Shown: positions 1-50,261 of the stretch, in pieces
Numbering within the stretch: position 1 is the first letter of the stretch
Layout of the letters: every line of letters begins with the position of its first letter
DNA from: Microgenomates group bacterium GW2011_GWF2_46_18
GTDB taxonomy: Bacteria; Patescibacteriota; Microgenomatia; UBA1400; UBA12108
Length of the DNA stretch: 50,261 nt
NCBI GenBank assembly: GCA_001002415.1
Contig: LCMB01000002.1
Span: 3,434-53,694 of the forward strand
Reading direction: 5' to 3'
Position numbers and translations under genes: made by a program
The notes under the pieces: model-generated
Told to the model about the DNA's origin: nothing
What the model saw: the letters and a program-made list of their open reading frames with translations, nothing else
Databases searched by the model: none

Positions 1-86
1 CCATTTTTTAGCCCAGTAACGAGAGAAGCAATGGCTTCCGGCTGATCGCCGGCGGGCTGGTAGGGTGATTTGACCGTGAATTTCAT
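1..86 (-). CDS. uvrB: Excinuclease ABC subunit B, N-terminal fragment (gene continues beyond left edge)
   Basis: Minus-strand ATG at 86..84. Translation MKFTVKSPYQPAGDQPEAIASLVTGLKNG matches the conserved UvrB N-terminus (P.GDQP.AI..L). Too short in this window to appear in the ORF track. Confidence 0.8.
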   Translation of the reverse strand, partial: MKFTVKSPYQPAGDQPEAIASLVTGLKN

Positions 87-144
87 GACCTATCAGTATA
101 ACATGGTTTCGGGTTTTGTTTCTAGGGGGATGGGGACGGGTTGA

Positions 145-1221
145 TTAAGCGGTGAGGCGAGTGGTAAAGCGAGAGACGATACTACGAATGAGCTGTTTGG
201 ATTTTTGCTCATTAAGTTTTTTGGTAATATCCCAGTCAAGGCCAGGGCCGGTATTGCCTTCGACAAAGTAGACATGGCCGGAGTTGCTAACCAGGAAATC
301 TAGTGCATAGAGAGAGCCTGGCAGATTGAGTTGTTGTACGATTTGGTTTGCAATTGTGTGAACAGAAGCGGGAATGGCGGATGAGTCAACATAGATTAAC
401 TCCCCTCCTTGGTGTTCGTTACAGCGGAAATCCTGGGGTTGAGCGATCCGGATATATGATTGAAGCAGTTGGTTGGAATGAAAAATTAGGCGTAGATCGG
501 TGGGCGCATGGCGGTTTTGGTAGGTGTAGCCGTGATCAAAAGCGAGGAACGGCTGAAGGACAAACTGGACTTCCGGGTTCTTTGACATAAGATTTTGGAT
601 ACGGTGAGAGAAGTTGCGGGCAATCTTGTAAACATGGTTGCCGCCAGCTCCAAAGCGATCTTTTAATACCAAGGCCGAAGAAAAATCAGTTGAAAAGGGG
701 TGCTGTTTAACAAGCTGACGAAGTTGAGAGAGAGCTTGGGTAATGTCTTTAACCCTAGCTGAGAGCACAGCCGTGGTGGGAATGGAGAAGGGAGCAAGCA
801 GTTGATAGGTAAGAAGCTTGTCGTAGAAGGTAGAAAAGAGGGTGGGATCATTAAAAGGAATAATCGATTGGTGGGACAAAAGCAGTTTGCGTTCGGCTAG
901 CCGGAGGGAAGAGCGGGGAGAGATTTTGTCAAAAATTTGAGTTGATTTGGCCATCCCGTTGATTTTGGTCCAGTTACCCTGGTCGGAGGTCCAGTAGTTT
1001 TGACATTGGCCGGGGCCAACAATGTCGGCAGAGGTGGTAAAGCCGGCGGTTAGGCCGTTTTTTTGGCAGGTATCGAGAAAATAGGCATAGGAAAGGTTAT
1101 AGTTGGAACGACGCGAGTTGATGAGGAAGGGATGAATGCTTTGGGAATCTGAGACCGAGGCGCTTTGAGCAACACTTGCAGAGTAGACGACCAAAACATC
1201 GAGTTTGACGATGTTTTTCAT
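145..1221 (-). CDS. ATP-grasp fold ligase-like protein (YheC/YheD- or RimK-like)
   Basis: ORF 145..1371. FGAGGNHVYKI, NEHQGG and LDFLVSNSGHVYFVEGNTGPGLDW resemble ATP-grasp nucleotide-binding and C-terminal motifs. Start moved to ATG 1221 (MKNIVKLDVLVVY) because a TATAAT box (1247..1252, minus) lies inside the longer GTG-initiated ORF. Confidence 0.6.
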   Translation of the reverse strand: MKNIVKLDVLVVYSASVAQSASVSDSQSIHPFLINSRRSNYNLSYAYFLDTCQKNGLTAGFTTSADIVGPGQCQNYWTSDQGNWTKINGMAKSTQIFDKISPRSSLRLAERKLLLSHQSIIPFNDPTLFSTFYDKLLTYQLLAPFSIPTTAVLSARVKDITQALSQLRQLVKQHPFSTDFSSALVLKDRFGAGGNHVYKIARNFSHRIQNLMSKNPEVQFVLQPFLAFDHGYTYQNRHAPTDLRLIFHSNQLLQSYIRIAQPQDFRCNEHQGGELIYVDSSAIPASVHTIANQIVQQLNLPGSLYALDFLVSNSGHVYFVEGNTGPGLDWDITKKLNEQKSKQLIRSIVSRFTTRLTA

Positions 1222-1543
1222 AATGTTTCCCGAGGGAGATACACATATTATACACCTTTTGTGGTTATCGTGGAGCGTAGCTGTGTTGACGGATGAGTAT
1301 TGGTTATGTAGACTACCACGAGTAATCGGAGATCCATAGGCATTTGCGTCTAGAATGATCTCCTTTTGCACCTTAACACTCAGTCAGAATTCTTTGAAAA
1401 GTGGGTTTCACTTTGGGAATTAGTTTATGAGTTCTCAGTGTGAAATCCATTTTAAAAGGAGATAGACACAGATGACCCCACCCTCCACAACATAGTTCTT
1501 TGCATTCAAACAATTCACAATTCACATAACCTAAGGAGATACG

Positions 1544-1738
1544 ATGCAAAAGAAATTTGGTTTTTTGTTCTTTGCCGCAGCATCATTGGCTGCATTGATA
1601 GGCGCCATGGGCGCGGCAGTATCCCAGTTTTGGGGATGTTGTCACAAATGTGACACTTCGGGATGCCACAACCATTGTTGTCGACCGTTTGGCCACCGTG
1701 GCAATAATCACCTGTGTAAGCGTCACGGAGGAGCGTAA
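1544..1738 (+). CDS. Secreted Cys/His-rich mini-protein 1 (64 aa)
   Basis: Strong SD AAGGAG at 1533..1538, 5 nt before the ATG. N-terminal signal-like segment MQKKFGFLFFAAASLAALIGAMGAAVS. The C-terminal 34 aa contain 7 Cys and 6 His (GCCHKCDTSGCHNHCCRPFGHRGNNHLCKRHGGA). Confidence 0.7.
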   Translation: MQKKFGFLFFAAASLAALIGAMGAAVSQFWGCCHKCDTSGCHNHCCRPFGHRGNNHLCKRHGGA

Positions 1739-1740
1739 CA

Positions 1741-1926
1741 ATGAAAATTGTGAAGTTTTTTGTGACAGTTTTCATTTCTGGTTTGGTGGCCGTTGTCTGC
1801 TCTGCTTCTGCAGAGTGGATTTGCCGTGGTAAGTGCAAGAAACATGGCAATCCATGCAAGCGGGGCAAGGGTCATTTGGGAGCCCACAAATGTGGGTTGT
1901 GCACTAATGTGCAGGCATGTGACTGA
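1741..1926 (+). CDS. Secreted Cys-rich cationic mini-protein 2 (61 aa)
   Basis: SD GGAGGA at 1727..1732. Starts 2 nt after the stop of mini-protein 1. Signal peptide MKIVKFFVTVFISGLVAVVCSASA with an AxA-type cleavage motif. The predicted 37-aa mature part has 6 Cys, 6 Lys, 2 Arg and 4 His. Confidence 0.7.
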   Translation: MKIVKFFVTVFISGLVAVVCSASAEWICRGKCKKHGNPCKRGKGHLGAHKCGLCTNVQACD

Positions 1927-1933
1927 GTAAGTC

Positions 1934-1971
1934 GAACCTGTGACGGTATGTCACAATATCGTCACAGGTTC
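1934..1971 (+). terminator. 12-bp inverted repeat hairpin downstream of the peptide operon (possible shared terminator with the convergent Doc-like gene)
   Basis: gaacctgtgacg (1934..1945) pairs perfectly with cgtcacaggttc (1960..1971). A T-run tttt at 1977..1980 follows after a 5-nt gap. Confidence 0.5.
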
Positions 1972-2035
1972 AGTAAGTTTTCTGAGAAATATATTTTTAG
2001 TTATGAGGAGAGATCGGGTTGTGTGTTAGAACCTT

Positions 2036-3025
2036 TTAGTATATATCTTGCAAGAGCAGAAGTATAAGTCCAATGACGCGATCTTTATCTTTGGGATTAC
2101 TCTCGGCAATTAATATTGTAATAGTCGTGAGCGCGGTTGCGGTAAATTTACTCGTATCGAGTAAATTGTATTTGCGTAATAACCAGATAAAGATAAAGGC
2201 GCCAGAGCGCTTATTCCCATCAACTAAGGGGTGATTTTTGATAACAAAGTATAAGAGATGGGCTGCTTTTTCTTCGATGGTGGGATACAGATCCTCTTTC
2301 CCATATGACTGCAAAATATTCCCCACAATGCTAGCAATCCCACCCCTTTCTCTCTCAATTCCAAAAAACTCACTAGCTATTTGATCGGTGATTAGTGCTT
2401 GCCTGAACTCTTTAAGAATAGTTTTAACCTGTTCTATTGTAAGCACAACTTCTTTGAGTGTTGCACCTTCTTTGGGCATGGTTGATTTGTCATAGGCGTC
2501 GAGTGAGAACCAGGTGGAAGCAAATAGTTTGATGAGTTCAAGTGTTTCTGTGCCCGTGACGCTATTATTTGTAGGGAGTAATCTCTTAACATCTTCGACT
2601 GCGAGTAGGAATTTATCATAATTCCTACTAATCATTTTTTTGTTGATGGTGTAGCCAGTCAAAATATGTGATCGAAGTGTTTTGGTGGCCCAGATACGAA
2701 ACTTGGTTCCTAATACTGAGTTGATTCGATAGCCGACTGCAATTATTAGATCTAAGTTATATGAATAGACTTGTCTCTTTATTTGTCTATTACCTTCTTT
2801 TTGAACTTGTTCCATTTTGGAACATGTTGCCACCTTTTCTAATTCTTGATCATCATAAATGTTAGCAATATGTTTTGTAATAGCTTGGGAGTTGACGCCA
2901 AAAATTTGGGCTATTTGTGCTTGAGTTGCCCAGACGGTGTCGTGATTGTAGTCACCTTTGAGTTCGATGGCACCATCTTTGGCTTGGTATACGATGATTT
3001 GGGATAATTCCCCTGTTTTATTCAT
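2036..3025 (-). CDS. RhuM-family N-terminal domain fused to a Fic/Doc (death-on-curing type) domain
   Basis: The N-terminal part (QAQIAQIFGV...ITKHI...LDLIIAVGYRINS..GTKFRIWAT) resembles RhuM virulence-family proteins. The C-terminal HPLVDGNKRSGA fits the Doc-type motif HxFxDGNKR. Confidence 0.7.
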   Translation of the reverse strand: MNKTGELSQIIVYQAKDGAIELKGDYNHDTVWATQAQIAQIFGVNSQAITKHIANIYDDQELEKVATCSKMEQVQKEGNRQIKRQVYSYNLDLIIAVGYRINSVLGTKFRIWATKTLRSHILTGYTINKKMISRNYDKFLLAVEDVKRLLPTNNSVTGTETLELIKLFASTWFSLDAYDKSTMPKEGATLKEVVLTIEQVKTILKEFRQALITDQIASEFFGIERERGGIASIVGNILQSYGKEDLYPTIEEKAAHLLYFVIKNHPLVDGNKRSGAFIFIWLLRKYNLLDTSKFTATALTTITILIAESNPKDKDRVIGLILLLLQDIY

Positions 3026-3118
3026 GACTTAAATATATACTAAACTGTTATTATCGTGAAAAGTCTAACTCCGTTCAGATATGTTAAATCTAAAAGAGAT
3101 TGAGATCAGGTAGTAGAC

Positions 3119-3220
3119 ATGTTCTGTAACCGAGAAGTAGAGTTTGACATTACCTTGCCCGAGTTACAATCATTTTACGCCGACTTTGGCTTGGTCCCTA
3201 GTTTCCCTATTTCAGATTAG
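3119..3220 (+). CDS. Candidate 33-aa small ORF, paralog of 5089..5187
   Basis: My own translation: MFCNREVEFDITLPELQSFYADFGLVPSFPISD. It shares its start context (attgagatc.ggta..ATGt.ctg) and 10 identities over the 20 aligned residues with the ORF at 5089. It overlaps the 3' end of the convergent hydrolase gene. No clear SD. Confidence 0.3.
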   Translation: MFCNREVEFDITLPELQSFYADFGLVPSFPISD

Positions 3221-3932
3221 TTTTGTACCAATTATCAATTGTATCTATCATAAGTTTTTCAGTCCCCGGTAATTTGCAGGCGTGGTCCGCACCTTTCAGT
3301 AGTTCATAGTCATATTTGATAGAGATTGCTTCCCTATAATCGTCCATGACTTGCTTTGGGACCTCCTGGTCTAGCTCGCAAGCCATAAACAATATCTTGC
3401 CTTGGAACTCACTAATAGCTTTGAGAGCTTTATTATTTTCTTTGGTGTGATGACTGAGTCTGTAGGAGGTAACCTCGCTTTGTTCTTGGGAAAGCTTGGG
3501 TTCGTTCCAACCTTCGTCTGGGTAGAGAGCTGGCGCTTTGAGGAGTATTTTGTCGACTTTTCTTGCTTGAGCGACCAATGTTCCCATGTATCCGCCATAG
3601 CTACTGCCAAAAACCGAGATGTCGGAGGTATCGGCATTTGGTAGGTTTACCATAAAATCATAAGCAGCTAAACAATCGTCTAGATGGTCTTGTCTAGAGA
3701 AAAGAGATAGGTCTCCGCCAGTTTCACCGTGACCTCTCATATCATATAAAACAGCGATATGTCCTGCCTCGACTACTGGTTCTATTCTCACTGGATACCG
3801 TGCCATTGCACTTGTCCAACCGTGAATTACTAAAATTACTGGTCTCTTTCCTGAAAACGTCGGATTTTGTAAGACTAATCCTTTCAGTGTAGAGCCGTTT
3901 GAAAGTGGAATATTTACGTTTGTTGTTTGCAT
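3207..3932 (-). CDS. Alpha/beta hydrolase (dienelactone hydrolase / S9-like)
   Basis: Nucleophile elbow GSSYGG, HGW oxyanion region and a C-terminal GADH motif. Confidence 0.65.
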   Translation of the reverse strand: MQTTNVNIPLSNGSTLKGLVLQNPTFSGKRPVILVIHGWTSAMARYPVRIEPVVEAGHIAVLYDMRGHGETGGDLSLFSRQDHLDDCLAAYDFMVNLPNADTSDISVFGSSYGGYMGTLVAQARKVDKILLKAPALYPDEGWNEPKLSQEQSEVTSYRLSHHTKENNKALKAISEFQGKILFMACELDQEVPKQVMDDYREAISIKYDYELLKGADHACKLPGTEKLMIDTIDNWYKTNLK

Positions 3933-3941
3933 ATTAGTTTT

Positions 3942-4250
3942 CTATTTCGCTTCCCCTGTAAATTTGCCTGCTTCGACAAACTTTGTTTTATAGAGTTTTT
4001 GTTCTTCCTCGGTGAAGACAGTTAGCACCTCTACTTTTAAATAGGTTTTGCCGTCTTTTTGAGATAACTCGAGAACTCGACAGTAACCGAGAAAATTCCA
4101 GTCGGTATGGAAGTAGAGTAAGGCTATTCGAAGTGGCAGCACTCGCTCACGTTCGAGCTCTAAATCGACTATTAGACCCGACTTAAGTGACTTGAAATCA
4201 AAGTCACCAGGGAGTCTTACGATTGAGTTGATTTCTGTCATTGCACCCAT
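3942..4250 (-). CDS. Hypothetical protein (102 aa)
   Basis: ORF with SD AGGAG 4 nt upstream of the ATG (RC of 4251..4262). Packed tightly between two hydrolase genes. No motif recognised. Confidence 0.5.
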   Translation of the reverse strand: MGAMTEINSIVRLPGDFDFKSLKSGLIVDLELERERVLPLRIALLYFHTDWNFLGYCRVLELSQKDGKTYLKVEVLTVFTEEEQKLYKTKFVEAGKFTGEAK

Positions 4251-4257
4251 ATATCTC

Positions 4258-4998
4258 CTAGTGCTGCTTGATAAATTTGCTAATTATGTAGTTAAATTCT
4301 ACCTCATTTTCTAGGTTTACCATGTGGCCAGAGTTACCAATGTACTCTAGATTAGAGTTGATAATTTTGTCGGCCAGAGTATCTGCTATGGTGTGATAGT
4401 AATCGAGGTCCTTGTCGCCAACCAGGATTTGTGTGGGTAATTTGATCTCACCTAGCCTATCAATGGCGGGCGGGATTAGTTTTATCCATGGATCATGGTT
4501 GAGCCAGTGCCAGCCAGAATAATCGGACACCATTTGCTTAAGTCTTGAGAAAATCTTTGGATTAGATTTGACTGAGTCAAACACGGGATGATTTAGCCAG
4601 TTCTCCTTGGCTTTTTCTAATCCCTGCTCTTTGGCGTAGACTTGCCAGTTGACTGAGCTGGCATAGCCACCAAGGGATGAGTCTGCGAGTGTCAAGGTTA
4701 GGACTGTATCTGGGTTGGTAAGGACATAGTCGAGAGCAACTTCTCCCCCTAGCGAAAGTCCAACTAAGTGAAATTTGGAGAGATTTAGGCTTGTGACAAG
4801 GTCGTGAAGATTGTCATGGTGAGTATATGGCCCTGTAGGTAGTGGTGATTTGCCAAAGCCACGCATGTCGTAGGTAATGACTTGGTTGGTTTTGCTAAGG
4901 ATCTCTACTTGAGGGTCCCACATTCGTGAGTCAAGGGAAAAGCCGTGAACGAAGATGATTGGTACACCCTCGCCTTTTGATTGAAAATACAAGTCCAT
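4258..4998 (-). CDS. Alpha/beta hydrolase fold protein
   Basis: HGFSLDSRMW oxyanion region, nucleophile elbow GLSLGG and a C-terminal GH motif. Confidence 0.7.
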   Translation of the reverse strand: MDLYFQSKGEGVPIIFVHGFSLDSRMWDPQVEILSKTNQVITYDMRGFGKSPLPTGPYTHHDNLHDLVTSLNLSKFHLVGLSLGGEVALDYVLTNPDTVLTLTLADSSLGGYASSVNWQVYAKEQGLEKAKENWLNHPVFDSVKSNPKIFSRLKQMVSDYSGWHWLNHDPWIKLIPPAIDRLGEIKLPTQILVGDKDLDYYHTIADTLADKIINSNLEYIGNSGHMVNLENEVEFNYIISKFIKQH

Positions 4999-5022
4999 CA
5001 GCTAATTGTATCAGGATATTGA

Positions 5023-5046
5023 CTATATCAAACTATATCATTGGGT
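5023..5046. repeat. 24-bp perfect direct repeat, distal copy (ctatatcaaactatatcattgggt)
   Basis: Identical to 6043..6066. It contains an internal tandem ctatatca-aa-ctatatca. It lies 24 nt upstream of the 4258..4998 start codon. Confidence 0.9.
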
Positions 5047-5088
5047 CAGCTAGTGGACTCATTCGTGAACAAGAAAATTGAGATCGGT

Positions 5089-5187
5089 ATGTCTGCTCCA
5101 GAGTTGAAATCATTAGTCGCAAATTTTGATTTAGTGGCTAATTTTACATATGTGGACTTGAGTCAAACATCCATTCCAGAGCTTTGA
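5089..5187 (+). CDS. Candidate 32-aa small ORF, paralog of 3119..3220
   Basis: My own translation: MSAPELKSLVANFDLVANFTYVDLSQTSIPEL. Homologous to the 3119 ORF at nucleotide level (30/45 in the core) and at peptide level. It overlaps the 3' end of the convergent APH gene by 44 nt. Confidence 0.3.
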   Translation: MSAPELKSLVANFDLVANFTYVDLSQTSIPEL

Positions 5188-6013
5188 GCGATTTCTGTAG
5201 ATACTCGTCTTCTCTGATTCCGCAATATAGATCTTCGAATATCAAACATTTGGCGTAGAATACTGTCCTCACCCTGATTTGTTCTCTGATTTCTGGGGTA
5301 GCATTGTGTTTGGCGAGGACCATGTCGAGTATCCTAGGACCTATATCGCGATAAATCCGTGCAAAATCACAGGCTGGGTCAGCGATTGCGACGCCTCCCC
5401 AATCAATGATCCCACTCACCTTACCATCTGTTACCAGGATATGCTCTATTCCTAGGTCATTGTGACAAAGAACTTTGTTGACCAGTTCATCTTGTGGCTT
5501 TGAGTTAAAAAAGGTCTCTATCTCTGGATAATGCTTGCTTGGAACTAGATGCTTGGTTTTTTCGTAAAAACGATAGCTGTGAGTTTGCCAGTCTGCAAAA
5601 GACTTGTCCTCTATGAGGATGTTGAGATTGTCTAACTCATTTTTAGGAATTGAGTGTAGTTTGTTAAGGAAATCGCCGATTTGCTCTGAAAATGTCTTCC
5701 AAGCGTCAAAATGTGCCATTTCGTATATTAATGGGTTACCCTGTAGCTTTTCGTATCCTACAAAAGAATGATCCGTTGGCAGATAGTCAAATTTTGGATA
5801 TGGCAAAGTACTATATCTACTTAGTACTGGTTGCAAAATGATTTCTTGAGCTAGCTGGATTTGGTTGGCAGGACCCTTGGGATAGCGAAAGACTAGATGA
5901 TCGTTTACCTCATAAGCGATATTGCCTGTCCCTTCGCCAATTTTTACGATTTTGCTTATGGTAAGGTCAGGAAAATTTTTGGAAATTAGTGATTGTGCTG
6001 TGATTTCGTCCAT
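5144..6013 (-). CDS. Aminoglycoside/small-molecule phosphotransferase (APH family kinase)
   Basis: Catalytic loop CHNDLGIEHILV and IDWGGVAIADPACDFA, both typical of the APH/choline-kinase fold. Confidence 0.7.
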   Translation of the reverse strand: MDEITAQSLISKNFPDLTISKIVKIGEGTGNIAYEVNDHLVFRYPKGPANQIQLAQEIILQPVLSRYSTLPYPKFDYLPTDHSFVGYEKLQGNPLIYEMAHFDAWKTFSEQIGDFLNKLHSIPKNELDNLNILIEDKSFADWQTHSYRFYEKTKHLVPSKHYPEIETFFNSKPQDELVNKVLCHNDLGIEHILVTDGKVSGIIDWGGVAIADPACDFARIYRDIGPRILDMVLAKHNATPEIREQIRVRTVFYAKCLIFEDLYCGIREDEYLQKSLKALEWMFDSSPHM

Positions 6014-6042
6014 CTATAGAGTATACACTAAAAATCCTATGT

Positions 6043-6066
6043 CTATATCAAACTATATCATTGGGT
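6043..6066. repeat. 24-bp perfect direct repeat, tRNA-proximal copy
   Basis: Identical to 5023..5046. It overlaps the last 3 nt of tRNA-His and forms its 3' trailer. It lies 29 nt upstream of the APH start codon. Confidence 0.9.
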
Positions 6067-6138
6067 GGGTGAGCGGATTTGAACCGCCTGCCTCATCCTC
6101 CACAGGGACGCGCTCTAACCAAATGAGCTACACCCACC
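6064..6138 (-). tRNA. tRNA-His (GTG)
   Basis: Manual cloverleaf. Encoded G-1 plus acceptor GTGGGTG/CACCCAC and discriminator C. D arm GCTCATTTGGTTAGAGC. Anticodon loop CTGTGGA. T loop TTCAAAT. No encoded CCA. Confidence 0.9.
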
Positions 6139-6153
6139 ACGGTGCACATGCGT

Positions 6154-6159
6154 ATTATA
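6154..6159 (-). promoter_or_regulatory. -10 box TATAAT for tRNA-His
   Basis: RC of attata. Lies 15 nt upstream of G-1. The same TATAATAC context is seen at 6305..6310 and 7825..7832. Confidence 0.5.
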
Positions 6160-6176
6160 ACTCAAAAATAGATATG

Positions 6177-6291
6177 AAAACTCGCTTTACCTGCCTATAG
6201 GCAGGTCTAACCAAATGAGGGCTCCCAGATTACTGCGTATCTGGAGCCATTTCTCAAGTGCCTATGGCACTTGATGTGTACTCCACCCACC
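6177..6291 (-). ncRNA. Candidate chimeric small RNA / pseudo-tRNA: tRNA-His 5' end + twin-hairpin element + tRNA-His D-arm + terminal hairpin
   Basis: Has its own TATAAT box (6305..6310). 15 nt are identical to the tRNA-His leader plus 5' acceptor (6284..6298 vs 6131..6145). 14 nt are identical to the D arm (6206..6219 vs 6114..6127). Hairpins at 6254..6274, 6220..6248 and 6189..6206, then a T-run. No GTG anticodon loop, no T arm and no 3' acceptor strand. Confidence 0.45.
6220..6274 (-). other. Twin-hairpin element, copy 1
   Basis: Gapless 41/55 identity to 33928..33982, with four compensatory base-pair substitutions in the two stems. Confidence 0.7.
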
Positions 6292-6304
6292 ACGGTGCTA
6301 GAGT

Positions 6305-6310
6305 ATTATA
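6305..6310 (-). promoter_or_regulatory. -10 box TATAAT for the tRNA-His-like chimeric RNA
   Basis: RC of attata. Lies 13 nt upstream of the GGTGGGTG start and immediately after the stop of the 6311..6457 ORF. Confidence 0.45.
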
Positions 6311-6457
6311 TCAGTCCCGGGGTTTTTTCTGCAGGATTTCGTTGAGCTGTTGCATAGTTCTCGCAATCAGAGCTAGGCGTTCTTGGGGAGTAAGGTTCTC
6401 CGTTTTTAACTCTTCTGGTGTTTGGGGAGCTTCGTTAGTTGGGGTGAGTGGGTTCAT
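6311..6457 (-). CDS. Small hypothetical protein (48 aa), translationally coupled to the SLT gene
   Basis: My own translation: MNPLTPTNEAPQTPEELKTENLTPQERLALIARTMQQLNEILQKKPRD. Its ATG overlaps the upstream stop as ATGA (6457..6454). It falls below the ORF-track size cutoff. Confidence 0.4.
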   Translation of the reverse strand: MNPLTPTNEAPQTPEELKTENLTPQERLALIARTMQQLNEILQKKPRD

Positions 6458-7047
6458 GATAAATCTACCTCCATATTGGCTAGACTGTTATACCATTTAT
6501 CAAACTTGACGAGGTGGCCGGGGTGCGGGCGCTTGTAGGGAGAGCCGGTATTGTAGGCGGTAGTTAGCTCGACGGGATTAAGATCGGAGTAGTGATCAAA
6601 GTTACGTTTATGGTACTTGGCAATTAAATCAATGTTGGTGGCTGGGTCAAAGAGTCCTTCAGGTTTGCCCCGGTAGCCAATCCCCCGGGCAGTACCATAG
6701 AGAAGTTGGCCGAGTCCATAGCTAGCATCGTGGATCCGGGGTTCCTGGCGAATGGCGTAGGTGTCGCCGCCAGACTCCACCATGATAGTGGCAAAGATCA
6801 AATTGGGATCGAGATCGTATTCAGTCGCCGCCGCTTTTATCAGATGCCCGTAGCGAGCCCAGACCAGAGCTGCCCGCTCCAAGTCTGACTTGCCTTTGAG
6901 CTCGGCTTTGGTGAGGATAGGCGAGGTTGTGGTAGCTTGGGTGAGTGTGGTAGGAGTATTTAGAGTAGGCTGGGTAGTGACAAAGGCAATGGCCGCGGCA
7001 AGCGAGGAAGTATAAGCCTGGAATTTGGAGAGATCTAGTTTGCTCAC
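6454..7047 (-). CDS. Lytic transglycosylase (SLT domain) with N-terminal anchor and Thr-rich linker
   Basis: ATIMVESGGDTYAIR...SYGLGQLLYGTA matches the SLT catalytic Glu-Ser region. GTG start overlaps the PPIase stop as GTGA. Confidence 0.7.
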   Translation of the reverse strand: MSKLDLSKFQAYTSSLAAAIAFVTTQPTLNTPTTLTQATTTSPILTKAELKGKSDLERAALVWARYGHLIKAAATEYDLDPNLIFATIMVESGGDTYAIRQEPRIHDASYGLGQLLYGTARGIGYRGKPEGLFDPATNIDLIAKYHKRNFDHYSDLNPVELTTAYNTGSPYKRPHPGHLVKFDKWYNSLANMEVDLS

Positions 7048-7706
7048 TTCTCTAGTATAGCAATACTTTCGATTTTGACAGGGCTGACGGGACGGGAGTT
7101 CTCCTGCCCATCCTGAACGGTGGGAGCAGTGGCGATTTTGTTAACAGTCTCAATCCCTTTGGTAACCATGCCGAAGATAATGTAGTTAGGAGGGAGAGGA
7201 TAGTCGGCATGCATGATGAAAAATTGACTGCCATTGGTGTTGGGCCCGGCGTTAGCCATGGCGACTACGCCTTTTTTGTACTCACCGGTAAATTTTTCGT
7301 CTGGGAATTGGTAACCTGGCCCACCACTCCCAGTGCCGGTCGGGTCGCCACCTTGGATCATAAAACCGGGAATAGTGCGATGAAAGATCACACCTTCATA
7401 AAATTTCTCTTGGGCGAGAAAGACAAAATTGTTGGTAGTAACCGGAGTAGCGTTAGAAAGAATAATTTCGATCTCGCCAGCGGTAGTTTTGAGAGTGGCA
7501 TAGTAGGTTTTGCCTGATTGGGTAACTTGCTTAGCAGCAGTGTATTGTTTAGAGCTAGAACTTGGCATAGGTGTTTCTTTCGTTGTATTTAATAATGGGG
7601 AGGGACTTGGTGATGGACTGAGGGTAGTTGAGGATGGTTTGACCACTACCCAGGTTATAAGGGCTAGAACCAGAAGTGAAAGAATGATGTTGATAGTATT
7701 GTTCAT
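7044..7706 (-). CDS. Peptidyl-prolyl cis-trans isomerase, cyclophilin type, membrane-anchored
   Basis: FHRTIPGFMIQGGDPTGTGSGGPGYQFPDE and SQFFI cyclophilin motifs. Start trimmed to ATG 7706 (MNNTINIILSLLVLALI) because the longer ORF runs into tRNA-Leu. Confidence 0.85.
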   Translation of the reverse strand: MNNTINIILSLLVLALITWVVVKPSSTTLSPSPSPSPLLNTTKETPMPSSSSKQYTAAKQVTQSGKTYYATLKTTAGEIEIILSNATPVTTNNFVFLAQEKFYEGVIFHRTIPGFMIQGGDPTGTGSGGPGYQFPDEKFTGEYKKGVVAMANAGPNTNGSQFFIMHADYPLPPNYIIFGMVTKGIETVNKIATAPTVQDGQENSRPVSPVKIESIAILEK

Positions 7707-7710
7707 AAGT

Positions 7711-7796
7711 TGGTGCCGAGGGCGGGGATCGAACCCGCATGAGATTACTCTCACAAGTTTTTAAGACTTGAGCGTATACCATTCCGCCACCTCGGC
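7711..7796 (-). tRNA. tRNA-Leu (TAA), long variable arm, CCA encoded
   Basis: Acceptor GCCGAGG/CCTCGGC, anticodon loop CTTAAAA, T loop TTCGATC, 3' ACCA. Confidence 0.9.
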
Positions 7797-7805
7797 ATAG
7801 GCAAA

Positions 7806-7811
7806 ATTATA
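7806..7811 (-). promoter_or_regulatory. -10 box TATAAT for tRNA-Leu
   Basis: RC of attata. Lies 9 nt upstream of the tRNA 5' end and is divergent from the tRNA-Arg promoter. Confidence 0.45.
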
Positions 7812-7821
7812 CAACAAGCCC

Positions 7822-7830
7822 TGGTATAAT
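7822..7830 (+). promoter_or_regulatory. Extended -10 TGgTATAAT for the tRNA-Arg-Pro-Gly cluster
   Basis: tggtataat lies 9 nt upstream of the tRNA-Arg 5' end. Confidence 0.55.
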
Positions 7831-7839
7831 ACTCATAGC

Positions 7840-7913
7840 GCTCCAGTAGCTCAGTTGGATAGAGCACTTGCCTTCTAAGCAGGGGGTCGGAGGTTCGATT
7901 CCTCCCTGGGGCA
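7840..7913 (+). tRNA. tRNA-Arg (TCT)
   Basis: Acceptor GCTCCAG/CTGGGGC, anticodon loop CTTCTAA, T loop TTCGATT. Confidence 0.9.
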
Positions 7914-7919
7914 CTGAGT

Positions 7920-7992
7920 CGGGGTGTGGCTCAGATGGTAAAGCGCCTCGTTTGGGACGAGGAGATCCCCAGTTCGAGTCTGGGCACCCCGA
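7920..7992 (+). tRNA. tRNA-Pro (TGG)
   Basis: Acceptor CGGGGTG/CACCCCG, anticodon stem CCTCG/CGAGG with loop TTTGGGA, T loop TTCGAGT. Confidence 0.9.
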
Positions 7993-8026
7993 CAAGAGTA
8001 AGTGCGCGTGTTAAAATACGCTAGTT

Positions 8027-8100
8027 GCGGGTATAGTTCACCGGTAGAATGCGTCCTTGCCAAGGACGAGAAGGCGGTCCGATTCCGCTTACCCGCTCCA
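8027..8100 (+). tRNA. tRNA-Gly (GCC), CCA encoded
   Basis: Acceptor GCGGGTA/TACCCGC, anticodon loop TTGCCAA, T loop TCCGATT, 3' TCCA. Confidence 0.9.
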
Positions 8101-8102
8101 AG

Positions 8103-9428
8103 CTAGAAAAGGGGTTGGTGGGAGAGAGTGTAGGAACTGGTGTGGAAGAGAAAGACAGCGGGAGAATCTTCGAGCAGGAAGCGTTGAAAATCAAAATAGA
8201 TATCTTTCCGAAGTTTGGGATCGAGCGTGCGACGGCCATCCTCGAGGAGTTTGTCGACTTTGAGATTGTTATAGTGGGTAAAGTTGGTAGGCTGAGTACT
8301 ATGCCAGGTAGTGTACTGGTCGGGATCTAGCGGGGGAATAAAATCAACCAGGAGTAATTGAAAATCGTTGGTAATGGTAGTGACGACTTTGACGTCGACA
8401 CTAATTTGGAGAGTCTCGCGGAGATCGGCGGCAATTTTCTCGGCAATATCCAGATAAGAGAGAGTAGTTTTGAGCTCGAGAGTAATAGCGCTACTTCCTG
8501 CATCGGTAGTAAAAAGAGAGCGGGCCTTGACTGGATCATAAGTATAGTCTTTGACTAGATTGTTGTAGGCCCAAGAGGTAGAGGCGAGCGGTGATAGAGC
8601 CCGGGGATGACCAAAAGTTTTGTCGTTAATGGCATAGGCGATCCCCTGGCGGGTGGTCTTGCTCGAGAGGAGATTATCGTTCAGATTAAAGAAAAGCGCG
8701 GTCATGCGTTGGTTAGGAATTTCGGTTTGAATAAGAGCGGGATCACTCAGAAGATGGGGGGGGACACTGGTAAGGCCGATAACTTGGTCAATTTCCCCAA
8801 GGCGGAGAGCGGTTAAAGCACTATTTTCGGTGGGATAAAATTTGTAGACTTTCTTGAGATTAGTGCTAACCAAGGTTAGCGAAACGAGAAATCCGGAATT
8901 GGTCTGGGTTTTTTGGATACGGTACTCCCCTACCCCGAGTCGATTATTTTTAAGCAAGGGGTTGGTCACGGCCGCAATAAAGGGAGAAAATGGTTCCTGG
9001 AGGTGATAAATGATCGATTGATCTTTTGGTTCGAACGTTACGTTTTGGAAGTTGTAGGAAATATCGGCGGGAGTGACCGAACTACCATCTTGCCAAACAA
9101 GCTCGGAATCTAGGTGAAAAGTATAGGTTTTGCCATCAGGACTAATTTCGTAGGATTTGGCCAAACCTGGCTTAACCACTCCATCATAGTCGAGTTGGAC
9201 GAGGCCAAGACTAATTTGAGATTTGAGCGAGGTTGGGAGAGTGTCGAGAGTGTATTTGCCTATCAGGCCAATCCGCTCGATTTGAGTATAGGTCGGAAGA
9301 TAATGTTCAAGAATAAGATAGAGTGAAAGAAGGGCGAGAACGGTGAGGGTGGAGCGCACAATAATTTTGTAGTGGCGCCCTAGAAACATCTGGGTAAGCC
9401 AATAACTGCGACGCAGAGCTTTTAACAT
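8103..9428 (-). CDS. Solute-binding protein family 5 (peptide/nickel ABC-type SBP-like), N-terminal membrane anchor
   Basis: VWQDGSSVTPADISYNF resembles the family-5 SBP signature. Start trimmed to ATG 9428 (MLKALRRSY...) because the longer ORF overlaps secG. Confidence 0.65.
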   Translation of the reverse strand: MLKALRRSYWLTQMFLGRHYKIIVRSTLTVLALLSLYLILEHYLPTYTQIERIGLIGKYTLDTLPTSLKSQISLGLVQLDYDGVVKPGLAKSYEISPDGKTYTFHLDSELVWQDGSSVTPADISYNFQNVTFEPKDQSIIYHLQEPFSPFIAAVTNPLLKNNRLGVGEYRIQKTQTNSGFLVSLTLVSTNLKKVYKFYPTENSALTALRLGEIDQVIGLTSVPPHLLSDPALIQTEIPNQRMTALFFNLNDNLLSSKTTRQGIAYAINDKTFGHPRALSPLASTSWAYNNLVKDYTYDPVKARSLFTTDAGSSAITLELKTTLSYLDIAEKIAADLRETLQISVDVKVVTTITNDFQLLLVDFIPPLDPDQYTTWHSTQPTNFTHYNNLKVDKLLEDGRRTLDPKLRKDIYFDFQRFLLEDSPAVFLFHTSSYTLSHQPLF

Positions 9429-9441
9429 AGTAAGTAGATAA

Positions 9442-9642
9442 TTAAAAAGCGCTAATGACCGTGGTGGTGAGGAAGGCGATCGAGAGAATGATGGTGGTAG
9501 CAAAGAGGGATTTTTCGACGCCGCGTTTGGAGTGGTAGGAGGTAGAGCCAAATGCGCGACCCAGACCAGTGCCTTTGGCTTGGAGGACAATAACGGTAAT
9601 CAAAGCGAAGGATAAAATAATTTGCAGGATTGAAAGAATCAT
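9442..9642 (-). CDS. secG: Preprotein translocase subunit SecG
   Basis: 66 aa with two TM segments. LQAKGTGLGRAFG is typical of SecG. Confidence 0.75.
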   Translation of the reverse strand: MILSILQIILSFALITVIVLQAKGTGLGRAFGSTSYHSKRGVEKSLFATTIILSIAFLTTTVISAF

Positions 9643-10049
9643 GGCTCGCTCCGTAAAAGAAAGGTAATCAAATTATTAATCAGGGTCAGAGTAAGGGAGG
9701 TTAGGACGAGAACCCAGAAAAGAGAAAGATGGGCGGGGGGGAGAGCTAAAAGAGTTGAAGTGAAACCAGGGAACTGGTAGGGCGAGATCGTAATCGAGTT
9801 AGAGAAAATATCAAATAAATAGAGGGTAATCACATTGGCAATCCAGCCAAAAAGTCCGAGGGTCAAAAGATTAATGGGTAAAAGAAGCAGACGAATGATG
9901 GGGGCAATGAGTAAATTAAAGATTAAGAAAACGAGAGTCGCACTAAGGTAGGCTTGCCAGGTAGGGTCCAGCCGAACGCCCGCAATTAAAATCTGTACTA
10001 AGTAGAAACTGGCCATGGTGGAGAGCATTTTGACAAGCAGAGTACGCAT
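9639..10049 (-). CDS. Four-TM membrane protein, phage-holin-4-like (YvlD-like) family
   Basis: The hydrophobic pattern and LIAPIIRLLLLPINLLTLGLFGWIANVITL resemble PF04020-type proteins. Confidence 0.5.
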   Translation of the reverse strand: MRTLLVKMLSTMASFYLVQILIAGVRLDPTWQAYLSATLVFLIFNLLIAPIIRLLLLPINLLTLGLFGWIANVITLYLFDIFSNSITISPYQFPGFTSTLLALPPAHLSLFWVLVLTSLTLTLINNLITFLLRSEP

Positions 10050-10053
10050 AGGT

Positions 10054-11709
10054 TCATTTTAACGCTTTTACGACCAGAATACCAATCGAAAAAAGTAGAG
10101 CGAGCGCAGATGCAATCCCGAGTTTGACCTGAGTGGAGAGCCCTGAATGCAAAGGAAAAGTATGGGAAGCATAGGGCGGAAGATAGGGCAGCTGATAGGA
10201 ATTATCTTCGAGAGTGAGATCGCGGGGAGTTAGGGCGACGTTACCATTGTTGTAGACGGTGAGACCACTATTAGTTACGGAGTAAGTAAAGGATTCGTTT
10301 CTAGCGGGGAGTTCATCGGTGGGAGTAGCCTGAATGGACTGAGTGGAGGGAGAGGCTTTGTAGGCTCCGGCTGGTAAGGGGTAGTCATCTTCGAGCCCGT
10401 GGCGAACGAAAGCGATATGACTAAAGTCCAACTGATGGAGATAATCAATCCCACCGGTAGTTTGGCCCCAGGTAGGGTCTAAACTCAGCCAGCGGGAGCT
10501 AGGGGCATCATAGTATTCTGGCCAGGAGTGCAAAATATCGAGCGAAGTACCCTGAGGCTTTAAGGTAGGATTGGTGGTATAGGCAAAGCCATTAATTTCG
10601 CGAGCGGGAATCTCAAGTGAGCGGGCTAAAGCAATAAAGCTATCGGTAAACTCAGTACAGAGCGCGGTAGTTGGAGAGGTAAGTGCTTCGACGGCACCCA
10701 GGCGCCGATTATTTTTGCCCACCCGGGAATAATCGTAACTCATATAATCAATGAGATAGGTATAGATGTGGGCAGCCGTCTGGAGCTGGGCGGCGGTAGT
10801 TTGGATCAGCGAGTTTTCGGTAGGCCAAAAATTGGTAGAGTCGATGAGCTTGGGTGAATTGAGACTGGGATCAAAAAAGAGCGGAACTGGACTCACGACT
10901 GCAAAGAGTTCAACCGAGATTTCTTGGGTAGCGTTGGCGCCAAGTGAATAAGTGGCCAACCAGTTACCATCAGCATCGAGCCGGAGGCTAGAGGGTGGGG
11001 GATCAATTTGATGAAGAATTATTTGCTGGTAGGGAGTGTCAGGAGGAAGAGCAATCTCGGTTTGAGTCTGACTGAGCGTGGGGTTAGAGATGGAATAGGA
11101 GAGATTGAGTCGATAACTAGCCGTGTCGCCAAACAGAAGCGAAAGACTCTCGTTGGGGTGACCCTGAAAAATATAAATTTCTCCTTGATCACTCGTGGTA
11201 GTCTGGTCAGGATCTGGGGTAAAGTGATGTGGAAGATTGGCAAAACGAGGCGGGACTGTAACTTCGCGGGTGTAGTTTTGGTGTTCATTGGCCCGGCTCA
11301 TGCGCGGAATATTAAGGGCTAAATTGGGACCCAGAAAAGTGACCAAGTCAGGGGCGGTATATTGCAAGGTAAGCGTCTGAGTTTTGCCCAGACCAATATT
11401 GGGACGGGAGATCGTTAGGTCAATCGTGGTGGTCCCGTTACTATACTGAGTTTTGACTGGCAGAATGCCAGCTTGGTCGGAGGCAGTGATGTTGTGTAAT
11501 TGGTCGGAGGTTACGTGGACGGTGTAAATGGTTGGATAAATGTGGGCTAAATTATTGGTGATTTTGATCTCATGAGAAACGGTCGCATTACCAGATTCTT
11601 CGATCCGATAGCGCGAGAAGAAGGAAGTAGTAAATTCGGTGGCAGCTTGCACTTGGGGGGGAGAAAATAGACTCCAGACGAGAGACAAAAGTAAGAGAAT
11701 TTTTTTCAT
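10054..11709 (-). CDS. Transglutaminase-like domain protein, secreted with C-terminal TM anchor
   Basis: Signal peptide present. The Cys-His-Asp core context is ALCTEFTDSF ... HSWPEYY ... LSLDPTW. Confidence 0.7.
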   Translation of the reverse strand: MKKILLLLSLVWSLFSPPQVQAATEFTTSFFSRYRIEESGNATVSHEIKITNNLAHIYPTIYTVHVTSDQLHNITASDQAGILPVKTQYSNGTTTIDLTISRPNIGLGKTQTLTLQYTAPDLVTFLGPNLALNIPRMSRANEHQNYTREVTVPPRFANLPHHFTPDPDQTTTSDQGEIYIFQGHPNESLSLLFGDTASYRLNLSYSISNPTLSQTQTEIALPPDTPYQQIILHQIDPPPSSLRLDADGNWLATYSLGANATQEISVELFAVVSPVPLFFDPSLNSPKLIDSTNFWPTENSLIQTTAAQLQTAAHIYTYLIDYMSYDYSRVGKNNRRLGAVEALTSPTTALCTEFTDSFIALARSLEIPAREINGFAYTTNPTLKPQGTSLDILHSWPEYYDAPSSRWLSLDPTWGQTTGGIDYLHQLDFSHIAFVRHGLEDDYPLPAGAYKASPSTQSIQATPTDELPARNESFTYSVTNSGLTVYNNGNVALTPRDLTLEDNSYQLPYLPPYASHTFPLHSGLSTQVKLGIASALALLFSIGILVVKALK

Positions 11710-11730
11710 ACTGATAAGGATACCATGGGA

Positions 11731-11759
11731 TTGACATGCGGGGAATGTTCGGGTACAGT
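11731..11759 (+). promoter_or_regulatory. lexA promoter: TTGACA-17 nt-TACAGT, predicted leaderless
   Basis: ttgaca at 11731..11736 and tacagt at 11754..11759. The ATG at 11766 is only 6 nt downstream of the -10 box. Confidence 0.55.
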
Positions 11760-11765
11760 GAAACT

Positions 11766-12386
11766 ATGCCGATAACCTTGTATAAGAGACAGAAACAGAT
11801 TGTCGATTTTATTGGTCAGTATATCCAAAAGTTCGGGACTTCCCCTACCCTGCAGGAAATTGCCGATTCGTTGGGAGTGTCATCGTTGGCTACGGTGCAT
11901 GAGCATTTGCAGAGCTTAGCCAAAAAGGGAGTAATTAGGCGTTACGAGGGGGCAGTACGCGGATTGGAGCTACTGGATAGTAAACTGGGGCAGGCAATTG
12001 ACGGGATAGAACTACCTATTTTGGGATTTATTGCCGCGGGTTCCCCGATCCAACCCATGACGGACCCAAATGCCAGTTTAAAAGTGGCGTCGGCGATGTT
12101 ATCCGGGAAAAAGCGGGCCTTTGTCCTTCAAGTGCGGGGTGATTCGATGATTGAAGAGGGAATTTTGGACGGAGATTTCGTGGTGATTGAAGAGAAAAAG
12201 GAAGCCAGAGACGGGGAAATTGTGGTGGCATTACTCGACAATGGGTTGGCGACTTTGAAGAAATTTTTCCGGGAGGCAACACGAATTAGGTTAGAGCCGG
12301 CAAATAGTTCGATGAAGCCGATTTTCGCCAAGAACGTAACGGTACAGGGAACAGTGGTTGGACTTGTACGCCGATTTGGGCAATAA
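11766..12386 (+). CDS. lexA: LexA repressor (S24 peptidase)
   Basis: Winged-helix N-terminus. Cleavage site AAG in LGFIAAGSPI. Catalytic Ser in VRGDSM and Lys in ATLKKF. Start chosen at MPITLYKRQKQIVDF to fit the promoter. Alternative ATGs at 11736 and 11748. Confidence 0.85.
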   Translation: MPITLYKRQKQIVDFIGQYIQKFGTSPTLQEIADSLGVSSLATVHEHLQSLAKKGVIRRYEGAVRGLELLDSKLGQAIDGIELPILGFIAAGSPIQPMTDPNASLKVASAMLSGKKRAFVLQVRGDSMIEEGILDGDFVVIEEKKEARDGEIVVALLDNGLATLKKFFREATRIRLEPANSSMKPIFAKNVTVQGTVVGLVRRFGQ

Positions 12387-12393
12387 TAGACCA

Positions 12394-13026
12394 ATGCTTA
12401 CAGCCCTATTTGATTTTATTTTACATATCGATGTTCATTTGGGAGCGATTATCCAGACGTATGGAGGATTATCCTACGCGATTTTGTTTGCGATTATCTT
12501 TGTTGAGACTGGATTAGTCTTTTTCCCTTTTTTGCCAGGTGATTCATTATTGTTTGCGGCGGGAGCATTTAGCGCCATTGGGAGCTTGAGTTTGGGATGG
12601 GTCTTGGGACTAATGATGGTGGCGGCGATTATTGGAGATACGGTGAATTATTGGATTGGTCACTTTTTTGGGGAGAAATTGGTGGAGAATCCCAAAATTC
12701 CCATCAATCGGGAACATATTGAGGAAACTCAGCGATTTTTTGATAAGCACGGAGGGAAGACAATCATTTTGGCTAGGTTTGTCCCGATTGTGAGGACCTT
12801 TGCCCCATTTGTGGCGGGGATAGGGAAGATGAAATACGGCCAGTTTTTTTCTTATAACGTGATTGGGGGGACTAGCTGGGTTTTGATTGCCACCCTTGCC
12901 GGTTACTTTTTTGGGAATATCCCGTTTGTGAGAGATAACTTCTCCTTAGTAGTTTTGGGGATTGTAGGAGTTTCGATTGTACCGATGATAATTCCTTTGA
13001 TTAAAAAATGGATTAAGCATGAATAG
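12394..13026 (+). CDS. DedA family membrane protein
   Basis: ARFVPIVRTFAPFVAGIGKM is typical of DedA/SNARE-associated proteins. Start at ATG 12394, after the lexA stop. Confidence 0.75.
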   Translation: MLTALFDFILHIDVHLGAIIQTYGGLSYAILFAIIFVETGLVFFPFLPGDSLLFAAGAFSAIGSLSLGWVLGLMMVAAIIGDTVNYWIGHFFGEKLVENPKIPINREHIEETQRFFDKHGGKTIILARFVPIVRTFAPFVAGIGKMKYGQFFSYNVIGGTSWVLIATLAGYFFGNIPFVRDNFSLVVLGIVGVSIVPMIIPLIKKWIKHE

Positions 13027-13735
13027 CGGTAAGCTGTATGTGATTGGGACACCAATCGGGAACTTGGGGGATATTACTTTACGGGCGATTGAGAGTTTGG
13101 GGAAAATTGAAATTTTGTTTTGTGAAGACAGCCGAGTAAGTTCACGCCTGATCAATTATTTGCAGGAAAAGAATTTTTTTCGAGGTAAGCCAAGATATAT
13201 TCCCTATAATGAATTTAACGAAAAAAGAATTTGGGAGAGCGTCGTTACCGAAGTTGCCAGCGGGAAGCAAGTGGGACTAGTAAGCGATGCTGGGATGCCG
13301 GCGATTTCTGACCCAGGCTATCGTGCAATTAAGGGTTGTTTGGATGAAAAGTTGGAGGTAGAGATTATCCCAGGAGTGACGGCACTCACGACCGCATTGC
13401 CCTGGAGCGGAATGGGAGGAGAAGTAATGATCTACGTCGGGTTTTTGCCGAAATCAAGTGGAAAAGCGAGGCGGGTTTTGGAAGGGGCTTATGCATTAAT
13501 GACTAAGTTGCCCTCAACACGAGTAGTTTTATATGTCTCACCACACCGCTTAGTCAAGGATCTGGAGTTGATCAAAGATGTAATGGGAGAAGTGAAAGGA
13601 GTGTTAATGCGAGAGCTAACGAAGATGCACCAGGAAAGAAGGGAAGGGACGGTGGAGGAGCTAATTAAGATGTACCAGGCAAAGAGTGTGAAGGGAGAGT
13701 TGGTGTTGGTTTTGCAGAAGGGTGAATCAGAGTAG
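13019..13735 (+). CDS. rsmI: 16S rRNA (cytidine1402-2'-O)-methyltransferase
   Basis: LYVIGTPIGNLGDITLRA, FCEDSR and SDAGMPAISDPGY motifs of RsmI-type tetrapyrrole-methylase-fold enzymes. Confidence 0.8.
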   Translation: MNSGKLYVIGTPIGNLGDITLRAIESLGKIEILFCEDSRVSSRLINYLQEKNFFRGKPRYIPYNEFNEKRIWESVVTEVASGKQVGLVSDAGMPAISDPGYRAIKGCLDEKLEVEIIPGVTALTTALPWSGMGGEVMIYVGFLPKSSGKARRVLEGAYALMTKLPSTRVVLYVSPHRLVKDLELIKDVMGEVKGVLMRELTKMHQERREGTVEELIKMYQAKSVKGELVLVLQKGESE

Positions 13736-15340
13736 GCTGCGACCTGACATGCCACTAGGCTTAGGAATACCCAAAATTTTGAGAATGGTTGGAGCAATGT
13801 CACCGAGAATCCCGCGAGGAAGTTGTTTGAGAGTGTGTTGATAGGCGCGACCAGCGATAATAAGAGGGACTGGGAAGGAAGAGTGTTCGGTATCTTTCTC
13901 GCCAGTTTGGAGGTTAATCAATTCTTCGACATTTCCATGATCGGCGGTAATTAAGAGACTCCAGGATTCATCCTGCATCACCCGGTCGTAAATCTGCCGA
14001 ACCCAACCATCAACTAGCGTACAGGCTTTGATTGAAGCGGCCAAATCGCCGGTATGGGCAACCATATCCGGATTGGCGTAATTGATGACGATCAGATCGT
14101 AAAGATTGGACTGAATAGCTTGAATTAGTTTGGCGGTTTGTTCGGCGCCGGACATTTCGGGTTTTAAATCGTAGGTAGGAACCTTGGGAGAAGGGGTAAT
14201 CTGGACATCTTCACCAGGGAAGGCAAGATCCCGCTGGCCATTAAAGTAGTAGGTGACAAAACGTTCCTTTTCACTTTCGGAGAGTTTAAGCTGACGACGG
14301 CCGGAGAGAGCCACCACCCGAGAGAGCGGCATCTCGACAAATTCGGGGGGGAAAGCGGGGGCGGCGGAGTTATTCTTTTCGTATTCGGTCATAGTGACAA
14401 AGAAGAGATTCTGGCAAATTTTCTGGCGGACAAAACCCGTACTGACGGGAGCGGTATAACTCAAGTGAGAATGCTGGTATTTAATGGCATAGGGATCGAA
14501 GGATTCGGGAACTTTGGTAAAGTCGGGTTGAGTCATGGCCAGAGCACGAGTAAGTTCACGCGGCCGATCAATACGATAGTTAAAGAAAATGACGGCATCG
14601 TTATCGCTGATTCGGGGGGTGCCTTGGGCAATAATGGGTTTAATAAATTCATCGGTTTCTTTGGCGGTGTGTCTAGCTTGAATGGTGGAGGCAAGGTTAG
14701 TACTAACCTCTCCGACCCCATTAACCAAAGCGTCGTAGGCAACTTGGATACGTTCCCAACGGTGATCGCGATCCATAGCGAAATAGCGACCCATAATAGT
14801 ACAGATTTGGCCAAGGCCGAGTTTGGCGAGAGTTTGTTCGATGACGGCTAGGTATGAGGGTGAAGAAGTGGGGGGGGAGTCGCGGCCATCGGTAATTAGG
14901 TGAAGATAGACTTGATCAAGTTTTTGCTCTTGGGCAAAATGGAGGAGGGCAAAAAGGTGATCGTTACTGCTGTGAACTCCACCCTGCCCAATCAAGCCCA
15001 GTAAGTGAAGGTGGCTATGATGAGTTTTGACGTGCTCCACAGCTTGGAGAAAAGCTTTGTTTTGAAAAAAGGTTCCGGAGGCAATAGCCATATTGATCCT
15101 TGGGAGGTCCTGGTAAACAATCCGACCAGCCCCAATATTGAGATGACCGGTTTCGGTATTGCCGTCTTCCCCTTTGGGAAGGCCGACCGCTTCGCCAGCG
15201 GCCAAAAGCTCGGTATGAGGGAAGCTATTGGTCAACAGATTCATGGTAGGAGTTTGAGCAGCCTTGATGGCATTACCCGCGTAGGTAGGTCCAATCCCCC
15301 AACCATCCAAAATGACTAAGACAACACGATTTTTGCTCAT
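13727..15340 (-). CDS. gpmI: 2,3-bisphosphoglycerate-independent phosphoglycerate mutase
   Basis: VVLVILDGWG N-terminus, ADHGN near the C-terminus, and a length of 537 aa. Confidence 0.9.
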   Translation of the reverse strand: MSKNRVVLVILDGWGIGPTYAGNAIKAAQTPTMNLLTNSFPHTELLAAGEAVGLPKGEDGNTETGHLNIGAGRIVYQDLPRINMAIASGTFFQNKAFLQAVEHVKTHHSHLHLLGLIGQGGVHSSNDHLFALLHFAQEQKLDQVYLHLITDGRDSPPTSSPSYLAVIEQTLAKLGLGQICTIMGRYFAMDRDHRWERIQVAYDALVNGVGEVSTNLASTIQARHTAKETDEFIKPIIAQGTPRISDNDAVIFFNYRIDRPRELTRALAMTQPDFTKVPESFDPYAIKYQHSHLSYTAPVSTGFVRQKICQNLFFVTMTEYEKNNSAAPAFPPEFVEMPLSRVVALSGRRQLKLSESEKERFVTYYFNGQRDLAFPGEDVQITPSPKVPTYDLKPEMSGAEQTAKLIQAIQSNLYDLIVINYANPDMVAHTGDLAASIKACTLVDGWVRQIYDRVMQDESWSLLITADHGNVEELINLQTGEKDTEHSSFPVPLIIAGRAYQHTLKQLPRGILGDIAPTILKILGIPKPSGMSGRSLL

Positions 15341-16599
15341 TACGACTCTTGAGCTAGATATTGCTCGATTTCGAGGAGGCGGTTATATTTGGCAACCCGT
15401 TCACCTCGGTCGGGAGCCCCAAATTTGGCGTACGAAGAACTCATCCCCACGGCAAAATCGGCGATAAAGGTGTCGTTGGTTTCGCCGGAGCGGTGGGAAA
15501 CGATGGTGTTAATGTGATTGGCCTCGGCAACTTTCATGAGCTCAATAGTTTCGGTAATAGTGCCTGTTTGGTTGGGTTTGACGATTACCGCTGTACAGCT
15601 TTTTTGGTCAATGGCTTTTTGCAGGCGTTTGGCATTGGTGGAGACCAAATCATCGCCAACAATCATGGTAGTGTCAGGAAGAGCCGCTACCAGTTGTTGC
15701 CAACCTTCCCAGTCCTCTTGGGCGAGCGGATCTTCAAGACTCAAAAGACCATAGGTTTTGACCAAATCGACGTAAAGGGCAATTAATTCCTCGCGAGAGA
15801 GAGGGCGAGGAGAGTCTTTGATGGGATATTTGTTGCTGACAAAAAACTCATCAGCCGCAACGTCTAGGCCCAGGAAAAGTTCTTGACCAAGCCGGTAGGA
15901 GGAGTTTTTGATGACTAAAGCCAAGATTTCGAGAGCGTCGGCATTGGTAAAAAGGTTGGGGGCAAACCCACCTTCGTCTCCGACACTATGGACCGCGTTA
16001 CGACGAATGAGCTCTGTTTTGAGATTAGTCCAGGTTTCGGTGCCGGCCCGAAGGGCATCATGATAAGACATCTTGGTACTAGGAATCACATGAAATTCCT
16101 GGAAATCGAGATTACCCGCGCCATGTTTACCGCCGTTAATAAGATTAAAAACAGGGCCGGGAATCTTGGGCGGAGTGTGAGGGTGATAACGAGTGTTGAT
16201 GTAGCTAAAAAGAGGCACATTGGCAGCACTGGCGGCGGCTTTGAGAGAGGCGATCGAGACAGCGAGAATGGCGTTAGACCCCAAGCGGCTTTCGTTGGGA
16301 GTCCCGTCAAGGTTAAGCATAAGTTGATCAATCCCCTCTTGATCGGAAACATCGTGACCAAGCAAAGCTGGACCAAGGACGGTATTTACATTCCCGACGG
16401 CTTTGAGCACTCCCTTGCCATTGAAGCGGGCGGGATCATTGTCGCGGAGCTCAACATCTTCGGCTTTGCCGGTACTGGCGCCGGACGGGACTGAAGCGGT
16501 GCCAAAAACACCGGAATCGGTCAAAACCGAGACTTCGACGGTGGGGACGGCGCGACTGTCAAGAATTTCGCGGGCAATGATCCGGGTAATTTTGGGCAT
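15340..16599 (-). CDS. eno: Enolase
   Basis: ITRIIAREILDSRAVPTVEV, SHRSGETNDTFIADFAV. Start trimmed to ATG 16599, right after the ppsA stop. Confidence 0.9.
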   Translation of the reverse strand: MPKITRIIAREILDSRAVPTVEVSVLTDSGVFGTASVPSGASTGKAEDVELRDNDPARFNGKGVLKAVGNVNTVLGPALLGHDVSDQEGIDQLMLNLDGTPNESRLGSNAILAVSIASLKAAASAANVPLFSYINTRYHPHTPPKIPGPVFNLINGGKHGAGNLDFQEFHVIPSTKMSYHDALRAGTETWTNLKTELIRRNAVHSVGDEGGFAPNLFTNADALEILALVIKNSSYRLGQELFLGLDVAADEFFVSNKYPIKDSPRPLSREELIALYVDLVKTYGLLSLEDPLAQEDWEGWQQLVAALPDTTMIVGDDLVSTNAKRLQKAIDQKSCTAVIVKPNQTGTITETIELMKVAEANHINTIVSHRSGETNDTFIADFAVGMSSSYAKFGAPDRGERVAKYNRLLEIEQYLAQES

Positions 16600-16600
16600 A

Positions 16601-18883
16601 TTACTTTTTGATAAGTTTAAGTTCGGTGTCGTAGAGAACTTGGCGGGTTTTGTCGATGACATCGGGGGTCACGCTGACACTAGTTACCCCTAGCCGACAG
16701 AGAAATTCGGCAAAGTCGGAGTGAGAACTGGGAGCTTGACCGCAGACACTCACGGTCACCCCGCGTTTGTGGGCGGTTTTGATGATATGTTCGAGAGCCC
16801 AGAGGACGGCGGGGTTACGCTCGTCGTAGTCGGAAGCCACTGTTTCATTGTCACGGTCGGTGCCAAGCATAAGCATGGTCAAATCGTTGGTCCCGACGGA
16901 GATGCCGTCAATACCAACATCAATAAAGGAATCGAGAAGAATGACGTTAACCGGGATCTCGACCATCATCCAGAGTTTAAAGGTAGAGGTACGAGGGAGT
17001 CCGGAAGCAATCACGAGTTTTTTGACTTGCTGCATTTCTCTGACATTTCGAACAAAGGGGATCATTAAGTGAAGATTTTTGTAACCCAATTTTTGGCGGA
17101 CTTTTTTGATGGCTTCGAGCTCGAGCTCAAAGACGTCGGCGTCGTGAATGTAGCGATAGGCTCCGCGATAACCGAGCATGGGATTGGGTTCAACGGGCTC
17201 GTACTCTTTGCCGCCTTTGAGGTGGCTGTATTCGTTAGTTTTGAAATCAGTGGCGCGGTAGACTACCGGTCGGTCGCCAAAAGCCGCACAGATTTTGCTC
17301 ATACCCTCGGCCAGTTGATTAACAAAAACGTGGCTTTGCTTGTCTTTGATGAGTTTTTTGGGATGAGTGCCGATATTGGCAATCATAAATTCGGCCCGCA
17401 ATAGTCCCACTCCATCGACATTGCGCTTGGCAATTTCCTCAGCAAGATCAGGTTCACCCAAGTTAACATAGACTTTGGTGGCAGTTTTGAGGGTAACGGC
17501 GGGCGCGTGGTAGGCCGCTTGAGTGGGAGCAAAATTGACAGAAGAGGCTTTGAGACTACTTGCGTAAACTTCTCCTTTGGCGCCGTCGACTGTGACAACC
17601 CGACCTGGTTTGAGCGACGTTGTAGCCGTTTTGGTGCCCACGACACAGGGAACACCGAGCTCGCGGCTGACGATCGCGGCGTGGCTAGTTTGACCGCCTT
17701 TGTTGGTAATGATGGCTACCGCTTTTTTCATCGCAGGAACAAAGTCGGGAGTAGTCATATCCGTGACCAAAATGTCACCGGCTTTGATGCGATTAATTTC
17801 CCGGGCTGATTTGAGAATATTGACAATACCAGTGGCAACGCCAGGACTAGCAGGCTCTCCCGTTAGAATGACTGGGCCGGTAATAGTTTGGACGGCTTTG
17901 TCGACAGCGGCCTGTTTGGCGGTGGTGGCCGTAATGGTCGTGATCGGCCTGGTTTGGACTACAAATAATTTGCCATTTTCGATCGCCCATTCGATATCCT
18001 GAGGGAAAAAGTAGTGCTGATGCAGTTTTTTGCCGAGTTTGGCGACTTCGACTGCTTGAGCATCGGTTAATTTGCGCTTGTGAATGCGGCTGGCTGGGAC
18101 TTTGCGATCAATGTTGCCGTCGCCACTTCTGACCATTTCGATCGTTTGGGGAACCGTGCGATGGGTAACTAATTCGAGACTGGTTTTGTCGACTTCGTAA
18201 TGATCAGGAGTGATTGCCCCTTGGACAATTTTTTCTCCCAAGCCCCAGATAGCCTCGACAATGATTTGGGTCTTGTCGTTGGTCACGGGGTTCACGGTAA
18301 ACATGATTCCGGAGACATCTGACTGGACCATTTTTTGAACTGGCACAGCGAGGGCGACTTTGAAATGATCAAAACCTTGATTGACCCGATAGTAGATGGC
18401 CCGAGGTTCAAAGAGACTGGCCCAAGCTCGGCGAATATGAACTAGGAGTGAGGCATCGCCACGAACATTCAGATAGGTCTCCTGTTGGCCGGCAAAGCTG
18501 GCATTGGGGAGATCTTCGGCGGTGGCACTACTTCGCACGGCCACCAGTGGGTTAGAGCCTAATTTGTCGTAGGCTTTATAAACCTGTTCTTCGATGGCTT
18601 GGGGGAAAGGAGAACGCTCGATGATTTTTTGGACTTCGTGACTGGCACGATTGAGCGCATCGGCATCTTCCACATTCAAGCCTTTTAGAAGAGCTTTAAT
18701 TTTGTCTTCGAGCTGATTTTCTTCAATCATGTGACGGTAGGCACTACTGGTCACGACAAATCCACCAGGTACGGGGAAGCCGGCCTTGGTCATCTCGCCC
18801 AAGTTAGCACCCTTGCCCCCGACACGGGCAATATCATCTTTATCAATTTCGTGGAACCAGAGAACGAACTTTGGGGCAGTCAT
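16601..18883 (-). CDS. ppsA: Phosphoenolpyruvate synthase (pyruvate, water dikinase)
   Basis: VGGKGANLGEM ATP-grasp N-terminus, GGQTSHAAIVSRELGVPCVVG phospho-His domain and a C-terminal PEP-utilising TIM barrel. 760 aa. Confidence 0.85.
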   Translation of the reverse strand: MTAPKFVLWFHEIDKDDIARVGGKGANLGEMTKAGFPVPGGFVVTSSAYRHMIEENQLEDKIKALLKGLNVEDADALNRASHEVQKIIERSPFPQAIEEQVYKAYDKLGSNPLVAVRSSATAEDLPNASFAGQQETYLNVRGDASLLVHIRRAWASLFEPRAIYYRVNQGFDHFKVALAVPVQKMVQSDVSGIMFTVNPVTNDKTQIIVEAIWGLGEKIVQGAITPDHYEVDKTSLELVTHRTVPQTIEMVRSGDGNIDRKVPASRIHKRKLTDAQAVEVAKLGKKLHQHYFFPQDIEWAIENGKLFVVQTRPITTITATTAKQAAVDKAVQTITGPVILTGEPASPGVATGIVNILKSAREINRIKAGDILVTDMTTPDFVPAMKKAVAIITNKGGQTSHAAIVSRELGVPCVVGTKTATTSLKPGRVVTVDGAKGEVYASSLKASSVNFAPTQAAYHAPAVTLKTATKVYVNLGEPDLAEEIAKRNVDGVGLLRAEFMIANIGTHPKKLIKDKQSHVFVNQLAEGMSKICAAFGDRPVVYRATDFKTNEYSHLKGGKEYEPVEPNPMLGYRGAYRYIHDADVFELELEAIKKVRQKLGYKNLHLMIPFVRNVREMQQVKKLVIASGLPRTSTFKLWMMVEIPVNVILLDSFIDVGIDGISVGTNDLTMLMLGTDRDNETVASDYDERNPAVLWALEHIIKTAHKRGVTVSVCGQAPSSHSDFAEFLCRLGVTSVSVTPDVIDKTRQVLYDTELKLIKK

Positions 18884-18919
18884 ATATTCAATATATGATG
18901 TATATTGAACTAAGTAAAC

Positions 18920-18944
18920 CCCTACGGGGTTACACCCTGAAGGT
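18920..18944 (+). repeat. REP-like repeat copy 1 (5' flank and leader of the transposase gene)
   Basis: Exact 25-mer shared with 19626..19650. It can form ACCCC-TAC-GGGGT and ACC-CTGAA-GGT mini-hairpins. Confidence 0.9.
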
Positions 18945-19625
18945 ATGCCTGCAAAAAATATTGTTAAACAGTATGTGGAAGGTGGATATTACCACGTTTA
19001 CAACCGTGGAGTAGAGAAGAGGGAAATATTTTTAGATGAGGAAGATTATAAGAAGTTTATCGGATACTTAAAACTATATTTATCTTCCCCTACCCTACAG
19101 GGTTCAACCCTGAAGGATGAGTTTAATAGAACCATACCTCCATCACGTGCTTTAAATAATTTTTCTCAGGAAATAGAACTTGTTGCGTATTGTTTGATGC
19201 CTAATCATTTTCATTTATTACTTAAGCAGATTACGCAGCGTGGAATGGCGAGTTTTATGCAGTCTTTATTTACAAAGTACGTGATGTATTTTAATCGCAA
19301 GTACCATCGCGTTGGCGCCTTGTTCCAAGGCACATATAAAACAGTTAAGGTCGATAGTGAGGAACAACTTAAGTATTTAAGTAAATATATTCATAGAAAT
19401 CCTTTGCCGGAAAGACCTACAAGGTTACACCTTGAAGGCTTAAAGGATTATAAATACTCAAGCTACGGTAATTATCTTGGCTTGTTTAAACAGCCGTGGA
19501 TTAAACCTGCTGATGTGTTATACAGCTTTTCGAGAACCAATGATTTTTTGAGCTATAAATCGTTTGTAGAGGAGACTGGAGATGTGGAAATAATTTACAA
19601 TGAGATGATTGATTTGGATTACTGA
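18945..19625 (+). CDS. IS200-like / REP-associated tyrosine transposase (Y1 HUH family)
   Basis: YHVYNRG, HUH motif MPNHFHLLL, FQGTYK, and catalytic Tyr context YIHRNP followed by YKYSSY. Confidence 0.8.
   Translation: MPAKNIVKQYVEGGYYHVYNRGVEKREIFLDEEDYKKFIGYLKLYLSSPTLQGSTLKDEFNRTIPPSRALNNFSQEIELVAYCLMPNHFHLLLKQITQRGMASFMQSLFTKYVMYFNRKYHRVGALFQGTYKTVKVDSEEQLKYLSKYIHRNPLPERPTRLHLEGLKDYKYSSYGNYLGLFKQPWIKPADVLYSFSRTNDFLSYKSFVEETGDVEIIYNEMIDLDY
19093..19116 (+). repeat. REP-like repeat copy 2, inside the transposase CDS
   Basis: ccctacagggttcaaccctgaagg is 21/24 identical to copy 1. It encodes ..TLQGSTLK.. in a loop between conserved motifs. Confidence 0.8.
19416..19438 (+). repeat. REP-like repeat copy 3, inside the transposase CDS
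   Basis: cctacaaggttacaccttgaagg is 20/23 identical to copy 1. It encodes PTRLHLEG just after YIHRNP, in a different frame from copy 2. Confidence 0.8.
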
Positions 19626-19650
19626 CCCTACGGGGTTACACCCTGAAGGT
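19626..19650 (+). repeat. REP-like repeat copy 4 (3' flank)
   Basis: Exact 25-mer, followed by the partial echo ctaaggtgc. Confidence 0.9.
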
Positions 19651-19665
19651 GCCCCCTAAGGTGCA

Positions 19666-20733
19666 TCATTTGGCCATCTCTTGTTTAAACCAGTCCACAT
19701 TGGGAATGGGAGAGGGATTGATACCATAAAGGATCGGGAGGTAGTTTGCGACGAATTCTCCAAGCTGGATAATTTCAAAAATTTGTTCGATGACGGTGGG
19801 AGCCGTTGCTTGGATGAGGTGAGCCTCGTAACCTTTTTGTTCAATCAAAGTCTGAGTCAACGGAAAACGTTTGTGGACACGTTCAGTGTAGAGTGCAGAA
19901 TTGAAAAGGAAGAAGATCGTGGTATCTTTGGCAAGTTTGGGAAATTGGAGTGCCTCGAGATAGTGATGATTAAACTCGGGCAGTGACCATTCACTGGTCA
20001 AAACCTTACTATTTTCGTTGATTTGATTGTTGGCGACGTGGACAGCGCCGATTAGATGCTCGGCACCCACTAGGACGATATGTTTGTCGTAGGCAGCATA
20101 GGCAAGCATTTTGGCGGTGTTGTTAGCGGTTGACTCTGGCTGAAGACGAGTAACGAGAGCGGGAAGGTTTTTTACTACCTGAGAGAGGACGGATGATTGG
20201 TCGGAGATGATACCGGCTCGTCCGAACATAATAAGCTGACCGGCGAGCGCGTAGCCAATAGCTAAGCGTGGCTGATTGCAGGGATTGTGGTTAACCTGGA
20301 TTTGATAGAGCGGCCATGATTCAGCCTTGGCCAATTCGGCCAGTTTGCCGCCACTCGTTATCACCATGACCTTTGCGCCACGAGATTTGGCTTCGACTGC
20401 AGCTTGGAGGGTCTCTTCGGTGGTACCGGAGTAACTGGAGAGGAGAACTAAGGAGTCTGCGTTGACATAATTAGGAAGGGAGTAATGACTCACTACCTCG
20501 AAGGGAACTTTGAGCTCGGATTTGAAGGCATGTTTGATAATGTGGGCTGCCAGAGCCGATCCTCCCATACCAGAGACGACCACGTTTTTAACTTGGGAGT
20601 ACTCAGGTGGAACCGAGAATGATTGGGTTTGTTCTAACGTATCCTGGATCTGCAGTCCTAATGCCTCGACAGAATCGAGGAGTCCGGATTGGTCAATTTT
20701 TTTGATTTCAGTGCGCGAATCAAGAATACTCAT
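19666..20733 (-). CDS. Bifunctional phosphoglucose/phosphomannose isomerase (SIS domain, PGI/PMI family)
   Basis: SGMGGSALAAH and LSSYSGTTEETL SIS motifs, plus a PGI/PMI-type C-terminal domain. Confidence 0.7.
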   Translation of the reverse strand: MSILDSRTEIKKIDQSGLLDSVEALGLQIQDTLEQTQSFSVPPEYSQVKNVVVSGMGGSALAAHIIKHAFKSELKVPFEVVSHYSLPNYVNADSLVLLSSYSGTTEETLQAAVEAKSRGAKVMVITSGGKLAELAKAESWPLYQIQVNHNPCNQPRLAIGYALAGQLIMFGRAGIISDQSSVLSQVVKNLPALVTRLQPESTANNTAKMLAYAAYDKHIVLVGAEHLIGAVHVANNQINENSKVLTSEWSLPEFNHHYLEALQFPKLAKDTTIFFLFNSALYTERVHKRFPLTQTLIEQKGYEAHLIQATAPTVIEQIFEIIQLGEFVANYLPILYGINPSPIPNVDWFKQEMAK

Positions 20734-20737
20734 ATGG

Positions 20738-22111
20738 TTATGATCTTATCAGATTGAGGACTTCATCGCGTTTGGCTTCCATGGTGGGTTGATCAACAGC
20801 CTCAAGATTGAGTCGAAGCTTATTTTCGGTGTTACTCGGCCGAACATTAAACCAGAAATTATTATATTCGATAGTCACACCATCGAGAGTCGAAATGTTC
20901 TTGGCATCCTGATACTTGGCGGTAAGCTCGGCAATTTTGCCAACTTTATCAGCGACGATAGAGTTAATCTCGCCAGAATGAAAATATTTTTTCAGGGGTT
21001 TAATAATCTCTGAGACAGGTTTATTTTGAGCTGAAACATATTGGAGAAATTTGAGCACAAAAACAAAGGGAGCTTCAAAGGTACCATAGCTAAATTTATA
21101 GAAATAGTGCCCCGATGATTCGCCGCCGAAAACGGCATCATTTTTAATCATTGATTCCTTGATAAGTGAATGACCTACCCGAGTAACCAGCGGTTTGCCT
21201 TTGGCTTCGAGAATCATATCAAGCGTAATCTTGCCGGGACGAATATCATAGGCAACAGTTGAACCTGGCTTCTCCTTGAGGGCAATCTGAGCCATAATAC
21301 CGCGGAGAATTTCCTGGCGGATAATCTGGCCCTGATCGTCAACAAAAAAGTAGCGATCACCGTCACCGTCGGGAACAATACCGAGGTCGGCATGTTCGGC
21401 AATAACTTTGTCGATAGTAGGCTGTAAATTGGCATCAACCAGGGGATCTGGTTGATGAGCGGGGAAGGAGCCGTCGAGATCAAAATTGAGTTTAATCAAT
21501 GTGCAGGGTAGTTTTTCGAATATCTTGGCAGTATCGAGAGCACCCATAGAGTTGCCGGCATCGATAACAATTTTGAAGGGTTTAATAATTGAAGGGTCGA
21601 CGTTGGTTTCGGCAAGTTCTGATTGGTAGAGATCATCGAGGACCCCCTCTTTGTGCGTGAGCTTACCTGGTTGAGCGGATTTTTGGGGGGTTATGGTGGC
21701 ACAAAGATCCCGGAGTTGATACATCCCCGTATCTTCACTGACGGGAACTGAGCGAGTGCGGACAATTTTAAACCCATTGTCATCTTTGGGATTGTGAGAG
21801 GCAGAAACCTGAATCCCCCCATCACATTGGTAAAAGGCGGCGGCAAAGTACATCGTGGGAGTAGAAGCTAAGCCAATATCAATGACATCTACTCCGCTAT
21901 CAATTAAGCCGGCAATCAAACTTTGATGAAGGGAGGGGCTGGACAAACGCATGTCGCGGCTAACCAGCACAGTTAAATGATCTTTGTTCTCTTCTTTTTG
22001 GCGCAAATCAGCGTAGGCAAAACCTAGTTTGTAGGCAAAATCTTCGTCAATATCATCAGGATAACGGCCACGGATGTCATAAGCTTTAAAGACTGCTGGG
22101 TTAAACGCCAT
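20738..22111 (-). CDS. Phosphomannomutase/phosphoglucomutase
   Basis: FKAYDIRGRYP, phosphoserine loop SASHNPKDDNGFK and metal loop DGDGDR. Start at ATG 22111 with SD AGGAGG 6 nt upstream. Confidence 0.85.
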   Translation of the reverse strand: MAFNPAVFKAYDIRGRYPDDIDEDFAYKLGFAYADLRQKEENKDHLTVLVSRDMRLSSPSLHQSLIAGLIDSGVDVIDIGLASTPTMYFAAAFYQCDGGIQVSASHNPKDDNGFKIVRTRSVPVSEDTGMYQLRDLCATITPQKSAQPGKLTHKEGVLDDLYQSELAETNVDPSIIKPFKIVIDAGNSMGALDTAKIFEKLPCTLIKLNFDLDGSFPAHQPDPLVDANLQPTIDKVIAEHADLGIVPDGDGDRYFFVDDQGQIIRQEILRGIMAQIALKEKPGSTVAYDIRPGKITLDMILEAKGKPLVTRVGHSLIKESMIKNDAVFGGESSGHYFYKFSYGTFEAPFVFVLKFLQYVSAQNKPVSEIIKPLKKYFHSGEINSIVADKVGKIAELTAKYQDAKNISTLDGVTIEYNNFWFNVRPSNTENKLRLNLEAVDQPTMEAKRDEVLNLIRS

Positions 22112-22140
22112 AGAGTGTCCTCCTTTTAATAACCAGGCCT

Positions 22141-22848
22141 TCATCCTAGTAAATTTACCAGTAGAATGTCAAGCTGGGTAGTTAGATCAAGTTTGGTGGT
22201 GCCGGATTTAGTCTGGTAATCGATTCTTACAAGTTCGTCGTGAAAGTGGATTAATTGGGCTTCGCTCCAGCGAGCGCTTTGTGCGCGTAGTTTGGTCAGC
22301 TGCCAGGGGGCCAATTTGGCGTGAGAGCCGGATTGAGCAAGGAGGAGATTAGTCAGCTGGCGCGAGAGCATAAAAAAGATGAGAGAGGGGTCACTTTTGG
22401 TAAGCAGTTGATGAAATAGGGTAAGAGCGCGGGATAAATTGCCGGGATAGAGAGAATCGAGAAAGGTAAAGAGCTGGGTAGGAAGTTTGGCGAGAGTAAT
22501 TTTCCAGGAAGAGTTTAGTTTAGCCAGTGGAGTTTTGGCGATTTCCTTGGGTTCCCAGAGACAAAGTTGTTTGGGGCCAGAATAGGCATAGATTAACTTG
22601 AGGCAGGACTCTTTGTCTTTGGATTTGAGTCGAGAGAAAAGATTTTCGATCACAATAGTTTCGGACGCAAAAAGATTGGTAGTAGCCAGGGTGCTTTCGA
22701 GATCACGAGCCGTCAGCTTGGAGCCATCGAGGGAGCGAATCTCCTGGGAGCTTTTGCGAGCAAGGTCAAGCTGTTCAATCAGGAATTGACGAGAACCAAC
22801 CTGATCTTCACCATGAAAAAGAAAGTTAGTCATAGACAATTTGGTCAC
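22141..22848 (-). CDS. holA: DNA polymerase III delta subunit-like (short form)
   Basis: The pattern FLFHGEDQ...LFASETIVIENL and the C-terminal helical part with IDYQTKSG resemble HolA. It is only about 235 aa. Confidence 0.55.
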   Translation of the reverse strand: MTKLSMTNFLFHGEDQVGSRQFLIEQLDLARKSSQEIRSLDGSKLTARDLESTLATTNLFASETIVIENLFSRLKSKDKESCLKLIYAYSGPKQLCLWEPKEIAKTPLAKLNSSWKITLAKLPTQLFTFLDSLYPGNLSRALTLFHQLLTKSDPSLIFFMLSRQLTNLLLAQSGSHAKLAPWQLTKLRAQSARWSEAQLIHFHDELVRIDYQTKSGTTKLDLTTQLDILLVNLLG

Positions 22849-24274
22849 CTAACTTCAGATTGTTTTGGGCGGCGTAGCCAGCGGGGAGTTCGAGCACGGC
22901 ATTGACCGGAATTTGGGGGGAGTAAGTTGGAAGCGAGTCGCTGACCTCGACCGGGACACTGGGAGTAATTTCGACAATCAAATTATCTTTGATCCAGATA
23001 ATATCCAGGGGAAAATGGGTATTTTTCATCCAAAAAATGGGGACATGGGCGGAGGGAAAGACGAAAAGCATTCCATCGGCTCCGGATAAGGAGGCGCGAT
23101 TGGAGAGACCTTTTTCCCATTGTTTGGGAGTCTCGGCGAGTTCAACGATCAAGGATTGATCATTTAGTTGAAGGGTAGTTTTTTGGGGTAGACCAAAAAT
23201 AGTGCGGACAATATTTTCAAGCTCAAAAAGAAGGGGGAAACGAGTCCAGGGAGACAGTAAACCGGTATGGGTATAGGAATTGTCAGCTGAGCGATCGGGG
23301 GATTTGGTGCCTAGCTTGGGGACCCCGGCCGTTTTGGGCAAATTGGTATAGAGCTCGGGGACGGAATTTAGCGAGAAACCTTTAAATTGCTCGCCCCCTT
23401 CCAGAAGAAAGGGAGTAACTCCAGCGACTTTGGGGTCGGCTTGCCAGATTTCCCAGGCTTTCTGCCAATAGGAGTTGAGCTTGTCACCACTGACCTTGGT
23501 TTGGTCATAACCGGTTTCGGTGATAAAGACGGGTTTATCACTCAGTTTGTAGCGGGTAAAAAGATAACGGTAGGAAACAATACTGGGAATCCCGGTACGG
23601 GTTGGAGGAGCACTAAAACCAGGATTGGGATAACTATGGAAGGCATAGCCGTCAAAGTAGGACCAGATAGCTGGATCGTGAGCATACATAGCCGAGAGAT
23701 AGTTGACGGCTGAGAGAGATGAAGAAGAATTGGGGAGTGCATCATCGAGGGCCGGGCCTAGCAGAAAAAAGTCGGCCGAGCGTTCTTTGAAAATAGTACG
23801 GGCATTTTTGACAATTTCGGCATATTTGGCTGGGTTGACAGTCCCTCCCCACTCAGCGTCACGGTTAACTTCGTTAAACAGGATAATATAGCGATTCTCA
23901 ACCGGCCAGCTCAGTTCATCGAGAAAGTTGGCAAAATCAACCAAATCGGTATCCTGCCCTTTTTCCCAGGTACCGCCTTGGGGGATGGTGGTAATACGAA
24001 TAAGGGGGATCAAGTGGAGAGAAGAGCATTTTTCCATAAATTTTTGCCACTTGGGTAAATCGCGATCGGTGGGTTGGATAGGAACGGTGATATAGCCCCA
24101 GTCTCCGCCATGAGAATTAACCAAAGTTGCGGCGGTATCAATTTCGTCAGGAGAGAGGACGTGAATTCCGACTTTGTTATTGGGAACTGTGCGAGGATCG
24201 TAAAGCGCCGCAATAGGCGACGCAGAAAGTAGGAAATAGGAAATAGGAATTAGAAAATATAAAAAAAGTTTCAT
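22826..24274 (-). CDS. Secreted fusion protein: TIM-barrel glycoside-hydrolase-like N-domain + DUF192 C-domain
   Basis: Signal peptide present. FNEVN and FITETGYD fit a clan GH-A-like acid/base and nucleophile context. The C-terminal GLSNR..GMLFVF...FWMKNTHFPLDIIWI matches the DUF192 pattern. Confidence 0.55.
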   Translation of the reverse strand: MKLFLYFLIPISYFLLSASPIAALYDPRTVPNNKVGIHVLSPDEIDTAATLVNSHGGDWGYITVPIQPTDRDLPKWQKFMEKCSSLHLIPLIRITTIPQGGTWEKGQDTDLVDFANFLDELSWPVENRYIILFNEVNRDAEWGGTVNPAKYAEIVKNARTIFKERSADFFLLGPALDDALPNSSSSLSAVNYLSAMYAHDPAIWSYFDGYAFHSYPNPGFSAPPTRTGIPSIVSYRYLFTRYKLSDKPVFITETGYDQTKVSGDKLNSYWQKAWEIWQADPKVAGVTPFLLEGGEQFKGFSLNSVPELYTNLPKTAGVPKLGTKSPDRSADNSYTHTGLLSPWTRFPLLFELENIVRTIFGLPQKTTLQLNDQSLIVELAETPKQWEKGLSNRASLSGADGMLFVFPSAHVPIFWMKNTHFPLDIIWIKDNLIVEITPSVPVEVSDSLPTYSPQIPVNAVLELPAGYAAQNNLKLGDQIVYD

Positions 24275-25266
24275 GAGTGAGATAGTTTTAGATGGGTGTA
24301 GGCAAGACTAGTCACGACCCTACCCTGTTTGGTCCGAGTGAGCAGGCCTTGCTGAATCAAGTAGGGTTCGTAGACCTCTTCGATGGTCCCAACGTCTTCG
24401 GAGAGGGCACTAGCGAGGGTTTCAATGCCGACAGGGCCACCCCGATGATGTTTGATGATATGGGTCAAAAGATCACGATCAGAGGCATCAAGTCCTAACG
24501 CATCAATTTCGAGGAGCTTGAGAGTTTCGGTCACAGCTTCTAGGCCTAAGTGACCATGATAGCGAATTTCGGCGGTATCACGGGCACGACGGAGGAGCCG
24601 GTTGGCGATTCGAGGAGTGCCGCGAGCTCTTTGAGCCAGTGAATCGGTGGCGGAGGGATCAAGTTTGATTTTGAGAATTTTGGCGGAGCGAGAGAGAACG
24701 GTTGTCAAATCCTTGGGGCTATAGTATTCGAGTTTGTTAATGATGCCAAAGCGGCTCCTGAGTGGACCACTCAAGGCTCCATAGCGAGTAGTCGCCCCGA
24801 CCAGAGTAAAGGGTTTGAGTTCAATGGAGACGGTTCGGGCAGCCGGACCTTTGCCCAGAACTAAATCGAGGCGTTGATCCTCCATCCCCGAATAGAGAGT
24901 TTCTTCAACCACTTTGCTAAGCCGGTGAATTTCGTCAATAAAAAGGACGTCCCCCTCTTCGAGGTTGGTCAAAAGAGCAGCCAAGTCCCCTGCCCGAGTT
25001 AGCGCAGGACCAGAAGTAACGTGGATATTGCCACCTTGTTCGTGGCTAATAATGTGAGCTAGGGTAGTTTTGCCGAGTCCCGGTGGTCCATACAAAAGGA
25101 CGTGATCAAGCGGTTCGTGGCGCTTCTTGGCGGCTTGGAGCGCCACTCCGAGAGAATCTTTGAGTCGCGGCTGACCAACAAAATCGGTCAGAACACGCGG
25201 ACGCAGGCTGGTTTCGAGTTGGGCCTCCTCGGCACTAACGACGGTATCTAGGAGTGGTTCAATCAT
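24271..25266 (-). CDS. ruvB: Holliday junction branch migration helicase RuvB
   Basis: Walker A GPPGLGKTT, Walker B LFIDEIHRL, RuvB C-terminal winged helix. Confidence 0.95.
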   Translation of the reverse strand: MIEPLLDTVVSAEEAQLETSLRPRVLTDFVGQPRLKDSLGVALQAAKKRHEPLDHVLLYGPPGLGKTTLAHIISHEQGGNIHVTSGPALTRAGDLAALLTNLEEGDVLFIDEIHRLSKVVEETLYSGMEDQRLDLVLGKGPAARTVSIELKPFTLVGATTRYGALSGPLRSRFGIINKLEYYSPKDLTTVLSRSAKILKIKLDPSATDSLAQRARGTPRIANRLLRRARDTAEIRYHGHLGLEAVTETLKLLEIDALGLDASDRDLLTHIIKHHRGGPVGIETLASALSEDVGTIEEVYEPYLIQQGLLTRTKQGRVVTSLAYTHLKLSHS

Positions 25267-25817
25267 GAGGTCCTCCCCAGAGCTTTGAGAATAATACCCA
25301 AGGCTTCGGATTCAGTTTTGCCAGTTAAGTCAGAGTGTTCGATGGCGCGGTCAATCTCGCGTTTTTCGAACGAAAGTTCCCGGAGAGCTTCATAGATATA
25401 GCCATGGGCGGAAGATTGGGAGTCGACGAGGGTTTTACCCAGATCGAGAATGATTTTCTGGGCGGTTTTTTTGCCGAGACCTTTGATCGTGGTCAAAAAA
25501 TCTAGATCAGCGGAAGTAATGGCAGTTTTGAGGGCAGGGACTGAGGCGGAATCGAGAATTTTGCCAGCCATTTTGGGGCCAACGCCGTTTACACTAATGA
25601 GTTCCAAAAGGAGTGACCTGGCTTCGGCAGAGGGGCAGCCAATAAGCCGAGGAATAGATTGATTTTCGAGATAATGATAGAGATAGAGTGAGAGTTTGCT
25701 CCCGACAGTCTGGCGGCCGAGCCAAAGACCGATAACATCGTAGCCCACCCCACCAACTTCGATAATGGCTCCCCCAGCGGTATGAGTAAGGAGCGTGCCA
25801 GATAAGTAGGCAATCAT
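25263..25817 (-). CDS. ruvA: Holliday junction DNA-binding protein RuvA
   Basis: MIAYLSGTL N-terminus and HhH motifs (VNGVGPKMA, IKGLGKKTA). Overlaps ruvB and ruvC by 4 nt each. Confidence 0.9.
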   Translation of the reverse strand: MIAYLSGTLLTHTAGGAIIEVGGVGYDVIGLWLGRQTVGSKLSLYLYHYLENQSIPRLIGCPSAEARSLLLELISVNGVGPKMAGKILDSASVPALKTAITSADLDFLTTIKGLGKKTAQKIILDLGKTLVDSQSSAHGYIYEALRELSFEKREIDRAIEHSDLTGKTESEALGIILKALGRTS

Positions 25818-26281
25818 AAGATTTGAGCGGCCAGAGCAACGGCCAGAGCATCCGTCGTATCGTCTAATAGTTGGGCAGTATCAAGGTTCAGAAGTAATCC
25901 TACCATACGCCGGACTTCGGCTTTGCCAGCATTACCTGCACCCGCGACGGCGGATTTAACGGTGTTGGGGGAGAGTTCGTGCCAGACGTATCCACGGGCA
26001 GCAAAAGTAAAAAGGATGACGCCGCGTGCTTCGGCGACTTGGATAGCCGTTTTGACATTTTTTTGAGCAAATAAGGCTTCAATGCCAAGCTTGTCGGGAT
26101 GGTATTTTAAAAGGAGTGAGTCGATAAAAGAGTGGATTTTTTGGAGATACTCCGCAGAGCTTGTATGCTGAGGAAACTCGAGAACATCACAGGCAAGTAG
26201 ATGAGGCTTGGATTTGGTGCCGCCAATCACGGCCCAACCCAAACGATGGGTACCGGGATCAATCCCAAGAACTCTGGTCAT
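25814..26281 (-). CDS. ruvC: Crossover junction endodeoxyribonuclease RuvC
   Basis: VLGIDPGTHRLGWAV, and the catalytic Asp/Glu pattern including DTTDALAVAL. Confidence 0.9.
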   Translation of the reverse strand: MTRVLGIDPGTHRLGWAVIGGTKSKPHLLACDVLEFPQHTSSAEYLQKIHSFIDSLLLKYHPDKLGIEALFAQKNVKTAIQVAEARGVILFTFAARGYVWHELSPNTVKSAVAGAGNAGKAEVRRMVGLLLNLDTAQLLDDTTDALAVALAAQIL

Positions 26282-26324
26282 ACCTGTATACTAGCGATTT
26301 CCCGAACGAAAGGCAAATAGAGAG

Positions 26325-26756
26325 TTAGGTTTGGGAGTGGCGGGGCTTACTGCTTTTTTGGGCGGCACGAATGGAGAGGTAGGCGCGGCGAAGCGCGGCT
26401 TCGGCATCGGCAAATTCGAGTTCGCGGGATTTATCCAGCAACGTAGCTTCGGCTTGTTTTTTGGCGGATTCGACTTTGGCAAGATCGATATCCTCGGCGC
26501 GAACCGCCGAATCTGCCAGCACGTTAACTTGATTATCTGAACCTACTTCGAGAAACCCACCAAAAATGGCGAAAACTTGTTCGCCGGCGCCTGCGGTAAA
26601 GCGCAAGATACCCTCGGTGAGCCGAGTTAAAAGAGGGACGTGCCCGGGGAGAATGGTGATCTCCCCCTCGACTGTTTGAGCGGTAACGCTTGAAACGGGG
26701 ATAGTGAAGAGGCGTTTTTCCTGAGTGACAAGATCGAGGGTAAGTTGAGGTGTCAT
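26325..26756 (-). CDS. atpC: F1 ATP synthase epsilon subunit
   Basis: GEITILPGHVPLLTRL, plus position after atpD. Confidence 0.85.
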   Translation of the reverse strand: MTPQLTLDLVTQEKRLFTIPVSSVTAQTVEGEITILPGHVPLLTRLTEGILRFTAGAGEQVFAIFGGFLEVGSDNQVNVLADSAVRAEDIDLAKVESAKKQAEATLLDKSRELEFADAEAALRRAYLSIRAAQKSSKPRHSQT

Positions 26757-26762
26757 CTTGAG

Positions 26763-28202
<1,440 letters not shown>

Positions 28203-29051
28203 TTATTCAATTGCCATTCTGGCGGTAGTGACGTCAAGAAGTTCGCTGGTCACGGCACTTTGACGTGCCTGGTTGTAATCGAGGGTCAAGTTGCCGATCA
28301 AGTCACGAGCATTGTCGGAAGCATTTTTCATAGCAACCATGCGAGCGGAATGCTCGACGGCTCTAGCTTCGAGCAAGGTTTGATAGACCGACATCTCAAT
28401 TTGATAAGGAAGCAGACTATTTAAGAGTTCGCTTCCACTGGGCTCGATAGTGTAGTTACTGACAGAATTGGAACTGGTAGCACCAAAAGGGAGAAGGCGA
28501 AAAAAGGTAATTTCATTTTGAATGGTAGAGATAAATTTGGGGTAGGCAAGGTAGACGGAACTAACTTCTCCTTTGGTATAAGTTTCCATAATGAAGTTGG
28601 AGATACTCCTGGTTTCGGCGAAGGTGACGGTTTCGCCCAAATCGTTAAATTTGGCCAGTAAATTGGTTTTATTTTGGGGAGTAACCCATTTGGCTTTGCG
28701 ACCCACCGTCGCAATTTGCAGAGTAAGGCTCGCGTGTTCTGCCGCAAAGTCGAGAAGGGAGCGGTAGAGATTGACGTTTAAGCCTCCACAAAGACCCTTA
28801 TTGGTAGAAATGAGAACAATGAGAATAGAGTTGGTAGAATTCTGTTTGGCTAAGGGGTGGTCATGGGGACTGATGCCGGTCCCAACCTTGTGGATAATTT
28901 CCTGCAGTTTGTCGGTAAAGGCGCGGGAAGAGAGAGCGGCATCCTGGGCTTTTTTCATTTTGCTGGCACTAACCATTTCCATAGCTTTGGTGATTTGAGA
29001 AATATTTTTGGCTGATTTGATGCGCCGTCTGATGCCGATTAGACTACCCAT
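28203..29051 (-). CDS. atpG: F1 ATP synthase gamma subunit
   Basis: IKSAKNISQITKAMEMVSASKMKKAQ N-terminus and C-terminal ITSELLDV-like helix. Confidence 0.9.
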   Translation of the reverse strand: MGSLIGIRRRIKSAKNISQITKAMEMVSASKMKKAQDAALSSRAFTDKLQEIIHKVGTGISPHDHPLAKQNSTNSILIVLISTNKGLCGGLNVNLYRSLLDFAAEHASLTLQIATVGRKAKWVTPQNKTNLLAKFNDLGETVTFAETRSISNFIMETYTKGEVSSVYLAYPKFISTIQNEITFFRLLPFGATSSNSVSNYTIEPSGSELLNSLLPYQIEMSVYQTLLEARAVEHSARMVAMKNASDNARDLIGNLTLDYNQARQSAVTSELLDVTTARMAIE

Positions 29052-29054
29052 GGC

Positions 29055-30569
29055 CTACTCGCTTTCTGCCATAAAGAGGTGTGTAGCATTGGTTTCGACA
29101 GCTTTGGCTACCTGGTGGAGTACTTTAATGGTGTCATCGGAGAGTACTCCTTCTTTTTTGATAGTGGCAGTTAATTTTTGGCCTAGTTCGGAGGAAGCTA
29201 AGTAGGAAAGGTAAATATTTTTCCATTCGGTCATATTGGGGAGGGTAATTTTCTGGGTGTAGCCTTCGATCACTGTCCAAACGAGCGCGACTTGACTGGC
29301 AACGGGCAAGGGTTCGTCCCAGCCTTGTTTAAGGATTTCGGAAAGCCGGGCCCCCTGATCGAGACTAGCCTTGGTTTTGCTATCTAAGTCGGAAGCAAAC
29401 TGAGAGAAGGCGGCGAGTTCGCGATACTGAGCCAGGTCAAGGCGCAAGCGTCCAGCCACTTTTTTCATGGCTTTAATCTGGGCATCCCCTCCAACCCGGG
29501 AGACCGATAAGCCGACATTAACAGCGGGCTTAAAGCCAGAGTTAAACATATCGGTTTCGAGATAGATTTGGCCGTCGGTGATACTGATGACGTTGGTTGG
29601 GATGTAGGCGGAGACGTCGCCCGCTTGGGTTTCGATAATGGGGAGAGCCGTCAAACTACCACCTCCCGAGGCCTTGTTGAGGCGGCAGGCGCGCTCGAGC
29701 AGACGAGAGTGAAGATAGAAAACATCGCCAGGATAGGCTTCACGGCCGGAGGGGCGGCGCAAGAGGAGGGAGATTTCACGATAGGCCCAGGCATGTTTAC
29801 TCAGATCGTCGTAAATAATCAGCGCGTCTTGACCGTTATGGGCGTAGTACTCTCCCAAGGCAGCTCCCGCGTAGGGAGCCAAGAACTGCATGGAGGCTGG
29901 ATCACTGGCGGTAGCGGCCACAATGGTCGTATAGTCCATGGCACCGAATTGGGTTAAGGTGTTGACCAGTTGGGCGACGAAGGAGCGTTTTTGGCCAATG
30001 GTCACGTAAATACATTTGACGTTCTCTTTAGCCTGATTGATAACAGTAGTTAAGGCAATACTAGATTTACCAATACTGCGGTCACCGATAATCAGTTCAC
30101 GTTGACCGCGGCCGATTGGGATCATACTGTCAATGGCGATAATGCCGGTTTGCAAAGGCTGACTGACGTGTTCACGGGTGATAACCCCGGAAGCAATGCG
30201 CTCGATCGGGTAGATGGCGTCGCCAATTGGGTCAGGTTGACCGTCGAGGGCGTGACCCAAGGGATCGACAATCCTTCCTAAGAAATTGGGACCGACCGGA
30301 ATCGAGAGAATTTGGCCAGTGGCGGTAACCGAATCACCCTCTTTGAGATGAGTGTAGGCGCCAAGCAGTACGACTCCGACGTGATCGGTGTGCAGGGAGA
30401 GGGCTAAGCCATAGGTATTACCGGGAAATTCGATCAATTCACTCATCATGACCGAGGAGAGACCAGAGACCTGGGCCACCCCATCACCGATACTTTGGAT
30501 AATCCCAGTACTCACTGGTTTGACGGAATCAGTCCAGTGTTTGATTTGATCGAGAACGAGTTTGGTCAT
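29055..30569 (-). CDS. atpA: F1 ATP synthase alpha subunit
   Basis: Walker A GDRSIGKS, and [14 protein letters not shown]. Confidence 0.95.
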
Positions 30570-30580
30570 ACAAAGTTCCT

Positions 30581-30790
30581 TTACAGTGATTTGGCTAGAC
30601 GAGTGAGTTTGCCGGCAAGAGAAAGATCGAGGACTTGATCGCCATGTTGGATGATAACCCCAGCCAAGAGAGCCGGATCGATTTTCACAGTGGGTTTGCC
30701 GCTCACTTCTAAGTGTTTGGTGGCTAGCTGGGTAGCCAGAGCCAGATTGGCAGCAGAGAGACGAGTGGCTGAGGTAATTAGATAAGTCAT
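30581..30790 (-). CDS. atpH: ATP synthase delta (OSCP) subunit, C-terminal domain only (69 aa)
   Basis: Sits between atpF and atp[30 protein letters not shown] matches the delta C-terminal consensus (D.sLiGG..i..Gd.v.D.S....L). There is no room for an N-terminal domain, because the atpF stop is 3 nt upstream. Confidence 0.7.
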
Positions 30791-30793
30791 AGA

Positions 30794-31270
30794 CTATTTC
30801 ATGGCTTTCAAAAGACCGCTAGTAATGCCATCGACTTCTTTGGCAGAGAGAGTCTTTTCGAGAGCTTTGGTAACCATCGCCAGCCCCAGTTGAGCAGCTT
30901 CTTTGTCGAGAGATTTCCGGGAGTTTTCGAGCTCCTTAGTCCCGCTAGCGACAATTTTGGCGGCTTCTTCTTTGGCTTTTTGACGAGATTCAGCTAGAAG
31001 GGCATGGGCTTTACCTGCAGCTTCTTCCTCGGCTTTACTAATGATTGCGGAGGCTTCTTTTCTCACTTTGGCGAGCTCGGTTTTGCGAACCTTGTCGAGT
31101 TCGGCCGCCTCTTTGAGATTTTTCTCCGCCATGGCCTGACCTTCGTTGATTTTCTTGGCGCGGTCATCGAGAAGTTTGAGCACGGGTTTATAAAGAATCT
31201 TGTTGAGGACAAACAGGATCACCCCAAAGTTGATGACTTGAAAGAGAACCTGCCAAATATTAATTTCCAT
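30794..31270 (-). CDS. atpF: Fo ATP synthase b subunit
   Basis: Single N-terminal TM followed by a long charged coiled coil, plus operon position. Confidence 0.85.
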
Positions 31271-31279
31271 AGTGCTCCT

Positions 31280-31546
<267 letters not shown>

Positions 31547-31561
31547 TTATTTATTAACTAA

Positions 31562-32323
31562 TTAACTATGTTCATCTGCCCCGTGACCGAGGGTGGCCAT
31601 GTTCATAAAGACGGTGGCGAGCATGAGGAAAACTAGGCCTTGGATCACTCCCACAAAGATTTCTAGGGCGTAAAAAGGCATGGGAGCGATAACGGGGACC
31701 AGGAAGGTCATCACTGAGATCAGAACTTCACCGGCAAAGATGTTGCCAAAAAGACGGAAGGTGAAACTGATCACTTTGCTAAATTCGGAAACCAGTTCGA
31801 GGATCCCGACAAAACCATTGATGGGATTACTAAAGTTAAAAAATTTCTTGAGGTATTTAATGCCTTGAAATTTAAAGCCATAGACTTGGACCATCCCCAT
31901 GGCGATTAAGGCCAGGGCTAGAGTTGTGTTGATGTCGGCGGTGGGACCACGGAGGATAGGGATAAAGACTTCTTTACCATGAAAAAGACCATTAAAGCCG
32001 ATACTGCCGGCTCCAGGCAAAAGTCCAGACCAGTTACTAGGGACGATAAAAATAAAGAAAGTCATGACCAGCGGGAAAAATAAGCGAGCTTTGGTAGTTC
32101 CGGCAATGCTTTCGACAATGCCATAGAGGCCTTCAACCAAGAATTCAAAAAACATTTGGACGCGGGTAAAAGTGCCTTTGAGTTTGAGTTTGCGGGTGCC
32201 GAGATAAATGAGGCCAAGAAGAAGAGCGGTAAGGACGTAGGAAGTGGCAAGCGAGTTGGTAATAGGAATACCGAGGAGGTGGAAAACTGGTTCCGCACTG
32301 ATAGAGATATGTAATGAAGACAT
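31562..32323 (-). CDS. atpB: Fo ATP synthase a subunit
   Basis: FRLFGNIFAGE contains the conserved Arg. Start set at ATG 32323 (MSSLHISISAEPVF). The ORF-track start at 32362 is a TTG codon. Confidence 0.85.
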   Translation of the reverse strand: MSSLHISISAEPVFHLLGIPITNSLATSYVLTALLLGLIYLGTRKLKLKGTFTRVQMFFEFLVEGLYGIVESIAGTTKARLFFPLVMTFFIFIVPSNWSGLLPGAGSIGFNGLFHGKEVFIPILRGPTADINTTLALALIAMGMVQVYGFKFQGIKYLKKFFNFSNPINGFVGILELVSEFSKVISFTFRLFGNIFAGEVLISVMTFLVPVIAPMPFYALEIFVGVIQGLVFLMLATVFMNMATLGHGADEHS

Positions 32324-32398
32324 ACGGGTATTTATGATAGCAGGCAAGCTAATTTTCCGCAACAGCTAATTTGCGTTGCGTGCTACACCATTAGTCTA

Positions 32399-32407
32399 TT
32401 TATAACA
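32399..32407 (-). promoter_or_regulatory. Possible extended -10 (TGTTATAAA) for the atp operon
   Basis: RC of tttataaca. A CAATTG-n5-CAATTG palindrome lies just upstream at 32409..32425. Confidence 0.35.
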
Positions 32408-32431
32408 CAAATTGCTCGACAATTGGGTTGA

Positions 32432-32809
32432 TTAATCTTTTGCAATATCACTAATGAGCTGAAGCATATTGGCTACTAGCTGAGTATCTAGGAGATAGTT
32501 CCTTGCATCACCCAACGAAGATCCATCTATTATGTCGATAAATTCTTTGGAAACAGTAAATGGTAGGTCCACATTTCTCACCCTTGCATTATGAATGGTA
32601 ACTCCCTCTGGAGAAACAAAAATAAATCGTTTTTGTTGCTCACCAACCGTCGTAAACTCTCCGGGAAAGGGAATTCGTCCTTTTTGGATTTCATTAATCC
32701 ACTCTAGACCTAATATTTGTTCTAAGGTTGTTGCAGCTTCAGAATATTGATCCGGAGTAAGTGGTGGAGTAGCTTCTTTAGATTTAAAACCAAAAAGTTT
32801 TTTCAACAT
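32432..32809 (-). CDS. Hypothetical protein (125 aa)
   Basis: Clean ORF in an AT-rich accessory patch. No motif recognised. Confidence 0.5.
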   Translation of the reverse strand: MLKKLFGFKSKEATPPLTPDQYSEAATTLEQILGLEWINEIQKGRIPFPGEFTTVGEQQKRFIFVSPEGVTIHNARVRNVDLPFTVSKEFIDIIDGSSLGDARNYLLDTQLVANMLQLISDIAKD

Positions 32810-32942
32810 ATTATTAATCTCCTAGGCAAGATATGTAATAGTATTATTGTATCTTCCGAGTCAATAAAATATTATTTATGATTATATTTGATTTAGACAT
32901 GAGAGAAGTTGATGTAGGTATATCCCCATTAAGTATTAAATC

Positions 32943-33803
32943 TTAGATTAGAAGTAGCAACAGTCCAGCAGTTACTCCAAATATGCCAATCATCTTTTTT
33001 GGTGTTAATTCGTCTTTAAAAATAAGGGCAGACATTAAGGTTAGTAAGGAAATTGAGGCGGCATTGGTAGCGTTAACATAGCCAACATTTGGGGCTAAAT
33101 TAAATGCAACTTGCATAAAGTAATTGAAACTTGCGCCAAATATACCCATGAACAATAGAGTCATTACTTGAGTTTTGTTAATTTGAAGGACTTTTATTTT
33201 CTTCAATTTTATTTCTCCCAATATTAAAATGGTTACGACTAGCATCGACAAAATGAGCCGGGTAAGAATGGGGACGCCCATATTTAGTAAATATTTAGAA
33301 CTTAAAGCCAAAAAACCCCAGCAGAAAAATGCACCCATCGTATAGGGTAACCACAATTTATTAGAAGTAGTTCTGCTTTTGTCTTTATTGATCGTAATTA
33401 AAGCTGAGAACAAGACGATTAAGAGGATAGCGATTCCTGATTTCATTGTTAGTGGAGCAGAAAAAAGAAAGATGGAAGCTATGGCCGTAAAAACAACGTA
33501 ACTTTTTGAAATAATTAGACTATACCCAGGGTTTGGGGAATATTCGATTCCTTTTAGGGAAAATACATTTCCCAGATAACTAAAGAAAATACCTTGAACT
33601 AAAATCAGTAAGTATTCGAATGGTTTAAGTGTAAAACTAGTTGGGGTTTTGACTGTTAAGGCTATATAAACAAGGATGGGGATTAGAAACATCGCAAGGT
33701 TATTAAGCTGTTGCGGCGTTTTGAGGGTATTACTTTTTCGCACGCAAAGATACAAAGCAACCGAGCTAACAAACATTAAGAGGCTAGCAATAATCCAATT
33801 CAT
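32943..33803 (-). CDS. EamA/DMT-family transporter
   Basis: About ten predicted TM segments arranged as two EamA-like halves. Confidence 0.65.
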   Translation of the reverse strand: MNWIIASLLMFVSSVALYLCVRKSNTLKTPQQLNNLAMFLIPILVYIALTVKTPTSFTLKPFEYLLILVQGIFFSYLGNVFSLKGIEYSPNPGYSLIISKSYVVFTAIASIFLFSAPLTMKSGIAILLIVLFSALITINKDKSRTTSNKLWLPYTMGAFFCWGFLALSSKYLLNMGVPILTRLILSMLVVTILILGEIKLKKIKVLQINKTQVMTLLFMGIFGASFNYFMQVAFNLAPNVGYVNATNAASISLLTLMSALIFKDELTPKKMIGIFGVTAGLLLLLI

Positions 33804-33841
33804 AAGAAACTATGTATCAATTTTGGCCATTGAAACTGTTG

Positions 33842-33916
33842 TGACCCCATTGGGATTCGAACCCAAGTTAACAGGATGAAAACCTGTCGTCCTAGACCGG
33901 GCTAGACGATGGGGCC
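33842..33916 (-). tRNA. tRNA-Glu (TTC)
   Basis: Acceptor GGCCCCA/TGGGGTC, D arm TCTAGCCCGGTCTAGGA, anticodon loop TTTTCAT, T loop TTCGAAT. Confidence 0.9.
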
Positions 33917-33927
33917 AAAATTATTTG

Positions 33928-33982
33928 GCATCCCAGATCACTACGTGTCTGGATGCACTTCTCATGTTTCTACGAAACTTGA
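33928..33982 (-). other. Twin-hairpin element, copy 2 (fills the tRNA-Lys/tRNA-Glu spacer)
   Basis: Gapless 41/55 identity to 6220..6274. Hairpins at 33928..33956 and 33962..33982. Compensatory changes keep both stems intact. Confidence 0.7.
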
Positions 33983-33988
33983 AGTGCG

Positions 33989-34063
33989 TGGGCCCACTGG
34001 GATTCGGACCCAGGACACCCTGCTTAAAAGGCAGGTGCTCTAACCAGACTGAGCTATAGGCCC
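33989..34063 (-). tRNA. tRNA-Lys (TTT)
   Basis: Acceptor GGGCCTA/TGGGCCC, anticodon loop CTTTTAA, T loop TCCGAAT. Confidence 0.9.
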
Positions 34064-34073
34064 CACGGAGAAT

Positions 34074-34082
34074 ATTTTATCA
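34074..34082 (-). promoter_or_regulatory. Extended -10 TGATAAAAT for the tRNA-Lys/Glu unit
   Basis: RC of attttatca. Lies 10 nt upstream of the tRNA-Lys 5' end. The same 9-mer precedes rplS. Confidence 0.5.
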
Positions 34083-34120
34083 CGGAAGGGAGGGTTTGAG
34101 GATAGGTGGAGGATTGGCGA

Positions 34121-34735
34121 TCACAATGCTTTTTCGATTTGGTATGATCGCCATTTAGTATTGCCACCCGGAGGATTAAATTCTTTTTGGCTCCATTTAA
34201 CTCCCCTAATTTTATCTAGGAGCATTCCAACTCGGCCTTTTCCTTCAAAGTCAGTATTTGGGTTTATAAAGGTTGGACCTATATAGGCCTTACCTCCATT
34301 TTTCAGAACTCGAGTAATTTCAAAGAGGTGGGCTTGAGTAGTAGTATATTCTTTTTCTTGCTGTGAGTAGTAAACGCTACCCATTGAATCTATGACTACA
34401 TCGAAACTCCCACTCTCAACTGGGAGTTCGGGATTAATTGCGATAATCGCGTTTGCAGTTTTGTTTGCTTCTCTAAAGCTTTCGTGTGCTAAGGATGGAT
34501 TAATACTAAAGACAGTTAAGTCGGGCCTTTTAACAGCTAATTCCTTTTTTAGTGTCTCCTTTCCAGCGCCAATATCGAGCACACGGCATCCTTTAGGAAA
34601 TTCACTAATTAAACTATCAATATTAGGGAAACCCAGCATATCCGCATACATTTCAATCCCCCGATCTGTGGGCGTGGTTTTGATTATCTGCTGCGTTTTT
34701 TCTGAGTAACCTTCAAATACTTTAGGGTCAACCAT
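34121..34735 (-). CDS. Class I SAM-dependent methyltransferase
   Basis: Motif I VLDIGAGKE and the downstream acidic-loop pattern. Confidence 0.65.
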   Translation of the reverse strand: MVDPKVFEGYSEKTQQIIKTTPTDRGIEMYADMLGFPNIDSLISEFPKGCRVLDIGAGKETLKKELAVKRPDLTVFSINPSLAHESFREANKTANAIIAINPELPVESGSFDVVIDSMGSVYYSQQEKEYTTTQAHLFEITRVLKNGGKAYIGPTFINPNTDFEGKGRVGMLLDKIRGVKWSQKEFNPPGGNTKWRSYQIEKAL

Positions 34736-34768
34736 ACTAATGAATATTTACTTCCTTATTAAACCAAA

Positions 34769-35050
34769 TCAACACAAATCAGCGATGATGGGGATGACCT
34801 CGACACAGGGATTCCCCCAACTATGGTGTTCGGCCATATAGCGATGAATTTTGGGGATATTAATATCTGTCGTTTTGAGGGTCATGATCACGACATCGTC
34901 GCCGGTTATTTTCTTCTCTTCGAGCCACATCAATCTGACGTGCTCATAAATCTTGGTAGTAACACACAATTCTTGCTCAAGAAGGCCAGTGCATAACTTG
35001 ATAGCCTCTTCTTTAGTGGGGCAAGGGATATTGATAAACACTGGCTTCAT
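34769..35050 (-). CDS. CutA-like divalent-cation tolerance family protein (tentative)
   Basis: The pattern of MKPVFINIPCPTKEEA..., ...LKTT... and HSWGNPCVEVIPI resembles CutA1 (HPYE.PEI..LPI). Start set at the third in-frame ATG. Confidence 0.4.
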   Translation of the reverse strand: MKPVFINIPCPTKEEAIKLCTGLLEQELCVTTKIYEHVRLMWLEEKKITGDDVVIMTLKTTDINIPKIHRYMAEHHSWGNPCVEVIPIIADLC

Positions 35051-35102
35051 CGAAACTTCATCCATCGATAAATAGTATACCATTTGTTATATAATTTTCT
35101 GG

Positions 35103-35348
35103 ATGGCACAAGAAATGAAGATACTAGATCCAAAACAACAAACAGCCGAGGAGATAGTAACTGCTTTGCTTTCGAATAAACGGCGCCAGTACACCGAGAG
35201 CTCACATGCGGAGATTTTCCGGCGTCTAATCCTTACCATTACTGAATTTAATGCAAAAGCTGCTCGTACCGAACGATTTATGCTGATGCTTGCCACTGCC
35301 CAAGTAATTTTGGCGATCGCGCAAATATGGTTAGCGTTTAGTAACTAG
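35103..35348 (+). CDS. Hypothetical protein (81 aa) with C-terminal TM helix
   Basis: TATAAT at 35090..35095 lies 7 nt upstream of the ATG, giving a leaderless-type arrangement. C-terminal segment FMLMLATAQVILAIAQIWLAF. Confidence 0.4.
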   Translation: MAQEMKILDPKQQTAEEIVTALLSNKRRQYTESSHAEIFRRLILTITEFNAKAARTERFMLMLATAQVILAIAQIWLAFSN

Positions 35349-35681
35349 ATTTATTATTTCCTCAGCTCCATTGACACTGTGAAGGTCAACGTTGGTGTGT
35401 AGTGCCATGGCTCTGGTCATATTTTCCAGTGTAACGACATTTGCCACACTGATCATTCTACTGACCCAAGCTGGTTCACCATCTTCGGGATGCCCTTGTC
35501 TAAATAGATGGGCTAACCCAGTAGTAGGGTCTATTCCATTAAACCAAAAGGTATATGGATCACCCTCTATTACTACCACATCACCATTTTTTATGTTCTC
35601 TTCAATCTGAATTGATTTGGCAGACTGCCAAGCTGCAAACATGTCAGTTTTTATCTCTCCCCGCTCTCCTTTGAGACTCAT
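35331..35681 (-). CDS. Hypothetical protein (116 aa)
   Basis: ORF only. It is convergent with 35103..35348 and overlaps it by 18 nt. Confidence 0.45.
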   Translation of the reverse strand: MSLKGERGEIKTDMFAAWQSAKSIQIEENIKNGDVVVIEGDPYTFWFNGIDPTTGLAHLFRQGHPEDGEPAWVSRMISVANVVTLENMTRAMALHTNVDLHSVNGAEEIINLVTKR

Positions 35682-35689
35682 GAACGAAA

Positions 35690-36121
35690 TTATACTTCCA
35701 AATTTTTAGAATAGTAGATCAAGGAGTTACCGGGAGGGAAGTTATCGAGTTGACCGTAGGATTTAAAGCCCAGTTTTTCGTAAAAGCCGGGAGCTTGCCA
35801 GGTGAAGGTGTTGGTATAGATCAGGGTACAGCCCCTCTTCTCCCCTTCTTTTTCTAGCGCTTCAACCAGTTGACGACCGTAATTTTGGCCGCGGAGTGAT
35901 TCGGCTACCCAGAGAGAGTTAATTTCAAGCCCATTCCAAAGGACGGTGCCGATAATCCCGCCGTGAACCTGGTGCTTAGAATCTTTGAGGAAGATATTAA
36001 TTGTTTCGGAGGTTCGCGGGTGACCAAGTTCCCGGTGGTAACGGAGCATCCCGGCGGAGAGAACTTTATAATCTTGGAGTTTGGGTCGACCGACAGTTAT
36101 CTCAAAATTGAATTCAGGCAT
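35690..36121 (-). CDS. GNAT family N-acetyltransferase
   Basis: Acetyl-CoA binding motif RGQNYGRQLVEALE and the GNAT beta-bulge region. Confidence 0.75.
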   Translation of the reverse strand: MPEFNFEITVGRPKLQDYKVLSAGMLRYHRELGHPRTSETINIFLKDSKHQVHGGIIGTVLWNGLEINSLWVAESLRGQNYGRQLVEALEKEGEKRGCTLIYTNTFTWQAPGFYEKLGFKSYGQLDNFPPGNSLIYYSKNLEV

Positions 36122-36450
36122 TAAGACTTTTTGGAATCAGCGAGTTTGGTGGCACCTTTACCTAGGCGCTCACGGAGGTAATATAATTTGGCACGGCGAA
36201 CAAAACTGGTCTTTTTGACTTCAATTTTGGCGATAACCGGCGCGTTTAGTGGGAAGATTTTTTCGACACCTATACTGCCAGTGGCGATTTTGCGGACAAC
36301 AAAAGTGGGGTCATTTTGTTTGTGCATAGCGATGACTACACCTTCGAAGATCTGAATACGGGACTTGTCACCTTCTTTGATGGTTTGATGAACCCGGATG
36401 GTATCACCGACATGGAAAGTAATGTCTTTGTGTACGAGAGAGTTGGCCAT
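36121..36450 (-). CDS. rplS: 50S ribosomal protein L19
   Basis: GDTIRVHQTIKEGDKSRIQIFEGVVIA and RRAKLYYLRER. Start set at ATG 36450, 7 nt downstream of the extended -10 TGATAAAAT (36458..36466). Confidence 0.9.
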   Translation of the reverse strand: MANSLVHKDITFHVGDTIRVHQTIKEGDKSRIQIFEGVVIAMHKQNDPTFVVRKIATGSIGVEKIFPLNAPVIAKIEVKKTSFVRRAKLYYLRERLGKGATKLADSKKS

Positions 36451-36496
36451 GCGGGATATTTTATCAGGAAGAAGGAAAATCAGCAATGGCAGCAGA

Positions 36497-36847
36497 TCAT
36501 CTATTTTGATTTGAATTTACTTGTTGCAAGTAATCCTTGACTGGTTTATACAAAACACCTGTAAGCAGAGGTGGCCCTTTGAGAGTTGTTATTTCCTGGA
36601 TTTGCGAAGCAGCTCGTGTTTCTAAATGGAAAAGTACTGCCAGAGTTGATTCTGGATCTAGAACAAAGCTAGATATAACTCCCTGCAGGTCCCAAAGAAA
36701 GAACTCTAGAAAATCTTTTTGATCTTTTTGTTCTACACCTATAGTATCGAAGGCTGAATCTGAAGATCGAAGTACTGCGAGAGGGTGCTCGAGACTAGTT
36801 TTACCGATGGATAATCCATGTATATCAAATACTTCAATAATTGCCAT
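36497..36847 (-). CDS. Hypothetical protein (116 aa)
   Basis: ORF between pyrG and rplS. No motif recognised. Confidence 0.45.
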   Translation of the reverse strand: MAIIEVFDIHGLSIGKTSLEHPLAVLRSSDSAFDTIGVEQKDQKDFLEFFLWDLQGVISSFVLDPESTLAVLFHLETRAASQIQEITTLKGPPLLTGVLYKPVKDYLQQVNSNQNR

Positions 36848-36869
36848 GAAGTATATTTTAATCTTAGTG

Positions 36870-38513
36870 TCAAGAATGTTTATCGGCGGCTTGGAGGAAA
36901 GCCAAGAAGATCGGGTGGGGTGAGAGGGGGCGGGATTTGTACTCAGGATGGGCTTGGGTAGCCAAAAAGAAAGGATGAATTTCCCTGGGAAGTTCGATCA
37001 TCTCAACAAAGAAGTTATCGGGGGAAGTTCCGGAAATGACAAAGCCATGTTTTTCGAGAACTTCGCGATAGGCATTATTAAATTCGTACCGGTGGCGGTG
37101 GCGTTCGTTGATTTTGGTGGTTTTATAGATTTGGGTAGCCAGAGAATCGAGCTTGAGAATACAGGGGTAGGAACCTAGGCGCATACTGGCGCCATTACCT
37201 TTAATCCGTTGATACTTAGGATCGAAAGGAATGTCATGAATAATTGGGTCGGGGGTAGCGGGATCAATCTCGGTTGAGTTGGCACCTTTGAGCCCGACAA
37301 CGTTGCGGGCAAATTCGACGGCGGCGAGCTGAAGACCGTAGCAAAGGCCAAGATAGGGAATTTTATTTTTCCGAGCGTACTCGATGGCCATGAGTTTGCC
37401 GGTGGTACCTCTAGCACCCCAGCCAATCGGGACAATGATACCGGCGATACCCTTGAGAAGATCCGTACCATCTTTCTCGATGACGGCGGAGTTGATACTT
37501 TTGATATTGAGATCAATCCCACTGGCAATTCTGGCGTGATCGAGGGCTTCGAAAAGAGCGTGATAGCTATCTTGAAGATTGTAGTCGCCAGTTTTGAAGT
37601 ATTTACCAACAATCGCGATGGTGATCGATTTGTCCTTGGGGGAGAGCGCTTGATTAACAAATTTCTTCCAGGAACTGAGTTTGGCTGAGCGAGCGGGGAG
37701 ACCGAGTTTGGCGAGAATTTTGGTATCAAAACCTTGTTTCAAAAACGAGAGCGGAACTTGATAGATGGTCGATTGGTCGGGATTGAGGATAATATCGTCT
37801 TTGTGGACGTTACAAAAGAGAGCCAGGCGGTCAAGACGACGGGTGTCAAGGGGAGTTTCGGAGCGAGCGACCAAAAAGTCGGGCTGGATACTCATACTAT
37901 TGAGCTGTTTGACTGAGAGCTGAGTCGGTTTGGTTTTGGGCTCACCCACGTGAGCCGGAGTTGGAAGGTAGGAAACGTGAACATGAACGACGGTGTCTCC
38001 GCCAGTTAGTTTCATGATCCGGCTGGCTTCATAGTAGAGTACATTTTGATATTCACCGGTGGTACCGCCTAGTTCGACCAAACAAATGTCAGCGTGATCC
38101 TGCTCGGCAGCCAGCTTGATCCGGCGGATAATCTCGTCGGTCACGTGCGGGATGGCCTCGATATCTTCGCCGTGGTAACCATTGTCGCGTTCACGATCAA
38201 TCACGGCTTTGTAGATTTGGCCCATGGTAATAAAGTTGTGGGCCCCAAGATTTTTGTTGAGGAAACGTTCGTAGTTGCCGAGATCCATATCGGTCTCGGT
38301 TCCGTCTTCGCAGAGGAAGGCGTCACCATGCTCGATGGGGTTAATCAGGCCAGAATCGATATTGAGATAGTTTTCGCATTTGACCACGGTCACCGCATAG
38401 CCGCGGGATTGCAGAAGCAGAGCGAGTGAGCTAGTGGTGATACCTTTGCCTAGCGAGGAGAGGACGCCGCCAGAAACGAAAACAAATTTGGAGTGAGGAT
38501 TTTTGAGCGGCAT
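36870..38513 (-). CDS. pyrG: CTP synthase
   Basis: FVSGGVLSSLGKGITTSS N-terminus and the GATase region GLCYGLQ, HRHRYEFN. Confidence 0.95.
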   Translation of the reverse strand: MPLKNPHSKFVFVSGGVLSSLGKGITTSSLALLLQSRGYAVTVVKCENYLNIDSGLINPIEHGDAFLCEDGTETDMDLGNYERFLNKNLGAHNFITMGQIYKAVIDRERDNGYHGEDIEAIPHVTDEIIRRIKLAAEQDHADICLVELGGTTGEYQNVLYYEASRIMKLTGGDTVVHVHVSYLPTPAHVGEPKTKPTQLSVKQLNSMSIQPDFLVARSETPLDTRRLDRLALFCNVHKDDIILNPDQSTIYQVPLSFLKQGFDTKILAKLGLPARSAKLSSWKKFVNQALSPKDKSITIAIVGKYFKTGDYNLQDSYHALFEALDHARIASGIDLNIKSINSAVIEKDGTDLLKGIAGIIVPIGWGARGTTGKLMAIEYARKNKIPYLGLCYGLQLAAVEFARNVVGLKGANSTEIDPATPDPIIHDIPFDPKYQRIKGNGASMRLGSYPCILKLDSLATQIYKTTKINERHRHRYEFNNAYREVLEKHGFVISGTSPDNFFVEMIELPREIHPFFLATQAHPEYKSRPLSPHPIFLAFLQAADKHS

Positions 38514-38524
38514 AGTCTATTCTA

Positions 38525-39382
38525 CTACAAAATCTCACTCTTGGGCAAGGTGGAGGTAAAGTCGGCATAGAGGTCGGTGTGGTAGTTACCCTCACCCACA
38601 AAGGTAGCTTTACCATCCAGAATTTTTTCATATGGTAAACAATATTTGCACCCCTGTTCACCTTGAGGGCATTTAAAGCGGTTCAAGGCACGTGCCAACT
38701 TGATCTCTTTCCCAATTTGGAGCACTAATTCGTGGGATTGGGTGAGATCGGGAAGCGATTTCTCGATAGGCATGTCGTCCTTGGCAATGTGCCAGTAACT
38801 GGCCTTTTTGACCGGATAGGTCTGGCAATTGTGGGCGAGCAAGTGGTAGATCGGAAGTTGAAGCGAATCGATGGGTTCCTCCCCTACCCCGGTCTTAAAA
38901 TCGATGATATGGACACTATCTTCGGCTTCCAGGTATTCGAGCCAGTCCAGTTTGCCGCAGAGCATCAAATTATCGGCTTCGGAGAGCCAGTATTGGGGGA
39001 GATCCTGGCCAATTTTGACGGCTTTCCGTTCCAATGGCCCTGGGTGCTGCATCACGCGGCGGAGCATCTCTTCTCCTTTTTCCTTGGAGCGTGATTCGGT
39101 AGCGGCATCACTAAACCCGCCCTTATGGCCGCTAAATTTTTGCCAAACAGATTGGAAGCGATCAATCAGCGAGATTATAAAACGATCTGAAGTCGGGAGA
39201 ATGGAGAGAGATTCGAGAACCTCGTGGACAGCGGACCCGAGAGCCAGGGACGGAGTAATCAGCCCGATTTTGTGCCCGCTTTGGGGATCACGATAGAGAG
39301 AACCTAGGTAGTAGGACCTGGGACAGTGTTTAAAGGCCGAGATACTAGAGTGAGAGAGCCAGACAGCGCTAAATCTATCCAT
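38525..39382 (-). CDS. PD-(D/E)XK nuclease with Cas4/AddB-like four-Cys cluster
   Basis: N-terminal Cys in FKHCPRSYY, nuclease core IIDFKTG and C-terminal FKCPQGEQGCKYC (C-x6-C-x2-C). Confidence 0.6.
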   Translation of the reverse strand: MDRFSAVWLSHSSISAFKHCPRSYYLGSLYRDPQSGHKIGLITPSLALGSAVHEVLESLSILPTSDRFIISLIDRFQSVWQKFSGHKGGFSDAATESRSKEKGEEMLRRVMQHPGPLERKAVKIGQDLPQYWLSEADNLMLCGKLDWLEYLEAEDSVHIIDFKTGVGEEPIDSLQLPIYHLLAHNCQTYPVKKASYWHIAKDDMPIEKSLPDLTQSHELVLQIGKEIKLARALNRFKCPQGEQGCKYCLPYEKILDGKATFVGEGNYHTDLYADFTSTLPKSEIL

Positions 39383-39408
39383 AGCAGATAGTATATAGTA
39401 TTGGGTAG

Positions 39409-40602
39409 ATGATAAGAGGTTGGTGGAAGCAACTCAAGATAATTTTCTACGAGTTCTACCGAAGCGGGGCTTGGAAGGTATTGGTAGCTACTTATGTGGT
39501 GGCATTAATTGGCGGGTTATCGATCAGTTGGTGGGAGGCGGCGACGGCAAGACAAGGACTGACGGCCCAGGTAACTACCAGCGCTGGGGAAATGGCAGAG
39601 TTACAAGCCAGTGCGGAGCAGTACCGGTTGTGGATGCAGGAGGATCAGGTAGTAAAAAATGCAAGCTTGAGTGCAGAAATGAAGAATATCCAGAGTACGT
39701 ATAACGAGGGGGCTAAGCTGTTTGAAGCACGGGCGGATTTGGCGGTTTTTGGAGGGAAGGTAAGCTCGATAGATAATGAACTAGCAAAATTTTTGAACTA
39801 TTTATCCTTGGGAGAGTGGCAAAAGGCCAGCGAGCAGAGCGATAAAGTCCAAGGAGAAATCGATAAATTGGCGGCTAGTTTGGTACCAAAAGCGATGGTT
39901 GCGACAGCCCCAGTTAGTAATACCTTGGCAGCGAGCGGGTACAGCCGGCAAAAAGTTGTAACGGAACGAGGTGAGTTTGTGGTTGCGATGGTAGTAGCGC
40001 CAGGTGCTAGGGTTATGGTCGAGACGGCAAGCGAAAGTGATTGCAGTGATAACTGCCCCACCAAAAGTTTGGCAGAGCATATTGCAGCAGCCGGCGGGTT
40101 TGCCGGGATTAACGGAGCTTACTTTTGTCCCCCCGATTACGCCAGATGCCAAGGAAAGGTAAATAGTTTTGATACGTTGGCTGTGTCAGGCCGTACCAAG
40201 GCGGTGCTTAACCGGGCGAACAATGTGTATTCGACGATTCCGCTAGTGGCCGCTTATGGAACTAGTTTGTCGTTTTACGATCAAACGCTGCAGTGGGGGG
40301 TAGATACGAGTAGCGGCGGAGCCCTGGCCAACTATCCGCGGCTCTTGCGAGACGGAAGTATCGCAACGGATGACAATAGCAGTAAAGGCATGCGCGGATT
40401 TATCGGGGTCAAAGACGGAGGAATTGTGATCGGGCATGTTTATAGTGCATCGTACGCGGATACGGCGGAAGTTTTGCGGACCCTGGGATTACAGAATGCC
40501 TTGAATTTGGACGGTGGGGGGAGCAGTGCCCTCTGGTATGAGGGAGCGTACCGAGTCGGACCGGGGAGAAGTCTGCCAACAGCGATTGTGTTAGTGAGGT
40601 AG
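39409..40602 (+). CDS. Phosphodiester glycosidase family protein (DUF2233/NAGPA-like), membrane-anchored
   Basis: GINGAYF and NLDGGGSS motifs, plus an N-terminal TM segment. Confidence 0.65.
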   Translation: MIRGWWKQLKIIFYEFYRSGAWKVLVATYVVALIGGLSISWWEAATARQGLTAQVTTSAGEMAELQASAEQYRLWMQEDQVVKNASLSAEMKNIQSTYNEGAKLFEARADLAVFGGKVSSIDNELAKFLNYLSLGEWQKASEQSDKVQGEIDKLAASLVPKAMVATAPVSNTLAASGYSRQKVVTERGEFVVAMVVAPGARVMVETASESDCSDNCPTKSLAEHIAAAGGFAGINGAYFCPPDYARCQGKVNSFDTLAVSGRTKAVLNRANNVYSTIPLVAAYGTSLSFYDQTLQWGVDTSSGGALANYPRLLRDGSIATDDNSSKGMRGFIGVKDGGIVIGHVYSASYADTAEVLRTLGLQNALNLDGGGSSALWYEGAYRVGPGRSLPTAIVLVR

Positions 40603-41094
40603 GGCGCGGAGCTGTTTTTTTACTTGAGGAGTAGCGGGATAATGGGCGGTTACGAGTGCCCAGAACCGTTGGCCATGACCGCGCCATTTGAGGTGAGAGA
40701 GCTCGTGGACAACAACATACTCGACGATCTTTCTGGAAGTAAAGGCTAATTGGAGATTAAAAGAAAGAACGTGCTTGGGGGAGCAGCTGCCCCAGTAGGT
40801 TTTGACATGAGTAAAGCGGAGGGATCGAGGGGTTAAACCCATGACAGCTGAGTAGTGATGAACGTGGGTTTGAATGAGTTTTTTAAGTTCTTCATCAGGG
40901 ATAAATCGGTGGGGGGAGGGACGAGGTTTGGCGAGATTGGTTTGGTGCTTACTAATCCAGGCTTGTTTCTGGCTGATAAGGCGATCGATCAAAAATTTGG
41001 GGTATAGGAAGGGAGCGCGGACGAGAAGACGACCCCCGACTCCTATTTGCAGGGAGAGAGAGTGGCGGCGAGAACGGATCAAGGTATATTGCAT
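40591..41094 (-). CDS. YgjP-like (DUF45) M48-type metallohydrolase
   Basis: HELSHLKWRGHGQRFW zinc motif. 167 aa. Confidence 0.7.
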   Translation of the reverse strand: MQYTLIRSRRHSLSLQIGVGGRLLVRAPFLYPKFLIDRLISQKQAWISKHQTNLAKPRPSPHRFIPDEELKKLIQTHVHHYSAVMGLTPRSLRFTHVKTYWGSCSPKHVLSFNLQLAFTSRKIVEYVVVHELSHLKWRGHGQRFWALVTAHYPATPQVKKQLRALPH

Positions 41095-41149
41095 AGTGCG
41101 ATATAATTTATAGGTTAGCTTAACACGATAATAAAGTGGAGGGAGTTGT

Positions 41150-41392
41150 ATGCCAATATTCGTTTTTCCGCCAAATAGATCAGTATCACTACTTGAATTA
41201 TTTGTCGGTGGGGGCAGAAGGAGAAAAATTCCTGGGGGAGTAGAAGCTGAACCGGTGGCTTCTAGTGATGAACCGGCGGAAGGAGCAGATCTAACTGGCG
41301 TGACAGCGATGGCGTTGTTGAACAGTGATATACCTCCAGAAACACCTGAGCCGGGAGAAGAGACAGAATCAATTCCAGCTACTCAAAAATAA
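41150..41392 (+). CDS. Hypothetical acidic low-complexity protein (80 aa)
   Basis: Good SD GGAGGGAG ending 5 nt before the ATG. Pro/Glu-rich C-terminal half. It ends 2 nt from the convergent polymerase gene. Confidence 0.4.
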   Translation: MPIFVFPPNRSVSLLELFVGGGRRRKIPGGVEAEPVASSDEPAEGADLTGVTAMALLNSDIPPETPEPGEETESIPATQK

Positions 41393-41394
41393 GT

Positions 41395-42594
41395 TTATTT
41401 GCCAAAGGCGATCGCGTCGTGGACGTGACCTTTTGATCCCAAAAAGGAACCGTAGGTCACGGTGTACTCACCCCATCGGTCATTGAGTTGATCAAGGGAG
41501 GTAACCAAGGCTTTTTGTTTGGCAGTGTCAACGAGACAACTGAGCTGGGCAGAGTCCTGAATAAGACCAAAACAAGTAAAAGCGATTTTCTTGACTGATT
41601 TTGAAGGAGAAGTGGAAGAGTAGAGAGACAGCGCGGCAGCGAGTAAATCGGCGTCGCTAAAAAGCGGTGTTTTAAGCTGGTGACTAGTGTGCCAATGGGT
41701 ATGATCGGCAAAACGCAGGGAAAGGGCGATACCAGAAGCGGAAGCCCCGTGAGCACGGAGCCGACGGGCGGCTTTACTAATGAGTTTGGCCAAAATGGGG
41801 CGCCAACCTAGATAAGGCAGGGGGTGAGGAAGAACGTAGGATTGACCAAAACTACGCCGAATAAAAGATAAGTCATCAAGTTCGTAACCACGCAAACGGG
41901 TGTACCAGTAGCGACCCAGGATACTCCCAAAAGCAGAATGGAGAGTTTGGATAGAAGCCGAATAAAATTGTAGGGCGGTAAAAATCCCAACTCGGTGGAG
42001 ACGAAGTTCATTCCGGATGTTGATGCCACAAAAATCTTGGAGGTTTAACTTTGTATAGACATCATGGTAGTTATTGCGGTCGATAAGGTCAAAGCCATTG
42101 GGTTTGTGGAGGCCGGAGGCTAGTTTGGCGAGAATTTGGTTGGTACTGACGCCAATACTGACCCTTAGATAATCCCCAATGTCGGATTGGATACGGGATT
42201 TGATCTCCAGAGCAATCTGGCGAGGGTTGATGCCTGGTAATTGTAGAGCGAACTCATCGATAGATTTGCTGACTACGTGGCTGGAGTAATCATTTAATAA
42301 TTCCCCGATATCCCGGTGAACTTGGCGATATTTGGGAGGGTCAGCTCTTCGAGCGATCAACCAGGGACAGAGAGATTGACCTTCGGCTAAGGTCATGCCG
42401 GTTTTGATCCCCCAGAGCTTGGCTTCGACGCTCGGGGCCAGAATACAGCCGTAGGGAGCGAGTGTGTGGACGACAACAATAGGTTTATCCCGCAGGAGAG
42501 GATTGGCTTGCTGTTCGACACTGGCAAAGCAGGAATTAAGGTCTAGATGCATGACCTGGGGGGCGGCGGGATTAAAATCAATCGGGCAAGCCAT
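41395..42594 (-). CDS. Y-family DNA polymerase (DinB/Pol IV-like, catalytic residues present)
   Basis: MHLDLNSCFASVEQ (catalytic Asp and steric-gate Phe), SIDEFAL (Asp-Glu), ILAKLASGLHKPNG. Start set at ATG 42594, with an alternative at 42552. The longer ORF to 42699 overlaps the upstream 79-aa gene. Confidence 0.8.
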   Translation of the reverse strand: MACPIDFNPAAPQVMHLDLNSCFASVEQQANPLLRDKPIVVVHTLAPYGCILAPSVEAKLWGIKTGMTLAEGQSLCPWLIARRADPPKYRQVHRDIGELLNDYSSHVVSKSIDEFALQLPGINPRQIALEIKSRIQSDIGDYLRVSIGVSTNQILAKLASGLHKPNGFDLIDRNNYHDVYTKLNLQDFCGINIRNELRLHRVGIFTALQFYSASIQTLHSAFGSILGRYWYTRLRGYELDDLSFIRRSFGQSYVLPHPLPYLGWRPILAKLISKAARRLRAHGASASGIALSLRFADHTHWHTSHQLKTPLFSDADLLAAALSLYSSTSPSKSVKKIAFTCFGLIQDSAQLSCLVDTAKQKALVTSLDQLNDRWGEYTVTYGSFLGSKGHVHDAIAFGK

Positions 42595-42817
42595 CGCTAA
42601 CCTCCTCGAGAGTCCAGCGTAAAGTACGACTATTGAGATCAAGGCGGAAAAAAAGATCGTCCCCGGCAACAGAGAAGACGTGGTGGAGCGTTGAGCCATC
42701 GCGAAAGGTGTGGTGTAACCCTAGCTGAGTCAATGGATAATCACGATTTTTCCAGGTTAGAAAGAGAGGATGGGTAGAGAAAGTGACGGTAACAGGTTCG
42801 GATAATCTTTGGATCAT
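42578..42817 (-). CDS. Hypothetical 79-aa protein co-transcribed with the Y-family polymerase
   Basis: The ORF starts 7 nt after a TATATA -10 box and overlaps or abuts the polymerase start. No motif recognised. Confidence 0.5.
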   Translation of the reverse strand: MIQRLSEPVTVTFSTHPLFLTWKNRDYPLTQLGLHHTFRDGSTLHHVFSVAGDDLFFRLDLNSRTLRWTLEEVSDGLPD

Positions 42818-42824
42818 ATATGAC

Positions 42825-42854
42825 TATATAACCCGAATTTTAACCGAATGTCAA
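42825..42854 (-). promoter_or_regulatory. Promoter of the 79-aa/Y-family polymerase unit: TTGACA-18 nt-TATATA, predicted leaderless
   Basis: In minus sense: TTGACATTCGGTTAAAATTCGGGTTATATA. It is 20/30 identical to the lexA promoter, including TTGACAT and TTCGGGT. Confidence 0.5.
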
Positions 42855-43094
42855 TTATTCTTTCGGAGGGAAAATTTTCTTTAAAGCTTCATGAGCCCCA
42901 GGAGCGGTGAGAACTCCGGCACTACCCAAGGAGATCCAACCCAAAAGTAACTTATGTTCCAATGTGGGAGCAAAAAGTACTCCAAGAACGCCGATCACAA
43001 GGCCAGCTTTTAAACCAAAATCAACTAGTCGGTCTTTCTTCCAAAGCTTTTGAAGAGCAAGAAATTCCTGGTCTATTTCCTGTTGAGATGGCAT
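42855..43094 (-). CDS. Small two-TM membrane protein (79 aa)
   Basis: Starts 2 nt after the dnaE stop. Hydrophobic segments GLKAGLVIGVLGVLFAP and LLLGWISLGSAGVLTAP. Confidence 0.5.
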   Translation of the reverse strand: MPSQQEIDQEFLALQKLWKKDRLVDFGLKAGLVIGVLGVLFAPTLEHKLLLGWISLGSAGVLTAPGAHEALKKIFPPKE

Positions 43095-43096
43095 AA

Positions 43097-46000
43097 TTAC
43101 TCCTTAATGGCAGGGATATTAAGTAATTTTTGAATTTCTCCTTGAAGGGACTTGGTCCAGCGAATACCGAAGGGGAGGATAAGTTCGCGGGAGTCATGCG
43201 CGTTTTGGAAAATGAGGGTAACTTGTACATCCCCACGATTATTCTGGAGCAGTTTGTTGAGTTCTAGGAGGACGGTTTTGCTGGTGCCGTGAGGAATGTG
43301 GATAATGTTTCCCTGAGTCTCTTTCGAAGAGGTACCTTCGGCAGAAGAAGTTTCGTCCTGGACAACCGTAAGGGAATCGACGATAAAGGAAAGGCGATCA
43401 TCGCGCTCGTCTACCTTGCCTTTGGCAATCACCACGGTGTTGGGGATCAAAAAGCTTTTGACTTGAGCATAGGTAGTTGGGAAAATGACGGCTTCGATTT
43501 CGCCCCCTTCGTCGACCAAGGAAAGAAAAGCCATTTCTTGCTGTCTGGTCTTGGTTAAAACAACTTTGACGGTTTTGATGATGGCGACAATGGTAGTTTT
43601 TTGGCCTTTCTTCTCTTCGAGTTCGAGAATAGTAGTGGCCCAGTCACTGCGTGACTTTTTGAGTAATTTTTGGGAAGGGTGTTCGCGGAGATAGATGCCT
43701 AATAATTCCCGTTCCATTTCCATCAGTTCCCGGGAGCTAAATTCGTCTTTGGTGGATTGCCAGGAATCCACAATACTCACTTCGGCATCAACCAAACTAT
43801 CAAAGAGTCCACTTTGGTTACTATTTTTTTCATTCCCAGATTTACCGACTTGGAGCCGGACGCGGTCGATTTCGTCAAGAATGACGGCGCGTTTCCCATA
43901 GGCATCAAAAGAGCCAACTTTGATCAAGCTTTCCAGAACTTTTTTGTTGACTTTTTGGGTATCAACCCGTTTGACAAAGTCTGTGAAAGATTTGAATTCC
44001 CCTCCCCCGGTCCGCTCGAGCAAAATGTTATCGATGGCGGCGGTTCCCACGTTTTTGATAGCGGTAAAGCCAAAACGGATAGCCCGATTATCTAAGCTAG
44101 CTTTGTGAGTTTCGAGGCGGAAGTCTGAGTTACTAAGATTAATATCGGGCGGGAGCACTTTGATCCCCATGTTGCGGCATTCTTCGAGGCAAAGGCTCAT
44201 TTTATCTTCTCTGCCGCTTTCGGCACTCATCAAGGCAGTCATGTATTCGACCGGATAGTGGGCTTTGAGGTAGGCTGTTTGATAGGCAATCATGGCATAA
44301 CTGGTGGCATGGGCCTTGTTGAAGCCGTAGCCGGCAAAACGTTCGATAAAGCTCCAGACTTTCTGAGCCAGGGTTTCGGAATAGCCGTGAGTAACCGCTT
44401 CTTTGGTAAACTTGGTATGTTCTTTGCGCATGGTGGCCAGAGACTTTTTGCCCATAGCACGCCTTAAGATATCGGCTTCTCCTAAGCTATAACCGGCCAT
44501 AACATTAGCGATTTTTAAGACCTGCTCTTGGTAGACGGCGATACCGTAGGTTTCGGCGAGGATCGGCTTTAAATCGGGGTGAAGATATTTGACGCTCTCG
44601 GGCTCTAATTTGCCTTTGACAAAGTCAGGAATCAGGGTCATAGGACCGGGACGGTAGAGGGCAACTAGGGCCACAATATCGCCAAAGACGTCGGGCTTTA
44701 ATTGTTTACTAAGCCGGCGCATCCCGGGGGATTCCATCTGGAAGATCCCGGTCGTCTCACCGCGAGACAAAAGTTCGAAAACTAATTTGTCATCAAGCGG
44801 GAGATTGGACAAGTCGACGCGGAACTGACGAGTTTCCTGGATTAATTTGACCGCGTTTTGAAGAATGGTTAAATTACGCAGACCCAAAAAATCCATCTTG
44901 AGGAGACCAATGGCATCGGGTTTGACGTTTAAGTCTAGGGAGTACATGTCGTAGCCAGTCGTGATTTTGCCCTCTTTGCTGTCCCGTTGGAGGGGGACAT
45001 AATTGGTCAAGTCCTTGTCGGCAATAATGACGGCGGCGGCGTGGGTACTGCTATGACGGGCCACACCTTCGACACGGCGAGCCAAATCAAGGAGTTCCTT
45101 GTACTTGGGATTTTTGTACAGTTCCTGAAGTTCAGTTATATGAGTCAGCGCCTGTTCAATATTTTCCCCAAAGGGAATCAATTTGGCCACTAAATCGGGT
45201 TCGCTGTAGGGCAAACCTAAAACACGGCCAATATCGCGAATGGCGGCCCTGGCCTCCATGGTACCGAAGGTGATTACTTGGGCGACTTTGTCACTACCAT
45301 ACTTATCAGTCACGTATTCAATCACCCGATCACGGCCAACATCCGCGATATCGACGTCGATATCGGGAGGACTGGGACGTTCGGGATTTAGAAAGCGTTC
45401 AAATTGGAGGCCGTGAGCCAGGGGGTCGACTGAAGTAATCCGTAGAATATAACTAATGATCGCGCCGGCAGCACTACCTCGACCCGGGCCAATGCGAATA
45501 CCGTGAGTTTTGGCCCAGTTGATAAAGTCCTGCACAATCAAAAAATAGCTGGCATAACCTTTACTGCAGACTACATCCAGCTCATATTTAGCGCGGTCGA
45601 GAATAGATTGATCGGGACGAGGGTAGCGGTCGGCAAGCTTGGTGTTAACCAGTTCTTTGAGGTAGCTTTCGGGGGTTTCACCTTCCGGCACGGGGTACTG
45701 AGGGTAGATCATCTTGCCGGTCGGGATAACCAGATCGATTTTGTCGGCAATCTTTTGGGTATTTTGAATGGCTTCGGGCAAATCAGCAAAGAGATCGGCC
45801 ATTTCTTCGGAGCTTTTGAAATAAAAGCTGGGCGAATCGATCATGGTAAAGCGATTTTTATCGTCAAGAGTGGTACGCGTTTGGATGGCCAAGAGGGCGT
45901 CCTGGGCCCGAGCGTCGTCTTCGCGGACATAGTGAACATCGTTAGTCGCGACCAGAGGAACTCCAAATTTGCGGGAAAGAGCGATTAGCTGATCATTGAG

Positions 46001-46558
46001 CGGATCAAGCATTTTTTCTAGACCCTGGTGCCGCTGAAGCTCCAGATAAAAATCATCACCAAAAAGATCGGTATAAGCTTGGAGACGCTCTTCGGCGAGT
46101 TTATTGTCACCTTTTTGGAGAAGTTGGGGGATTTCACCCTGGGCACAGCCAGAAGTGACAATCAAACCTTCGTGGTACTTGACCAGTGTTTCCCAGTCCA
46201 GCCGAGGTTTGTAGTAAAAGCCCTCGAGGTGAGCAATGCTGGTGAGTTTGAGCAGGTTGTGGTAACCCGTTAAGTTTTTGGCAAGAAGGAGGAGATGGTG
46301 GGTTTTGTGTTCTTTGGATTTGTCGAGGCGGGAGCCGGGAGTGTAGTAAGCTTCTATCCCAATAATGGGTTTAATCCCTTCGGAGAGCATGGTGTTGTAA
46401 AAATGGATGGCGCCGTACATGGCACCATGATCGGTTAAGGCGACTGCAGACATCTTGTAGGCTTTAGCGGCAGTAGCCAGATCTTCGTCCTTGCAGAGCC
46501 CATCGAGTAAGCTGTATTGGGTGTGAACATGGAGATGGATAAAACTAGAAGCGGTCAT
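43097..46558 (-). CDS. dnaE: DNA polymerase III alpha subunit (DnaE1-type)
   Basis: PHP domain start FIHLHVHTQYSLLDG, polymerase core and OB fold. 1153 aa. Confidence 0.95.
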   Translation of the reverse strand: MTASSFIHLHVHTQYSLLDGLCKDEDLATAAKAYKMSAVALTDHGAMYGAIHFYNTMLSEGIKPIIGIEAYYTPGSRLDKSKEHKTHHLLLLAKNLTGYHNLLKLTSIAHLEGFYYKPRLDWETLVKYHEGLIVTSGCAQGEIPQLLQKGDNKLAEERLQAYTDLFGDDFYLELQRHQGLEKMLDPLNDQLIALSRKFGVPLVATNDVHYVREDDARAQDALLAIQTRTTLDDKNRFTMIDSPSFYFKSSEEMADLFADLPEAIQNTQKIADKIDLVIPTGKMIYPQYPVPEGETPESYLKELVNTKLADRYPRPDQSILDRAKYELDVVCSKGYASYFLIVQDFINWAKTHGIRIGPGRGSAAGAIISYILRITSVDPLAHGLQFERFLNPERPSPPDIDVDIADVGRDRVIEYVTDKYGSDKVAQVITFGTMEARAAIRDIGRVLGLPYSEPDLVAKLIPFGENIEQALTHITELQELYKNPKYKELLDLARRVEGVARHSSTHAAAVIIADKDLTNYVPLQRDSKEGKITTGYDMYSLDLNVKPDAIGLLKMDFLGLRNLTILQNAVKLIQETRQFRVDLSNLPLDDKLVFELLSRGETTGIFQMESPGMRRLSKQLKPDVFGDIVALVALYRPGPMTLIPDFVKGKLEPESVKYLHPDLKPILAETYGIAVYQEQVLKIANVMAGYSLGEADILRRAMGKKSLATMRKEHTKFTKEAVTHGYSETLAQKVWSFIERFAGYGFNKAHATSYAMIAYQTAYLKAHYPVEYMTALMSAESGREDKMSLCLEECRNMGIKVLPPDINLSNSDFRLETHKASLDNRAIRFGFTAIKNVGTAAIDNILLERTGGGEFKSFTDFVKRVDTQKVNKKVLESLIKVGSFDAYGKRAVILDEIDRVRLQVGKSGNEKNSNQSGLFDSLVDAEVSIVDSWQSTKDEFSSRELMEMERELLGIYLREHPSQKLLKKSRSDWATTILELEEKKGQKTTIVAIIKTVKVVLTKTRQQEMAFLSLVDEGGEIEAVIFPTTYAQVKSFLIPNTVVIAKGKVDERDDRLSFIVDSLTVVQDETSSAEGTSSKETQGNIIHIPHGTSKTVLLELNKLLQNNRGDVQVTLIFQNAHDSRELILPFGIRWTKSLQGEIQKLLNIPAIKE

Positions 46559-47853
46559 AGGTTTTTCTTAAGTAATTCGGTAACCGTGCGAGGGTCGGCT
46601 TTACCCCCGGTATTTTTGATCACGGCACCAACAAAAAAGCCTAAAATACCAGTTTTCCCGGCACGGTATTGGGCTACCAGTTCAGGATTGTCGGCGAGAA
46701 CTTGACGAACCAATGGTTCAAGCTGAGAATTAGCACTAATTTGGTTTTGAACATTAGATTTCTTGGCCTCGAGATAAGCTTCGGGAGTAATCTGGTGATA
46801 ATCGATTTTTTTGTTGGCAAGATCATTACCCGCGGTGCGAACACTTTTTGGATCCAATATTTTCACTTGGGTAATAAATGTGAGCATATCCGGATCCTGC
46901 AGAATGATTTTGGCGGCACTCTCGGTAATGCCGGCGGATACTAGATCAGTGATGATTTGGTTCGGGAGCTTGCGGAGTCTTTGTTGGATGGTAGAGACCC
47001 AGGCTGAATCAATTATAAGTGGCGGGATGTCAGGATCGGGGAAGTAGCGGTAGTCGGCGGCATCTTCTTTGGTGCGCTGGGAAACAGTCAAATTCGAGGT
47101 TGAGCGATAGCCACGGGTTTCTTGAGCAGGAATCTCACCTTTATCGAGGATTTCTGACTGACGCTGGAATTCGTAGTCGAGGGAATTGGCAAAGAAACGA
47201 AAAGAGTTAATGTTTTTCACTTCGACCTTATAGTGTGGCAAGGTTCCGTCTTTTGTAAGACTAATATTGGCTTCGAGACGCATACCGCCTTTTTCCATAT
47301 CGCAATCGGCGATGCCGAGCGCGCGAATGATGTCGCGCAGTCCCTTTAGGAATTCCTTGGCCATCTCGGGGGATTTGATGTCTGGCTCAGTAACGATTTC
47401 CATGAGAGGCACGGAGGAGCGGTTAAAGTCAATAAGAGAGACTGATTGACCATTGACGGTAGCGTGTTGGAGTTTGGCAGTATCTTCCTCGAGGTGAATC
47501 CGAGTTAAATTGACCCGGCCAAAGGAAGTATCGAGGTAACCCCCAATACAGAGGGGTTGGTCATATTGGGAAATCTGATAACCCTTGGGGAGGTCGGGAT
47601 AGAAGTAGTGCTTGCGGTCAAATTTGCTAACCTTGGCAATCTGGCTATGGAGGGCTAACCCAAGAAGGATAGTATCTTCGATAGCTTTTTGGTTGGGAAC
47701 AGGGAGAGCTCCAGGCAGGCCAAGACAAACGGGGCACGTGTAAAGATTGGGTTTGGGTGCGTGAAAAGGGTCGTTTTGGCAGCCGCAGAACATTTTGCTC
47801 TTGGTTTTGAGCTCGACGTGGATTTCGGCACCGCAGATGAGTTGGTAGGTCAT
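46555..47853 (-). CDS. gatB: Asp/Glu-tRNA amidotransferase subunit B
   Basis: LICGAEIHVELKTKSKMFCGC, RIHLEEDTAKL and a YqeY-like tail. Start set at the ATG overlapping the gatA stop (ATGA). Alternative start at 47877. Confidence 0.9.
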   Translation of the reverse strand: MTYQLICGAEIHVELKTKSKMFCGCQNDPFHAPKPNLYTCPVCLGLPGALPVPNQKAIEDTILLGLALHSQIAKVSKFDRKHYFYPDLPKGYQISQYDQPLCIGGYLDTSFGRVNLTRIHLEEDTAKLQHATVNGQSVSLIDFNRSSVPLMEIVTEPDIKSPEMAKEFLKGLRDIIRALGIADCDMEKGGMRLEANISLTKDGTLPHYKVEVKNINSFRFFANSLDYEFQRQSEILDKGEIPAQETRGYRSTSNLTVSQRTKEDAADYRYFPDPDIPPLIIDSAWVSTIQQRLRKLPNQIITDLVSAGITESAAKIILQDPDMLTFITQVKILDPKSVRTAGNDLANKKIDYHQITPEAYLEAKKSNVQNQISANSQLEPLVRQVLADNPELVAQYRAGKTGILGFFVGAVIKNTGGKADPRTVTELLKKNL

Positions 47854-49244
47854 AGTTGGGGGCTCCGGGTATGCCACTCAGTAACCTGCTGATATTGATG
47901 ACCTAGGCCGAGGAGTAAACTCTCGGAGAATTTCTTACCTACTAGTTGGACTCCAATAGGCAAACCATTTTTGTGAAAACCACTAGGGATGACGAGTGAG
48001 GGAGATCCAATCAGACTGACGGGGGTGTTGTAAAGATCGGCGAGCATGTTGGCAAGTGGATCACTGATGAGGTCTCCCAATTTAGGTGGCATTATTGGGT
48101 TCTCAGGCAGCAAAATGACGTCACACTGTTCAAAAGCTTTTTGAAAGGTTTTAATTAGGAGGGTTCTAATTTTGAGAGCTTTGCGATAGAAGGCATCATA
48201 GTAGCCGGAGCTAAGTTCGTAGGTACCTACCATGATGCGCCGCATGCTTTCTTGGGTAAATAAGTCTCGAGTATTCCCATACCTAATGCCATCATATCTA
48301 CCCAAATTAGAACTGGTTTCCGAAGGAGCTAGGATGTAGTAGGCTGCATCAGAAATTTCGGCGACTGGGAGAGAAATATCAATTAATTGATGGCCCAGCT
48401 CAGCCAGCTTGGAGGCAAAATCTTGGGCATTGTTGGAGATTTCTTGATCGAGTCCAGCGCCAAACATTTCTGGAGCAATTCCAATTTTCAATTTATTGGG
48501 GGTTTTAGTTAATTCAAGATTGTAGTCGGGGACTTCGTGAGGAGCGCTGGTCCCATCATAAACATCCGGCCCAGCAATAACTTTTAGGATAATGGCTAGA
48601 TCGGCGGCTGTCTTGCCGAAGGGACCGACGGTATCCATAGAGGAGGCGTAGGCCACACAGCCATAGCGGCTGACACGTCCATAAGTGACACGCAATCCAG
48701 AAATATTGTTCCAGGCGGCGGGGTTGCGAATACTACCACCGGTGTCTTCGCCGATGGCAAACGCGCACATGCGGGTTGCCACCGCGGCGGCTGGACCACC
48801 CGAGGAGCCACCAACTACGCGGGTAGGATCCCAGGGATTTTTCCCCATACCATAATCGCTATTTTCGGTACTAGCGCCGTGTCCCCAGGCGTCTTGATTA
48901 CCTTTGCCGATCAAGATAGCTCCTGCTTCCTTGAGTTTTTTGTGAACTGTTGCGTCGTAGGGAGAGAGGTAATTGTCGAGAATTTTCGAGGCACAGGTAG
49001 TCCTGAGCTCGGTGGTGGCATAGCTATCTTTGAGTATATAAGGAAGACCGTAGAGAGGTAGAGAAGAATCCAGGGTTTTGAGAAAATCTAATACCTCCTG
49101 CTTGTCGCGGACAGTGATCAGGGTGTTGAGCTTACTACTATACTTGTCAATTTGACCATATGCTTCGTTTATGACATCGACTGGATCGATGGATTTGTTC
49201 TTATAACCGGTAAGAAGCTCTAGAATTGATTTATCCAATAGCAT
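47850..49244 (-). CDS. gatA: Glu-tRNA(Gln) amidotransferase subunit A
   Basis: Amidase signature GGSSGGPAAAVA...GEDTGGSIRNPA. Start trimmed to ATG 49244, just after the gatC stop. Confidence 0.9.
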   Translation of the reverse strand: MLLDKSILELLTGYKNKSIDPVDVINEAYGQIDKYSSKLNTLITVRDKQEVLDFLKTLDSSLPLYGLPYILKDSYATTELRTTCASKILDNYLSPYDATVHKKLKEAGAILIGKGNQDAWGHGASTENSDYGMGKNPWDPTRVVGGSSGGPAAAVATRMCAFAIGEDTGGSIRNPAAWNNISGLRVTYGRVSRYGCVAYASSMDTVGPFGKTAADLAIILKVIAGPDVYDGTSAPHEVPDYNLELTKTPNKLKIGIAPEMFGAGLDQEISNNAQDFASKLAELGHQLIDISLPVAEISDAAYYILAPSETSSNLGRYDGIRYGNTRDLFTQESMRRIMVGTYELSSGYYDAFYRKALKIRTLLIKTFQKAFEQCDVILLPENPIMPPKLGDLISDPLANMLADLYNTPVSLIGSPSLVIPSGFHKNGLPIGVQLVGKKFSESLLLGLGHQYQQVTEWHTRSPQL

Positions 49245-49245
49245 A

Positions 49246-49569
49246 TTAGTTATCCTCGGCGACAAAAATGGCTGGTACAACGAAGTAGCCATTATGAGAA
49301 TGTTTGGCATTTTGGAGGGCTTGTTCTTGAGTGAAAGTGCGGGAATCATCGATGATATCTTCACGCATGACATTGGTGAGGCCTGTCACCTGATTAGTTT
49401 CATCAAGGGTGGTGGTGTCAGTTTTTTCTAATGTCTGGACGTACTCAAAAGTAGTTTCGATCTGACCGACAAGTTTCTTTAGTCTATCGTCAGATAGGGG
49501 GAGAGCGGCTAATTTGGCCAAGTGTTTGACTTGGTCGGTAGTAATTATTACTTTCGCTTTCATGACCAC
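49246..49569 (-). CDS. gatC: Glu-tRNA(Gln) amidotransferase subunit C
   Basis: VKHLAKLAALPLSD is typical of GatC, plus operon position. Confidence 0.8.
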   Translation of the reverse strand: MVMKAKVIITTDQVKHLAKLAALPLSDDRLKKLVGQIETTFEYVQTLEKTDTTTLDETNQVTGLTNVMREDIIDDSRTFTQEQALQNAKHSHNGYFVVPAIFVAEDN

Positions 49570-49580
49570 TAGTTTACCAC

Positions 49581-50261
49581 TTACGCTACGCCTTCTAAAG
49601 CCTTGATCCGGTCACTGATCGGGGGATGGGTGCTAAAGAGTTTGGCGAGCCAGGTACCATGGGTTTCGGTCGTGACCGGGTCATCGATATAGAGATGGGC
49701 GGTGGCCGTATTGGCAGTTTCTAGAGGGATATTCTCGTTGGCAGCAATCTTTTTGAGAGCATTAATGAGCCCAGAGGGCTGGCGAGTCAGGTGGGCACTA
49801 CTGGCATCGGCGTAGAACTCGCGACGGCGACTGATCGCCAGTTGAATTAATTGAGCAATAATCGGGGCCAAAATAATAAAGATGACTCCGATCACCATGA
49901 TAATGGCGTTACCACCAGAATTGTTGTCACGATCCCCTCCCCCGCGGTGCCAGGATAATCTCCAGGACCAGTTGAGCACCATTCATCAGACGAGTATCAT
50001 AGTTCCTGATATGTGAGAGTTCGTGGGCGATCACTCCTTCGAGTTCGGTGCGGGTCAATTTGGTGAGCAAGCCTTCGGTCACGGCAATGGAAGCATGCTT
50101 CGGATCTCTCCCGGTAGCAAAGGCGTTGAGGGCGGGGCTAGGGATCAAATAGGTTTTGGGGTTGGGGATCCGGGCCACCCGGGCGAGATTTTCGACGATA
50201 TTAAAGTAGGAGGGGTAAGTCTTGTGGGTAACTTGTTTGGCTCCGGCGAGAGAGAGGGCAA
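49581..50261 (-). pseudogene. htpX: HtpX-type M48 protease, interrupted by a +1 frameshift; 5' end beyond the window
   Basis: The upstream frame (open to the window edge) carries ...NAFATGRDP...HELSHIRNYD (HExxH) and stops at 49927. The downstream frame (from 49982) carries GGGDRDNNSGGN...ILAPIIAQLIQLAISRRREFYADA...HPPISDRI. The switch must fall within 49930..49982, which contains a C4-T-C5 run (49934..49943). Confidence 0.7.

Follow-up and report, generated by a model that had tools for sequence, protein, structure and literature searches.

The two small genes at positions 1544-1926 of the window (the whole 50,261-nucleotide stretch analysed here) are a genuine, tandemly duplicated gene pair. 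They form the payload of a conserved cassette of ~700 nt, which the first-pass annotation had missed. Our preferred reading, held tentatively, is that the payload is an exported pair of Cys/His metal-binding peptides and that a mini-ORF in the leader of the cassette gates its expression. The host is an ultra-small groundwater bacterium with a genome of 674 kb (46.5% GC, 89% complete).

Both genes lie on the + strand. Gene 1 (1544-1738) encodes a 64-residue product, peptide 1, in which signal-like residues 1 to ~26 precede a Cys/His-rich, cationic part of 34-37 residues. Gene 2 (1741-1926) encodes the 61-residue peptide 2, whose signal-like residues 1-24 (ending in SASA, before EW) are followed by a 37-residue part with 6 Cys, 3 His and 8 Lys/Arg. 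The Shine–Dalgarno (SD) sequence of gene 1, AAGGAG at 1533-1538, lies 5 nt before the ATG at 1544, and that of gene 2, GGAGGAG at 1727-1733, lies 7 nt before the ATG at 1741; the genes are 2 nt apart. The coordinates and translations originally given for two small ORFs with SD sites and a 2-nt gap were confirmed. Their surroundings, first described as an AT-rich patch next to a tRNA, look different: the closest tRNA (His, 6063-6137) is 4.1 kb off, and the locus itself has 44-46% GC, close to the genome value of 46.5%, while the DNA downstream (2000-3500) is indeed AT-rich at 36-40% GC. Among the 3356 ORFs of 40-110 residues in the six frames of the genome, 35 satisfy a crude signal-peptide rule, and the only Cys-rich ones among these are peptides 1 and 2 (both have 7 Cys, against 2 in the runner-up). 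The operon carries no substitutions in two further assemblies of the same species. A codon-usage model showed no preference for either sense ORF, and it is uninformative here because the composition of the ORFs is extreme and skewed.

The first-pass annotation had proposed a search for the pair in related genomes, and this revealed three further operons made up of two such genes (L036/L037, L040/L041 and L046). On this basis the genes are real, conserved elsewhere and predicted to be co-transcribed. All four operons keep the starts, the SD sites, the signal-like N-termini and an inter-gene junction of 1-4 nt. The homologue of peptide 1, P0003 (L036:2085-2258), is 57% identical, whereas peptide 2 and L040:4288-4467 share 71% identity over their full length and ~31 of 37 residues in the mature part, with pS 0.75 and pN 0.13. 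For the conserved block of peptide 1, pN/pS is 0.30 at a pS of 0.86; pN of the two conserved blocks is 0.13 and 0.26. Whole-gene comparisons give pN 0.19-0.44 and saturated pS values of 0.72-0.95. These substitution patterns indicate that the pair is under purifying selection. From genome to genome the mature sequences change quickly, unlike the conserved regulatory DNA. Profile–profile alignment of the gene-1 and gene-2 families with hhalign (probability 94%, E 1.3e-7) and a shuffle test that compared the two mature parts while preserving composition (p = 0.034) indicate that genes 1 and 2 are paralogues.

The family is rare in public sequence. An exhaustive HMMER search yielded P0003 as its single true match, which is the sole homologue among 1.84 billion representative proteins; two other matches (P0004 and P0005) were rejected as low-complexity repeats. 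When 5.8 billion proteins were searched through a word index, first with the single peptides and also with a profile of peptide 1 and P0003, only the queries and P0003 came back. Six-frame matches in 40 relatives (E 0.004-0.3) were discarded, as they lay out of frame inside large genes. Protein-pattern scans gave no confirmed relative in metagenome and genome contigs and nothing in viral contigs, one alignment proved too diverse to be of use, and the DNA-pattern matches L039 and L043 were attributed to chance, having no other feature of the cassette. When the leader model and the peptide profile were run against 286 genomes of the order and 401 genomes sampled at class level, only the genomes G000, G008 and G015 were recovered, along with a diverged leader in G202.

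Signal peptides were called by a manual three-part rule (n-, h- and c-region layout). All eight signal-bearing members start with 2-6 Lys/Arg, followed by 15-23 uncharged hydrophobic residues (mean Kyte–Doolittle hydropathy of the h-region 1.8-3.2) and small residues at -1/-3, with Ala, Gly or Ser at -1. The Sec-type layout predicted at the outset is therefore kept in every signal-bearing homologue, and the genome encodes two Peptidase_S26 genes (type I signal peptidases). Such a basic n-region, hydrophobic core and small -1/-3 residues would act as a Sec-type signal, and a Sec-type N-terminus implies N-in insertion and export of each product; a type I signal peptidase most likely cleaves it, near AAV|SQ or ASA|EW. 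Cleavage would release, or at least expose, a strongly cationic mini-domain of 34-37 residues outside the cell membrane. We thus infer export and signal cleavage for both peptides, whose net charges are +3 to +6. The hydrophobic core of peptide 1 is 22 residues long and could be an uncleaved membrane anchor, and in several homologues positions +1 to +3 after the predicted cleavage site include Arg or Lys, a suboptimal arrangement for Sec export. Neither peptide ends its signal in a lipobox ([LVI][ASTVI][GAS]C): peptide 1 reads FWGC at this site and peptide 2 reads …AVVC, with Val at -1 and a Cys that is missing from its L040 homologue (…VVNAAA).

The mature parts share eight ligand-like positions, C-x3-C…[C/H]-x3-C…H…H-x-C-x2-3-[H/C], common to all nine members. 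The invariant columns of the nine-sequence alignment are Met1, three Cys and two His (the latter being H51/H56 in peptide 1 and H45/H49 in peptide 2); five of these six are thus Cys or His. The third ligand position is Cys in seven members and His in two (peptide 2 and its L040 homologue), the seventh is Cys in eight and Asp in one, and the eighth is His or Cys. Cysteines number 7, 5, 6, 5 and 4 in the gene-1 family and 6, 5, 5 and 6 in the gene-2 family; the count is odd in five of the nine members, and the sum per operon is odd in three of the four operons. A twin C-x3-C motif, with a linker of 2-10 residues between the motifs, is present in seven of the nine. Because Cys and His replace each other and Cys counts range from 4 to 7 and are often odd, metal coordination is favoured over a fixed disulfide knot. 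The same features, together with the invariant Cys and His, make metal binding the role that gains most among the three suggested in the first-pass annotation (antimicrobial, effector or metal-binding). The description of peptide 2 as disulfide-knot or defensin-like did not hold up: conservation does not extend to its last Cys, the count in relatives is 5 Cys, and no matching fold emerged. The fixed even number of cysteines (6 or 8) and the conserved spacing of defensin-like peptides and knottins are lacking in the family. Extracellular metal sites rich in Cys are not common. Disulfides are still conceivable because the genome encodes two DsbA-like proteins, and the Cys/His swaps could reflect disulfide rewiring; VKOR was not found in the genome, which is 89% complete.

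Searches of Pfam, NCBIfam and the PDB with the peptide sequences gave nothing significant, in agreement with the initial impression that no known bacteriocin, lanthipeptide or metallothionein family matches (Pfam, NCBIfam). Sub-threshold Pfam matches were to zinc ribbons or zinc fingers only (best E 0.0096, in one of the nine members), and a PDB profile match to the eS31 ribbon had a non-significant E value of 0.28. The suggested AlphaFold and Foldseek route to a fold gave no more than a weak hint: AlphaFold2 models of both peptides, built from the nine-sequence alignment, have low-confidence mature parts (pLDDT 49-69), and Foldseek comparison of these models to the PDB gave nothing at E <= 0.001 (all E >= 3.8). 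The non-significant neighbours were nearly all zinc ribbons or zinc fingers. A zinc ribbon consists of two Cys knuckles on beta-hairpins that hold one Zn (for example, eS31/S27a, Rpb9/TFIIS and NudC), while the bacterial metallothioneins SmtA/BmtA are cytosolic Cys9His2-3 cluster proteins. Like zinc ribbons and small knuckles, the peptides are short, are defined by closely spaced Cys pairs plus His and tolerate Cys/His substitution of the ligands. Their knuckles are, however, C-x3-C rather than the C-x2-C of zinc ribbons, and they bear signal-like N-termini, unlike zinc ribbons and metallothioneins, which are cytoplasmic and lack signal peptides. No metallothionein profile in Pfam or NCBIfam matched at E up to 1 or 10, and the peptides have an export signal. 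The eight ligand positions (C-x3-C, [C/H]-x3-C, H, H-x-C, [H/C]) would most likely form zinc-ribbon-like knuckles that coordinate two metal ions. On this view, the peptides would be mini-proteins outside the cytoplasm that bind metal or are stabilised by it, and they may work as a pair.

The cassette that carries the genes begins with a sigma-70-type promoter (TTGACG, 17 nt, TAGACT; 1286-1314), found by a promoter scan; all parts of the cassette lie on the + strand. The promoter occupies the same aligned position in L036, L040, L046 and both L042 cassettes, and transcription probably starts near 1321. The leader of ~220 nt contains two covarying hairpins and an M-x-P-P mini-ORF. Hairpin 1 (GGAGATC…GATCTCC; 1328-1363) was obtained with RNAalifold on five and on seven cassettes, and several of its pairs are kept through two-sided changes such as AU/CG/UG and GC/AU. 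It is followed by a conserved box, ACTCAGTCAG (1378-1387), identified by alignments and a pattern scan of the genome and loci; these 10 nt are the exact reverse complement of a second conserved box, which lies at the 3' end. Hairpin 2 (1397-1453) consists of a long stem, GG[G/A]TTTCAC…GTGAAATCC, that encloses an inner stem-loop, TTTGGGAATTA…. It is nearly invariant in six cassettes, and in the diverged G202 copy (L047) both arms co-change (UA to AU, UA to GC and UA to CG). In total, 11 base pairs of the leader are kept through changes on both sides. Leader identity is 62-75% overall and 71-86% from hairpin 2 to the mini-ORF, while adjacent synonymous sites are saturated.

The mini-ORF (1472-1495) follows an SD site (AAGGAG, 1456-1461), and both are conserved among the cassettes. 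Its seven codons and stop, ATG ACC CCA CCC TCC ACA ACA TAG, encode MTPPSTT. Five cassettes have a mini-ORF of the form M-x-P-P-…stop with 7-8 codons, and codon 4 reads CCC, CCG, CCT, CCA or CCG, so that all four synonymous Pro codons occur; in L046 the frame is kept through a 3-nt deletion and the Pro-Pro is lost. From the mini-ORF stop to the SD site of gene 1 extends a C/A-rich spacer (1496-1532) with a single G in 37 nt. Sequence and folding mark it as unstructured: its folding is no better than that of shuffled sequence in all six cassettes tested. The cassette ends in a 3' module (1919-1982), located by a terminator scan, that comprises GTGACTGAGTAAGT, a hairpin at 1934-1971, GGTTCAGTAAGT and a T run. 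The 12-bp perfect hairpin noticed initially (GAACCTGTGACG/CGTCACAGGTTC, within 1934-1971) is real. It can be lengthened to 16 pairs and a T-rich tail comes after it, so that it looks like an intrinsic terminator. The framework of the module is kept in L036, L040, L042A/B and L046, with one compensatory change of a T-A to a C-G pair. Promoter, hairpins, mini-ORF and terminator can be aligned in six cassettes; the structure of the leader and its mini-ORF are conserved. The leader RNA was not known before: a comparison to Rfam 15 found no family, the best match being a miRNA precursor model (E 0.48) far below its gathering score.

In the regulatory logic suggested by this layout, the sigma-70-type promoter would drive a transcript of leader, translated M-x-P-P mini-ORF, spacer, payload and intrinsic terminator, and the behaviour of the ribosome on the Pro-Pro mini-ORF would gate expression of what lies downstream, for instance by letting Rho reach the spacer. 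Proline-codon leader-peptide attenuators and stalling mini-ORFs are known from Salmonella mgtL/mgtP and E. coli tnaC. As in these systems, the cassette has a short ORF with its own SD site and a conserved Pro-Pro in a long 5' leader, as well as an unstructured, G-poor stretch where Rho could load; a rho gene is present in the genome. In contrast to them, the cassette ORF has just 7-8 codons, the sequence downstream of it shows neither alternative terminator nor antiterminator hairpins, and two conserved hairpins lie upstream. A search for an attenuator hairpin between the mini-ORF and gene 1 found none. The short intergenic ORF of mgtCBR (PMC8092293) and EF-P-dependent coupling (PMC5021804) serve as further comparison cases.

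The cassette occurs in three of 24 genomes of the family, one of which holds two copies (L042A and L042B). Its occurrence is patchy and in accessory islands. The peptide genes lie in variable regions beside restriction-modification and RhuM/Doc genes, and none of the contexts examined contains a linked metal-transport or metal-regulator gene. The payloads of L042A and L047 are neither secreted nor Cys-rich and are unrelated to the peptide pair, from which we conclude that the leader is not specific to the peptides. In L042B, the payload is a homologue with a long non-Sec N-terminal part that reads …DGGQG before the Cys/His core. A broader and rather doubtful proposal is that the locus represents one copy of an undescribed portable, self-contained cassette of a single Patescibacteria lineage, in which the new cis-regulatory leader, with two hairpins and a Met-x-Pro-Pro arrest mini-ORF possibly read via EF-P or Rho, would switch on interchangeable payloads, the main one being a fast-diverging, exported pair of two-metal Cys/His knuckle peptides.

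A rival reading, on the unlikely side, is that the products are disulfide-stabilised, secreted cationic peptides acting on other cells, either as a Sec-dependent two-peptide bacteriocin or as a host-acting effector of an episymbiont. The cysteines would then form disulfides, perhaps helped by the DsbA-like proteins, and the histidines would tune charge or activity. Two adjacent, presumably co-transcribed paralogues with a charge of +3 to +6 and an export signal each would fit this reading, as would mature parts that diverge faster than the regulatory DNA and the variable surroundings with neighbouring restriction-modification and RhuM/Doc genes. Indeed, class IIb and Sec-dependent bacteriocins (lactococcin G and plantaricin EF; enterocin P and lactococcin 972) likewise comprise small cationic genes in one operon, with export leaders, accessory DNA and fast-evolving mature parts. 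However, no immunity gene or transporter is present in or beside any of the four operons; all four have just two genes between leader and terminator, and the C39-peptidase ABC exporter, the GxxxG motifs and, in the Sec-type members, the double-glycine leader of class IIb systems are missing. The peptides match no bacteriocin or antimicrobial-peptide family, and their extreme Cys and His content at conserved ligand-like positions sets them apart from bacteriocins. The odd Cys numbers, in five of nine members and in three of four operon sums, also speak against this reading. Two invariant His and the Cys-to-His and Cys-to-Asp swaps at conserved positions would be unexpected in a pure disulfide scaffold.

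The twin C-x3-C motif of seven members also fits this reading. The same arrangement is known from the helical hairpins of plant alpha-hairpinins such as EcAMP1 and of the mitochondrial small Tim proteins; the peptides are similarly small, basic, tandemly duplicated and, by prediction, exported. They differ from such hairpins in their linker of 2-10 residues, in the His that replaces the third Cys in peptide 2 and its L040 homologue, and in the additional invariant His-…-His-x-Cys positions. Moreover, the AlphaFold models, at low confidence, show neither helices nor a helical hairpin in the mature part.

It is improbable that the N-termini stay uncleaved and the products are small single-pass membrane proteins, be it type I toxin-like proteins or a membrane-tethered Cys/His knuckle that partners an envelope protein. 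Type I toxin–antitoxin systems pair a small hydrophobic toxin with an overlapping antisense RNA gene, and under hok/mok-like control, the leader structure, the mini-ORF upstream and base-pairing between the 5' and 3' ends of the mRNA would restrain translation. The hydrophobic stretches of 15-23 residues are of membrane-spanning length, and the long conserved leader with its mini-ORF, the exact complementarity of the 10-nt leader box to the 3' box, the patchy occurrence in accessory islands and the two cassettes in one genome are all consistent with this idea. Against it, a consensus scan of four cassettes found no conserved antisense promoter or antisense RNA signal. Small -1/-3 residues are kept after every hydrophobic core, the C-terminal domains of 36-48 residues with conserved Cys/His are unlike those of typical type I toxins, and two cassettes carry non-membrane payloads.

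Far less probable is a graspetide-like pathway, in which the peptides would be RiPP precursors processed by the enzyme of the divergent ATP-grasp gene (145-1371; RimK-like, E 5e-9). This gene lies head-to-head with the operon, and the L042B payload has the long non-Sec N-terminal part ending in …DGGQG. The link was nevertheless rejected: orthologues of the ATP-grasp gene are conserved in 16 of the 41 relatives, in none of which a Cys-rich small ORF adjoins them, and the other three operons lie in different neighbourhoods without such a gene. No ATP-grasp, Lan or radical-SAM maturase adjoins the other operons; the radical-SAM gene of L040, with Radical_SAM, Radical_SAM_C and GNAT domains, is presumably Elp3-like. 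In addition, Sec signals are not RiPP leaders, and graspetide-core patterns (Ser/Thr-Asp/Glu, Lys-Asp/Glu) are absent.

That the two ORFs are chance reading frames, or that a 117-residue antisense frame (1515-1868) is the real gene, is scarcely credible: the antisense frame scores slightly better in the codon-usage model (+0.03 versus -0.07 per codon), it has an equally low pN/pS, and a gene caller chose an antisense ORF in L036, but there the frame is broken into pieces of 29-68 residues without a conserved start, stop or SD site, whereas both sense ORFs are intact in four operons with their starts, SD sites, signal-like N-termini and Cys/His columns conserved, and among 3356 small ORFs these two alone have both a signal-like N-terminus and high Cys. 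That no stop interrupts the antisense frame follows simply from the codons for Cys and His, which are not stops when read on the opposite strand. As pN/pS cannot separate frames that share wobble positions, it is ORF integrity across loci that settles the question.

Ultra-small Patescibacteria depend on other microbes or live attached to them, and to our knowledge almost nothing has been described of the molecules they export; nor do we know of any experimental study of regulation in Patescibacteria. The pair illustrates what annotation misses, with one homologue among 1.84 billion proteins and a relative's gene caller that took the antisense strand. It founds a new family of probably exported mini-proteins, defined by eight conserved Cys/His positions, whose mature parts of 34-37 residues are short enough for synthesis and for direct tests of metal binding, fold and activity. 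The compact leader with its Pro-Pro mini-ORF may well be a new regulatory element and is tractable enough to study as one. Were the peptides to prove secreted toxins of an ordinary kind, or membrane anchors, the greater interest would still lie in the leader and the cassette architecture. If the broader proposal of a portable cassette is true, its main payload would constitute a new class of extracellular metallopeptides, which may serve these host-dependent bacteria in trace-metal capture or in acting on their hosts.

The two open reading frames (ORFs) lie exactly where the first-pass annotation had placed them, at 1544–1738 (peptide 1, 64 amino acids) and 1741–1926 (peptide 2, 61 amino acids), separated by the reported 2-nt gap. 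Both Shine–Dalgarno (SD) sites are present, AAGGAG 5 nt upstream of the first ATG and GGAGGAG 7 nt upstream of the second. The downstream hairpin at 1934–1971 has 12 perfect base pairs; it can be lengthened to 16, and a T-rich tail follows. Two other descriptions were not borne out: the closest tRNA (His, 6063–6137) is 4.1 kb away rather than adjacent, and the proposed AT-rich patch applies only to the downstream DNA, the operon having 44–46% GC versus a genome mean of 46.5%. The genome (674 kb, 24 contigs, 89% complete) was scanned in all six frames for ORFs of 40–110 amino acids. A crude signal-peptide rule was passed by 35 of 3,356, among which only peptides 1 and 2 are Cys-rich (7 Cys each; next best 2). 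Near-identical contigs originate from the groundwater metagenome PRJNA268031. The same-project contig L010 spans, and could be used to close, a 94-base N run directly upstream of the window start (contig C2, 3340–3433); its 2.9-kb overlap with the window is 99.8% identical, with all seven substitutions clustered in a 37-nt stretch inside the neighbouring ATP-grasp gene (640–676) and the remaining sequence identical. A patch of recombination between strains, or a chimeric assembly, may explain this cluster.

The peptide family matches nothing described: searches of Pfam, NCBIfam and PDB sequences gave no match, 5.8 billion clustered proteins returned only self-hits, and 40 relatives contained no real match. 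An exhaustive HMMER search of 1.84 billion representatives recovered one true homologue, P0003 (57 amino acids, E 5e-6). The contig on which it lies, L036, has an operon of the same two genes; the second had been overlooked because a gene caller chose the antisense strand. A DNA pattern from the conserved upstream region identified L040/L041 in JGI metagenomes and L042 in a GenBank MAG (genome G008), and a leader covariance model added another operon, L046 in genome G015. The search for the pair in related genomes, which the first-pass annotation had suggested, thereby yielded four independent two-gene operons (window, L036, L040/L041 and L046), all of which keep the start positions, the SDs and a 1–4-nt gene junction.

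The two genes derive from an old tandem duplication: their families are homologous by hhalign (probability 94%, E 1.3e-7), and a shuffle test of the two window peptides gave p = 0.034. All eight Sec-type members begin with 2–6 Lys/Arg, followed by an uncharged hydrophobic stretch of 15–23 residues that has small residues at its end. Their tails comprise 36–48 residues with a net charge of +3 to +6, 5–7 Cys and 3–7 His. Only Met1, three Cys and two His are unchanged throughout the nine-sequence alignment, on which the family and its ligand pattern are defined, and the mature part follows the scaffold C-x3-C, x(2-10), [C/H]-x3-C, x(4-6), H, x(2-5), H-x-C, x(2-3), [H/C]. Position 3 is Cys in seven of nine members, the two with His being peptide 2 and the homologue in L040; position 7 is Cys in eight and Asp in one; position 8 is His, replaced by Cys in peptide 2. 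Members contain 7, 5, 6, 5 and 4 Cys (gene-1 family) or 6, 5, 5 and 6 (gene-2 family), most of them odd numbers, and the sum per operon is odd in three of four operons. Metal coordination would be expected to keep His invariant, to let Cys, His and Asp replace one another at fixed positions, and to go with odd numbers of Cys. The eight positions would make two four-ligand sites, and these conservation patterns favour the earlier suggestion of metal binding over the accompanying defensin-like reading, since a fixed disulfide knot would not predict the same features. The only element that AlphaFold2 predicted with this alignment is a helix at the N-terminus; its confidence for the mature part is low (pLDDT 49–69). 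Foldseek with this model found nothing significant. Zinc-ribbon proteins make up almost all of its leading hits below significance, and also most of the sub-threshold matches to Pfam and PDB profiles, which may hint at a zinc-ribbon resemblance.

Type I signal peptidases and DsbA-like proteins are each encoded twice in the genome, so export and cleavage of the peptides are plausible. Extracellular disulfides are possible; VKOR was not found in the 89% complete genome. The DsbA-like proteins would suit a disulfide-stabilised antimicrobial or host-acting two-peptide system, which we nevertheless consider rather unlikely given the Cys/His pattern. That the peptides stay uncleaved as membrane-anchored products, or are type I toxin-like, seems less probable still.

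The conserved, RimK-like ATP-grasp gene upstream (145–1371, minus strand) raises the question of whether the peptides are RiPP precursors. Its orthologues, present in 16 of 41 relatives, never have such peptides alongside (0/16), so this link is unsupported and we give the RiPP reading very little credence. Those orthologues align only from residue 45–55 onwards, and another assembly calls a 358-residue product; the ORF probably starts at ATG 1221 (MKNIVKLDVLVVYS…), not GTG 1371, which leaves an intergenic region of 322 nt before the peptide genes.

Synonymous sites have reached saturation in comparisons between operons (pS 0.72–0.95). The corresponding pN is 0.19–0.44 when entire genes are compared, and 0.13 and 0.26 for the two conserved blocks. 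The pN/pS ratio cannot reject the antisense 117-residue frame, because it shares wobble positions with the sense frame. Least credible of all is that the ORFs are spurious or that this antisense gene, which the first-pass annotation had named as a potential refuter, is the real product: in L036 the frame is split into pieces of 29–68 amino acids with no conserved start, stop or SD, and it is open only because Cys and His codons hold no antisense stop codons. A genome-trained codon model did not favour the peptide ORFs, as expected from their skewed composition. Our conclusion is that the two sense ORFs are genuine genes, maintained by purifying selection.

The first-pass annotation was correct about the operon and missed the conserved cassette around it. 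In locus alignments, conservation is higher in the non-coding DNA flanking the operon than in the coding DNA. A sigma-70-type promoter (1286–1314) occupies the same aligned position in all cassettes and is followed by hairpin 1 (1328–1363, several compensatory pairs), a leader box ACTCAGTCAG (1378–1387), and the long, almost invariant hairpin 2 (1397–1453), whose arms co-vary in L047, a diverged copy from another family. An SD (1456–1461) precedes a mini-ORF of 7–8 codons (1472–1495) and an unstructured, almost G-free spacer (1496–1532). Beyond the payload, peptides 1 and 2 (1544–1926), the 3′ module (1919–1982) consists of CTGACTGAGTAAGT (window: GTGACTGAGTAAGT), a hairpin, GGTTCAGTCAGT (window: GGTTCAGTAAGT) and a T run. 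The mini-ORF encodes MTPPSTT in the window and MNPPYHI, MIPPRKFL, MIPPDTM and MKPPYHV elsewhere. Codon 4 is CCC, CCG, CCT, CCA or CCG, all synonymous Pro codons at an otherwise invariant site, and a 3-nt deletion in L046 costs one Pro while keeping frame and stop; together these provide good evidence that the mini-ORF is translated. Leader identity among five close cassettes is 62–75% overall and 71–86% from hairpin 2 to the mini-ORF. Such conservation next to saturated synonymous sites argues that the leader is kept by selection, not recent transfer. No Rfam family matches it. The leader box is the exact 10-nt reverse complement of the 3′ box CTGACTGAGT (within 1919–1932), which could reflect long-range pairing between the 5′ and 3′ parts of the mRNA, a terminator with a longer stem, or a boundary at which recombination or payload exchange takes place. 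TCAGTCAGT reappears just 3′ of the terminator hairpin in most cassettes.

Leader and peptides occur in 3 of 24 family genomes (G000, G008 and G015) and on two unbinned metagenomic lineages (L036, L040), and one genome of another family, G202, has a diverged leader. Searches of 286 genomes from the order and a 401-genome class sample added nothing, and viral contigs likewise gave no hit. L042 (JAJYKS010000002.1) carries two cassettes, A and B (1123–1750 and 5694–6333, both minus strand), 4.6 kb apart and flanking methyltransferase and other defence-like genes. The payload of copy A is an unrelated, non-secreted 76-residue protein with no signal peptide and one Cys. That of copy B (83 residues) retains the Cys/His core and the C-terminal GHEWS of L040 gene 1; 50 non-hydrophobic residues ending …DGGQG replace its Sec signal, and an 11-codon remnant occupies the place of gene 2. 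In L047 (1501–1665, minus strand, G202), both arms of hairpin 2 are altered (GGATAGCAC…GTGCTATACC), a Met-x-Pro-Pro mini-ORF is not evident, and the leader drives a very basic 159-residue protein with no Pfam match.

Cassette neighbourhoods differ between loci: ATP-grasp and RhuM-Doc in the window; NUDIX and an APH kinase in L036; a Type ISP restriction enzyme, a RhuM fragment and enolase in L040; and a membrane protein in L046. The cassette shows a tendency to lie in defence or variable islands. In the window, the gene immediately downstream of it is a RhuM-Fic/Doc fusion (2036–3025, minus strand), and in L040 a 127-residue RhuM fragment (7633–8016) lies 3 kb 3′ of the cassette, beyond the Type ISP restriction-modification gene. 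The window's APH-type kinase (5348–6013, minus strand) is 74% identical to that of L036 (2–667); the two stand on opposite sides of the operon, so the island has been rearranged between these lineages.

The earlier interpretation is upheld in part, with metal binding preferred to the knot. Our best overall reading, held tentatively, is that the operon produces two paralogous cationic mini-proteins that are exported by Sec and probably lose their signal by cleavage, and that they are expressed from a leader-controlled cassette. Their eight Cys/His positions would bind two metal ions outside the membrane, for capture or buffering or as a metal-stabilised fold with another job. The leader may act as a stalling or coupling device, in which the way ribosomes behave on the Pro-Pro mini-ORF would determine events on the G-poor spacer; the genome encodes Rho. 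Known analogues are proline-codon leaders and EF-P-dependent transcription–translation coupling (PMC5021804, PMC8092293). Less expected than the peptide family is the cassette in which it is carried, with its conserved leader and mini-ORF.

What the first reader, a model, noticed from the sequence alone, without database searches (positions are those of the whole stretch)
6220..6274. Conserved twin-hairpin ~55-nt element (copy 1) with compensatory base-pair changes relative to a second copy 27.7 kb away
Plus strand 6220..6274 aligns without gaps to 33928..33982, 41/55 identical. Both copies fold the same way. Hairpin B (6220..6248) has a 9-bp stem with one bulged nucleotide and a 10-nt loop. 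Hairpin A (6254..6274) has a 9-bp stem and a 3-nt loop. A near-identical 5-nt linker joins them. Eight of the 14 differences form four compensatory pairs: 6221-6247 G-C vs 33929-33955 C-G; 6222-6246 C-G vs 33930-33954 A-T; 6260-6268 G-C vs 33968-33976 T-A; 6261-6267 C-G vs 33969-33975 T-A. Substitutions that preserve structure point to a selected RNA (or ssDNA) fold rather than a recent passive duplication. No CDS, tRNA, intrinsic terminator or small-RNA signature that I recognise (SRP, tmRNA, 6S, RNase P) explains it. Both copies lie inside minus-strand tRNA transcription units. This is my best candidate for an undescribed element in the window.
Basis: seen in the sequence. Interest (0 to 1): 0.78.

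Follow-up and report, generated by a model that had tools for sequence, protein, structure and literature searches.

The report
tRNA-linked twin-hairpin repeat of Patescibacteria
The two similar 55-base stretches are real copies of a ~61-base, two-hairpin element, not in Rfam and not found in the paper searches made, that occurs in many ultra-small (CPR/Patescibacteria) bacteria, almost always next to or inside copies of tRNA genes and sometimes in frame inside protein genes; it looks like an old, self-folding insertion element, though a role in tRNA transcript processing is not excluded.

Summary
Window 6220-6274 and 33928-33982 are 41/55 identical; chance expects 8e-5 such pairs per window. 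All four claimed compensatory pairs check out. The full unit is 61 nt on the minus strand (6279..6219 and 33987..33927), the strand of the adjacent tRNA genes.

A 19-base pattern found related copies in 35 of 51 hits in GTDB species genomes and about 75 metagenome copies, giving 96 distinct sequences. Hosts are Woese-, Pace-, Microgenomates, Saccharibacteria and one TM6 genome. Viral, phage and plasmid collections gave none, and Rfam 15 has no matching family.

Pair counts support two hairpins: 97% paired and 11-12 of 19 pairs with double changes, against 21-46% paired when partners are slid. A model built only from metagenome copies finds exactly the two window copies (78 and 77 bits).

Every tRNA-linked copy is co-oriented with its tRNA. 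Copies sit in a spacer or trailer, or inside a decayed partial duplicate of the neighbouring tRNA (copy 1: pseudo-tRNA-His). Others lie in frame inside real ORFs whose orthologues lack them. Orthologous tRNA sites are filled or empty.

Best reading (about 0.5): an insertion-derived, self-folding repeat tolerated in discarded pre-tRNA segments. Main rival (about 0.3): a functional processing RNA.

The parts
6219..6279 (-). Element copy 1 (61 nt): 5' ACACA-hairpin A-GAAAU-hairpin B-C
   Evidence: Model R1 81.5 bits. Independent model R2 77.9 bits, E 2e-19. Fold z = -6.3.
33927..33987 (-). Element copy 2 (61 nt). It fills the tRNA-Lys/tRNA-Glu spacer and belongs to the GAGAAGUG linker variant.
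   Evidence: R1 80.3 bits. R2 77.2 bits. tRNA coordinates.
6254..6274 (-). Hairpin A of copy 1: 9 bp with an AUA triloop. This hairpin varies in sequence across the family.
   Evidence: Five of its 7 modelled pairs covary in the family.
6220..6248 (-). Hairpin B of copy 1: a sequence-conserved 12-bp irregular helix with two bulges and an apical triloop.
   Evidence: Pairs at the base and the apex covary.
33962..33982 (-). Hairpin A of copy 2, with one A.A mismatch at the family's conserved A position.
   Evidence: alignment A2.
33928..33956 (-). Hairpin B of copy 2.
6280..6291 (-). Pseudo-tRNA-His 5' fragment (G-1, acceptor strand GTGGGTG, GAG, T) abutting the 5' end of the element.
   Evidence: Read. 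It is identical to the real tRNA-His 5' end except U8>G. The same layout occurs in L010 and L043.
6206..6219 (-). Copy of tRNA-His nt 11-24 (CTCATTTGGTTAGA) abutting the 3' end of the element. It is a direct repeat of the real D arm.
   Evidence: A strain variant (L154) is deleted exactly between the two repeats.
6190..6205 (-). Hairpin CCTGCC-TATA-GGCAGG, read as the degenerate anticodon arm of the pseudo-tRNA-His.
   Evidence: L043, L010; L066 keeps more of the pseudo-tRNA. This is an inference.
6305..6310 (-). TATAAT box (with TG upstream, TGATATAAT) ahead of the pseudo-fragment plus element.
   Evidence: Seen in the sequence. The two-hexamer scan found no full sigma-70 site.
6154..6159 (-). 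TATAAT box ahead of the real tRNA-His. The leader GCACCGTG is duplicated upstream of the pseudo-fragment.
   Evidence: Seen in the sequence.
6063..6138 (-). Functional tRNA-His(GTG) with encoded G-1.
33988..34063 (-). tRNA-Lys(TTT), directly upstream of copy 2.
33841..33916 (-). tRNA-Glu(TTC), 10 nt downstream of copy 2.

Best explanation
The element belongs to a dispersed family of ~55-63-nt, strand-specific, self-folding insertion elements of Patescibacteria, with one TM6 genome also carrying it.

Shown:
- Copies have been gained or lost at orthologous sites.
- They lie in transcribed DNA in the sense orientation.
- They keep two hairpins through compensatory change.

Inferred mechanism:
- Copies landed, by an unidentified process, in places where extra sequence does no harm. 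These are 5' leaders, spacers and 3' trailers of pre-tRNAs, which RNase P and the 3' processing enzymes cut away; redundant, decaying tRNA duplicates; and disordered linkers of proteins, when the length is a multiple of three.
- Once resident, a copy is inherited with its tRNA locus.
- Selection keeps it tightly folded on itself, possibly so that it does not mispair with the adjacent tRNA.

In the window, copy 2 would be removed as the Lys-Glu spacer. Copy 1 would be transcribed from its own TATAAT box as part of a dead pseudo-tRNA-His upstream of the real gene.
For: Family and fold:
- 96 distinct sequences.
- 97.3% and 96.7% of cells paired; 11 and 12 of 19 pairs show changes on both sides; slid controls give 21-46%.

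Insertion behaviour:
- The element lies in frame in six or more unrelated real ORFs, always in the sense orientation, and is 60 or 63 nt long there, while tRNA-linked copies are mostly 55, 56, 59 or 61 nt.
- 32 aligned homologues (83-65% identical to it; 120 were listed by the search) of the CAP-domain protein that hosts a copy (L056; homologous ORF with a copy in L070) lack the 20-aa insert.
- Homologous giant proteins in L071 and L111 carry it at different positions.
- The orthologous Leu/Arg/Pro/Gly tRNA cluster is empty in the window but filled before Arg and Gly in L034.
- The Lys-Glu spacer is 12 nt and empty in L052/L094 but filled in the window.
- Truncated, degenerate and tandem copies exist: L042, L012, L039, L047, L018, L032, L059.

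Other points:
- No gene recurs next to it; the most frequent neighbour is in 6 of 33 loci.
- Residence is long: the nearest-neighbour element shares the tRNA context in 21/58 cases against 4.8 expected.
- All tRNA-linked copies are co-oriented with the tRNA.
Against: - No transposase, terminal inverted repeats or target-site duplication was found, so the means of spread is unknown.
- Copies within one genome are diverged (75% between the two window copies). Sub-families track tRNA identity across genomes, so there is no sign of recent activity.
- Nearly every copy keeps an intact fold, and hairpin B plus the unpaired GCAC / GAAAU stretches are nearly invariant across classes. That is more than an inert passenger needs and fits a specific partner. 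Part of this invariance was imposed by the search pattern.
- Within one context (after tRNA-Leu(GAG)), hairpin A changes UCCC/GGGA > UUCU/GGGA > UUCC/GGAA through G.U intermediates, which indicates selection in place.
- The tRNA fragments on either side of the element stay identical to the neighbouring real tRNA while the rest of the pseudo-tRNA decays. This explanation does not account for that.
Confidence: 0.5

Rival explanations
1. The element is a functional RNA module of tRNA transcription units. It could be a cis-acting processing, stability or folding element, or a small RNA released from pre-tRNAs. One concrete version: the single-stranded GAGAAAUG linker between two stable hairpins is an endonuclease entry site. 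Another: hairpin B (12 bp plus a 3' NCC) mimics the acceptor/T minihelix of a tRNA and is handled by RNase P, RNase Z or the CCA-adding enzyme, acting as punctuation in organisms with a reduced RNase set. ORF copies would then be secondary strays.
For: - Strict sense orientation with tRNAs.
- Strong covariation, and invariant unpaired nucleotides that the search pattern did not impose: C2 A3 C4 U6 C7 U31 G32.
- Hairpin A has 9 G.U against 3 A.C, which favours the sense RNA strand.
- Compensatory change within one orthologous context, and context-specific lineages.
- The arrangements upstream of tRNA-His and tRNA-Gly are conserved across syntenic genomes.
- All four tRNA-Ser isoacceptors are found with the element starting exactly at the discriminator base.
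- Copy 1 has its own TATAAT box.
Against: - Orthologous tRNAs do without it.
- The element is equally well preserved inside unrelated protein-coding genes.
- Tandem identical units and truncated copies exist.
- No expression data are available.
- Over the whole structure G.U (25) does not exceed A.C (32), and the antisense strand folds slightly better on average.
- The C-GNA-G triloops that dominate (52/93 in hairpin A) are also the classic stable DNA mini-hairpin loop (my own knowledge).
Confidence: 0.3
2. The hairpins work as single-stranded DNA. The element would be a REP/PATE-like substrate of a Y1 (HUH) IS200/RAYT-type transposase. It would insert into DNA that is transiently single-stranded, such as the displaced strand of heavily transcribed tRNA genes or the lagging-strand template. 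That would explain both the tRNA bias and the fixed orientation.
For: - Imperfect hairpins with extrahelical bases, no terminal inverted repeats and no target duplication.
- Dominance of C-GNA-G triloops.
- The fold is equally significant with DNA parameters.
- G.U and A.C counts are roughly balanced.
- A Y1_Tnp gene lies in the window at 18945-19625, and a homologue lies 2.6 kb from an element in L033.
- The 5' flank is biased to T-C-Y.
Against: - The Y1 genes of the window and of L033 are flanked by their own, unrelated 23-25-nt hairpins.
- There is no GTAG-type tetranucleotide.
- Hairpin A differs from hairpin B, whereas IS200/IS605 ends resemble each other.
- Copies in a genome are old and diverged.
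- Only 2 of about 110 loci have such a gene nearby.
Confidence: 0.12
3. The element is an intervening sequence that can sit inside a functional tRNA gene (D arm, nt 10-13) and be removed from the pre-tRNA.
For: One strain-level contig (L154) is deleted exactly between the two 14-nt repeats. That leaves a full-length tRNA-His interrupted by the element, with no intact copy at the locus.
Against: - This is one contig out of the 50 read with these SLT alleles (24 + 14 + 12). It could be an assembly artefact or a dead variant.
- Every other D-arm copy sits in a truncated pseudo-tRNA next to an intact gene.
- By eye there is no bulge-helix-bulge geometry at the junctions.
- The insert is far too small for a group I or II intron.
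Confidence: 0.04
4. The similarity is chance, or a recent passive duplication within this genome.
For: None beyond the fact that only two copies lie in the window.
Against: - Chance expectation is 8e-5.
- An independent model from other organisms scores both copies at about 78 bits.
- The two copies differ at 14 of 55 positions, eight of them in compensatory pairs.
Confidence: 0.01

Closest known systems
Rickettsia palindromic elements (RPE; Ogata et al. 2000, cited from my own knowledge)
   Same: Both are short hairpin-forming repeats of reduced, host-dependent bacteria. Both insert in frame into unrelated protein genes as well as into RNA genes or their flanks. Neither has a known transposase, and both are old and diverged.
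   Different: RPEs are 100-150 bp and confined to one genus. This element is ~61 nt and has no sequence match in the annotated collections searched. It is shared by many class-level CPR lineages and one TM6 genome. It is overwhelmingly tRNA-linked, strictly sense-oriented, and almost always structurally intact.
ERIC/IRU and REP/BIME repeats of enterobacteria, with their RAYT transposases (my own knowledge)
   Same: All are imperfect palindromes found in transcribed regions, conserved across species with compensatory changes. REPs are mobilised as single-stranded hairpins by Y1 transposases, and such a gene is present in the window.
   Different: This element has no GTAG motif and contains two unlike hairpins. 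It is not paired into REPIN-like doublets. The window's Y1 gene is flanked by a different hairpin. Copy number appears low.
tRNA-gene fragments left at attachment sites of integrative elements (e.g. bioRxiv 10.1101/2022.07.05.498093, seen; abstract only)
   Same: Both show direct repeats of a tRNA 3' end (nt ~61-73) flanking inserted DNA downstream of an intact tRNA. A 64-nt repeat (element 3' part plus tRNA-Leu end) occurs twice on one contig (L027/L042).
   Different: The 'island' here is only ~125 nt and has no integrase. Equivalent duplications also occur at the 5' end, with the element inside the D arm. The same conserved structured core is present whatever the tRNA.
tRNA-like or tRNA-flanked processed RNAs (mascRNA at the 3' end of MALAT1; tRNA punctuation of mitochondrial transcripts; my own knowledge)
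   Same: In both cases a short structured RNA lies in a tRNA-type processing context, where RNase P or RNase Z cuts would release it.
   Different: No cloverleaf was found, there is no match to the tRNA or mascRNA models at the element, and processing has not been shown.

Membership tests
Any Rfam 15 family | Covariance-model match at or near the gathering score | tested here: not met
   At the gathering threshold the window and 18 loci gave only tRNA, tmRNA and SSU rRNA. At E<=10 on both copies and on two related loci, nothing overlapped the element except anti-hemB at 12 bits, E 3.3.
REP / RAYT system | A 20-40-nt imperfect palindrome with a conserved GTAG tetranucleotide at one end | tested here: not met
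   The family consensus GCACAUC...GAGAAAUG...CC has no conserved GTAG, and the unit contains two different hairpins.
REP / RAYT system | The cognate Y1 transposase gene is flanked by the repeats | tested here: not met
   The Y1_Tnp genes of the window (18945-19625) and of L033 are flanked by unrelated 23-25-nt hairpins.
MITE | Terminal inverted repeats | tested here: not met
   The 5' end (T-C-Y)GCAC and the 3' end GGGANNCC are not inverted copies of each other.
MITE | A short target-site duplication of fixed length | tested here: not met
   ORF and spacer copies show no flanking direct repeat. The tRNA-fragment repeats vary from ~10 to >40 nt and the element lies inside one copy.
Rickettsia palindromic elements (as a kind) | In-frame insertion into unrelated ORFs, with orthologues that lack the insert | tested here: met
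Rickettsia palindromic elements (as a family) | Sequence homology to RPE-1..8 | not tested
   No RPE sequences were at hand. The size (61 vs 100-150 nt) and the hosts differ.
Intrinsic terminator | A G+C-rich hairpin followed by a U tract | tested here: not met
   The terminator scan found no site at either copy. Hairpin B is followed by C and then tRNA-derived or other sequence.
CRISPR or TIGR-type guide array | Conserved repeats separated by unique spacers | tested here: not met
   The tandem arrays in L047 and L018 repeat the whole 56-nt unit identically, without unique spacers.
tRNA intron | Interrupts the only functional gene copy and is removed from the transcript | tested here: inconclusive
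   Only L154 shows an interrupted full-length tRNA-His. Everywhere else an intact copy lies alongside. Splicing cannot be tested here.
Integron attC site | R''/L''-L'/R' boxes with GTTRRRY at the ends | tested here: not met
   The consensus contains no such boxes. The only resemblance is bulged bases in a hairpin.
Small self-cleaving ribozymes (hammerhead, hairpin, twister, pistol, hatchet) | The conserved catalytic core of each class | tested here: not met
   The Rfam models for these classes gave no match. By eye there is no CUGANGA...GAAA core.

The most novel reading that the evidence does not exclude
The element may be a tRNA-addressed RNA module. Under this reading it is a conserved two-hairpin scaffold whose flanks are copies of the neighbouring tRNA's own 5' quarter (nt 1-12 and 13-24) or 3' end (nt 61-73). 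These flanks co-vary with that tRNA between genomes, so they would act as an address. Such an RNA could pair with the complementary half of the cognate (pre-)tRNA, or compete with it, and so control or assist its maturation. In the extreme version the element is an excisable intervening sequence of bacterial tRNA genes, as the L154 variant hints.
Probability: 0.1. Interest if true: 0.9.

Novelty: new variant of a known kind. Interest (0 to 1): 0.7.

Why it matters
Patescibacteria make up a large share of bacterial diversity, yet almost nothing is known about their non-coding sequence.

- This is a well-supported, widespread structured element, with about 100 examples and strong covariation. 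It is absent from Rfam, and the literature searches made here found no description of it.
- If it is selfish, it is an RPE-like invader of tRNA loci and protein linkers shared across phylum-level lineages. That points to old or horizontal spread among ultra-small symbionts.
- If it is functional, it marks an unknown step in tRNA transcript handling in organisms with a reduced RNase repertoire.
- In practice it creates pseudo-tRNA fragments and spurious small ORFs that can mislead annotation, and it adds a recognisable 20-residue peptide (LHIESDSSREMTPDAxQSGSP) to surface proteins.

Tried and rejected
- Rfam at gathering and permissive thresholds gave nothing.
- The flank 'GGUGAAAGUCU' upstream of some copies resembles the RNase P CR-I region. 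No RNase P model matched and the unit is far too small, so I rejected this.
- Hammerhead, hairpin, pistol and twister cores were compared by eye and through the Rfam models. None matched.
- I considered a pseudoknot between the 5' CAC(U)UC and the GAAGUG of the hairpin B apex, and an alternative helix CACNUC/GANNUG. The positions are invariant or vary without compensation, so there is no support. The alternative helix is the minimum-energy fold only in copy 2.
- CRISPR, TIGR or type III antitoxin arrays were rejected because the tandem units are identical and lack spacers or an adjacent toxin gene.
- Clustering of all ORFs in 33 loci found no recurrent neighbour gene. The ORF with a LAGLIDADG-like motif upstream of tRNAs in 6 loci matched only HTH domains in Pfam.
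- Viral contigs, phage records and plasmid records gave no copies.
- Five literature searches and one paper look-up found no description.
- The idea that the upstream hairpin C of Leu/Gln-linked copies is a decayed tRNA-His 5' fragment was not significant. Its complementarity to the T arm of its own tRNA is only weakly above cross-pair controls, 6.7 vs 5.3.
- Strand assignment from G.U versus A.C counts and from sense/antisense stability was ambiguous.

Caveat: both collection scans used one pattern that fixes 19 bases (GAGAA, TCCAGA, ATCTGGGA). The invariance of those bases is therefore by construction, and the family's diversity and range are underestimated.

Full report
**The observation**

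Window 6220-6274 aligns without gaps to 33928-33982 with 41 of 55 identical bases. With the window's base composition, about 8e-5 such pairs are expected by chance in either orientation. Both stretches fold much better than dinucleotide shuffles, as RNA and as DNA and on both strands.

ARAGORN and Rfam place tRNA-His at 6063-6137, tRNA-Lys at 33988-34063 and tRNA-Glu at 33841-33916, all on the minus strand. I therefore read the element on the minus strand from here on.

**Source**

Exact protein look-ups place the window in groundwater (Rifle aquifer) CPR assemblies (GCA_001002205.1, GCA_003508865.1, ANAN16 scaffolds). The two intergenic regions are 100% identical in nearly all of the strain-level contigs examined, apart from L004 and L154 described below.

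**Relatives**

I took a pattern from the bases shared by the two copies (GAGAA-N5-TCCAGA-N9-ATCTGGGA) and scanned three collections.
- The species-representative genome collection gave 51 stretches, against roughly 4 expected by chance. Thirty-five of them share much more than the pattern: a 5' GCAC(A/U)UC, a variable hairpin, and a complementary pair of dinucleotides around the conserved core.
- The record titles name Woesebacteria, Pacebacteria/Paceibacterota, Microgenomates, Saccharibacteria, 'Patescibacteria group', Cerribacteria and a complete TM6 genome (CP011212). Several small MAGs are titled 'Pseudomonadales'. One of them (L010) is syntenic with the window, so that label looks wrong for that MAG.
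- The metagenome collection gave 92 stretches and 76 model matches.
- The viral collection gave none. BLAST against phage and plasmid records gave none.
- In all there are 96 distinct element sequences.
- No Rfam 15 family matches, even at E<=10. Five full-text searches found no description.

**Structure**

RNAalifold on 36 sequences predicts two hairpins. Pair counts on two largely separate sets agree (a few loci recur in both).
- Genome set plus window: 97.3% of cells paired, and 11 of 19 pairs changed on both sides.
- Metagenome set: 96.7% paired, and 12 of 19 pairs changed on both sides.
- In both sets, 0 of 500 column shuffles reach the observed values on four of five measures (8 of 500 on the fifth in the metagenome set), and pairing collapses to 21-46% when partners are slid by 1-3 columns.

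A model built only from metagenome copies finds exactly two matches in the window, 6219-6279 and 33927-33987, on the minus strand at 77.9 and 77.2 bits.

The refined anatomy, on the sense strand, is:
- a 5' G-C-A-C-(A/U) tail;
- hairpin A, U-C-R-A-G...C-N-Y-G-A, with 4-9 bp of free sequence, a conserved A opposite a variable base, and mostly a C-GNA-G triloop;
- the linker G-A-A-A-U;
- hairpin B, a 12-bp helix with a bulged A and a bulged G and a C-GAA-G apex, conserved in sequence but covarying at its base and near its apex;
- a final C.

Which strand, or which nucleic acid, carries the fold is not settled.
- Hairpin A has 9 G.U against 3 A.C, which favours the sense RNA strand.
- The whole structure has 25 G.U against 32 A.C.
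- The C-GNA-G loop is also the classic stable DNA mini-hairpin loop (my own knowledge).

**Contexts**

Every copy that has a tRNA within about 200 nt is on the same strand as it, apart from one fragment noted in class (a). Five settings recur.

(a) Directly after a tRNA, with the element's first base being the discriminator base. All four tRNA-Ser isoacceptors occur this way, as do Arg(CCG) and, nearly, the window's Lys. In L089 the adjoining tRNA-Ser fragment is inverted. These copies share the linker variant GAGAAGUG, as window copy 2 does.

(b) Upstream of a tRNA, inside a partial duplicate of that same tRNA.
- The layout is tRNA nt 1 to 10-12 (often with leader and promoter), then the element, then nt 11-13 to 22-27, then a degenerate remainder or a short filler, then the intact gene.
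- This is seen for His, Gly, Thr, Lys, Val, Ala, Asp, Arg and Ile.
- Window copy 1 is of this kind: TGATATAAT, the leader GCACCGTG, G-1 GTGGGTG GAG, the element, CTCATTTGGTTAGA, a CCTGCC-TATA-GGCAGG hairpin that looks like a dead anticodon arm, a second TATAAT and the same leader, then tRNA-His.
- The same tRNA-His arrangement is present in the syntenic loci L010 and L043. L066 keeps still more of the pseudo-tRNA.
- The duplicated acceptor strand follows the real one between genomes: GGTGGGTG vs GGTGAGTG for His, and three variants for Gly.

(c) Downstream of tRNA-Leu, -Gln or -Tyr. The order is a long variable hairpin, a further conserved hairpin (GACUU-GA-ACC-GUA-GGU-GA-AAGUC), the element, and then a copy of the tRNA's last 11-13 nt. 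That copy shares 8.4 nt on average with its own tRNA, against 4.2 in cross pairs. One such unit, and a truncated second copy identical over 64 nt, lie on the same contig.

(d) Tandem arrays of whole units, with periods of 56, 118 or 137 nt.

(e) Inside long ORFs, always in the sense orientation and in frame.
- Hosts are a 303-aa CAP-domain protein (L056, with a homologous ORF in L070), proteins of 707 and 2521 aa, and several others.
- There the element is 60 or 63 nt long and encodes LHIESDSSREMTPDAxQSGSP in proline/threonine-rich linkers.
- Among 32 aligned homologues of the CAP protein (83-65% identical to it), none carries this segment.
- Two homologous giant proteins carry it at different places.

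**Gain and loss**

- The tRNA cluster Leu(TAA) / Arg(TCT)-Pro-Gly(GCC) of the window (7711-8100) has no element. The same cluster in L034 has element units in the leaders of Arg and Gly, behind the same CCCTGGTATAAT promoter.
- The Lys-Glu spacer is 12 nt in L052/L094 and 71 nt, filled by the element, in the window.
- Element sequences nevertheless cluster by tRNA context across genomes: 21 of 58 nearest neighbours share the context, against 4.8 expected.
- Within one context, hairpin A shows stepwise compensatory change through G.U pairs (Leu(GAG)).
- The two window copies are only 75% identical.
- The family is therefore old, mostly inherited with its locus, and only occasionally gained or lost.

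**Interpretation**

Four facts are what one expects of an insertion-derived repeat of the RPE/ERIC kind: dispersed copies, presence or absence at orthologous sites, independent in-frame insertions into unrelated genes, and the lack of any companion gene.

The preferred sites are all places where extra sequence is harmless. Leaders, spacers and trailers of pre-tRNAs are cut away during maturation. Redundant pseudo-tRNAs and disordered protein linkers tolerate additions.

Selection for a compact self-fold, so that the insert does not mispair with the adjoining tRNA, would explain compensatory change in resident copies. I give this reading about 0.5.

It leaves three things unexplained:
- how the element moves, since no inverted ends, target duplication or transposase were found;
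- why hairpin B and the unpaired stretches are so strongly conserved;
- why the short tRNA-derived flanks stay identical to the real gene while the rest of the pseudo-tRNA decays.

These points keep a functional reading alive at about 0.3: a processing or stability module, or a minihelix-like substrate of tRNA-maturation enzymes.

A single-stranded-DNA, Y1-transposase route is a possible mechanism of spread (0.12). The window itself encodes a Y1_Tnp protein, but that gene carries its own, different hairpins.

An intron-like reading rests on one contig.

**Verdict**

The finding is real and, as far as I could search, undescribed. It is a new variant of a known kind of thing (small structured repeats), with unusual features: a strict link to tRNA genes, tRNA-fragment flanks and a cross-phylum range.

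Noticed in passing
window 18920-19650: An ORF at 18945-19625 (+), 226 aa, matches Pfam Y1_Tnp (IS200/RAYT-like, E 5e-10) and carries HUH and YIHRNP motifs. Identical 25-nt hairpins (CCCTACGGGGTTACACCCTGAAGGT) sit immediately before its ATG (18920-18944) and after its stop (19626-19650). Two diverged copies lie in frame inside the ORF (19093-19117, 19415-19439). A 52%-identical homologue in L033 (7245-7904) has the same layout with a different hairpin containing GTAGG.
   Followed up: partly
L154 (strain variant of window 6127-6218): One 3.5-kb metagenome contig lacks exactly 92 nt between the two CTCATTTGGTTAGA repeats. That leaves a full-length tRNA-His gene interrupted by the element between nt 10 and 11, with no intact copy at the locus. 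It could be real recombination, a dead variant or an assembly artefact.
   Followed up: partly
L004 (GCA_001002205.1), equivalent to window 33841-33934: This deposited assembly lacks 94 nt: the last 8 nt of element copy 2, the spacer and the whole tRNA-Glu gene. The junction is GTGATCT|AACAGTT with no microhomology. Other assemblies of the same population are intact.
   Followed up: partly
window 5020-5057 and 6040-6077: A 38-nt direct repeat, 84% identical (core TATATCAAACTATATCATTGGGT). One copy lies just downstream of tRNA-His and upstream of the APH-like gene. The other lies upstream of the hydrolase gene at 4258-4998. It may be a shared promoter or operator.
   Followed up: no
L034, about 1200-1320 of the minus-oriented stretch shown: tRNA-Pro is preceded by a duplicate of its own first ~21 nt, followed by an ~80-nt insert that contains a different hairpin (CCTCGATATGAAATATCGAGG) and ends in a D-loop-like TTTGGTAGAGC. 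Partial 5' duplication of tRNA genes is therefore not limited to this element.
   Followed up: no
L009 4220-4924, L044 4330-5034, L028 1355-2053, L012 4434-5123, L032 2145-2765, L022 2428-3051: A ~210-235-aa ORF with an N-terminal HTH and a LAGLYLGDGF motif ends directly at the start of a co-oriented tRNA gene in six loci. Pfam matched only HTH families, so a LAGLIDADG endonuclease identity is unverified.
   Followed up: partly
L007, L017, L023, L024, L027, L035, L044, L046 and others, 25-30 nt upstream of the element: A further conserved hairpin (GACUU-GA-ACC-GUA-GGU-GA-AAGUC, with covarying outer stem) precedes the element after tRNA-Leu and tRNA-Gln. Its 5' half is complementary to the T loop and T stem (up to 11 nt with its own tRNA). 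It is itself preceded by a 15-18-bp hairpin of free sequence directly after the tRNA.
   Followed up: partly
window tRNA genes (6063-6137, 7711-8100, 33841-34063): All seven 3' trailers begin with C. Leu(TAA) and Gly(GCC) encode CCA, while the other five do not (CAA, CGC, CAA, CUG, CAA). The element's own 5' end, G-CAC, resembles a discriminator base plus such a trailer.
   Followed up: no
L009, L018, L037, upstream of the element unit: A ~100-nt stretch ending ...CGGAGAGCGGTTCAAAATAAGAATCGTCCTCCGCAC is conserved in three genomes at the position where other loci have a tRNA. Neither ARAGORN nor Rfam (E<=1) recognises it.
   Followed up: partly

What the first reader, a model, noticed from the sequence alone, without database searches (positions are those of the whole stretch)
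18920..19650. Y1 (IS200/RAYT-like) transposase ORF bounded exactly by 25-bp perfect direct repeats and carrying two more copies inside its own coding sequence, in different frames
ccctacggggttacaccctgaaggt ends 1 nt before the start codon (18920..18944) and recurs 1 nt after the stop codon (19626..19650), in the same orientation. Two diverged copies lie within the CDS. The copy at 19093..19116 is 21/24 identical and encodes TLQGSTLK, within an apparent ~20-aa insertion between the N-terminal motif and the HUH motif. The copy at 19416..19438 is 20/23 identical and encodes PTRLHLEG, immediately after the catalytic-Tyr motif YIHRNP. The internal copies are read in two different frames, and the 3' flanking copy is in the third. 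The similarity is therefore at the DNA level and is not a protein repeat. The repeat can form small hairpins (ACCCC-TAC-GGGGT; CACC-CTGAA-GGTG). Known RAYT systems have REP hairpins flanking the gene, usually in inverted pairs. Direct-orientation flanks that abut the ORF precisely, plus in-frame intragenic copies, are not something I can attribute to a described arrangement. The upstream copy also forms the whole 5' leader, so autoregulation by transposase binding is conceivable.
Basis: seen in the sequence. Interest (0 to 1): 0.68.

Follow-up and report, generated by a model that had tools for sequence, protein, structure and literature searches.

The report
Hairpin copies inside a domesticated transposase gene
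A single-copy, vertically inherited transposase-like gene of ultra-small groundwater bacteria is bracketed by two copies of a 25-base DNA hairpin and carries two more copies inside its own coding sequence, and all four change together from genome to genome, which makes it a compact natural model for how such enzymes and their DNA hairpins co-evolve.

Summary
The 25-mer is exact at 18920-18944 and 19626-19650. Copies at 19093-19117 (21/25) and 19415-19439 (20/25) lie in the CDS in two different frames. The motif occurs nowhere else in 50 kb.

The 25-mer is one imperfect palindrome (10-bp stem, 3-nt loop, A·A mismatch). The ORF is a Y1 HUH nuclease; its closest solved structure is E. coli RAYT bound to a REP hairpin.

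About 80 homologous loci from Patescibacteria show the same plan. Each has a lineage-specific hairpin before and after the gene, often repeated near codons 50 and 158. Within a genome the copies match each other better than orthologous copies match between genomes. Stems covary, and synonymous sites are conserved only at the hairpin codons.

The gene keeps one syntenic position (enolase-PPS-[Y1]-PGI-PMM) across orthologs of 70-83% identity. It is therefore resident, not a hopping IS. One close relative lacks the gene and keeps a single hairpin. The hairpin is not dispersed in the genome.

In-frame REPs inside RAYT genes were described in 2018 for a different subclass, so this is a new variant of a known kind. 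The mechanism is inferred: the hairpins are the enzyme's ssDNA substrate.

The parts
18920..18944 (+). Hairpin copy H1 (5' flank). Its 23-nt palindrome core is 18921-18943, and it ends at the base before the ATG.
   Evidence: Exact 25-mer. It belongs to the four-copy family D1. A hairpin with the locus's own sequence sits at this place in the four orthologous loci examined.
18945..19625 (+). CDS of a 226-aa Y1 HUH nuclease (RAYT-like).
   Evidence: Pfam Y1_Tnp, E 5e-10. More than 7,800 homologs, mostly 226 aa. AlphaFold2 model with pLDDT 81.8. The best PDB match is 4er8, E. coli RAYT bound to REP. pN is 0.13-0.20 with saturated pS.
19093..19117 (+). Hairpin copy H2 inside the CDS (codons 50-58, peptide TLQGSTLK). 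It lies in the loop between helix A and strand 2.
   Evidence: 21/25 identity. Its minimum-free-energy fold is the full hairpin, -7.3 kcal/mol. G7>A turns the G·T of the flank copies into an A-T pair. The loop has no regular secondary structure and low pLDDT. Homolog loci carry their own hairpin at this site.
19206..19214 (+). HUH motif (H88-F89-H90).
   Evidence: H88 is invariant and H90 nearly invariant in 97 homologs. The motif aligns to the HUH of ISDra2 TnpA.
19386..19388 (+). Catalytic tyrosine Y148, in the motif YIHRNP.
   Evidence: Invariant in 97 homologs. The Y---NP signature is that of class 2 TnpA-Y1 enzymes (PMC6006769).
19415..19439 (+). Hairpin copy H3 inside the CDS (codons 157-165, peptide PTRLHLEG). 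It lies just after the catalytic helix and is read one frame off from H2.
   Evidence: 20/25 identity. Minimum free energy -8.0 kcal/mol, z -4.45. The paired change G8>A with C18>T keeps the stem. Homolog loci carry their own hairpin here.
19626..19650 (+). Hairpin copy H4 (3' flank). It starts at the base after the TGA.
   Evidence: Exact 25-mer. In L001 the single remaining hairpin sits at this place, directly abutting the PGI stop codon.
19641..19664 (+). Tandem 12-mers CCCTGAAGGTGC / CCCCTAAGGTGC. This is a partial extra copy of the hairpin's 3' arm, lying between H4 and the PGI stop codon.
   Evidence: the repeat finder family D2. It is absent from L001 and L086.
16601..18883 (-). Left neighbour: a PEP synthase / PPDK-type gene. 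It is the conserved synteny anchor.
19666..20733 (-). Right neighbour: a SIS / bacterial PGI-type gene, convergent with the Y1 gene. It is the second conserved synteny anchor.

Best explanation
The 25-mer is the cognate, REP-like hairpin of a resident (domesticated-type) Y1 HUH nuclease. The nuclease is related to REP-associated tyrosine transposases.

Shown:
- The gene sits at a fixed chromosomal position in a clade of Patescibacteria (Microgenomates group).
- It is under strong purifying selection and keeps the HUH and Tyr catalytic residues.
- It is bracketed by two copies of a 10-bp-stem, 3-nt-loop hairpin. Two further copies are embedded in frame in two permissive protein segments, near residues 50 and 158.
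- The four copies evolve in concert within each genome, and their stems covary between genomes.
- A close relative lacks the gene and one hairpin copy, with no extra or missing bases at the junction.
- The hairpin is not a dispersed genomic repeat.

Inferred, by homology with E. coli TnpA-REP and IS608/ISDra2 TnpA:
- When the locus is single-stranded, during replication or transcription, each copy folds. The enzyme binds it, cleaves next to it and rejoins ssDNA through a 5'-phosphotyrosine intermediate.
- Strand exchange or templated correction between copies keeps all four alike.
- Exchange between the two outer direct copies excises the gene plus one hairpin.
- Inversion of a copy produces the loop 'flips' that are observed.
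- The internal copies are tolerated because they lie outside the regular helices and strands of the model.

It is open whether the internal copies also serve the element, for example by self-limitation or cis-tethering.
For: Enzyme:
- Pfam Y1_Tnp hit. HUH H88/H90 and Y148 are conserved in 97 homologs.
- The fold is closest to 4er8 (RAYT bound to a REP hairpin), then to ISDra2, IS608 and IS200 TnpA.

Hairpin:
- Minimum-free-energy folds of the copies.
- In 38 hairpins from 24 loci, 95% of cells are paired and 9 of 10 pairs show compensatory changes. The covariation score is 0.62 against 0.21 in shuffles.

Family-wide architecture:
- About 50 of 78 loci have matching sequences before and after the gene.
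- In about 33 of those 50, the locus's own flank sequence recurs at window residues 50-57 and/or 154-163. Scores are 13-26, against about 6 for repeats taken from other loci.

Concerted evolution:
- In five syntenic orthologs all four copies share locus-specific loops (TTACA, TCTCA, TCGGA).
- Copies differ by 1.83 mismatches per 23 nt within a locus and by 3.42 at the same position between loci. Permutation p < 1e-4.

Nucleic-acid-level constraint: pS is 0.00-0.64 at hairpin codons and 0.65-1.07 elsewhere.

Resident gene: the synteny enolase-PPS-Y1-PGI-PMM-holA holds for the exact protein and for orthologs of 70-83% identity.

Precise loss: L001 has left flank, one hairpin and right flank. Its PPS is 97.7% identical to that of L086, which has the gene.

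Not dispersed:
- No extra copy in the 50-kb window.
- One exact hit in one-genome-per-species scans of 185,579 species.
- Two extra copies in 125 kb of flanking DNA from 40 loci.
- In four whole metagenome assemblies the 25-mer occurs only at the two flank positions, on a single contig.

Flips: where copies of one locus differ at the central loop base, the change is to the complement in 30 comparisons and to another base in 4.
Against: - There is no biochemical or read-level evidence that this protein binds, cuts or joins the hairpin. Only assembled contigs were available, and they show no excision or circle junctions.
- Concerted evolution and the precise deletion could come from host recombination or replication slippage between 25-bp direct repeats, without the Y1 enzyme.
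- No conserved guide or cleavage motif (GTAG, or the C|T site) was identified next to the hairpins.
- The NCBIfam RAYT model scores below its cut-off (38 against 80 bits).
- The hairpin set used for covariation was picked with a palindrome finder, which inflates the percentage paired.
- The internal copies may have no function beyond being tolerated.
Confidence: 0.62

Rival explanations
1. It is an autonomous IS200/IS605-type insertion sequence. The roughly 0.7-kb unit (hairpin, tnpA, hairpin) would still move by peel-and-paste. L001 would be an unoccupied or freshly vacated target, and the 25-bp repeat would mark the ends.
For: The unit is a Y1 enzyme bounded by similar hairpins in the same orientation and is about 706 bp, like IS200. 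It is precisely absent in L001. The fold resembles IS608/ISDra2 TnpA.
Against: The gene occupies the same syntenic slot in orthologs down to about 70% identity, with saturated synonymous sites. It is present once per locus, with no other hairpin or gene copy in 50 kb or in whole assemblies. The Y motif is Y---NP (class 2), not the Y---Q of IS200 transposases. L001 is nested among gene-bearing relatives, so its state is a loss.
Confidence: 0.1
2. The hairpins act mainly as RNA or transcription signals. The 5' copy would occlude the GAAGG Shine-Dalgarno-like sequence and start codon, as the stem-loop of IS200 does. The 3' copy would terminate or stabilise the convergent Y1 and PGI transcripts. 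The internal copies would be passive by-products of homogenisation.
For: H1 ends at the ATG and contains GAAGG. In orthologs the same arm lies 3-31 nt before the ATG. H4 sits between two convergent genes. The solo hairpin kept in L001 abuts the PGI stop codon and is followed by a T-rich run on the minus strand.
Against: Stem mismatches show no sense-strand wobble bias (G·T 50 against A·C 44). Loop flips and inverted flank pairs are common, which does not suggest a sequence-specific RNA signal. The terminator scan does not call H1 or H4. This reading explains neither why copies persist at two fixed positions inside the CDS nor why the stems covary there.
Confidence: 0.15
3. It is an ordinary REPtron. 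A dispersed REP/REPIN population mobilised by this RAYT exists elsewhere in the genome, and copies have repeatedly and independently landed in and around the gene. This is the picture for subclass 2.4 RAYTs and for Rickettsia RPEs.
For: In-frame REP insertions inside tnpA-REP genes and in other genes are documented (PMC6006769, PMC3733652). A few homolog loci have one extra copy nearby (L039, L063).
Against: No dispersed copies were found. Internal copies sit in register at the same two codon positions and in the same two frames across lineages whose hairpin sequences differ. This fits inheritance plus correction, not repeated independent insertion.
Confidence: 0.08
4. The similarity comes from chance, a protein-level repeat or an assembly artefact.
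For: None beyond the small size of the motif.
Against: Zero matches are expected in shuffles. The frames differ. Covariation with the flanks is seen in dozens of loci. The sequence is identical in independent assemblies and runs.
Confidence: 0.01

Closest known systems
REPtrons of TnpA-REP subclass 2.4 (Bertels group 4), which have REPs inserted in frame inside the tnpA-REP gene (Quentin, Siguier, Chandler and Fichant 2018, PMC6006769)
   Same: A class 2 Y1 enzyme (Y---NP) is flanked by its cognate palindromes. Further copies lie inside its own coding sequence without breaking the frame, in a peripheral variable region of the protein.
   Different: [quoted passage not shown] The REPs are long or 'double-foot' GT[AG]G elements, and the hosts are mainly Cyanobacteria and Bacteroidetes. 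Here the two sites are before HuH (residues 50-57) and after the Y motif (158-165). The motifs NHFH, FQ, YIHRNP and SS point to a subclass 2.1-like protein. There is no conserved GT[AG]G foot, no dispersed population was found, and the hosts are Patescibacteria. Concerted evolution of the copies and precise loss were not reported there.
E. coli RAYT (TnpA-REP) and its REPtron (PDB 4er8; Ton-Hoang 2012; Messing 2012; Corneloup 2021, PMC8266576)
   Same: It is the best structural match. It is a single-copy, vertically inherited, housekeeping-like gene flanked by imperfect palindromes. The enzyme cleaves and rejoins folded ssDNA REPs in vitro.
   Different: E. coli has hundreds of dispersed REPs or BIMEs, a GTAG guide at the foot, a bulged stem and flanking REPs arranged as inverted pairs. 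None of these was found here. The protein here is 226 aa and carries a 55-aa conserved C-terminal tail.
IS200/IS605 insertion sequences (IS200, IS608, ISDra2)
   Same: A minimal unit of about 0.7 kb holds a Y1 HUH transposase between similar subterminal hairpins on the same strand. Excision is precise and restores the donor backbone.
   Different: Those elements are multi-copy and horizontally mobile, have the Y---Q motif, and cleave at guide-defined sites away from the hairpin. Here the gene is fixed in synteny, single-copy and class 2.
TIRYT / TIRtron, that is subclass 2.1 / Bertels group 1 (Di Nocera et al. 2013, PMC3733652)
   Same: The catalytic motifs (NH[YF]H, FQ, Y[IV]H.NP, SS) and the length are most similar. 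The flanking repeats are often not part of any dispersed family.
   Different: TIRYT flanks are terminal inverted repeats with a GGGGWSAS consensus, and many of the proteins carry a C-terminal HTH. Subclass 2.1 was reported to have no REP-like structures nearby. Here the flanks are self-complementary hairpins, mostly in direct orientation, with copies inside the CDS.
Rickettsia palindromic elements (RPE) and intragenic REPs (cited in PMC3733652)
   Same: Short palindromic repeats are inserted in frame in protein-coding genes and tolerated in loops.
   Different: Those belong to dispersed families that hit many unrelated genes. Here the copies are confined to the gene of the enzyme presumed to act on them.

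Membership tests
Y1 HUH transposase superfamily (Pfam PF01797) | Profile match above the gathering score, with the HUH motif and the catalytic Tyr present | tested here: met
   39.9 bits against a cut-off of 23. H88-F-H90 and Y148 are conserved in 97 homologs. The fold matches 4er8, 2xo6 and 2vjv.
RAYT / TnpA-REP (class 2 TnpA-Y1) | Y---NP tyrosine motif (class 2 signature, PMC6006769) | tested here: met
   Y148-IHR-N152-P153. Y148, N152 and P153 are invariant or nearly so.
RAYT / TnpA-REP (class 2 TnpA-Y1) | NCBIfam equivalog model REP_Tyr_transpos (NF047646) above its cut-off | tested here: not met
   38.4 bits against a cut-off of 80, matching residues 75-156 only.
RAYT / TnpA-REP (class 2 TnpA-Y1) | Single copy, vertically inherited, housekeeping-like | tested here: met
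   The synteny is the same for the exact protein and for orthologs of 70-83% identity. pN is far below pS. A rigorous tree reconciliation was not done.
RAYT / TnpA-REP (class 2 TnpA-Y1) | Gene flanked by cognate palindromes | tested here: met
   Window and about 50 of 78 homolog loci.
RAYT / TnpA-REP (class 2 TnpA-Y1) | The flanking palindrome belongs to a dispersed, over-represented REP/REPIN family in the same genome | tested here: not met
   There are no further copies in 50 kb. Only two places on one contig carry the 25-mer in each of four whole assemblies. Two extra copies were found in 125 kb of flanks from 40 loci. No closed genome was available, so a few distant copies cannot be excluded.
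RAYT / TnpA-REP (class 2 TnpA-Y1) | Conserved 5' GT[AG]G tetranucleotide at the foot of the hairpin | tested here: not met
   This clade has CTAC...G(A/T)AG inside the stem. Across the family the corresponding positions vary (CTGC, TTTC, TGAC, TCGC and others) and no flanking GTAG is conserved.
RAYT subclass 2.4 (REPs inside the gene) | [quoted passage not shown] | tested here: not met
   The insertions lie before HuH and after Y. The motifs here are NHFH / FQ / YIHRNP.
IS200/IS605 insertion sequence | Y---Q motif, multiple near-identical copies, varied insertion contexts | tested here: not met
   The motif is Y---NP. The gene is single-copy and in a fixed context.
IS200/IS605 insertion sequence | Similar subterminal hairpins at both ends on the same strand | tested here: met
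   H1 and H4 are identical and direct. The flank pair is direct in 30 of 44 scorable loci.
TIRYT / subclass 2.1 | Terminal inverted repeats with a GGGGWSAS consensus; C-terminal HTH / DnaA_C-like domain | tested here: not met
   The flanks are self-complementary hairpins without that consensus. Pfam reports no HTH in residues 167-226. The catalytic motifs do resemble subclass 2.1, but that rests on comparison with the published table only.
Any Y1 enzyme acting on these hairpins | Sequence-specific binding, cleavage and strand transfer on the folded ssDNA hairpin | not testable with these tools
   This needs biochemistry, for example a cleavage and strand-transfer assay as in PMC8266576.

The most novel reading that the evidence does not exclude
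The four hairpins and the Y1 enzyme form a closed, self-referential DNA module with no genomic REP population. The enzyme's only substrates would be the borders and two internal sites of its own gene. The internal copies would then be functional rather than merely tolerated. For example, enzyme binding or cleavage at hairpins extruded within its own gene could give replication- or transcription-coupled self-limitation, cis-tethering, or reversible self-excision and re-homing into the solo hairpin. The module would be maintained by enzyme-driven copy correction across thousands of Patescibacteria. That would be a new mode of persistence for a domesticated HUH element.
Probability: 0.2. Interest if true: 0.8.

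Novelty: new variant of a known kind. Interest (0 to 1): 0.6.

Why it matters
How RAYT-type 'domesticated transposases' are maintained, and how they copy or correct their hairpins, is unresolved. In the classical systems the enzyme faces hundreds of dispersed REPs, which makes cause and effect hard to separate.

This family offers a minimal case: one gene and four hairpins within 731 bp, with no detectable genomic population. It also gives clear evolutionary read-outs, namely concerted evolution, stem covariation, loop flips and a precise loss. The family is very large; more than 7,800 relatives were scored in one search. It sits in streamlined genomes where non-essential DNA is expected to be purged.

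The coding sequence is constrained simultaneously by protein function in two different frames and by DNA secondary structure. Practically, the hairpin/enzyme pairs differ between lineages, so they are a ready-made panel for studying HUH specificity.

Tried and rejected
1. Module shuffling at the hairpins.
- Pairwise identities of the segment after H3 correlate poorly with those of the core (r 0.22). One pair is 98% identical in the tail but 60% in the core.
- The codon analysis rejects recombination. Tail pN is 0.03-0.05 while pS is saturated at 0.71-0.73, so this is protein-level purifying selection in one clade.

2. Direct evidence of excision. Logan contigs of four runs show the intact locus only, with no deletion or circle joints. 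Raw reads were not available.

3. Transcription evidence. No RNA run holds the gene.

4. Known RNA family. Rfam gives only one chance-level hit, E 0.71.

5. Strand of folding. G·T (50) and A·C (44) mismatches are balanced, so this was uninformative.

6. Promoter and terminator scan. Nothing is called for the + strand near H1 or H4.

7. Stop-codon avoidance as the reason for the A·A mismatch.
- A T at position 21 would create TAG in the H2 frame.
- However, a synonymous A5>T would restore pairing, so avoidance alone does not explain the conserved mismatch.

8. Integron-cassette or attC analogy. This was rejected because no integrase is present and the enzyme is a Y1 HUH.

9. The first literature search was too unspecific and returned nothing relevant.
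Full report
**1. The observation**

The 25-mer CCCTACGGGGTTACACCCTGAAGGT occurs exactly twice, at 18920-18944 and 19626-19650, both on the + strand. None is expected by chance. The first copy ends at the base before the ATG of a 226-aa ORF (18945-19625). The second starts at the base after its TGA.

The repeat finder groups two further copies with these: 19093-19117 at 84% identity and 19415-19439 at 80%. A scan allowing up to 8 mismatches finds nothing else in the 50,261-bp window on either strand.

The copies start at codon positions 2, 3 and 1 of the ORF frame. The internal ones therefore encode different peptides, TLQGSTLK and PTRLHLEG.

The locus is not an assembly artefact.
- It is identical in two NCBI assemblies, one ENA assembly and one JGI assembly.
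- Logan contigs of four independent runs reproduce it without a single difference.

**2. What the repeat is**

In fact the central 23 nt form one imperfect palindrome. It has a 10-position stem (CCTACGGGGT / ACCCTGAAGG), a TAC loop, an A·A mismatch at stem position 4 and a G·T at position 6.

This fold is the minimum-free-energy structure of both internal copies: -7.3 kcal/mol, and -8.0 kcal/mol with z -4.45. It is also the minimum-free-energy structure of the 3' copy.

The substitutions in the internal copies preserve or improve the stem.
- G>A at position 6 (25-mer position 7) converts the G·T into A-T in both.
- In the second copy, G>A at position 7 (25-mer position 8) is matched by C>T in its partner.

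**3. What the gene is**

- The ORF matches Pfam Y1_Tnp (E 5e-10).
- It matches the NCBIfam RAYT model only below its cut-off (38 against 80 bits).
- A profile of 97 homologs hits ISDra2 TnpA among solved structures.
- An AlphaFold2 model (pLDDT 81.8, pTM 0.81) matches best the E. coli REP-associated tyrosine transposase bound to a REP hairpin (4er8; E 1.2e-5, TM 0.65). The next matches are the ISDra2, IS608 and IS200 transposases.
- H88 is invariant and H90 nearly invariant in 97 homologs. Y148 of YIHRNP is invariant.
- The motifs NHFH, FQ, YIHRNP and the 'SS' after the Tyr helix correspond best to subclass 2.1 in the published classification (PMC6006769). This is a comparison with a table, not a test.

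Hairpin copy 2 lies in a 28-residue segment between helix A and strand 2 that has no regular secondary structure and lowered confidence. Copy 3 lies directly after the catalytic helix.

**4. The family shows the same plan**

More than 7,800 relatives were scored at E <= 1e-5. Nearly all are about 226 aa. Those that carry names come from Patescibacteria, including Microgenomates, Woesebacteria and Collierbacteria.

Eighty metagenomic loci were fetched.
- In about 50 of 78 usable loci the same 13-50-nt sequence lies both before the start codon (roughly 0-70 nt away) and after the stop codon (roughly 0-60 nt away). It is a palindrome that differs between loci.
- In about 33 of those 50, the locus's own flank sequence recurs inside the CDS. 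It lies at positions equivalent to window residues 50-57 and/or 154-163. Scores are 13-26, against a mean near 6 for repeats taken from other loci. Controls reached 13 at most, in two loci.
- A stricter automatic count gives lower bounds among 77 loci: 42 flank pairs, 16 site-1 copies and 24 site-2 copies.
- Examples with four near-identical copies are L003 (CCTGCAGGGCCAGGCCCTGCAGG), L012 (CCTGCGAGGAGACTCCTCGCAGG) and L068 (TTGACAGGTATCATACCTGTCAA).
- At the protein level both sites are the most length- and sequence-variable parts of the family.

On 38 hairpins from 24 loci, 95% of cells are paired and 9 of 10 stem pairs show changes on both sides. The covariation score is 0.62, against 0.21 in shuffles and 0.17 or less when partners are slid. 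One caveat applies: these sequences were found with a palindrome finder, so the percentage paired is inflated. The compensatory variety is not.

**5. Resident gene, concerted evolution, precise loss**

The exact protein and orthologs of 83, 71, 70 and 72% identity all lie in the same slot: enolase, PPS, [Y1], PGI, PMM, holA.

Between these orthologs synonymous sites are saturated (pS 0.70-0.92) and pN is 0.13-0.20, which indicates strong purifying selection.

At the hairpin codons pS drops to 0.00-0.64, while the neighbouring segments show 0.65-1.07.

In the five syntenic orthologs the four copies share locus-specific loops: TTACA, TCTCA or TCGGA.
- Copies within a locus differ by 1.83 of 23 positions.
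- Copies at the same position in different loci differ by 3.42.
- No permutation out of 10,000 reached the observed value.

This is concerted evolution of four 25-bp elements in a vertically inherited locus.

The only genome in a one-per-species collection of 185,579 species with the exact 25-mer is L001. There the PPS start and the PGI stop are separated by a single hairpin, with no Y1 gene. The PPS of L001 is 97.7% identical to that of L086, which has the gene. The empty state is therefore a secondary loss of the gene plus one hairpin, with no extra or missing bases at the junction.

**6. Not a dispersed REP**

- There are no further copies in the window.
- Two extra copies were found in 125 kb of flanking DNA from 40 loci.
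- In four entire metagenome assemblies the 25-mer lies on one contig only, at exactly the two flank positions.

The main defining feature of a REP/REPIN-RAYT system, a dispersed population, is thus not met with the data available.

**7. Orientation and flips**

The two flanks are direct in 30 loci, inverted in 11 and undecidable in 3.

Where copies of one locus differ at the central loop base, the change is to the complementary base in 30 comparisons and to another base in 4. In L086 and L088 the loop of copy 2 is the reverse complement of the flank loop, TGTAA against TTACA. Hairpins are evidently inverted from time to time.

Stem mismatches are G·T 50 times and A·C 44 times on the sense strand. 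There is therefore no sign that only the mRNA strand folds.

**8. Mechanism**

Shown:
- a catalytically intact, conserved Y1 enzyme;
- four structurally conserved cognate hairpins;
- concerted evolution of the copies;
- a precise loss between the outer copies;
- no dispersed population.

Inferred from E. coli TnpA-REP and IS608/ISDra2 (PMC8266576; structures):
- The enzyme binds the folded ssDNA hairpins, and cuts and rejoins next to them.
- Exchange or templated correction among copies homogenises them.
- Exchange between H1 and H4 deletes the gene.
- Processing through a folded hairpin inverts it.

Host recombination or replication slippage between 25-bp repeats could give the same patterns. 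The data here cannot separate the two. RNA-level roles for H1 (start-site occlusion) and H4 (termination between convergent genes) are plausible additions, but they do not explain the internal copies.

**9. Comparison with what is known**

Quentin et al. 2018 already reported that subclass 2.4 tnpA-REP genes often contain in-frame REP insertions. In-frame REP or RPE insertions in other genes are also known.

The present family differs in six respects:
- the subclass;
- the insertion sites;
- the lack of a GT[AG]G foot;
- the lack of a dispersed family;
- the host phylum;
- the demonstrable concerted evolution and precise loss.

Subclass 2.1, the closest by motifs, was reported to have no REP-like structures nearby. 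Three literature searches found no description of this arrangement in Patescibacteria.

**10. Verdict**

The feature is real and non-random. It is best filed as a new variant of the REPtron/RAYT theme: a closed, four-hairpin, single-gene module. It is interesting as a minimal model. Its mechanism is inferred, not shown.

Noticed in passing
window 19641-19664: Tandem 12-mers CCCTGAAGGTGC / CCCCTAAGGTGC. They form an extra partial copy of the hairpin's 3' arm between H4 and the PGI stop codon. The feature is absent from L001 and L086. On the minus strand it extends the predicted structure to -9.2 kcal/mol.
   Followed up: partly
window 18887-18909: Perfect 9-bp-stem palindrome TTCAATATATGATGTATATTGAA in the PPS/Y1 divergent intergenic region. 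Related AATATA-N-TATATT palindromes are present in the orthologs, and a similar but imperfect sequence stands in the gene-less L001. It therefore probably belongs to the PPS promoter or operator and not to the Y1 unit. A minus-strand promoter-like site overlaps it.
   Followed up: partly
L055 2470-3260 and 4500-5290: Two tandem paralogous Y1 genes. Each is bracketed by REPIN-like double hairpins, AAGGACGGACCT..AGGTCCGTCCTT upstream and GAGGTCCGTCCTC..AGGACGGACCTT downstream.
   Followed up: partly
L063 1844-1872; L039 1695-1714: These are the only two extra hairpin copies found outside Y1 genes in 125 kb. In L063 the extra copy and the Y1 upstream hairpin bracket an unrelated 165-aa ORF that follows dnaE. 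In L039 the extra copy lies between two convergent genes.
   Followed up: partly
window 19443-19622 (residues 167-226) and orthologs L087, L088, L090: The C-terminal tail is almost frozen at the protein level in one clade (pN 0.03-0.05 with saturated pS) but is diverged in the window and in L086 (pN 0.19-0.25). It looks like a distinct functional domain with lineage-specific constraint.
   Followed up: partly
L017, L021, L026, L029, L034, L037, L042, L049, L051, L060, L065, L077 (3' ends of the genes): In many distant homologs the downstream hairpin overlaps the last codons and the stop codon, so the C-terminal residues are themselves hairpin-encoded.
   Followed up: no
L002 (184 aa); proteins P0104, P0118 (184 aa): These are shortened variants that lack most of the C-terminal tail. 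I did not examine whether they are decaying copies or a functional short form.
   Followed up: no
window 19183-19228: In every metagenome run examined, dozens of other contigs match this 35-45-nt stretch (the CLMPNHFHLL core) at 90-95% identity. This shows how many related genes from other organisms co-occur in the same samples.
   Followed up: no

What the first reader, a model, noticed from the sequence alone, without database searches (positions are those of the whole stretch)
33917..33988. Copy 2 of the twin-hairpin element makes up essentially the whole tRNA-Lys / tRNA-Glu spacer, so tRNA processing would excise it
The 72-nt spacer between the tRNA-Lys 3' end (33989) and the tRNA-Glu 5' end (33916) is almost entirely the two hairpins (33928..33982). 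In this copy an additional outer helix CACTTC/GAAGTG (33981..33986 with 33957..33962) is also possible. The other inter-tRNA spacers in this window are 6 nt (Arg-Pro) and 34 nt (Pro-Gly) and are unstructured. A single promoter (TGATAAAAT at 34074..34082) appears to drive Lys-element-Glu. RNase P cleavage at tRNA-Glu and 3' processing of tRNA-Lys would therefore release the element as a defined small RNA. That would be a tRNA-operon-embedded sRNA biogenesis route.
Basis: partly seen in the sequence, partly recalled or inferred. Interest (0 to 1): 0.62.

Follow-up and report, generated by a model that had tools for sequence, protein, structure and literature searches.

The report
Mobile double-hairpin insert between two tRNAs
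The structured stretch between the tRNA-Lys and tRNA-Glu genes is one copy of a small two-hairpin insertion element scattered around the tRNA genes of ultra-small (CPR) bacteria; it sits in this spacer only in this lineage, so it is more likely a tolerated passenger trimmed off by tRNA processing than a purpose-built small RNA.

Summary
The 72-nt Lys-Glu spacer is almost entirely a two-hairpin element (window 33927..33987, minus strand).

It is not a feature of this operon. It is one copy of a roughly 61-nt dispersed family. This genome has 6-7 full copies plus 2 stumps, and 22 of 23 genomes of the same family have 2-19 copies each. Exact-pattern hits across 185,579 species are almost all in Patescibacteria.

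Both hairpins are strongly supported by covariation.

Of 136 distinct copies, 82 lie within 200 nt of a tRNA gene, and 81 of those are on the same strand. Insertion points recur:
- at the tRNA 5' end
- at the tRNA 3' end
- in the D-arm of broken tRNA copies
- in the T-stem of broken tRNA copies

Sixteen copies lie in sense orientation inside long ORFs.

None of 16 relatives with the same Lys-Glu pair has the element in the spacer. Their spacers read like this one with 61 nt removed.

RNase P RNA is present. RNase Z is absent from the whole order.

Best reading: a lineage-specific insertion of an apparently undescribed double-hairpin element, removed passively by tRNA end processing. A dedicated sRNA route is not supported.

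The parts
34074..34082 (-). Extended -10-like box TGATAAAAT, 10 nt upstream of tRNA-Lys +1. Presumed single promoter of the Lys-element-Glu unit.
   Evidence: Read directly. Similar TATAAT/TAAAAT boxes precede the other tRNA units. Not called by the consensus scan because it has no -35.
33989..34063 (-). tRNA-Lys(ttt). The discriminator A is at 33989 and is followed by C (33988). No CCA is encoded.
33927..33987 (-). 61-nt double-hairpin insertion element (copy 2 in this window).
   Evidence: CM R1 scores 83.4 bits, E = 3.9e-18. Empty orthologous spacers show that it is an insertion. The conserved trailing C comes from the flank logo.
33962..33982 (-). Hairpin 1 in the family-consensus register: UCA.GUUUC GUA GAAAC.UGA, with a conserved A-A mismatch.
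   Evidence: 7 of 9 pairs show changes on both sides across 111 distinct copies.
33957..33961 (-). Linker GAAGU. It is GAAAU in 105 of 111 copies. The G here, together with U5, allows the copy-specific outer helix.
33928..33956 (-). Hairpin 2: 12 bp with a bulged G and a bulged A, GCAUCCAGACAC GUA GUG A UCUGG G AUGC.
   Evidence: 8 of 12 pairs show changes on both sides. Alignments A2 and A3.
33917..33926 (-). Residue of the ancestral AT-rich spacer, AAAUAAUUUU.
   Evidence: It matches the empty spacers of relatives, which read GGGCCCA-CAAAT..., CATAT... or CAATTT....
33842..33916 (-). tRNA-Glu(ttc).
6220..6279 (-). Copy 1 of the same family. It sits in the D-arm of a broken, promoter-bearing 5' copy of tRNA-His, 83 nt upstream of the intact tRNA-His.

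Best explanation
The Lys-Glu spacer was originally about 11 nt long (C-AAAUAAUUUU). One 61-nt copy of a dispersed two-hairpin insertion element landed in it, directly after the tRNA-Lys 3' end (discriminator A plus C).

The family:
- The consensus is 5'-GCACAUCAAG [variable stem] YUGAGAAAUG YN UCCAGA [variable stem-loop] UCUGGGA NR CC.
- It is multi-copy in Microgenomates-type CPR bacteria.
- It sits almost only where an insertion does no harm: exactly at tRNA 5' or 3' ends, in inter-tRNA spacers, inside the D-arm or T-stem of broken duplicate tRNA copies, and in frame in linker regions of proteins.

At this locus the element is a passenger:
- It is co-transcribed from the tRNA-Lys promoter.
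- It is removed as a by-product when RNase P makes the tRNA-Glu 5' end and an unidentified nuclease (not RNase Z) makes the tRNA-Lys 3' end.

Shown: the insertion, the family, its distribution, the covarying hairpins, the co-orientation with tRNAs, and the filled and empty sites.

Inferred: co-transcription, release by processing, and that spread happens at the gene (DNA) level by a process that recognises tRNA-gene sequence or structure. The enzyme is unknown.
For: 1. Family membership. The CM finds 6-7 copies in this 674-kb genome. It finds 2-19 copies in 22 of 23 genomes of the same family, but only 1 copy in 4 of 37 genomes of other families of the order. An exact 21-base pattern gives 89 stretches among 185,579 species. 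All but one of the 80 stretches listed carry CPR or unspecific labels.

2. Insertion at this site. All 16 relatives with the Lys(ttt)-Glu(ttc) pair lack the element in the spacer. Short empty spacers read GGGCCCA-CAAAT.../CATAT..., which is this spacer minus 61 nt.

3. A second filled/empty pair at tRNA-Ser(gct). This genome reads CTCC-GC-AGTTTATAAA. A relative reads CTCC-[GCAC...GATGCC]-GCAGTTTATAAA.

4. Turnover:
- Four relatives carry the element upstream of tRNA-Lys instead.
- The Tyr-Thr loci carry 1-3 copies at varying positions.
- Tandem arrays exist.
- Truncated stumps follow tRNA-Ser(gga) and tRNA-Ser(cga) here.
- In the GH18 gene the insert is intact in this genome and one relative, decayed in a second relative and absent in 9.

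5. Structure. 90% of cells are paired, 15 of 21 pairs change on both sides, and 0 of 500 shuffles reach the observed score.

6. Context. Of 136 distinct copies, 82 are within 200 nt of a tRNA, 81 of them on the same strand. The co-orientation holds even for the 22 copies on the locally G-rich strand.

7. The inserts in ORFs lie outside the Pfam domains.

8. No Rfam family matches, even at E<=10.
Against: 1. The unpaired blocks and the perfect complementarity of the variable stems are kept even in copies that look orthologous and old. The tRNA-His-linked copy, seen in 7 genomes of several genera, has a different but fully paired hairpin 1 in each. A dead relic should decay. This implies continued selection, re-invasion or palindrome correction.

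2. Copies in long ORFs are 16 sense to 1 antisense. On my reading of the consensus, stop codons do not explain this bias.

3. At the truly variable pairs, G-U (14) outnumbers A-C (2). This hints that the sense strand is the one that folds, as RNA or as single-stranded DNA.

4. No mobilising enzyme was identified. Y1 transposase presence does not track the element. Small GIY-YIG genes lie near only 5 of 136 copies.

5. Expression and processing were not observed.
Confidence: 0.7

Rival explanations
1. The element is a functional small RNA or RNA module, and tRNA operons are its expression and maturation platform. RNase P and a 3' nuclease release it, and it then acts in trans, for example as a protein decoy or sponge.
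For: - The co-orientation with tRNAs is strict, 81:1.
- Many copies start exactly at the discriminator base or end exactly at tRNA +1/+2.
- The single-stranded blocks are invariant and the covariation is strong.
- G-U outnumbers A-C at the variable pairs.
- Known precedent, from my own knowledge: the E. coli 3'ETS of glyW-cysT-leuZ acts as an sRNA sponge.
Against: - It is not conserved at the orthologous Lys-Glu spacer, 0 of 16.
- Copy number and positions vary freely between close relatives.
- 26 copies sit in broken tRNA fragments and 16 sit in sense orientation inside protein-coding frames. One ORF copy is decaying.
- No complementary target for the conserved 9-10-mers exists in the genome beyond the copies themselves and chance hits.
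Confidence: 0.12
2. A cis-acting processing or stability signal. The hairpins would recruit an endonuclease or stop 3' exonucleases, helping to mature CCA-less tRNAs in a lineage without RNase Z.
For: - RNase Z is absent.
- Only about 3 of 43 tRNA genes encode CCA.
- At least 8 copies abut tRNA 3' ends.
- RNase J and RNase P RNA are present.
Against: - RNase Z is absent from the whole order, including 33 of 37 genomes that lack the element. There is therefore no correlation.
- Most tRNAs in this genome have no copy. At most 7 of its 43 tRNAs (5 tRNA units) have a full copy or stump beside them.
- The same tRNA has the element in one relative and not in another.
- A stable hairpin right at the 3' end would hinder exonucleolytic trimming rather than help it.
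Confidence: 0.08
3. A REP/IS200-IS605-type element. The two subterminal hairpins would be the left and right ends recognised by a Y1 (HUH) transposase acting on single-stranded DNA.
For: - There are two hairpins, no terminal inverted repeats and no target duplication beyond 1-2 ambiguous bases.
- There is a weak TCT preference just 5' of the element.
- A Y1 transposase gene lies in the window.
Against: - The window's Y1 gene is bracketed by a different 25-nt hairpin.
- Five genomes with 6-12 copies have no Y1_Tnp match. Most genomes of other families have Y1_Tnp but no element.
- The 5' target preference is weak, IC 0.3-0.6 bits.
- Orientation follows the tRNA, not the compositional strand.
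Confidence: 0.07
4. A small self-cleaving ribozyme that cuts at its own 5' edge and so makes the tRNA 3' end.
For: The element abuts the discriminator exactly. The junction nucleotides are conserved. No RNase Z is encoded.
Against: - No match to any Rfam ribozyme model at E<=10.
- It is two independent hairpins with a 5-nt linker, a triloop in hairpin 1 and a 3-4-nt loop in hairpin 2. No pseudoknot partner is evident.
- 16 sense copies inside ORFs would destroy their mRNAs.
- Most copies are 11-138 nt from a tRNA end.
Confidence: 0.03

Closest known systems
Rickettsia palindromic elements (RPE; Ogata et al. 2000, from my own knowledge)
   Same: Both are short, dispersed, hairpin-forming repeats of a reduced-genome bacterium. 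Both are found in intergenic DNA, next to or in RNA genes, and in frame inside protein genes, where they add a peptide outside the conserved domains.
   Different: RPEs are about 100-150 bp and form single long palindromes. They are Rickettsia-specific and are not tied to tRNA gene boundaries. This element is 61 nt, has two separate hairpins with invariant linkers, and 60% of its copies touch tRNA genes, co-oriented with them.
Mitochondrial double-hairpin elements / repetitive hairpin-forming elements (DHE, RHE; PMC2800124 and the references in it)
   Same: Both have two adjacent hairpins of tens of nucleotides. Both are dispersed in intergenic regions, including those beside tRNA genes, and in rRNA and protein genes. 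Both are regarded as mobile, with no known enzyme or function.
   Different: Those are organellar and GC-rich, and there is no sequence relation. They show no reported precision at tRNA ends and no embedding in broken tRNA copies.
REP/BIME/REPIN elements with RAYT transposases
   Same: Both are structured short repeats, occur singly or in tandem arrays, and show compensatory changes.
   Different: This element has no GTAG head. It is not associated with the RAYT-like gene of this window or flanking it, and its presence does not track Y1 transposases.
tRNA-operon spacer-derived RNAs such as the E. coli 3'ETS-leuZ sponge (from my own knowledge)
   Same: An RNA piece is released from a tRNA precursor by the processing enzymes.
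   Different: Those are fixed, locus-specific sequences with defined targets. This one is a movable repeat that is absent from the orthologous spacer of relatives.
Free-standing GIY-YIG cassettes in tRNA genes
   Same: Both show the same signature of a broken tRNA copy next to an intact one, with palindromes at the junction. Such a cassette sits in the tRNA-Trp gene of this genome and in the Lys-Glu spacer of one relative.
   Different: The 61-nt element encodes nothing. Only 5 of 136 copies have a GIY-YIG gene within about 0.5 kb.

Membership tests
Any Rfam 15 family, including hammerhead, twister, pistol, hatchet, HDV-like and hairpin ribozymes | Covariance-model match | tested here: not met
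   Only the 7 tRNAs pass the gathering score in the window. There are no matches at all at E<=10 in 33900..34000.
REP/REPIN-RAYT | Single 20-40-nt imperfect palindrome with a conserved GTAG-type head | tested here: not met
   The element has two different hairpins, starts with GCACAUCAAG and has no GTAG head.
REP/REPIN-RAYT | Copies flank a cognate Y1 transposase gene and co-occur with it | tested here: not met
   The window's Y1 gene is flanked by an unrelated 25-nt hairpin. PF01797 is absent from 5 element-rich genomes and present in most element-free families.
MITE | Terminal inverted repeats | tested here: not met
   The ends GCACAUC... and ...GGGAKRCC are not inverted copies of each other.
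MITE | Target-site duplication of fixed length | tested here: not met
   Filled versus empty sites show only 1-2 ambiguous bases, C or GC.
IS200/IS605-derived palindrome-associated element | Subterminal hairpins at both ends, no TIR and no TSD | tested here: met
IS200/IS605-derived palindrome-associated element | Insertion 3' of a conserved tetra- or pentanucleotide | tested here: inconclusive
   Only a weak TCT preference, IC 0.27-0.60 bits.
IS200/IS605-derived palindrome-associated element | A full-length parent IS carrying the same ends | tested here: inconclusive
   No association with Y1_Tnp at genome level. The flanks of the Y1 genes of relatives were not inspected.
RPE-like in-frame palindromic insertion | In-frame insertion in protein genes that is absent from orthologues | tested here: met
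   There is a 20-aa insert before the GH18 domain. It is intact in this genome and one relative, decayed in a second relative and absent in 9. There are 16 sense copies in ORFs of at least 250 aa.
RPE-like in-frame palindromic insertion | Sequence homology to Rickettsia RPE families | not tested
   No RPE sequences were at hand. The size and architecture differ.
tRNA-spacer-derived regulatory sRNA (3'ETS-leuZ type) | Conserved at the orthologous locus | tested here: not met
   0 of 16 orthologous Lys-Glu spacers carry it.
tRNA-spacer-derived regulatory sRNA (3'ETS-leuZ type) | Accumulates as a discrete RNA with a base-pairing target | not testable with these tools
No complementary target was found for the conserved blocks.

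The most novel reading that the evidence does not exclude
The 61-nt double hairpin is the non-autonomous form of a so far undescribed kind of tRNA-gene-homing element of CPR bacteria.

It is inserted at four fixed points of tRNA genes:
- between -1 and +1
- between nt 12 and 13 in the D-arm
- between nt 61 and 62 in the T-stem
- just after the discriminator base

A structure-specific or tRNA-box-specific nuclease or recombination process would do this, possibly the minimal GIY-YIG nucleases seen in the same loci.

The element would survive because RNase P and 3' end processing, or a spare tRNA copy, make the insertion harmless. The hairpins would be kept perfect because they are the substrate of that machinery.
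Probability: 0.25. Interest if true: 0.75.

Novelty: new variant of a known kind. Interest (0 to 1): 0.5.

Why it matters
If the family is what it seems, tRNA genes in the smallest bacterial genomes are landing pads for minimal structured DNA parasites. The host's own tRNA-trimming enzymes hide these parasites.

This bears on several things:
- How CPR tRNA loci should be annotated. Broken tRNA copies, odd anticodons such as Ser(act), and long structured spacers all appear there.
- How such genomes tolerate repeats.
- Which enzyme recognises the hairpins.

The work also shows that a textbook step is missing. No RNase Z is found in a whole order whose tRNA genes mostly lack CCA.

For the specific claim, the practical message is negative. 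This spacer should not be annotated as an sRNA gene without expression data.

Tried and rejected
1. RNase P might be missing, so that the element would replace it. Rejected: an RNase P RNA gene is at C1:18097-18366.

2. Link to the RAYT/Y1 transposase of the window. Rejected: its hairpins are different and there is no co-occurrence.

3. The element compensates for loss of RNase Z. Rejected: RNase Z is absent in 60 of 61 genomes of the order, with or without the element.

4. A known RNA family or ribozyme. No Rfam match even at E<=10.

5. The outer helix as a family feature. Only 3 of 111 copies can form it.

6. A trans target by complementarity to the conserved blocks. Only the copies themselves and three chance 10-mers were found.

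7. Phage carriage. 0 hits in viral contigs.

8. A mature-tRNA (CCA) signature at junctions, which would point to an RNA-templated origin. None of the 3'-abutting junctions has CCA.

9. Strand of folding from G-U versus A-C. This is ambiguous. The overall excess of A-C comes from one conserved A mismatch, one stem-base pair and an alignment artefact. At the variable pairs, G-U 14 versus A-C 2 favours the sense strand.

10. Separating transcription from replication orientation by GC skew. The genome is extremely skewed. The 22 copies on the G-rich strand are still co-oriented with their tRNA.

12. Literature. Four full-text searches found no description of this family.

Full report
**1. The observation**

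tRNA-Lys(ttt) and tRNA-Glu(ttc) lie head to tail on the minus strand, 71-72 nt apart. The spacer folds into two hairpins at -21.3 kcal/mol, z = -3.6. These hairpins persist when the whole precursor is folded.

An extended -10 box, TGATAAAAT, lies 10 nt before tRNA-Lys. The consensus scan calls no promoter or terminator on this strand inside the spacer.

The other spacers in the window are 5-6 nt and 33-34 nt. The description is therefore right, apart from a one-base slip in the coordinates of the outer helix.

**2. It is one copy of a dispersed family**

No near-identical copy exists in the window. A short-word BLAST of the spacer against the 674-kb genome, followed by reading the hits, found related twin hairpins at four other places.

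I built a covariance model from these five (A1, R1). In this genome it finds:
- the Lys-Glu spacer copy
- a copy 83 nt upstream of tRNA-His (window 6220..6279)
- two copies that end exactly on the first bases of tRNA-Thr(tgt) and tRNA-Tyr
- one copy inside a 435-codon frame
- one and a half copies inside a 707-codon frame

In relatives, 22 of 23 genomes of the same family carry 2-19 copies. Only 4 of 37 genomes from other families of the order carry a single copy.

An exact 21-base pattern from the conserved part finds 89 stretches among one genome per 185,579 species. The titles name Woesebacteria, Pacebacteria, Microgenomates, Kaiserbacteria and the like. Some carry evidently wrong or unspecific labels. 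One record is titled TM6. The pattern finds nothing in viral contigs. Rfam has nothing, even at E<=10. Four literature searches found no description.

**3. Anatomy**

From 111 distinct copies (A3) the unit has these parts:
- a 5-nt head, GCAC(A/U)
- hairpin 1: UCA(A/G)G, a 4-5-bp hypervariable stem, a triloop, then (C/U)UGA, with a conserved A mismatch
- a linker, GAAAU, present in 105 of 111 copies
- hairpin 2: 12 bp. The base is 4 variable pairs, then a bulged G, then the invariant UCCAGA/UCUGG, then a bulged base, then 2-3 variable pairs and a 3-4-nt loop
- a conserved trailing C, present in 84 of 99 copies

90% of cells are paired. 15 of 21 pairs show changes on both sides. No shuffle out of 500 reaches the observed covariation. 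Sliding the partners by one to three columns destroys the signal.

Only 3 of 111 copies have both.

**4. Where the copies sit**

Of 136 distinct copies, 82 have an ARAGORN tRNA within 200 nt. In 81 of these the tRNA is on the same strand. About 3% would be expected from the share of this genome lying near tRNA genes (my estimate from 43 tRNAs in 674 kb).

Four kinds of position recur:

(a) Starting at the discriminator base or one base after it. This occurs at tRNA-Ser (four isoacceptors), Lys, Arg and Leu(caa).

(b) Ending on tRNA positions +1/+2. This occurs at Thr and Tyr.

(c) Inside the D-arm (GCT^CAG) of a broken 5' copy of a tRNA. The broken copy carries its own copy of the promoter and lies just upstream of the intact gene. 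This occurs at His in 7 genomes, and at Lys, Gly, Ile and others.

(d) Inside the T-stem (after nt 61) of a broken 3' copy just downstream of the intact gene. It is followed by an exact duplicate of that tRNA's own last 13-14 nt plus CA, and preceded by a small palindrome made of T-arm sequence. This occurs at Leu, Gln, Ile and Tyr.

A further 16 copies lie in sense orientation inside ORFs of at least 250 codons, against 1 in antisense. In this genome the two ORF copies sit outside the Pfam domains. One is after the membrane anchor of a GH18 protein. The other is between the Wzy_C and TPR parts of an O-antigen-ligase-like protein.

**5. The Lys-Glu copy is a lineage-specific insertion**

The Lys(ttt)-Glu(ttc) pair is present in 16 relatives, with spacers of 4-340 nt. 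None holds the element.

The short spacers read GGGCCCA-CAAAT..., CATAT... or CAATTT... up to tRNA-Glu. The window reads GGGCCCA-C[61 nt]AAATAATTTT-GGCCCC. Removing the 61 nt restores an ordinary 11-nt spacer, with one ambiguous C at the junction.

Four relatives have the element upstream of tRNA-Lys instead, inside a broken tRNA-Lys 5' copy. Three have a degenerate second tRNA-Lys in the spacer. One has a small GIY-YIG gene there.

A second clean filled/empty pair is tRNA-Ser(gct): CTCC-GC-AGTTTATAAA here, against CTCC-[GCAC...GATGCC]-GC-AGTTTATAAA in a relative. Truncated stumps (GCACATCAAGT...) follow tRNA-Ser(gga) and tRNA-Ser(cga) in this genome.

In the GH18 gene the insert is intact in this genome and one relative, visibly decayed in a second relative and absent in 9.

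These are the marks of an insertion element with turnover, not of a fixed gene.

**6. What the processing idea is worth**

An RNase P RNA gene is present (65.7 bits, E = 2e-20), so the cut at tRNA-Glu +1 is plausible.

RNase Z is not found here. The only weak hit is RNase J. It is missing from 23 of 24 genomes of the family and 60 of 61 of the order. Yet only about 3 of 43 tRNA genes encode CCA. The 3' cut must therefore be made by something else.

Because the lack of RNase Z is order-wide while the element is nearly confined to one family, the element is not a substitute for it.

I could not look at RNA.

**7. Mechanism: what can and cannot be said**

Spread is not explained by the Y1 transposase of the window, which has different hairpins and no co-occurrence. 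There are no terminal inverted repeats. There is no target duplication beyond 1-2 ambiguous bases, and only a weak TCT preference 5' of the element.

Co-orientation with tRNAs is not a by-product of the extreme strand composition of these genomes. The 22 copies on the locally G-rich strand still point the same way as their tRNA.

Two readings fit the fixed insertion points:
- a nuclease or recombination process recognises conserved tRNA-gene boxes or extruded hairpins
- ectopic gene conversion uses the conserved D-arm and T-arm sequences as homology

Insertions into single intact tRNA genes would be lethal. Only copies at the ends, in spacers or in spare fragments are therefore seen.

The palindromic scars and broken copies look like those around the GIY-YIG cassette in tRNA-Trp of this genome. 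However, a GIY-YIG gene lies near only 5 of 136 copies.

Three things speak against a purely dead relic:
- The invariant unpaired blocks are kept, and the stems stay perfectly paired while changing sequence in the apparently orthologous His-linked copies.
- ORF copies show a 16:1 sense bias.
- G-U exceeds A-C at the variable pairs, 14 to 2.

These observations leave room for a role of the sense strand as RNA or as single-stranded DNA. Template-switch correction of quasi-palindromes (known from E. coli; my own knowledge) could also keep the stems perfect without any RNA function.

**8. Comparison and verdict**

In behaviour the element resembles Rickettsia palindromic elements and the double-hairpin or repetitive hairpin-forming elements of mitochondria (PMC2800124). 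It differs from them in its strict tie to tRNA gene boundaries and fragments. It fails the tests for REP/RAYT and MITE, and those for IS200/IS605-derived elements are inconclusive.

I arrived at it before reading that note. I add the empty-site evidence, the position classes, the enzyme checks and the orientation control.

The family itself is an apparently undescribed variant of a known kind of element.

Noticed in passing
whole genome and 60 relatives: No recognisable RNase Z (TIGR02651) in 60 of 61 genomes of the order, including closed genomes. Yet only about 3 of 43 tRNA genes here encode CCA, and about 17 are followed by CA. The tRNA 3' end-maturation route of this lineage is open. RNase J is present (C1, about 75-77 kb).
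   Followed up: partly
window 6140..6330 (-): There is a tandem duplication of the tRNA-His promoter plus the first roughly 30 nt of the gene. The upstream broken copy holds twin-hairpin copy 1 in its D-arm and ends in a hairpin plus U-run (CCTGCCTATAGGCAGG...TTTT). The same layout occurs in 7 genomes. The D-loop of the broken copy tracks that of the intact gene in each genome, which suggests gene conversion.
   Followed up: partly
genome C3:21830..21880; loci L017, L047 (tRNA-His upstream): A second small repeat, CCTGCCCGCAATGCTTCGCATAGCGATGCAGGCGGG-like, recurs after tRNA-Trp and inside the broken tRNA-His copies of relatives. It is a separate hairpin family of the tRNA loci.
   Followed up: no
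loci L011, L015, L022, L028, L054, L072, L088, L102, L105: Directly after tRNA-Leu-CA there is a long perfect AT-rich palindrome (about 15-20-bp stems). Its sequence differs in every genome. It is followed by a palindrome built from an inverted plus a direct T-arm fragment, in which the T-loop UUC is changed to UGA. These look like fold-back repair scars or terminators.
   Followed up: no
locus L153 (G017) and L141, L144, L148: The Lys-Glu spacer of one relative holds an 87-aa GIY-YIG gene between hairpins. Three others hold a second tRNA-Lys-like copy whose anticodon arm is replaced by a CCCGC-loop-GCGGG hairpin. This resembles the palindrome in the tRNA-Trp GIY-YIG cassette of this genome (C3:21440..21760).
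   Followed up: partly
genome C5:32029..32222 and locus L046: A tRNA-Ser with the unusual anticodon ACT sits 24 nt before tRNA-Ser(gct), here and in relatives. In one relative the twin-hairpin lies between them. The ACT copy may be a spare or degenerate duplicate.
   Followed up: no
contigs C2, C3, C5: GC skew is extreme and uniform, up to -0.3 to -0.38 over whole contigs. The sense strand is C-rich. A similar strand disparity is reported for another Microgenomates genome, according to the title of PMC7143001 (listed, not read).
   Followed up: no
locus L072 (CP011212.1, record titled candidate division TM6): A good copy of the element (61.9 bits) lies in a Leu-Leu-element-Val-Phe-Gly tRNA cluster, the same layout as in Pacebacteria records. 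This means either transfer across phyla or a mislabelled record.
   Followed up: no
genome C22:1249..1270 and C22:2063..2085: Truncated 5' stumps of the element (GCACATCAAGT...) follow tRNA-Ser(gga) and tRNA-Ser(cga). The first runs into a masked N stretch.
   Followed up: partly
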